Shown here in pieces: positions 1-8,483 of a stretch of DNA of 8,483 nt (within the stretch, counting starts at the first letter, position 1; each line of letters begins with the position of its first letter). The notes below the pieces were generated by a model that worked only from the letters and a program-made list of their open reading frames with translations, did not search any database and had not been told where the DNA came from. A program made the position numbers and the translations under genes. The stretch lies in the IMG/VR virus record IMGVR_UViG_2657245112_000024; one strand, written 5' to 3'. The DNA comes from a virus. Lineage: Duplodnaviria; Heunggongvirae; Uroviricota; Caudoviricetes.

Positions 1-97
1 CTTCGTGTTGTGCCCGGTTTTATTTCACCACCTCCGGGCTTTGGTGGCCTCGGCTATACCCCTACAGCAAGAATATTGAATTAATCCAATAAATGGT

Positions 98-247
98 TTA
101 GCTGGTATTTTTGGCAAGCCAGCGACGTGCGCCAGCTTCGGTTTTAAACGATTTGCTTTTGGTATACGTCATGGCGGTGAATGTGCCGTCCTGATTGGGA
201 AACACGCCACATACCAGAGATTCGTTGTTGCCAAGATCGATAGTATC
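98..247 (-). CDS. Small hypothetical prophage protein (50 aa from the internal ATG; the ORF track extends it to 71 aa at 313)
   Basis: ORF on the minus strand downstream of the repressor gene. The internal ATG at 247 has a GAGG Shine-Dalgarno about 5 nt upstream; the longer 313 start has no obvious RBS. Size and position resemble the small gene that follows dicA in Qin-type prophages, but the sequence is not confidently recognised. Confidence 0.35.
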   Translation of the reverse strand, partial: DTIDLGNNESLVCGVFPNQDGTFTAMTYTKSKSFKTEAGARRWLAKNTS

Positions 248-501
248 CATGTTGACCTCATTTCCCCTTAACGCCGGGTGGCGGAACGTTTTATCTACTG
301 CGCTTTGTATCAATCAACAACTGCCGTCATGTTCGTATGCCTCAGGCTGGCTACTTAGCCCTGTTCAGTGGCTGGATAACTCGAGGTATTGTCCTGCCGT
401 TCTCTGGTGGGGCGTTGTTTGGATATGCTTATTAAACACAATACGTTTTCTTGCGTCAACACGAAATGTGTTTTATGGTGGGTGTCATATGATGATGGTA
501 C

Positions 502-526
502 AAAAAAAGCCCGCTGATAGCGGGCT
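502..526 (-). terminator. Rho-independent terminator downstream of the repressor gene
   Basis: Plus strand shows A7 (502-508) then the perfect inverted repeat agcccgc-tgata-gcgggct (508-526). On the minus strand this is a GC-rich hairpin followed by a T7 tract, about 30 nt past the repressor stop at 557. Confidence 0.6.
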
Positions 527-556
527 GATTGGCATATTACTGTGATAGCAAGATCA

Positions 557-976
557 TTACTCCGGTGGGGGATTATCTTTAAGCCTGCCTCTCAAATATT
601 TTTCTACATACTCATCGATTTCTTTTAGCCGGACTTCAAATAGCTCAATCATTCGTTGTTGTTCTGAGCCCGGTAGCTGGTTAAACAACTCAAGAAGTTT
701 TCGTTGGGATTCATTTAACCACAATTCAGAAGATTCCTGTTCTCCAAAGAGGAGCTCAGGAGGAGATATGCCAAGTGCCTTTCCCAATACGACAGCGTCA
801 TGCACTCCAACATTTCTGCTGCCCGCCTCATAGTTACCTATACGCGATTGCGTCCATCCGCAGATTTCAGCAAGTTTTCCTTGAGATAAACCAAGCTTCT
901 GCCTGCGCTCTTTAAGACGCATTGCAATTTTGTCATTGAGCCTACTAGCGGCAATTTTTTCGTTTTCTTTTTCCAT
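557..976 (-). CDS. Prophage repressor, XRE-family HTH (DicA/cI-like, no S24 peptidase domain)
   Basis: 139 aa. N-terminal HTH_XRE signature (RQKLGLSQGKLAEICGWTQSRIGNYEAG) and C-terminal LLELFNQLPGSEQ motif like DicA-type repressors. AAGGA RBS 4 nt before the ATG. Divergent from a Cro-like gene. Confidence 0.85.
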   Translation of the reverse strand: MEKENEKIAASRLNDKIAMRLKERRQKLGLSQGKLAEICGWTQSRIGNYEAGSRNVGVHDAVVLGKALGISPPELLFGEQESSELWLNESQRKLLELFNQLPGSEQQRMIELFEVRLKEIDEYVEKYLRGRLKDNPPPE

Positions 977-1072
977 TGCATCCTTGTATCACGAATCGTG
1001 ATTTACATAAAACACAAAACAGCTTGACCATATAACACAAGATGTGTTTAAAATTGTCATCGGAGGTTTTCA
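977..1072. promoter_or_regulatory. Divergent promoter/operator region of the lysogeny switch
   Basis: 96-bp intergenic region between divergent repressor and cro-like genes. Two perfect 15-bp palindromes: atcacgaatcgtgat (988-1002) and aacacaagatgtgtt (1034-1048). Candidate sigma70 -35 ttgacc (1024-1029) and -10-like tttaaa about 17 bp downstream, overlapping the second palindrome. GGAGG RBS at 1062-1066 for cro. Confidence 0.6.
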
Positions 1073-1315
1073 ATGAACAAAATTTCAACATATCGAAAAC
1101 AGCTTGGGCTGTCTCAAAGACAACTTGCTGTTCAGTTAGGGTGGATACAAAGCCGACTGGCAAATTACGAAGCAAATTTTCGTACCCCTGGACTAGAGGA
1201 GTGCAGAAAAATTGTTTCTACCCTTAATCGGCTTGGCGCTCATTGTGGACTTGACGATGTATTCCCCCCAGACGGTAAGCATAGCGAAAACAGCATAGGA
1301 GCGGTTGATTCATGA
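1073..1315 (+). CDS. Cro/DicC-like HTH transcriptional regulator
   Basis: 80 aa. HTH_XRE signature (RKQLGLSQRQLAVQLGWIQSRLANYEA) parallel to the repressor HTH. GGAGG RBS 6 nt upstream. Divergent from the repressor. Confidence 0.8.
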   Translation: MNKISTYRKQLGLSQRQLAVQLGWIQSRLANYEANFRTPGLEECRKIVSTLNRLGAHCGLDDVFPPDGKHSENSIGAVDS

Positions 1316-1734
1316 AAATCAGGCATGAGCACATCGAATCAGTGTTGTTAGCCCTGGCAGCCGAAAAAGGGCAGGCGTGGGTCGCTAACGCAATTACTGA
1401 AGAATATCTGCGCCAGGGGGGCGGCGAATTGCCCCTTGTACCAGGCAAGGACTGGAACAATCAGCAGAATATCTATCACCGTTGGTTGAAAGGTGAAACG
1501 AAAGCGCAAAGGGAAAAAATTCAGAAACTGATCCCTGCGGTTCTGGCAATTCTTCCGCGCGAGCTGCGTCACCGACTCTGCATCTTCGATACCTTGGAAC
1601 GCCGTGCATTACTGGCGGCGCAGGAAGCGTTGAGTACGGCAATTGATGCGCATGATGATGCAGTCCAGGCCGTTTACCGGAAAGCACATTTCAGCGGTGG
1701 TGGGTCGTCCGGCGATTCTGTCGTAGTGCATTGA
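1312..1734 (+). CDS. ydaT: YdaT-family protein (Rac prophage ydaT-like; reported as a CII-like regulator in related prophages, historically annotated as a putative toxin)
   Basis: 140 aa, matches my recollection of E. coli Rac YdaT (MKI.HEHIESVL.ALAAEKGQAWVANAITEEYLRQGGGELPL...). Start ATG overlaps the cro stop as ATGA at 1312-1315, indicating translational coupling. Confidence 0.7.
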   Translation: MKIRHEHIESVLLALAAEKGQAWVANAITEEYLRQGGGELPLVPGKDWNNQQNIYHRWLKGETKAQREKIQKLIPAVLAILPRELRHRLCIFDTLERRALLAAQEALSTAIDAHDDAVQAVYRKAHFSGGGSSGDSVVVH

Positions 1735-1778
1735 TTGAAATTAATCGTGCCGGATTGTTTTGTTCGGTATCAGTTAAA

Positions 1779-2220
1779 TGTAACGCTGCGAGCGTTACAA
1801 GGTGAAAACAAATGGCTTCAAACTGGATAAAGCTCGAGGTTATTACGCCGGATAAGCCGGAAATATTCAGGCTTGCTGAGATTCTGAATATTGATCCAGA
1901 TGCCGCATTAGGGAAGGTTATTCGCTTCTGGGCATGGGCGGATCAACAAATGATAGACGGTAATGCAGATTGTAACGCTCGCGGCGTTACAAAAAGTGCA
2001 ATAGATCGCATCACTTTTATGGCTGGTTTTGCTGATGCGTTAATTCAGGTTGGATGGCTGGTCGAAAATGACGGTGGGCTTTCTCTACCTAACTTTGAAC
2101 GTCATAACGGGAAAAGCTCTAAAAAACGGGCGGTTACAAACGAGCGAGTTACAAAAATACGCGAACTGAAACGAAAAGGTAACGCTGGCAGCGTTACACA
2201 AATGGATCAAAAAGCGTTAC
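1779..2220. repeat. Iteron-like inverted/direct repeats (putative phage origin, initiator-binding sites)
   Basis: Repeated GTAACGC...GCGTTAC palindromes: tgtaacgctgcgagcgttaca (1779-1799, perfect, 21 bp), tgtaacgc-tcgcg-gcgttaca (1971-1991), gtaacgctg-g-cagcgttac (2179-2197). Additional half-sites GTTACAAA at 2133-2140 and 2149-2156 and agcgttac at 2213-2220. One copy lies just upstream of the initiator gene and the rest inside its 5' half, as for lambda ori within O. Confidence 0.55.
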
Positions 2221-2600
2221 CAGAGGAAGAGAAAGAGGAAGATATAAATACTGATCTCCCCCTAAATCCCCCTCGCCAAAAACGAGCGTCTAAAAAATTT
2301 GTGCCGGAGGCTATTGAGCTGCCCGATTGGTTGCCGGAAACACTCTGGCATGAGTGGGTCCGGTTCAGGCAGGCATTGCGAAAACCGATTCGAACGGAGC
2401 AGGGCGCTAACGGGGCGATACGGGAGCTGGAAAAATTCCGCCAGCAGGGTTTTACACCTGAGCAGGTGATTCGACACAGTATCGCCAATGAATACCAGGG
2501 CCTGTTCGCGCCGAAAGGTGTTCGGCCTGAGACGTTGCTCCGACAGGTTAACACCGTCTCGTTACCGGATAGTGCGATCCCGCCAGGCTTCAGGGGGTAA
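1812..2600 (+). CDS. Phage replication initiation protein (YdaU/DUF1376-like, with a C-terminal DnaT-like segment)
   Basis: 262 aa. Position immediately upstream of a DnaC-like loader. Contains the iteron cluster. C-terminal region (LPDWLPETLWHEWVRFRQALRKPIRTEQG) resembles the DnaT/primosomal C-terminal domain seen in phage initiators. AAGGTGA RBS. Confidence 0.65.
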   Translation: MASNWIKLEVITPDKPEIFRLAEILNIDPDAALGKVIRFWAWADQQMIDGNADCNARGVTKSAIDRITFMAGFADALIQVGWLVENDGGLSLPNFERHNGKSSKKRAVTNERVTKIRELKRKGNAGSVTQMDQKALPEEEKEEDINTDLPLNPPRQKRASKKFVPEAIELPDWLPETLWHEWVRFRQALRKPIRTEQGANGAIRELEKFRQQGFTPEQVIRHSIANEYQGLFAPKGVRPETLLRQVNTVSLPDSAIPPGFRG

Positions 2601-2606
2601 CTGACC

Positions 2607-3353
2607 ATGAAAAATATTGCGGCAGGCGGCGTTCTTGAACGTATCCGAAGACTGGCTCCGCCACATGTAACCGCCCCATTCAGAACGGTAGCGGAGTGGC
2701 ACGAGTGGCAACTTGCTGAAGGCCAGAAACGTAGCGAGGAGATCAACCGCCTGAATCGCCAGTTGCGGGTGGAAAAAATTCTGAATCGCTCAGGCATCCA
2801 GCCGTTGCACCGTAAATGCTCGTTTGCGAATTACCAGGTGCAGAACGACGGTCAGCGATACGCGTTGAGCCAGGCGAAATCTATCGCTGATGAACTGATG
2901 ACCGGATGCACAAATTTCGCGTTTAGCGGAAAACCTGGTACCGGGAAGAACCACTTAGCAGCAGCTATCGGGAATCGCCTGCTGAAAGACGGTCAGACAG
3001 TGATTGTGGTTACCGTGGCTGATGTTATGAGTGCCCTCCACGCCAGCTATGACGATGGGCAGTCAGGCGAAAAATTTTTGCGGGAACTGTGCGAAGTGGA
3101 TCTGCTGGTTCTTGATGAAATTGGCATTCAGCGCGAGACGAAAAACGAGCAGGTGGTACTGCACCAGATTATTGATCGACGGACAGCGTCGATGCGTAGC
3201 GTGGGAATGCTGACAAACCTGAACTATGAGGCCATGAAAACATTGCTCGGCGAGCGGATTATGGATCGCATGACCATGAACGGCGGGCGATGGGTGAATT
3301 TTAACTGGGAGAGCTGGCGTCCGAATGTCGTCCAGCCAGGAATTGCGAAGTAA
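2607..3353 (+). CDS. DnaC/IstB-like replicative helicase loader ATPase
   Basis: 248 aa. Walker [16 protein letters not shown], Walker B LLVLDEIG, and sensor region typical of the DnaC family. Only 6 nt after the initiator stop, suggesting a shared operon. Confidence 0.85.
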
Positions 3354-3375
3354 TTTTTACCGGGAGAAAAATTTA

Positions 3376-4146
3376 ATGGAGACTGTTTTTGACGCACTGA
3401 AAGCAATGGGAAAAGCCACATCCATAGAACTTGCTGCGCGACTTGATATCAGTCGTGAAGAGATACTGAACGAGCTGTGGGAACTGAAAAGAAATGGCGT
3501 CGTTGATAAAACTGGTCACACCTGGTTTCTGGCTGGCGAAGGTGAATCCGGGGTAACCGAAGAGCAGCCAGCACAATCTGAAGTACCGGATGTGCTAACC
3601 GGGGGGGGCGAACAAAAAGTTACCGCTGACATGATGATTGAGTTTATCGGTCAGGAGGGGGCTAAAACGTGTGAGGAACTGGCGAGTAAGTTCGGTGTCA
3701 GCACTCGCAAGGTTGCTTCCACGCTGGCGGTAGTAACCGCAACGGGGCGGCTGGCACGCGTTAATCAGAACGGTAAATTTCGTTACTGCCTGCCGGACGG
3801 TAATTTACCAGCAGAGCCGAAAGTTGTATCGGTAGCGAAAACACCTGGTAAAGGCTTTCCTCAGCCAGCCGGTTTTGCGTTACCAGTACAGGACGCGGCA
3901 ACACAGGAAGAAATTAAAACAGAAACTGTGGCGGACCTTGTGCAGTCACTGCCATCGTTCACTGAAACGCGAGCGAATGGCCTGATTTTACCATCGCTGC
4001 ATATGGCAAACCGTGAACTGCGTCGGGCGAAAAGTCATGTCCAGAAGTGGGAGCGAGTCTGCGCCGCGCTGCGGGAGTTGAACAAGCACCGGGATATTGT
4101 TCGACAGATTTTCGATTCCTCCAGTCGTATTGTGTCGGAAAAGTGA
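3376..4146 (+). CDS. Hypothetical protein with two winged-helix-like segments
   Basis: ATG at 3376 preferred over the track start at 3325 (GGGAGA RBS 9 nt upstream; the 3325 start would overlap the DnaC-like gene). Two internally similar segments resembling wHTH DNA-binding domains ([28 protein letters not shown] and [29 protein letters not shown]). Confidence 0.55.
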
Positions 4147-4161
4147 TTGCCGGAGGCACCT

Positions 4162-4593
4162 ATGGCAAAAGTATTTACACCAGAAGAGCGGGAAAAAATT
4201 AAAGGGCAGGTTGTTGAACTTGTACGTCTGAGCGGTCGCGAGACGTTACGGGCTCTGGAGGCTAAAACCGGTGCATCAAGGTATTACATAAGCACTCTCG
4301 CCAGAGAACTGGTCGCCAGTGGTGATGTTTACAATTCAGGCTACGGATTATTCCTGTCTGAGCAGGCCCGTAAGGACTGGCAAAACGCCCGCAAAAAACT
4401 ATCCAGGGCAAAGGTGAAAAAAACGGTTGTGGTTGATCCTGACCTTATCTGGTCATTACCAGACGGAGAAATACGCCGCTACGACAGGCGCCTGAATATA
4501 ATCTGTCGCGAGTGCCGGAAAAGCGAAGTTATGCAGCGTGTACTGGCATTTTACCAGAGTAATTTCAGGAGGTTGTCTGGTGAGCACGATTAA
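4162..4593 (+). CDS. Hypothetical protein with N-terminal HTH-like segment
   Basis: ATG at 4162 with GGAGG 5 nt upstream (the track start at 4147 is TTG). Follows the previous gene by 15 nt. HTH-like stretch ETLRALEAKTGASRYYISTLARELVASG. No recognisable catalytic motif. Confidence 0.5.
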   Translation: MAKVFTPEEREKIKGQVVELVRLSGRETLRALEAKTGASRYYISTLARELVASGDVYNSGYGLFLSEQARKDWQNARKKLSRAKVKKTVVVDPDLIWSLPDGEIRRYDRRLNIICRECRKSEVMQRVLAFYQSNFRRLSGEHD

Positions 4594-4618
4594 CTACTAG
4601 GGGGGATAACAATAAAAT

Positions 4619-4638
4619 AAAGCCTCCTAGGAGGCTTT
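4619..4638. terminator. Palindromic hairpin between convergent genes (putative bidirectional terminator)
   Basis: Perfect 20-bp palindrome aaagcctcctaggaggcttt between the plus-strand gene ending at 4593 and the minus-strand methyltransferase whose TAG stop (4627-4629) lies inside it. T-rich flanks on both strands. Confidence 0.5.
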
Positions 4639-5667
4639 GATTATATTAAGCAAATGTTTTCCAATCGTTTCAGACATCTTCGGAGGGACCGCATTTCCTA
4701 TTTGACGAGCCCGAGATTGCAAAGAACCAATAAATTTATAATCCAAAGGAAATGTTTGTAGACACGCTGCTTCACGAACAGATATTGCTCGATTTTGTGT
4801 TGGATGTCCAAAACGTCCATTTGAATAGCTAATACAACGAGTTGTTAGTCCGCTGGCTGGTTTGTCCCAACTCAAACGTCCATATACGTCTGTATGCCCT
4901 TTATGGTTACGATGGCATTCTAAAATCAATTCATCTGGCCAAAATTCTCGACTTCCACCTTCAGGAGTGCATTTTATTCTACGTAAATTAAGCTCTGATA
5001 AGCGTGCAGCTTCATGATCAGGAATACTATTATGCTTTTCTCCTGCTTCTATCTTCGGTAAATTAGCGATCCAGTCCTTTACTGTTGAATAGGGAGTATT
5101 TCCAACCCCATGTGTAGGAGAAGGCAATGCGACATAAAAATCCTTGGATGCAATGAGCACTAATCTTTCTCGCGTCTGTGGTACACCGTACCACGCAGCT
5201 GGCATTACTTTATAATCTACACTATATCCCTTTGATGAAAGCATTTCTAAAAACATCATGAATGTTCCTTCATTTTTGTTAAACTTTTGCATTCCTGGCA
5301 CGTTTTCAACAAAAATAAAATCAGGCATATAATGCTCTACAAAACGACTGAATTCCTTTAATAGATCTAATCGTGGATCATCATTTTTTTTATTTGAGTT
5401 TTGCTTAGAGTACGGTTGACAAGGCGCACATCCTGAAAAAAGAATGTAATCATTACGATGTTTTTTTACTAACTTGTTTATGGCATTGTTGTCGATTAAC
5501 CTAATGTCCGAGTTAATAAAAGCAGCTTGCGGGAAATTTGCACGAAATGAACTGGCTGCATCAACGTCGAAATCGAGGCCAAAAACAATATCCATTCCAG
5601 CTTGATGGAAACCTTGGCTGGTTCCACCACAACCGGAAAAGAAGTCAAACACTTTGATTTTTTTCAT
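4627..5667 (-). CDS. DNA (cytosine-5)-methyltransferase
   Basis: Complete C5-MTase motif set: I FDFFSGCGG (FxGxGG), IV GCAPCQPYS (PCQ), VI FVENVPG (ENV), VIII QTRERL, IX REAACLQTFPLDY, X GNAVPP. ATG at 5667 preferred (GAGGGA RBS 4 nt upstream). The track extends to a GTG at 5691 that overlaps the upstream gene's TAG stop by 1 nt. Confidence 0.9.
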   Translation of the reverse strand: MKKIKVFDFFSGCGGTSQGFHQAGMDIVFGLDFDVDAASSFRANFPQAAFINSDIRLIDNNAINKLVKKHRNDYILFSGCAPCQPYSKQNSNKKNDDPRLDLLKEFSRFVEHYMPDFIFVENVPGMQKFNKNEGTFMMFLEMLSSKGYSVDYKVMPAAWYGVPQTRERLVLIASKDFYVALPSPTHGVGNTPYSTVKDWIANLPKIEAGEKHNSIPDHEAARLSELNLRRIKCTPEGGSREFWPDELILECHRNHKGHTDVYGRLSWDKPASGLTTRCISYSNGRFGHPTQNRAISVREAACLQTFPLDYKFIGSLQSRARQIGNAVPPKMSETIGKHLLNIIKAS

Positions 5668-5690
5668 TTTTCCCTCTGCATCCAGAATCA

Positions 5691-7520
5691 CTACCTAATG
5701 ATACCACGGTCAAGAGCCTGAGTAATTATTTTTCTTATTTTTATAAATTCAGGCAATTCATTTTTAAGTCTTGCGGTCATCATTTTTTGGAGGCAAAAAA
5801 TTTCCTCTGCATTTACTTCTTCTTTATCATACAGGTGTTGCGCTAATAATCTTATTTGATTCTTATACAGCTCTGGATCATTAGAACTCCAGGTCTGTGA
5901 ATCAATTATTTCTTTTTCACTTGGCGTAATTGCCTTTTCAATGAGTAATTGTTCGGGAGTATCAAATGGTAAATACTGCACTTTATTGAATGCATACTCA
6001 AGCACTTGCCTTTTGAGTCTATTAGATTCTTGTTCATTTTTTTTGCCATTACTACCACTGGCATTGATAATTAACTCGCAACCATAATATTTGCACATTG
6101 TATTAACTAAATCAGCATCAGCAATTTCACTAATTCTTACTGGTTTTATTTTTTTGTTTTTATCACCATCAAGTAAAAACAAAATATCATTGCGTTCTAC
6201 CACAGCGTAACTGGGAAGATGCTTGCTTAAAATTGTCTCCGAACCACCTGGTATATAACTTACACTAAATGATAAACTTAATCTTTCATAATTTTTAATC
6301 GCTTTATCTATAATTGCTTTAGCTAATTTATCTTCTACAATTATTGTTTTCTTGTTAATATCATGCCCTAGCTCTATAAAAGCTTCATCCGGTGCTATAT
6401 TTTGAACTATTTTAGCTGTTTCACTCTCTTCATCAAAAACAAATAATTTAATAGCATCTTTGGGAAGAGTGTTCACAATAACAGGAGAATGGGTTGATAT
6501 TACCACTTGATGTTTTTTCTGCTCAACAATAGAGTACAGAACATCCATCATCCTTTTCTGTGCACCAGGGTGAAGTGAAACTTCTGGTTCGTCAAGAAGA
6601 ATTAATGAATTAGGTTTGGCCGAATAAATATTGAGTATTAGTGAAACTATTGCAAATTCACCACTTCCAGCAAAAGCTTCTGTATAGTTCAACTTATCAG
6701 TTGAAAGTAAAGCGGTTCCTCCTCTGGTTCCAAATAACCGATGCTCAAGAAATTTAATGACTTTATATTTTTTTCCTAATATAAATGAGACGTGCTCAAC
6801 TAGTTCTGGCGCCAAGGTTATATTTTTAACAATGGTTTCCGTCCCCCAAAGTCTTAAATTACTTAGCTTTTCATCAAAAGCTTTCTTTATATATTTAGAT
6901 TTGCTTCTGATATAGTCTTGCTTTGTAATTAATACACCACTCTTCTTCTTTCTTAATTTAAAATCAGAGTGATACATACATCTATCAAATGCACTTATTT
7001 CCGATCTGAAATCTAGGAAAATCAATCCCTTCTTGATTTTTTTCCATCTGGTTGCATTACTATTAGCACCCAGATCATCCGAAATACTCTCCATGTTATC
7101 ACCAACAGATGGTCGACTTGTTTCCCAATAATCGATTGTTTTCTTGGTAGCATTGATACGCGCTTGGAGTATTTCAACTAAACGGCCATCAGCATTTTTA
7201 TATCCATATATATATCTAGGCTTAAGAGAACTGCCATCAGCAAGTTTTAGGTCAGGAAACTCATCTGTTTCAGTTGTGAACCAATAACGAGTTATATTTT
7301 TACCATGTGGGCAACCAAATAGCGCTTTGATAACAGAACTTTTATTAGTTCCATTTTTTCCTACTAAAGCCGTTATAGGGAACTGAAAATCGATCCTTGC
7401 ATTCTGCTCTATATTTTTAAAGTATGGAAAACGGATATGTTGTATGAATGGTTCAAATTCACCGTTTTTTAACGCGCACTGGAGTGTTCGAATTTTGCTC
7501 TTGTATGCGGAAGTGCTCAT
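5691..7520 (-). CDS. OLD-family-like ABC ATPase with C-terminal Toprim-like nuclease signature
   Basis: 609 aa. N-terminal P-loop LVGKNGTNKSSV (atypical, N where the conserved G precedes K), Walker B/D-loop LILLDEPEVSLHP, H-loop VVISTHSP. C-terminal candidate Toprim motifs: conserved glutamate in TIIVEDKLAKAII and DxD in ILFLLDGDKNK. Very AT-rich. Immediately upstream of the C5-MTase in the same orientation. Confidence 0.75.
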   Translation of the reverse strand: MSTSAYKSKIRTLQCALKNGEFEPFIQHIRFPYFKNIEQNARIDFQFPITALVGKNGTNKSSVIKALFGCPHGKNITRYWFTTETDEFPDLKLADGSSLKPRYIYGYKNADGRLVEILQARINATKKTIDYWETSRPSVGDNMESISDDLGANSNATRWKKIKKGLIFLDFRSEISAFDRCMYHSDFKLRKKKSGVLITKQDYIRSKSKYIKKAFDEKLSNLRLWGTETIVKNITLAPELVEHVSFILGKKYKVIKFLEHRLFGTRGGTALLSTDKLNYTEAFAGSGEFAIVSLILNIYSAKPNSLILLDEPEVSLHPGAQKRMMDVLYSIVEQKKHQVVISTHSPVIVNTLPKDAIKLFVFDEESETAKIVQNIAPDEAFIELGHDINKKTIIVEDKLAKAIIDKAIKNYERLSLSFSVSYIPGGSETILSKHLPSYAVVERNDILFLLDGDKNKKIKPVRISEIADADLVNTMCKYYGCELIINASGSNGKKNEQESNRLKRQVLEYAFNKVQYLPFDTPEQLLIEKAITPSEKEIIDSQTWSSNDPELYKNQIRLLAQHLYDKEEVNAEEIFCLQKMMTARLKNELPEFIKIRKIITQALDRGIIR

Positions 7521-7668
7521 TGTTTACTAAAGTCCATAATAGGCTATTAACAGGTTGAGGATGACATGATAGCGATTTTTAATGCAGATAAAAGAGGTTT
7601 GTTGGTTAGCACACAACAGAAAAAGTGACCTTACCGCTTGAACGAAAGGTAAGGGTAAGTAGGCTGTG

Positions 7669-7821
7669 ATGCAGCAAAAGGCGATGTTAATCGCCCTGAT
7701 CGTCATCTGTTTAACCGTCGTTGTGACGGCACTGGTAACGAGGAAAGACATCTGCGAGGTACGAATCCGAACCGGCCAGACGGAGGTCGCTGTCTTCACA
7801 GCTTACGAACCTGAGGAGTAA
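7669..7821 (+). CDS. hok: Hok/Gef-family type I toxin (HokD/RelF-like small membrane peptide)
   Basis: 50 aa: MQQKAMLIALIVICLTVVVTALVTRKDICEVRIRTGQTEVAVFTAYEPEE. Single transmembrane helix plus the conserved C-terminal periplasmic region of Hok proteins. Near-identical to my recollection of E. coli HokD/RelF. Not in the ORF track because it is short. Confidence 0.85.
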   Translation: MQQKAMLIALIVICLTVVVTALVTRKDICEVRIRTGQTEVAVFTAYEPEE

Positions 7822-7889
7822 GAGACCCGGCCGAGGAGAAATCCCCCGCCACCTCTGATGTGTCAGGCATCCTCAACGCACCCGTACTT

Positions 7890-7912
7890 AGCCGCTTCGG
7901 CGGGTTTTTTGT
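7890..7912 (+). terminator. Rho-independent terminator at the 3' end of the hok transcript
   Basis: Hairpin agccgc-ttcg-gcggg (7890-7904) followed by T6 (7905-7910), about 70 nt after the hok stop. Hok mRNAs characteristically end in a structured 3' region. Confidence 0.55.
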
Positions 7913-8095
7913 TGCGCGCTGAATACGCAGGGTGAAAAATAACCATATATTTGATTATATACACAACAAAAAATAAAAGTCATTGTACCTGCACATTAAA
8001 TAATCAAATATACGGCGTGAAATAAATATTTTTCAGATTAATATTTTTGTCTCTATGTGGATATAACCGTTTGTACTTATAAACTCGGAGGCATC

Positions 8096-8308
8096 GTGGA
8101 AAAAATAAAGAAACTATTTAGTTGCAAATACGCAGTCATACGTCGTGATGACCTGTCAGTTATAGTCGAAATGGATTACTTCCCTGAAATCCCAAAATCA
8201 ATGATGTATCGTAATGGTCGAAAGGCAATTTTTTTACCGATGAGGGTAAGTGACATTATGGGAAATGATAAACTGCTGGATGAATTGCGAGTCAGAGCAT
8301 CCTGTTAG
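8096..8308 (+). CDS. Small hypothetical prophage protein (70 aa from the GTG; the track extends it to 83 aa from an ATG at 8057)
   Basis: GTG at 8096 has a GGAGG RBS 5 nt upstream; the ATG at 8057 has none. Sits immediately downstream of hok, the position occupied by rem in the Qin prophage, but the sequence is not confidently recognised. Confidence 0.4.
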   Translation: MEKIKKLFSCKYAVIRRDDLSVIVEMDYFPEIPKSMMYRNGRKAIFLPMRVSDIMGNDKLLDELRVRASC

Positions 8309-8356
8309 TATTGGCATTAATTCTGTTATACTACATAACGGGCTGAACACCCATTC

Positions 8357-8483
8357 GGTGATGCTGCCAACTTACTGATTTAGTGTATGATGGTGTTTTT
8401 GAGGTGCTCCAGTGGCTTCTGTTTCTATCAGCTGTCCCTCCTGTTCAGCTACTGACGGGGTGGTGCGTAACGGCAAAAGCACC
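8357..8483. other. p15A-type plasmid replicon-derived sequence (region 5' of the ori as found in pACYC184-type plasmids)
   Basis: From memory, ggtgatgctgccaacttactgatttagtgtatgatggtgtttttgaggtgctccagtggcttctgtttctatcagctgtccctcctgttcagctactgacggggtggtgcgtaacggcaaaagcacc matches the p15A/pACYC184 sequence just upstream of the origin. Sequence before 8357 does not match. Confidence 0.55.

Follow-up and report, generated by a model that had tools for sequence, protein, structure and literature searches.

A two-gene cassette in an E. coli prophage encodes an ABC ATPase-Toprim protein together with a DNA cytosine-5 methyltransferase (C5-MTase), and this cassette travels as a unit over many bacterial phyla and phages. 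The sequence analysed, here called the window, is the whole 8,483-nucleotide stretch of IMG/VR record IMGVR_UViG_2657245112_000024 (Caudoviricetes). The C5-MTase context of the nuclease gene fits none of the four published classes of OLD nucleases. Judging from gene context, there is a roughly even chance that the two genes act as a two-component defence of the restriction-modification (R-M) type, in which m5C would mark self DNA and the ATPase-Toprim protein would attack unmarked DNA.

Architecture and prophage context of the cassette

E. coli O103 RM8385 contains a sequence 100% identical to the window, with the two genes annotated as ‘ATP-dependent nuclease’ and ‘DNA cytosine methyltransferase’. 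The cassette is located in a Rac-like E. coli prophage, and its carriers include E. coli ATCC 8739, a widely used laboratory strain, and STEC O103 and O111 isolates. An earlier note on this DNA had described an OLD-like nuclease gene followed at about 23 nt by a complete C5-MTase gene, and had called the pair AT-rich prophage cargo lying opposite the early genes. Both descriptions proved accurate: the genes are on the same strand with a gap of exactly 23 nt (nuclease TAG at 5693-5691, MTase ATG at 5667-5665; Table 1), the cassette has a GC content of 0.31-0.40 versus ~0.50 for the flanking phage genes, and the cro, YdaT and replication genes are on the other strand. For the MTase, RefSeq takes the ATG at 5667 as the start (346 aa), while the GTG at 5691 would give 354 aa. 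A hairpin that overlaps the MTase stop codon is likely a bidirectional terminator between the cassette and a convergent DUF977 gene, as judged from its position only; neither terminator-like nor promoter-like sites in the region exceeded the number expected from shuffled sequence. Upstream of 7520, a promoter scan gave no convincing candidate, and neither a controller protein nor a clear promoter that would allow safe establishment with the nuclease gene first was found at the cassette.

Table 1. Features of the cassette (positions in the window)
Feature	Position	Strand	Basis and details
ABC-ATPase/Toprim (OLD-like) nuclease gene, 609 aa	5691..7520	(-)	ORF list; ATG start; RefSeq WP_000107695.1 ‘ATP-dependent nuclease’
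ABC ATPase head, aa 23-370	6411..7454	(-)	Walker A at 7335-7361; signature AGSGE; Walker B D310-E311; H-loop H344
C-terminal Toprim and helical region, aa 372-609	5694..6407	(-)	E396-D397 at 6330-6335; D451-G-D453 at 6162-6170
Spacer, nuclease stop to MTase ATG, 23 nt	5668..5690	(-)	GAGGG ribosome-binding site at 5672-5676; sequence reading
DNA cytosine-5 methyltransferase gene, 346 aa, DNMT1-like subfamily	4627..5667	(-)	WP_000721512.1; Pfam, PADLOC, motifs
Palindromic GC-rich hairpin with T-runs on both strands	4618..4639	.	Terminator scan; overlaps MTase stop codon

The 609-aa protein matches Pfam AAA_15 and AAA_21, and in an alignment of 45 homologues with 37-83% identity to it, its ABC motifs are invariant (Walker A G54-K60-S61-S62, signature A284-G-S-G-E288, Walker B D310-E311 and H344). 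Equally invariant are the Toprim-type residues E396-D397 and D451-G-D453 and, elsewhere in the C-terminal region, P518, E523, K553 and Q578. In an AF2 model (pLDDT 87) the C-terminal domain is modelled confidently, and its best structural matches are the Toprim regions of OLD, GajA and AriB, as the OLD-like assignment in the earlier note had anticipated. The profile searches bore that assignment out in part: AAA_15, AAA_21 and, for the MTase, DNA_methylase were matched, but Toprim and DUF4435 were not, and aa 370-609 gave no Pfam family at E<=0.1 and nothing in NCBIfam or PDB sequence searches. The full-length protein had no NCBIfam match up to its cut-off and only phrog_3940 (‘unknown function’) in PHROGs, and the PADLOC Old and GajA models matched only aa ~301-370, about 60 residues around Walker B. 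Curated OLD/Toprim sequence models thus do not cover the nuclease domain, whereas the ABC motifs and the modelled Toprim fold are both present. The protein has the OLD-family architecture in the broad sense, an ABC ATPase joined to a Toprim domain with predicted nuclease activity. Its family comprises 374 cluster representatives (50% identity clusters, E<=1e-30).

The second protein is a member of the C5 DNA methyltransferase (Dcm/DNMT) superfamily. It matches Pfam DNA_methylase (PF00145) at 5e-61 over 322 of 324 profile positions, PADLOC MTase_II at 1e-96 and TIGR00675 above its cut-off, and it contains motifs I (FxGxG), IV (PCQ), VI (ENV), VIII (QxRxR), IX and X (GNAVP) in canonical order; the catalytic motifs are invariant in the MTase alignment. 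Its best relatives of solved structure are DNMT1 catalytic domains (1e-38) and uncharacterised structural-genomics enzymes. The target-recognition region is conserved across the family rather than diversified. No usable m5C methylome of ATCC 8739 was found in a literature search.

Linkage and co-inheritance of the two genes

The pairing that the earlier note had described as an operon is conserved far beyond this prophage. We surveyed 80 genome loci, one genome per species, from Proteobacteria, Actinobacteria, Bacteroidota, Bacillota, Acidobacteria and other groups. An orthologous C5-MTase gene was directly adjacent on the same strand in 60 of them and in the same operon but not adjacent in 11 more, with one intervening gene in ten and two in the eleventh (L079). 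Five genome loci had no MTase match, three of which end at a contig edge beside the ATPase gene. Adjacency was similarly frequent in IMG/VR viral loci (60/64, with three of the four exceptions truncated). Two genome loci (L039 and L062) and one viral locus (L133) showed no orthologous C5-MTase match within 4-6 kb of flank. Across all surveyed loci, a MTase partner was present in roughly 130 of 144, mostly at gaps of a few nt to ~60 nt, and even a representative near the bottom of the best 150 listed (E 2e-81) has its MTase 3 nt downstream. The linkage also occurs in non-prophage chromosomal contexts. The earlier note regarded the nuclease-first order as unusual; this order is not diagnostic, as both orders occur in the family and classical systems such as EcoRI are also arranged R-then-M.

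The two genes are co-inherited. Pairwise identities of ATPases and MTases are correlated (Mantel r=0.63, p=0.001), and of 5426 complete E. coli genomes, 32 carry the nuclease gene and precisely these 32 carry the MTase gene. A variant with 39% identity, found at a different prophage site in E. coli, has its own MTase alongside. Among the 32 genomes there is one damaged copy only, in which the nuclease gene is frameshifted and the MTase gene is intact. Dependence between the two is asymmetric. In MTase relatives of at least 58% identity the ATPase gene was present in 17 of 17 cases, whereas relatives at 38-53% identity are partnered instead by GmrSD_N and HEPN proteins, or by GHKL paraMORC and Vsr, and the ATPase family is almost never found without a MTase. 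This pattern indicates that the nuclease needs the methylase and not the reverse.

Other neighbours are informative as well. Vsr accompanies 16 loci, implying real genome-wide m5C in those hosts. In Bacteroidota, operons consist of the MTase, paraMORC-HEPN, ABC-Toprim and Vsr genes, and they encode no DNase candidate other than the ABC-Toprim protein. At two loci (L066 and L070) the ATPase-Toprim gene lies behind a complete HpaII R-M pair with its own endonuclease. In a plasmid collection, only one of 57 matches covered at least 80% of the query, and this near absence of plasmid members indicates that the cassette is not a plasmid system.

Comparison with known nuclease and modification systems

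The earlier note held that OLD proteins are either solitary or linked to UvrD-like helicases. Two further contexts belong to the published classes 1-4, retron for class 3 and PARIS for class 4 (PMC10568477), but the underlying point stands in that none of the four fits a C5-MTase context. The window protein shares its architecture and both domain folds with members of all four classes (P2 Old and Ts OLD; GajA; the retron Eco8 effector; PARIS AriA/AriB). Class 1 proteins are solitary, whereas the window family has a C5-MTase partner in the great majority of loci. In class 2 (Gabija) the downstream gene encodes the UvrD/PcrA-like GajB, whereas here it encodes a C5-MTase, and no recurrent helicase cluster was found among the neighbours of the nuclease gene. 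Class 3, the retron I-B effectors, is defined by an adjacent reverse transcriptase and msr/msd ncRNA; the PADLOC ATPase-Toprim_I-B model, of the retron Eco8 type, matches the window protein at 8e-27 over aa 41-464, but neither the window nor the recurrent neighbour clusters contained a reverse transcriptase-like ORF. Class 4 (PARIS) has separate AriA and AriB (DUF4435) proteins, or a fusion matching both, whereas the cassette has one fused gene whose product is matched by PADLOC AriA models in its ATPase part only.

The best PADLOC match to the window protein is HEC-04 (PDLC04149, 6.6e-35, ~120 bits), a result reproduced for three family members. HEC-04/IbfA is a single-gene ABC ATPase-TOPRIM defence that is toxic when induced and of the abortive type (Payne et al. 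bioRxiv 10.1101/2024.01.29.577857; PMC12111858), and it resembles the window protein in its fused ABC ATPase and Toprim domains, its E and DxD metal ligands and its carriage on mobile elements. The match covers only profile positions 160-383 of 494, however, and the window protein is ~100 aa longer; moreover, HEC-04/IbfA is solitary and acts alone, unlike the window family with its nearly constant MTase linkage. An ATPase-Toprim protein from an E. coli plasmid, a possible IbfA-type relative, is 33% identical to the window protein over 163 aa, but it scores better on the retron I-B model than on HEC-04 and may not be IbfA. The cassette had been put forward as a candidate novel system, and this holds insofar as no named system in PADLOC-DB v2 is fully matched, with the reservation that a partial HEC-04 match exists. 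In the literature searched we found no description of an ABC-Toprim/C5-MTase pair. Three candidate precedents were set aside: PA1939/PA2735 of P. aeruginosa are unlinked genes shown to be independent, an OLD gene of Xanthomonas belongs to class 1 and is carried by a transposon, and ‘Liu-DS1’ is a Gabija variant.

The cassette resembles Type II and Type III R-M systems in combining a methyltransferase and a nuclease in one operon, with the nuclease rarely found without the MTase and the MTase occurring without the nuclease. Type II effectors, however, are ATP-independent endonucleases with PD-(D/E)xK, HNH, GIY-YIG or PLD folds, whereas the effector here is an ABC-ATPase/Toprim protein that keeps its ATPase motifs, and REase models were absent from its top PADLOC matches. 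The Type III combination of a Res SF2 helicase and PD-(D/E)xK nuclease with Mod does not describe the cassette either. In addition, Type II systems typically diversify their specificity, in contrast to the conserved target-recognition region of this MTase family. PrrC-EcoprrI and PARIS are similar in having an ABC ATPase sensor, a nuclease and a genetic tie to DNA-modification/restriction or anti-restriction proteins; PrrC, however, is a HEPN nuclease within a Type I hsd locus equipped with an endonuclease of its own, and PARIS lacks a MTase partner, whereas here a lone C5-MTase is the partner.

Also similar are the Dcm-centred R-M-like operons (paraMORC GHKL with or without HEPN(Ymh), and Vsr; or ParB/DUF262 with HEPN MAE_28990), which have MTases of the same subfamily at 38-53% identity and share prophage cargo sites with the window cassette. 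The ABC-Toprim gene of Bacteroidota is itself part of such paraMORC operons, whereas the window cassette consists of the MTase and ABC-Toprim genes only. The available text of Iyer et al. 2008 (PMC2292703) and Anantharaman et al. 2013 (PMC3710099) describes GHKL, HEPN and ParB partners and no ABC-ATPase/Toprim partner, and that of the latter presents paraMORC-HEPN as an R-M accessory.

Models for the function of the cassette

In an R-M-type mechanism, the C5-MTase would keep its target sites in host and prophage DNA continuously marked, and the ABC-ATPase/Toprim protein would be an ATP-dependent effector against incoming DNA that lacks the mark. ATP-driven engagement of the ABC heads may license the two-metal site that E396, D451 and D453 would form in the Toprim domain. 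The MTase may also supply site recognition, like the modification subunits of Type I and Type III systems, with the effector plugging into it; this possibility is suggested by the three unrelated effector modules associated with the MTase subfamily, by its conserved target-recognition region and by the lack of an obvious variable DNA-reading domain in the ATPase. We infer protective methylation, triggering by unmethylated DNA, a DNA substrate and an interaction between the two proteins from the genetic context. An R-M-type function is supported by the linkage in genomes, phages and E. coli, by co-inheritance and the asymmetry of dependence, by the invariant MTase motifs and the presence of Vsr, by the nuclease-frameshifted copy with an intact MTase, and by the Bacteroidota operons, where no other protein is a candidate DNase. 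Counting against it are the absence of a MTase match in the flanks of three loci, the lack of a controller protein or clear promoter, and a target-recognition region that is not diversified as in Type II systems, together with several observations that fit the main rival.

That rival, which we judge unlikely on balance, is a guard similar to PrrC/EcoprrI or PARIS, in which the MTase or normal methylation would keep the ATPase-Toprim protein inactive until a phage disturbance (for example an anti-restriction protein or DNA mimic, a SAM hydrolase or large amounts of replicating, unmethylated DNA) led to cleavage of tRNA or other host nucleic acid and a stop in growth. P2 Old and AriB, both Toprim nucleases, are reported to respond to phage cues by cutting tRNA and not DNA (PMC12445682, PMC11464382, 10.64898/2026.07.10.737580), and both DNA and tRNA therefore stand as possible substrates of the Toprim domain. 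OLD-type ABC-Toprim modules have been called ‘backup suicidal effectors’ in BREX and related modification-based systems (PMC12839542), in which they are embedded. The closest tested relative, HEC-04/IbfA, is also found as a component of the methylase-containing Hma system, and its solitary, abortive behaviour with toxicity on induction also weighs against an R-M-type function. The same MTase subfamily also occurs in sibling cassettes with HEPN RNase domains, which have been proposed to act like PrrC, and an add-on role would suit the two loci behind a complete HpaII R-M pair. On the other hand, the common two-gene form has no primary restriction enzyme, and a MTase alone is no defence worth guarding; the invariant MTase motifs and Vsr further argue that methylation itself matters in addition to the MTase protein. 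Both models predict obligate linkage to the same degree, and it favours neither.

It is very improbable that the two genes are independent cargo, that is, a solitary OLD/HEC-04-like abortive nuclease beside a phage orphan MTase directed against host restriction. Phage orphan C5-MTases are common, relatives of the window MTase occur without the ATPase, HEC-04/IbfA works alone and the three loci without a MTase match would be expected, but chance adjacency cannot produce same-strand linkage in distant phyla and in both gene orders, co-inheritance, exact co-occurrence in E. coli and linkage outside prophages, which bring this explanation close to refutation. The methylation-dependent (Type IV-like) nuclease offered as an alternative in the earlier note, which would attack m5C-modified invader DNA, is the least probable, as methylation of the host chromosome by the partner MTase would make an m5C-cutting nuclease suicidal, the Vsr loci indicate that host genomes really are methylated, and nothing specific speaks for it beyond the GmrSD_N domains of sibling cassettes, known from modification-dependent enzymes.

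Returning to the R-M-type reading, we tentatively suggest that the family may represent both a fifth genomic class of OLD proteins and a distinct kind of R-M system, in which a DNMT1-like C5-MTase would serve as self-marker and DNA-reading hub for unrelated effectors (ABC-ATPase/Toprim here, paraMORC-HEPN or ParB-like proteins with HEPN elsewhere), and the ABC-Toprim protein would use ATP to destroy DNA with unmethylated sites. If this is true, the ABC ATPase-Toprim fold would join the short list of restriction effectors, and the trigger, which is the main open question for OLD-family proteins, would be defined in one context as the absence of a known DNA mark. One MTase lineage, the bacterial relatives of eukaryotic DNMT1, would then be the hub that several unrelated effector modules have in common, and these cassettes, currently invisible to PADLOC-DB v2 models, would be barriers to transformation and phage therapy.

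Position of the cassette within the prophage

The window matches, at 100% identity, a stretch of a lambdoid, Rac-like prophage in E. coli O103 RM8385. The cassette, which consists of the gene for a 609-aa ABC-ATPase/Toprim protein and a C5-methyltransferase (MTase) gene, lies on the minus strand between the DUF977 gene and hokD. Its GC content is 31-40%, versus ~50% in the flanks, and a GAGGG ribosome-binding site precedes the MTase ATG. The cassette is closed by a perfect 8-9 bp GC-rich palindrome, AAAGCCTCC TAGG GGAGGCTTT, a hairpin with T-runs on both strands that looks like a bidirectional terminator common to the MTase gene and the convergent DUF977 gene. The two ORFs, the 23-nt gap and the AT-richness are as the earlier note had read them, and its observation was therefore right in every checkable detail. 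The hokD gene is the immediate neighbour of the cassette, divergently transcribed and with ~145 nt between it and the nuclease start codon; the intergenic region is presumably the site of both the mok/sok elements and the cassette promoter, and no consensus promoter was found in it.

Features of the window and of related loci
Feature	Location	Strand	Remarks
cI-like repressor gene	557-976	minus	
cro-like gene, ydaT, 262-aa gene, DnaC/IstB-like ATPase gene, DUF1627 gene, DUF977 gene		plus	
262-aa ORF	1812-2600	plus	just 5' of the DnaC/IstB-like ATPase gene; no Pfam match at E<=0.001; hypothetical protein in RefSeq
Palindromic hairpin	4618-4639		overlaps MTase stop codon
MTase ORF	ATG at 5667	minus	exactly 23 nt past the TAG of the upstream ORF
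609-aa ORF	5691-7520	minus	
hokD	7666-7821	plus	Hok/Gef toxin, PF01848, 1.5e-22
83-aa ORF	8057-8308	plus	downstream of hokD; no Pfam match at E<=0.001
E. coli ATCC 8739 cassette	L151, NZ_CP043852.1 1004746-1007639		intact, in a Rac-like prophage
E. coli EC11 damaged copy	L150, NZ_CP027255.1 4653520-4655350		1-nt insertion splits the nuclease gene into ORFs of 1392 nt and 480 nt
Second E. coli variant	L082-L085, pair at 5001-7835		596-aa ATPase, 39% identical; own 346-aa MTase 3 nt downstream
HpaII-associated loci	L066:3645-7752, L070:3657-7764		Bacteroidota MAGs; ATPase-Toprim gene 3' of a complete HpaII-type pair
Four-gene operon	L079:133-7740		MTase, 1007-aa HEF_HK/GHKL histidine-kinase-like protein, 524-aa Response_reg_2 protein, ATPase-Toprim gene
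MTase relatives with other effector sets	L170-L231; e.g. L175:3995-6856, L171:3968-6798, L178:4001-7042, L181:3986-7127		viral contigs

Predicted nuclease and methyltransferase

Pfam recognises only the ATPase part of the 609-aa protein, where aa 26-350 match AAA_15, AAA_21 and SMC_N. Across 45 aligned full-length homologues (37-83% identical to the window protein), none of the ABC motifs varies: Walker A (G54..K60-S-S), Walker B (D310-E311), the signature A284-G-S-G-E and H344. In the C-terminus, which carries no annotation, E396-D397, D451-G-D453, P518, E523, K553 and Q578 are invariant too. The top Foldseek ranks went to GajA and to the C-terminal regions of Xanthomonas and Burkholderia OLD proteins, with probabilities of 0.99-1.00 and modest scores. 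Together with the invariant E...DxD, these matches support the prediction of an OLD-like ABC-ATPase/Toprim nuclease, the architecture proposed in the earlier note. Only ~60 residues around Walker B match the sequence models of Old, GajA and AriAB, so that at sequence level the protein falls outside them. Its best PADLOC models were HEC-04 (6.6e-35, profile positions 160-383 of 494 only) and the retron I-B ATPase-Toprim (8e-27), with no REase model among the top hits. The ABC-Toprim family is discrete, and numbers 374 representatives of 50% identity clusters at E<=1e-30, 918 at 1e-10 and 9084 at 1e-3.

The MTase matches PF00145 over its full length (5e-61), scores above the TIGR00675 cut-off, and contains the complete set of motifs I, IV (PCQ), VI (ENV), VIII, IX and X, all invariant among its relatives. 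DNMT1 catalytic domains are its best solved relatives (1e-38), and M.HaeIII and M.HhaI rank behind. The target of a C5-MTase is normally set by the region between motifs VIII and IX. Among the MTases that accompany the ATPase family, this region shows good conservation and hardly any gaps, which suggests a single specificity or a few related ones, unlike the usual diversification.

Conservation of the gene pair and exchange of effectors

In a survey of one genome per species (80 loci, many phyla), an orthologous MTase, with 33-72% identity to that of the window, directly adjoins the ATPase gene on the same strand at 60 loci, and is downstream at 43. Eleven more loci have an MTase in the same operon, after one intervening gene in ten and after two in L079, a signalling-type variant of the system. 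At four (L010, L020, L033 and L054) the sole C5-MTase match, 0.3-5.8 kb away, is divergent, fragmentary or on the opposite strand, and five have none, three of which stop at a contig edge. Neither an orthologous C5-MTase match nor a C5-MTase motif was found in the 4-6 kb present on each side in L039 and L062, and the viral contig L133 had no orthologous C5-MTase match within 4-6 kb either side; the ATPase genes at these three loci may be solitary or partnered in trans. Among IMG/VR phages and prophages, the MTase adjoins the ATPase gene in 60 of 64 loci; of the four that lack this arrangement, three are truncated. The pairing is conserved, which is a positive answer to the decisive test suggested in the earlier note. 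The nuclease-first order remarked on there is uninformative, because the family shows both orders. One representative, ranked near the end of the best 150 listed (E 2e-81), lies in a chromosomal context other than a prophage, and there the MTase follows 3 nt downstream. Pairwise identities of ATPases and MTases correlate (58 pairs plus the window; Mantel r=0.63, p=0.001), which shows that the two are inherited as a unit and is not by itself proof of physical contact between them.

Among 5426 complete E. coli genomes, exactly the same 32 carry both genes, every copy being full length except for a frameshifted nuclease gene in strain EC11, whose MTase is identical to the RefSeq sequence of the window (WP_000721512.1). 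The 32 include ATCC 8739, with the same RefSeq MTase and a nuclease gene 99.1% identical to that of the window; this common laboratory and quality-control strain is a convenient cassette source for experiments. Complete E. coli genomes also carry a second variant (8 genomes) or more divergent copies of it (10 others). In lambdoid prophages this variant is antisense to the late operon and occupies the classical Q-downstream cargo site, with the Q antiterminator gene on one side and the lysis genes on the other. The earlier note's description of the window cassette as a moron on the opposite strand is right.

The reverse survey started from the window MTase and covered its 80 closest relatives on viral contigs; it shows an asymmetry. 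All 17 relatives with at least 58% identity adjoin an ATPase-Toprim gene; of the other 63, one does (L199, 42% identity) and 62 (38-53% identity) do not. These 62 are not orphans: most have as partners either GmrSD_N/ParB-like and HEPN (MAE_28990) proteins or a GHKL "paraMORC" ATPase, the latter at times accompanied by Vsr, and the set in L175 is directly 3' of a phage Q antiterminator gene. The MTase lineage is thus a hub whose effectors can be exchanged. Some lineages, Bacteroidota among them, combine the modules, in the order MTase, paraMORC, ABC-Toprim, Vsr or MTase, ABC-Toprim, paraMORC, Vsr; a GHKL gene occurs in ten loci and Vsr in 16, and two of four paraMORC proteins scanned have a C-terminal Ymh/HEPN domain. 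The Vsr genes at many loci imply that m5C is really present in the genome. Aravind and colleagues describe the paraMORC and ParB+HEPN neighbourhoods as R-M-type systems (PMC2292703; PMC3710099), and no mention of an ABC-Toprim partner was found in the accessible portions of those papers.

Proposed restriction-modification and competing readings

The ABC-Toprim gene almost never occurs without an MTase, and the MTase does occur without it, the pattern expected if the effector is dangerous in the absence of the mark. The only damaged copy in the 32 E. coli genomes, a single case, has a frameshifted nuclease gene and an intact MTase, and is weakly consistent with this. Our best model, to which we give an even chance, is an R-M-type defence in which the MTase would mark self DNA and the ABC-ATPase/Toprim protein would attack DNA without the mark. 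One MTase lineage, its recognition region conserved, serves three unrelated effector types, and the structure model of the ATPase shows neither a long insert nor a variable DNA-reading domain. On the most economical reading, the MTase would therefore also recognise the site, in the manner of Type I and Type III systems, with ATP-dependent head engagement licensing the Toprim site. Beyond architecture and linkage, we infer every element of this R-M model.

The main rival, a PrrC- or PARIS-like guard, is a distinctly less probable explanation. P2 Old and AriB have been reported as tRNases (PMC12445682, PMC11464382; 10.64898/2026.07.10.737580), the literature describes OLD-ABC/Toprim modules as backup suicidal effectors within modification-based systems, and HEC-04 itself has been found embedded in a methylase-containing system. 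The ATPase-Toprim gene of L066 and L070 fits such a role, as it stands behind a complete HpaII R-M pair (an M.HpaII-like MTase and R.HpaII, PF09561, 1e-132 to 1e-147, in overlapping or abutting frames) and overlaps the R.HpaII gene by 4 nt; at these two loci the family has been joined to a classical R-M system with a different MTase. The common two-gene form, however, leaves the nuclease nothing to back up, and the MTase catalytic residues are strictly conserved. Independent cargo functions are very improbable, being essentially excluded by the linkage data, and a methylation-dependent nuclease, which would be suicidal, is less credible still.

The published OLD classes comprise solitary genes (class 1), GajA with the UvrD-like GajB (class 2), retrons (class 3) and PARIS (class 4) (PMC10568477; PMC6755086), and none fits the gene context of the ABC-Toprim/C5-MTase family. 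The earlier list of OLD contexts, solitary or UvrD-partnered, was incomplete, as it lacked the retron and PARIS contexts (PMC10568477). HEC-04, an ABC-ATPase/TOPRIM defence gene that stands alone and is a homologue of IbfA, defends against T4 and T5 and is toxic when induced; the window protein differs from HEC-04/IbfA in model coverage and gene context, and the system differs from Type II and Type III R-M in effector fold. The domain call is not new, since public annotation already reads "ATP-dependent nuclease". What appears to be undescribed is the obligate partnership of this nuclease family with a C5-MTase and its place in an MTase-hub family.

Follow-up and report, generated by a model that had tools for sequence, protein, structure and literature searches.

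The stretch of DNA analysed here, 8,483 nucleotides of IMG/VR record IMGVR_UViG_2657245112_000024 and referred to as the window over its whole length, carries on its minus strand a gene for an ATPase-nuclease fusion followed by a methyltransferase gene. The features used in the analysis are the following, N-type and G-type denoting proteins with asparagine or glycine at Walker A position 6:

5691–7520, minus strand: open reading frame of a 609-residue ABC-ATPase–Toprim (OLD-like) protein, RefSeq WP_000107695.1, "ATP-dependent nuclease"
7338–7361, minus strand: Walker A or P-loop, G54-K-N-G-T-N59-K60-S61 (GKNGTNKS), read from the translation and aligned with the P-loops of TsOLD, PtuA and AriA
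7344–7346, minus strand: AAT codon of Asn59, Walker A position 6, usually Gly
6657–6671, minus strand: ABC signature A284-G-S-G-E288 (AGSGE); G285, G287 and E288 invariant in N-type and G-type proteins
6582–6605, minus strand: Walker B, LILLDEPE (D310, E311), aligned with the Walker B of TsOLD, PtuA and AriA
6486–6494, minus strand: H-loop, T343-H344-S345 (THS); H344 100% conserved
6111–6359, minus strand: Toprim-like domain, approximately residues 388–470, with E396-D397 and D451-G-D453; residues invariant, topology from the model
4627–5667, minus strand: C5 DNA cytosine methyltransferase (MTase), 346 residues, RefSeq CDS; full-length match to Pfam DNA_methylase (5e-61)
4618–4639, no strand assigned: hairpin resembling a bidirectional terminator, at the cassette's 3' end (consensus scan only)

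The MTase gene has the same orientation and starts 23 nt past the stop codon of the nuclease gene; GAGGG precedes its ATG at 5667, and its product contains motifs I, IV, VI, VIII and X (FSGCGG, PCQ, ENV, QTRER and GNAV). Within the window, the neighbours of the nuclease gene are this MTase gene and hokD; an Rfam scan of the window gave no match. Identical DNA is present in 32 complete E. coli genomes, and the nuclease gene is an E. coli prophage gene. A megablast search of a phage collection with the cassette returned no match, and all known occurrences of the element are as a prophage within bacterial chromosomes.

The translated reading frame contains the P-loop region FPITALVGKNGTNKSSVIKALFG, in which the Walker A consensus GxxGxGK[ST] is not matched, the sixth position being occupied by Asn59 while the Lys-Ser pair is kept. 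In phmmer and profile alignments N59 lies opposite the glycine of TsOLD (VGPNGAGKTT), PtuA (APNGAGKTT) and AriA (GKNGAGKST), and in the AF2 model it is the final loop residue between the strand 49–54 and the helix 60–68. GKNGTNKS is a variant of Walker A and not the absence of the motif. A sequence-only reading had already pointed to an atypical GKNGTNKS P-loop and described the Lys-Ser pair, the Walker B (LLDEPE) and the H-loop (THS) as intact; the substitution is real and all of these elements are present. The interval it proposed, 7350–7400, does overlap the motif (it encodes residues 41–57) but the Asn codon lies 4 nt beyond its end, and Lys-Ser is left out.

Analysis of the remaining motifs reveals that the marks of an ABC head, namely the signature motif, the Asp-Glu of Walker B, the H-loop histidine and the head fold, are all found in the 609-residue protein. 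Residues K60, S/T61, G285, G287, E288, D310, E311 and H344 are 100% conserved in N-type (n = 190) as in G-type (n = 93) sequences, and the same holds for E396, D397, D451 and D453 of the Toprim-like domain. In the AF2 model this latter region follows a β-α-β-α-β order, with the glutamate placed after the strand 391–395 and the DxD after the strand 446–450. The protein gave no match to the Pfam entries Toprim or OLD-like_TOPRIM at E < 0.01; the PADLOC ATPase-Toprim_I-B match reaches residue 464, and Foldseek yields full-length alignments to OLD (TsOLD) and GajA. The protein therefore has what is common to OLD nucleases in general, a C-terminal Toprim domain with Glu and DxD fused to an ABC ATPase, and its predicted fold is OLD/GajA-like, with the ABC ATPase preceding the Toprim domain.

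We further analyzed the residue at position 6 across homologues. All 114 of the nearest full-length homologues, whose identity goes as low as 37%, have Asn there. A further set of 143 sequences, each representing a 50% cluster, includes 141 with a recognisable P-loop, in which the residue is N in 85, G in 49, S in 5 and H and C in one each; in the 291 non-redundant family members Asn occurs 190 times, Gly 94, Ser 5 and His and Cys once each, so that of the 197 non-Gly states 190 are Asn. In a neighbour-joining tree of these 291 sequences the position changes state approximately 12 times. The main split separates a group of 187 N, 23 G and 7 other sequences from one of 71 G and 3 N, and within the G clade Asn arose three times independently. 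A single IbfA-like outgroup served for rooting and placed the root among the N-type sequences, probably an effect of long-branch attraction, for which reason no direction of change, from G to N or from N to G, is claimed. Outside the family glycine is the rule: it is found in 118 of 118 HEC-04-family proteins (GPNGSGKS in the tested HEC-04 protein), in the IbfA-like protein (GSNGTGKS) and in a Clostridium homologue of 30% identity (GKNGTGKS). A tblastn search of plasmids recovered distant relatives only, two of which served as Gly-type outgroups. According to these alignments, Asn is clade-specific and is the majority state in the protein's own family. They bear out the suggestion of a divergent subfamily distinct from canonical OLD or GajA, since Gly occupies the position in OLD, PtuA, AriA, IbfA-like and HEC-04 proteins; they place the P-loop nowhere else in the protein, and outside the family they do not show the variant as common among canonical members.

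Several columns covary with the N/G state, namely E23-P24, T58, R/K65, H184 and F289, the last directly after the signature motif. Such covariation may reflect compensation together with a real change in the working of the site, or mere shared ancestry.

Comparison with known systems places the protein closest to the HEC-04 and retron-Eco8 type and not to GajA, a kinship absent from the sequence-only reading. HEC-04 and the IbfA-type ATPase-TOPRIM of R64/pUA1135 (PMC12111858) are likewise single polypeptides with an ABC ATPase followed by Toprim. HEC-04 is the best PADLOC match (6.6e-35), although the match covers HMM positions 160–383 of 494 and a near full-length one is not attained. With the tested HEC-04 protein, 28% of 190 residues are identical (residues 235–418 and the P-loop segment), the flanks of the P-loop are nearly identical (FPVTALVGPNGSGKSSVL against FPITALVGKNGTNKSSVI), and the spacing of the Toprim E...DxD is equal in both. 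On the other hand, HEC-04 has 490 residues against 609 and acts as a single gene, whereas in the present family a C5 MTase usually accompanies the nuclease gene. HEC-04 was found inside the methylase-containing system Hma, and its Walker A lysine and Toprim acidic residues (E, DxD) are required for defence (Payne et al., bioRxiv 10.1101/2024.01.29.577857). As for retron-Eco8 (type I-B, Class 3 OLD), no reverse transcriptase ORF or retron ncRNA lies beside the gene in the window and the NCBIfam model retron_eff_Eco8 scores 29.6 bits, the cut-off being 250; an assignment as retron effector was rejected for want of these partners.

The Class 1 OLD proteins P2 Old, TsOLD (6P74) and VcOLD likewise combine an ABC ATPase at the N terminus with a Toprim domain at the C terminus in one protein, and P2 Old is also prophage-carried. 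TsOLD is the best match both among solved sequences (3e-12) and in Foldseek (1.3e-12). Identity to Class 1 is, however, only about 13–15%, the Walker A of TsOLD reads GPNGAGKT instead of GKNGTNKS, and a Class 1 member is by definition a single gene without conserved partner, with which the MTase linkage of the present family does not agree. GajA (Class 2 OLD) gives a full-length structural alignment (Foldseek 5e-12), and PADLOC GajA models match the Walker B and the H-loop, the sequence match being limited to approximately 70 residues. No GajB/UvrD-like helicase gene is present in the window, and a UvrD-like gene adjoins the nuclease gene in one annotated related locus (L017); a GajA/Gabija assignment was rejected in view of the missing helicase partner. 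Finally, PARIS AriA/AriB and PrrC-EcoprrI, which guard restriction systems, also couple an ABC-type ATPase to a nuclease and are tied to restriction or anti-restriction, by analogy only. AriA is matched in sequence (4e-9), and in PADLOC the ATPase part is recognised by the AriA models (2e-22); no match to DUF4435, the Toprim of AriB, was obtained in the 609-residue protein. PARIS consists of two proteins with a DUF4435-type Toprim, whereas the present protein is fused, as are rare PARIS variants, and its MTase context differs. PrrC sits inside a type I restriction-modification (R-M) locus and, unlike the present protein, has an anticodon-nuclease domain. Cleavage of tRNA is reported for P2 Old and PARIS.

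The linkage to C5 methyltransferases, which the sequence-only reading had not mentioned, was followed in 82 scored loci, comprising 80 related loci, the window and a Clostridium plasmid locus (L002). A C5 MTase lies beside or near the nuclease gene in most of the 80 related loci, which span at least 8 phyla. In the scored set it is directly adjacent in 47 of 82, and at least 16 others have it at a distance of one or two conserved genes. At most 15 of the 82 lack an MTase within approximately 6 kb (in an ORF-level search; several of these are short or truncated contigs). The arrangements include two-gene cassettes in either order and nuclease genes placed after HpaII-type R-M pairs or GHKL-ATPase modules. 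The nuclease and MTase trees are correlated (mirror-tree r = 0.49, rising to 0.62 for adjacent pairs; Mantel p ≤ 0.001). An intact MTase gene that directly neighbours a nuclease gene in the same orientation, in a pairing kept across phyla, corresponds to the gene layout of type II-like R-M. Counter-indications to a nuclease that would cut unmethylated DNA, be blocked by the cognate methylation and be toxic in the absence of its MTase are the MTase-less loci, four of which, annotated by Pfam, show the nuclease amid other defence or mobile-element genes, and seven related loci in which the nuclease directly follows a complete HpaII-type M+R pair and R.HpaII is thus already present. The position of the nuclease in these seven loci resembles that of PrrC within type I R-M (an analogy only). 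The MTase context lies outside the four published OLD classes and no description of it was found in the searched literature: a search for Asn-type Walker A motifs or MTase-linked OLD nucleases retrieved nothing relevant, and two papers of the Aravind group, which deal with MORCs in R-M systems and with Dnd, give no description of the family.

Taken together, we consider it probable, on the evidence of sequence comparison, that N59 is a fixed, lineage-defining replacement at position 6, that the ABC head bearing it is catalytically intact and joined to a Toprim nuclease, and that the protein belongs to a large OLD-like family whose genes usually lie beside that of a C5 MTase. The ATP site of the N-type proteins is probably functional, because the other ATPase residues are invariant in both N-type and G-type sequences; this invariance argues against a loss of function and, as regards the altered nucleotide binding or hydrolysis that the sequence-only reading had also proposed, would be compatible with kinetic tuning. 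According to a structural survey of 2025, position 6 of Walker A is exclusively Gly and adopts a left-handed conformation (PMC11959459). The geometrical argument that follows is based on this survey and on general knowledge. Position 6 would be the left-handed (αL) residue that begins the P-loop helix and whose backbone NH contacts the phosphate. Among non-Gly residues Asn should best tolerate the αL geometry and helix N-capping and brings no negative charge, which makes it the most plausible substitute, so that the loop could still bind and hydrolyse ATP, probably with a somewhat altered affinity or rate. Codons in related loci are AAC or AAT for Asn and GGN for Gly, and Asn may be entrenched because a return to Gly takes two nucleotide changes. 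By analogy with HEC-04, P2 Old, VcOLD and GajA, ATP binding and head engagement would then license the Toprim nuclease; in VcOLD the Walker A lysine and the Toprim acidic residues are needed for defence. The linked MTase might either shield the host DNA, as in restriction-modification, or belong to a methylation system that the nuclease backs up.

A rather unlikely alternative is that Asn is an adaptive kinetic switch, contacting the γ-phosphate, the attacking water or the signature region of the partner in an ATP-sandwich dimer, with slower hydrolysis or a more stable engaged state as the result; it would have been co-selected with F289, E23-P24, R/K65 and H184 and would suit an MTase-coupled role. 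The covarying F289 directly follows the SGE signature, the element opposed to the P-loop of the other subunit when ABC dimers engage, and both T58 and R/K65 border the P-loop; moreover, Asn recurs independently, and the simple cassette of nuclease followed by MTase is overrepresented among N-type proteins, its MTases being at least 52% identical to that of the window. The covariation is, however, confounded by phylogeny, most of it mapping to the one main split, and the two-gene layout is shared by G-type proteins, which account for 12 of 30 loci with a downstream MTase and 10 of 15 with an upstream one.

We give only a slim chance to a degenerate site, in which the replacement of Gly by Asn would disable or severely weaken nucleotide binding, leaving the head as a structural or regulatory pseudo-ATPase and a Toprim domain that works independently of ATP turnover. 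Its appeal lies in the exclusive presence of Gly at position 6 of the other P-loop NTPase structures surveyed, and in the negligible effect of ATP on cleavage by TsOLD noted in a review (PMC10568477), this cleavage being reported as largely independent of ATP. Against it, the Lys, the Ser/Thr, the signature, the Asp-Glu of Walker B and the H-loop His are kept throughout 190 N-type sequences that are approximately 35–40% identical, a conservation that a dead site would not lead one to expect; architecture and gene neighbourhoods are also common to the N and G types. Non-Gly residues at position 6 are generally damaging, as with Ras G15A, in which nucleotide affinity is reduced, so that a strongly weakened ATP site is still conceivable. 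MCM helicases, with a Walker A of the form GDPxx[AS]KS, have Ala or Ser at position 6 and are nevertheless active ATPases; they are a large family as well, but of AAA+ and not ABC type, and their residue is not Asn. There is, finally, practically no chance of a one-off mutation, a sequencing error, a pseudogene or a mis-assigned P-loop, given the intact 609-residue reading frame, its identity in the 32 E. coli genomes, the Asn in all 114 closest homologues and the alignments to proteins of solved structure.

Favouring the reading of N59 as a fixed replacement in an intact head, we note that the position-6 glycine has been treated as obligatory, so that a deep clade of approximately 190 non-redundant Asn members keeping the other catalytic residues constitutes a natural experiment, which informs on the role of this glycine and suggests Asn as the main tolerated alternative. 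More tentatively, and with less than even confidence, the MTase-linked ATPase-Toprim proteins may represent a fifth, unrecognised class of OLD proteins, one whose ATP-dependent activity would provide m5C methylation systems with a restriction or guard function and which would be spread by prophages and islands over at least 8 phyla; within this class the Asn P-loop would be an adaptive, co-evolved change in the way ATP is held in the engaged dimer. If so, this would be the first natural ABC-ATPase clade to do without the glycine at position 6. Should the nuclease be methylation-gated, common E. coli prophages would carry an ATP-dependent m5C restriction system; should it guard methylation systems instead, it would extend the logic of PrrC and PARIS.

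The protein carrying the atypical P-loop begins with FPITALVGKNGTNKSSVIKALFG, and translation of its ORF places the ATPase motifs as follows.

Motifs of the ATPase in the window
5691–7520, minus strand: ORF of 609 residues (RefSeq WP_000107695.1, 'ATP-dependent nuclease')
7338–7361, minus strand: Walker A octet G54-K-N-G-T-N59-K60-S61
7344–7346, minus strand: AAT codon of Asn59
6657–6671, minus strand: ABC signature AGSGE
6582–6605, minus strand: Walker B LILLDEPE
6486–6494, minus strand: H-loop THS

The interval 7350–7400, to which the sequence-only reading assigned the substitution of the position-6 glycine by asparagine (N59), overlaps the Walker A motif but stops 4 nt short of the Asn codon; the Walker B and H-loop that it named were both found. 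Moreover, the P-loop lies where it had been placed and not elsewhere, as alignments to PDB sequences and the AlphaFold2 model agree. In sequence and profile searches N59 aligns opposite the position-6 Gly of T. scotoductus OLD (TsOLD, VGPNGAGKTT), PtuA (APNGAGKTT) and AriA (GKNGAGKST), and the model (mean pLDDT 88.4) contains a strand (residues 49–54), a loop (55–59) and a helix from residue 60, a predicted order of strand, P-loop and helix that is the canonical arrangement. Since identical DNA occurs in 32 of 5,426 complete E. coli genomes, the motif is real and no assembly artefact.

The protein is an OLD-like ABC-ATPase-Toprim nuclease. It matches AAA_15, AAA_21 and SMC_N in Pfam, where no Toprim model was matched; its top PADLOC match is HEC-04 (6.6e-35, partial coverage), the PADLOC retron type I-B ATPase-Toprim model covers residues 41–464 (8e-27), PHROG 3940 (function unknown) spans residues 23–555, and all NCBIfam equivalogs score far under their cut-offs. 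A PDB sequence search found no close relative with a solved structure, the best match being TsOLD (3e-12), via the ATPase motifs only. HEC-04 is a single-gene ABC ATPase-TOPRIM defence found inside Hma systems (helicase, methylase, ATPase), and its mutants K62A and E319A/D375A/D377A lose defence (bioRxiv 10.1101/2024.01.29.577857); IbfA is homologous to it (PMC12111858). The window protein and HEC-04 share 28% identity across residues 235–418, and the surroundings of their P-loops are near-identical, Asn excepted.

All 114 full-length proteins from the 120 closest 90%-identity clusters contain Gx-N-G-[TS]-N-K-[ST], down to 37% identity. A profile search over 1.84 billion cluster representatives yielded 576 at E<1e-30; position 6 was read in 143 new representatives from the best 150 of these, two of which, both N-terminally truncated, have no recognisable P-loop, and the remaining 141 carry N (85), G (49), S (5), H (1) or C (1). 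After the homologues were pooled with the proteins of 80 loci in GTDB species genomes, thinning left 291 non-redundant sequences, with N in 190, G in 94, S in 5, H in 1 and C in 1. On a neighbour-joining tree computed without the position-6 column, this position changes state about 12 times. The main split separates 187 N, 23 G and 7 others from 71 G and 3 N, with a 21-leaf G subclade nested in the N side and three separate origins of Asn inside the G clade. The one distant outgroup used for rooting joined the tree within the N group, so that the change may have run either from G to N or from N to G. All examined relatives outside the family have Gly, including a 30%-identical Clostridium plasmid protein, an IncI1 IbfA-like protein, the experimentally tested HEC-04 protein and 118/118 HEC-04-family clusters. 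The suggestion that the substitution marks a divergent subfamily is thus borne out by alignments and tree: Asn marks a large clade, outside relatives being Gly throughout. Judged from these sequences, Asn is a family trait and no lesion, and the large Asn-type clade lies within a branch of the OLD/HEC-04 superfamily that is methylase-linked and uncharacterised.

Among non-Gly residues Asn has the highest alpha-L propensity, and it caps the N-termini of helices well; Asp has both properties too but would repel phosphate. Asn accounts for 190 of the 197 non-Gly states in the non-redundant set and Asp for none, which fits an argument from alpha-L conformation, N-capping and charge. Exchange of Asn (AAY) and Gly (GGN) codons takes two substitutions; the rare Ser states (AGY) are plausible intermediates, and this two-step barrier may help to entrench either state within a lineage.

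The ATPase residues K60, S/T61, G285, G287, E288, D310, E311 and H344 and the Toprim residues E396, D397, D451 and D453 are 100% conserved in N-type (n=190) and G-type (n=93) proteins. With overall identity among the compared proteins at only ~35–40%, such conservation points to a functioning ATPase-nuclease under purifying selection and not to a decayed site. N and G types differ most at columns E23-P24 (near-fixed in N type, variable in G type), T58, R/K65, H184, I255, T269 and F289, the last of which directly follows the SGE signature motif; these differences may be compensatory or may reflect phylogeny alone. The Asn P-loop is probably a functional, clade-defining variant of the ATP site. 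That Asn adaptively tunes the kinetics of the P-loop appears unlikely, and a degenerate ATP site, given the invariant catalytic residues, is slightly less likely still.

A C5 DNA cytosine methyltransferase (MTase) systematically adjoins the OLD-like ATPase-Toprim genes, in either order and in at least 8 phyla (window 4627–7520; related loci L004–L083). Gene order was scored in 82 loci: the window, the Clostridium plasmid locus L002 and 80 related loci from Pseudomonadota, Bacteroidota, Actinomycetota, Bacillota, Planctomycetota, Patescibacteria, Nitrospirota, Myxococcota and others.

Gene order in the 82 loci
Nuclease, then MTase: 30/82
MTase, then nuclease: 15/82
Nuclease and MTase adjacent, convergent: 2/82
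MTase, R.HpaII (PF09561, HpaII-type restriction endonuclease), nuclease: 7/82 (L036, L038, L041, L046, L048, L053, L055; insert at ~4900–6000 in each)
MTase, GHKL ATPase (HATPase_c_3 + Hypoth_Ymh), nuclease: 5/82 (L013, L025, L026, L028, L043)
MTase, HEF_HK, Response_reg_2, nuclease: 4/82 (L056–L058, L072)

The P-loop is Gly-type in 15 of the 16 three- and four-gene loci with such inserts. Of the scored loci, 14 contain Vsr genes. Distances between the ATPases correlate with those between the MTases (r = 0.49 overall, 0.62 for adjacent pairs; Mantel p <= 0.001). Published OLD classes comprise the lone gene, GajA + GajB, retron-linked and PARIS (PMC10568477); unlike the present family, none of these four is methyltransferase-linked, and no description of such linkage for OLD-like nucleases was found in the literature searched.

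A second N-type nuclease and MTase cassette (4001–6835 in L084–L086), 39% identical to that of the window, is found in lambdoid prophages of E. coli, between the antiterminator Q gene and the holin/lysis genes; with entries in 520 index blocks, it is much commoner than the window's version. One N-type member (L017, 7796–9952, minus strand) has no MTase neighbour and lies beside UvrD-like helicase and GmrSD genes, a neighbourhood that resembles Gabija. A Ser-type member adjoins a cI-like repressor in a prophage.

The window's cassette lies in a Rac-like prophage, where it separates the replication and DUF977 genes from hokD.

Surroundings of the nuclease gene
557–976, minus strand: cI-like HTH repressor, Rac-like module
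2607–3353: DnaC/IstB-like ATPase, Rac-like module, canonical P-loop GKPGTGKN
4618–4639, both strands: palindromic terminator-like hairpin at the cassette end, between the convergent DUF977 and MTase genes
4627–5667, minus strand as the nuclease: intact C5 MTase, 23 nt downstream of the nuclease gene
7666–7821, plus strand: hokD type I toxin gene, directly upstream of and divergent from the nuclease gene
7860–7915: GC-rich hairpin and T-run (GCCGCTTCGGCGGGTTTTTT), after hokD

A GAGGG Shine-Dalgarno sequence precedes the MTase gene, whose product contains the motifs FSGCGG, PCQ, ENV, QTRER and GNAV. Cassette GC (4501–7500) is 31–41% vs 45–55% in the surrounding Rac-like genes, consistent with a horizontally acquired moron. 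An Rfam scan of the window gave no Sok-type RNA at gathering score. The Rac-like immunity and replication module (557–4593) also contains YdaS-like, YdaT-like, O-like, DUF1627 and DUF977 genes.

The protein combines an OLD-like fold with complete sets of ATPase and Toprim catalytic residues, and its linkage to an MTase is conserved. By analogy with HEC-04, VcOLD and P2 Old, ATP binding and head engagement would control the Toprim nuclease. In a restriction-modification logic the nuclease would attack DNA without the cognate m5C mark, which is favoured by the recurrence of the two-gene cassette without another nuclease. In a guard logic it would be coupled to methylation-based systems as their second-line or abortive effector, a reading favoured because some loci already encode R.HpaII, others have no nearby MTase, HEC-04 acts alone, and P2 Old and PARIS are reported to cut tRNA. 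For the putative role of the MTase, we rank the restriction-modification logic slightly above the guard logic. The Asn P-loop is more than a one-gene curiosity. It would gain in significance should Asn turn out to matter for the mechanism, or should the family with its linked MTases represent a new ATP-dependent system of restriction or guarding.

Follow-up and report, generated by a model that had tools for sequence, protein, structure and literature searches.

A 5′-truncated, Sok-less hokD-type toxin gene beside an ATPase–methyltransferase cassette in a Rac/Qin-like prophage

Genes and features of the locus

We analysed a stretch of 8,483 nucleotides from an IMG/VR virus record (IMGVR_UViG_2657245112_000024), hereafter called the window. 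It belongs to an E. coli prophage of the Rac/Qin-like lambdoid type, of which it spans the early-right region, and its positions 1–8356 are 100% identical to E. coli O103 RM8385. The gene order is repressor-like, cro-like, ydaT, replication genes, DUF1627 and DUF977 (4147–4593), followed by two minus-strand cargo genes and a plus-strand hok gene. The first gene of the cargo operon (5691–7520, minus strand) encodes an AAA_15/AAA_21 ATPase, annotated as an “ATP-dependent nuclease”, which matched Pfam AAA_15 (1.1e-20) and AAA_21 (1.6e-20) and the PADLOC models HEC-04 (6.6e-35) and ATPase-Toprim_I-B (8.4e-27). The second (4627–5691, minus strand) encodes a C5 cytosine DNA methyltransferase, or MTase (Pfam DNA_methylase, 5.3e-61; PADLOC MTase_II, 1.4e-96). 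Between the DUF977 gene and the 3′ end of the MTase gene, a terminator-like bidirectional hairpin (4618–4639), with a stem of 8–9 bp and called on both strands, forms the left edge of the low-GC cargo. The GC content of this cargo is 26–42%, versus ~50–55% in the backbone and in hok, a step that fits a foreign cassette.

The first-pass annotation had placed a Hok-family toxin gene at 7669–7821, and this holds: the ORF at 7666–7821 on the plus strand matches Pfam HOK_GEF (PF01848; E=1.5e-22, 79.3 bits against a cut-off of 22, residues 6–47) and is intact, with 51 codons from a GTG at 7666 or 50 from an ATG at 7669. The match to the NCBIfam Hok subfamily stayed below its cut-off (46.5 vs 73). 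The hallmarks of the family can be read from the sequence, with a small hydrophobic N-terminal helix (LIALIVICLTVVVTALV) followed by a conserved Cys in DICEV. Tyr47 is encoded by TAC followed by G (TACG, 7804–7807), which gives an editable Tyr at the second Cys position; TACG is the TadA editing motif of hok genes (PMC5630033). The protein shares 48 of its 51 residues (94%) with K-12 HokD, which is toxic on over-expression (bioRxiv preprint), and RefSeq names the identical DNA hokD, “type I toxin-antitoxin system toxin HokD”. Judged by these features, the window Hok is a member of the Hok/Gef protein family. Its peptide did not occur in the accessible part of the supplementary text of a bioRxiv Hok survey.

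As the first-pass annotation had described, hok lies head-to-head with the ATPase–MTase operon, with both cargo genes on the minus strand and hok on the plus strand; a spacer of 145 nt (7521–7665) separates hok from the ATPase gene. The absence of relBE was likewise borne out, with no RelB or RelE homologue detected in the window by tblastn, and so was the order relB-relE-hokD given for the Qin prophage of K-12. Downstream of hok, an 83-aa ORF occupies 8057–8308; it was considered as a counterpart of K-12 Rem and rejected on comparison.

The hok leader is reduced to its final 23 nt

We aligned the window with the Sp5/VT2-Sakai hokW-sokW locus, the Rac-SA53 hok-mok locus, the complete locus of strain 2011C-4251 and K-12 hokD. 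The three complete loci share a leader of ~170 nt that begins GGGTGCTTGAGG. The window, by blastn and MAFFT, joins this homology only at 7643, 23 nt before the start codon, so that 7643–7665 (plus strand) corresponds to reference positions 148–170. This remnant has four substitutions relative to the canonical sequence, and two more fall in the first two hok codons. The breakpoint is uncertain by ~14 nt because 7629–7642 is faintly similar to the leader. In place of leader positions 1–147 stands cargo-specific intergenic DNA (7521–7642), which replaces the hok promoter, tac, ucb, the Sok target, the Sok gene and the mok start. The roles of tac, fbi, ucb, the mok Shine-Dalgarno sequence and Sok have been described (PMC9841398).

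The Rfam sok model RF01794, which spans the hok leader up to the hok ATG, scored 113.5 and 122.3 bits on complete loci, our positive control; it had no match in the whole window at the gathering threshold, nor in 7400–8100 at E≤10. The Rfam scans of the window yielded only chance-level matches (isrK at E=0.25 and a snoRNA) and no supported RNA family. From the annotated 5′ end of sokW we reconstructed the Sok promoter as TTGCCT-17-TAACCT. A relic of its −35 hexamer persists in the window (the reverse complement of 7647–7652 reads TTACCT), and the equivalent of the −10 element reads GTCACT and matches at 2/6 positions; cargo DNA now stands in place of the −10 element and the RNA body. Complete loci have mok as an upstream extension in the hok frame, which is open there; in the window this frame is closed by TGA at 7639–7641 and by TAG at 7660–7662, the latter a CAG-to-TAG change. 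Alignment with the complete loci showed that the mok start and the ucb element are gone from the window leader, and no tac box was found anywhere in the window with up to three mismatches allowed.

On this comparison of sequences, the locus is a 5′-truncated, Sok-less hokD-type remnant rather than a complete hok/sok/mok locus. The suggestion that a Sok-like antisense RNA and a mok-like frame are hidden in the leader is refuted, since only 7643–7665 aligns, Rfam finds no sok, mok is closed and tac is missing. An alignment of the leader with a canonical locus in which sok and mok are intact, which would have made the locus ordinary, was not obtained; the locus is non-canonical, but in a way already known from K-12 hokD.

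The spacer is cargo DNA without a recognisable promoter

The spacer does contain a short frame upstream of hok, as had been pointed out; it lies at 7566–7628 on the plus strand (MIAIFNADKRGLLVSTQQKK) and has GAGGA 5 nt upstream of its ATG. Between this ORF and hok lies a composite leader hairpin (CCUUACC/GGUAAGG, 7629–7654, plus strand; 7 bp, −10.3 kcal/mol), to which cargo DNA contributes the 5′ arm and the hok remnant the 3′ arm. Together with the surviving Sok −35 hexamer, the well-placed Shine-Dalgarno sequence and this hairpin could be taken to mean that the locus is a complete but divergent type I system, in which the 145-nt spacer supplies a new Sok-like RNA and the short ORF a new mok. 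We consider this extremely unlikely. A sok model that detects complete loci finds nothing here at E≤10, the Sok −10 equivalent is poor, and no minus-strand promoter reaches consensus thresholds. Ribosomes on the short ORF could not open the helix at the hok start described below, because the ORF ends 37 nt before hok, outside that helix. Its variants in 12 IMG/VR copies (A3T, I4N and S15T versus one synonymous change) do not support a conserved gene on sequence grounds, and we rejected it as a new mok on its geometry and this 3-to-1 pattern. The spacer is, moreover, cargo DNA that accompanies the ATPase–MTase cassette: 7515–7650 occurs in E. coli only alongside this cargo, in 32 of 5426 complete genomes, and had no match among phage records.

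The first-pass annotation held that 7521–7668 must carry the promoter of the ATPase operon on the minus strand and the hok leader on the plus strand. Neither a tool-based scan nor a relaxed scan found a consensus sigma-70 promoter on either strand of 7521–7668; a promoter for each unit in this region remains an expectation. In a complete locus the same scan picked out the hok promoter just before the leader (TTTATA-17-TAAAAT), as well as the terminator. No canonical-like hok promoter was present in 7350–7668, a result of consensus matching that weak promoters could escape. The candidates seen were a weak plus-strand one at 7555–7583 (TTGAGG-17-TTTAAT) and, as the best on the minus strand, one inside hok at 7713–7684 (TAAACA-18-TAACAT, score 7.5/12).

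The start region is predicted to be locked in a strengthened helix

The start region of hok in the window reads GGTAAGGGTAAGTAGGCTGTGATG. Over the 27 nt around the start it differs from the canonical sequence at six positions (AAAGGCAAGGAGAAGCAGGCTATGAAG to AAAGGTAAGGGTAAGTAGGCTGTGATG), with the effect that the Shine-Dalgarno GGAG becomes GGGT, the ATG becomes GTG, the next codon becomes ATG and the mok frame acquires a stop. This GTGATG start variant was found only behind this cargo, in 12/12 matching IMG/VR contigs and in 32 of the 5426 E. coli genomes.

RNAfold and duplex calculations predict a helix between the start region (5′ arm 7659–7675, plus strand, covering the hok start codon and the residual Shine-Dalgarno sequence) and the 3′ coding region of hok (3′ arm 7789–7806, plus strand, containing the Tyr47 TAC). 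It comprises 11+5 bp at −30.7 to −31.6 kcal/mol, compared to −18.7 to −21.1 kcal/mol in the canonical loci and K-12 hokD, a gain of ~10 kcal/mol over canonical. Helices of this kind run through the family (hokA, −30.9; hokB, −24.9, each at z ~ −5.7 versus shuffles; hokC, −21.4), with hokE as the exception. The gain is due to just two of the six substitutions (7660 C→U and 7666 A→G), and in a post hoc test that rests on these two only 0.08% of random sets of six substitutions reached the observed stability. The hok start region is thus predicted to be translationally locked.

The 3′ elements are present but weakened

Downstream of the toxin gene, the 3′-UTR stability hairpin (7829–7850, plus strand) carries two mismatches and folds at −8.7 kcal/mol, versus −19.6 kcal/mol in K-12 and the complete loci. 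The fbi box (7871–7883, plus strand; CCTCAACGCACCC) is retained in invariant alignment columns, while its 5′ partner tac is gone. The leader/fbi duplex of the window (−22.7 kcal/mol) equals the shuffled background (−20.4 ± 3.2), compared to −33.9 kcal/mol for a canonical locus. hok had also been credited with its own terminator. A terminator-like hairpin with a run of six T (CCGC-UUCG-GCGG + T6; 7892–7910, plus strand) is indeed present and homologous to the terminators of K-12 hokD and the complete loci, but a 1-nt deletion cuts its stem to 4 bp (−6.8 vs −13.7 kcal/mol) and places it under the scan threshold that detects the canonical copy; the earlier statement is thus borne out only in part.

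These features bear on the possibility that hok is an induction-coupled lysis helper, read through from the early-right operon and aiding lysis as Sp5 HokW does. HokW is made after mitomycin C and aids phage release (PMC8621323), the window hok is oriented like the early-right genes, and its ORF is intact in all six haplotypes found behind the window junction. Read-through would, however, have to pass the bidirectional terminator at 4618–4639 and then 3 kb in which the RNA is untranslated and runs antisense to the cargo genes, where Rho would probably end it, and the transcript would present a start region predicted to be locked, without its Shine-Dalgarno sequence and with a weakened 3′ stability hairpin. 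We regard this role as unlikely.

hok borders a hypervariable defence-cargo hotspot

To place the locus in context we surveyed 88 hok loci, from 80 IMG/VR contigs and the reference loci. Most lie downstream of a DUF977 gene, at a distance of 0.8–3.9 kb. Across ~60 loci the interval between the DUF977 gene and hok held 55 distinct clusters of ORFs of at least 110 aa, and six of the ten largest distinct cargo proteins had PADLOC defence matches (KwaB, 1.5e-159; PDC-S39, 3e-102; PDC-S15, 7e-99; PD-Lambda-2_C, 1e-41; an Aga REase model, 1e-20; Hp2, 1e-10). In Rac/Qin-like prophages, hok/sok thus marks, at a fixed position, the right border of a hotspot whose defence cargo is hypervariable. Since hok keeps a fixed prophage site and the adjoining cargo varies, its adjacency to the ATPase–MTase operon is positional.

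The leader was complete in 76/88 of the surveyed loci; five had the window-type truncation, six the K-12 type, and one was cut by the end of its contig. Three 15-mer matches (L001 at 20858, L038 at 1921 and L065 at 5049) lacked a hok ORF and were discarded as chance. By blastn against the reference leader, the breakpoint fell at position 148 in the five window-type loci and at 157 in the six K-12-type loci. The cargo and junction of the window were found in 32/5426 complete E. coli genomes, 28 of which carry an FORC 064-type copy that is 99.4% identical; the two such loci inspected belong to a true Rac prophage (racR ... trkG) whose immunity region differs. RM8385 and ATCC 8739 both have the window junction. 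The relE-hokD junction of K-12 is more common (1173 of 5426), and a complete leader with the hok start was present in 4294 of the 5426, a count that may include paralogous hok loci.

The first-pass annotation had raised the possibility of an orphan toxin whose expression is coupled to the defence operon. In a stronger form, Hok would be a downstream effector of the operon, or a long 5′ UTR of the ATPase operon, starting inside hok, would act as an antisense repressor. The two units are adjacent and divergent, the cargo and the window hok junction always occur together, and with no consensus ATPase promoter in the spacer the best minus-strand candidate is the one inside hok. That candidate is weak, however, and dozens of unrelated cargoes, Kiwa, PD-Lambda-2, PDC-S15 and PDC-S39 among them, are found next to hok at this same site. 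A search for ATPase homologues in GTDB representatives (one genome per species) gave a single match, in Pantoea, with 63% identity; the methyltransferase is present there, with no hok and no similar spacer. The haplotypes of the hok coding sequence behind the window junction are mosaic, as expected of mere flanking homology, and hok is not enriched near defence systems (bioRxiv survey). We judge a functional tie to be very unlikely. The orphan half of the earlier proposal stands; coupling lacks support, given the fixed hok site, the variable cargo, the divergent units and the predicted locked start.

Relation to known hok loci

The complete prophage loci (Sp5/VT2-Sakai hokW-sokW, Rac-SA53 hok-mok and 2011C-4251) share ~90–97% nucleotide identity with the window over the hok coding sequence and 3′ UTR, and the same helix between start region and 3′ coding region. 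Those of Rac-SA53 and 2011C-4251 also occupy the same position, before the DUF1367/DUF1364/Q genes. In contrast to the window, which has none of these elements, they carry the 170-nt leader with promoter, tac, ucb, Sok target, Sok gene and in-frame mok, and hokW-sokW is an experimentally shown toxin-antitoxin pair (PMC8621323). With hok/sok (parB) of plasmid R1 the window shares the toxin family and the logic of a 3′ fbi box and 3′ stability hairpin (PMC9841398), but R1 hok/sok works as a full system of post-segregational killing. The window has kept just the toxin ORF and 3′ elements, and the antisense control that defines the system therefore cannot operate.

The closest likeness is to K-12 Qin hokD (relF). 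Like the window, it has lost the 5′ leader together with sok, mok and tac, has kept the fbi box and terminator, and sits at the same place on the prophage map, upstream of the Q-antiterminator module. The two differ in several respects. K-12 hokD joins the leader alignment 14 nt before the start and the window 9 nt further upstream, and the separate breakpoints (157 and 148) indicate independent truncations. The neighbour of K-12 hokD is the co-directional relBE pair, whereas that of the window gene is the divergent ATPase–MTase operon, so that no upstream operon promoter feeds the window hok. The loss of the Shine-Dalgarno sequence, the GTG/ATG shift and the ~10 kcal/mol stronger helix are all found in the window and not in K-12 hokD, and the window junction is much rarer (32 vs 1173 of 5426 genomes). 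The window hok is thus hokD-like in architecture; it is neither the K-12 allele nor the third gene of a relB-relE-hokD operon. The locus is a second, independent example of a known, K-12 hokD-like relic, and otherwise ordinary.

In K-12, hok loci have been inactivated by IS elements, point mutation or rearrangement, according to the part of PMC7232551 that cites Pedersen and Gerdes (1999). We take the K-12 hokD relic to be probably silent. Truncated loci are not necessarily so, since K-12 hokD mRNA is transcribed and edited (PMC5630033). The bioRxiv Hok survey deliberately left Sok and Mok elements unanalysed, and truncated loci of the window's sort are for this reason uncatalogued.

Discussion

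We propose, with a probability of about 0.68, that what is left here is the 3′ part of a prophage hok/sok/mok locus that was truncated by a cassette, and that it persists as a silenced but toxic-capable relic and recombination anchor. The ancestor would have been a complete hok/sok at the right border of the hypervariable hotspot downstream of the DUF977 gene. Recombination would then have imported the low-GC ATPase–MTase cassette, whose right end fell within the hok leader, at 7643. Leader positions 1–147 would thereby have been removed, and with them the hok promoter, tac, ucb, the Sok target, the mok start codon and the Sok gene together with its −10 element. The intact hok ORF, the helix between start region and 3′ coding region, a partnerless fbi box and weakened 3′ hairpins would be the survivors. 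In canonical loci, translation of hok depends on ribosomes from mok, which open its start region. With no mok, a destroyed Shine-Dalgarno sequence, the GTG/ATG shift and a stronger helix, Hok is presumably translated little or not at all, and the lack of a recognisable promoter suggests that hok transcription is probably low as well. The gene would thus persist as a relic that could still be toxic and as flanking homology for cargo exchange, with K-12 hokD, the product of a separate truncation event, as its analogue.

The value of this result is mainly corrective. The RefSeq label HokD suggests a working toxin-antitoxin pair; with antitoxin, leader frame and promoter absent, the window hok ought to be left out of counts of functional toxin-antitoxin systems and kept apart from the adjacent defence operon. 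At this one prophage hotspot, hok has been truncated at least twice, independently and within 9 nt, which suggests that its start region and coding sequence serve as a homology anchor for cargo exchange. The strengthening of a family-wide inhibitory helix would illustrate in a simple way how an orphaned toxin gene may remain harmless while its reading frame stays intact.

The truncated locus might instead have been shaped by selection rather than decay, the toxin having been silenced at the RNA level after the loss of Sok and mok. On this reading the changes 7660 C→U and 7666 A→G would have closed mismatches in the helix, the Shine-Dalgarno sequence would also have been removed, and an intact toxin gene would have been kept as a latent effector and recombination anchor of the prophage defence hotspot. 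We find this rather doubtful. If it were true, the hok/sok borders of Rac-like prophages could serve more generally as addiction or anchor elements that keep defence cargo in place.

Against the relic reading stand the weak plus-strand promoter candidate at 7555–7583 and the coding sequences behind the window junction. The ORF is intact in 6/6 haplotypes, and their mosaic structure points to recombination end-points inside hok. Compared to K-12 hokD, dN/dS of these haplotypes is roughly 0.2–0.6, a range that is not decisive; where truncated loci were compared with complete ones, the latter had been sampled by protein identity and are biased against amino-acid variation. The intact ORF and these ratios may stem from some remaining selection on function, or from gene conversion by complete copies.

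A hypervariable cargo hotspot bordered by hok

In Rac/Qin-like prophages, a hypervariable cargo hotspot occupies the interval between the DUF977 gene and the toxin gene hok (window 4594–7642; loci L009–L087 in the comparison). Across about 60 loci it ranged from 0.8 to 3.9 kb in length and held 55 distinct ORF clusters. Six of the ten largest cargo proteins matched PADLOC models, the matches being to Kiwa KwaB, PD-Lambda-2_C, PDC-S15, PDC-S39, an Aga REase model and Hp2. A few loci carry their cargo 3′ of hok and not in this interval. We conclude that hok/sok is the conserved border of a hotspot for defence genes, even though hok showed no global enrichment near such systems in a recent bioRxiv survey.

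In the window, the cargo is a conserved gene pair encoding an ATPase and a C5 methyltransferase (4627–7520). The best PADLOC matches of the ATPase were to HEC-04 (6.6e-35) and ATPase-Toprim_I-B (8.4e-27), and no nuclease partner for the pair was evident apart from the C-terminal region of the ATPase itself. In Pantoea sp. alder81 (L100, 3001–5920), an ATPase 63% identical to that of the window is followed by a methyltransferase-sized ORF, in a context that differs from that of the window.

Exchange of the cargo-hok module and recombination within hok

The cargo-hok module is common to prophages with differing immunity regions. That of the window (557–1734) encodes a 139-aa HTH repressor and an 80-aa Cro-like protein, and the corresponding comparison was with positions 1805–3146 of locus L006. 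In the FORC 064-type copy, found in 28 genomes, racR and ydaS were present in both of the loci inspected (n = 2). The pattern is one of modular exchange among prophages of the Rac type.

The hok coding sequence behind the identical cargo junction is mosaic (window 7666–7821 compared with L006 and L088–L099): six or more haplotypes are seen, with 4–15 nucleotide differences from K-12 hokD, and the versions of the 3′ UTR and terminator vary among them as well. This mosaicism behind a single junction indicates that recombination has occurred repeatedly, with end-points inside hok.

The Tyr47 codon of hok is TAC followed by G (7804–7807), the motif for A-to-I editing by TadA, through which a Tyr codon is read as Cys in hokC, hokD and hokE (PMC5630033). 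In the window this motif falls within the 3′ arm of the helix predicted to pair the hok start region with the 3′ coding region, so editing at Tyr47 and opening of this helix could interfere with one another.

Features downstream of hok

Two minus-strand promoter-like sites, ATGACT-18-TATAAT (7983–7954; 10/12 matches) and CTGAAA-18-TATATT (8036–8007), lie in the AT-rich spacer 3′ of hok and are directed back at its 3′ end. Both are shared with the complete hok/sok locus of strain 2011C-4251 (L002, 5342–5313 and 5395–5366, respectively). Transcription from these sites could run antisense through the hok 3′ UTR; alternatively, they could be AT-rich noise, two having been found against 1.5 expected.

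Further 3′ of hok is an 83-aa ORF (8057–8308; 70 aa in the shorter RefSeq version) without a Pfam or PADLOC match. Its identification as K-12 Rem was rejected, as the two show no similarity despite their equivalent position. The left end of an IS1-family element (GGTGATGCTGCCAACTTACTG...) begins at 8357 and runs past the window end (8357–8483). E. coli O103 RM8385, which is identical to the window through 8356, lacks the IS at this point, and the insertion site in the window's source strain is directly 5′ of the DUF1367 gene.
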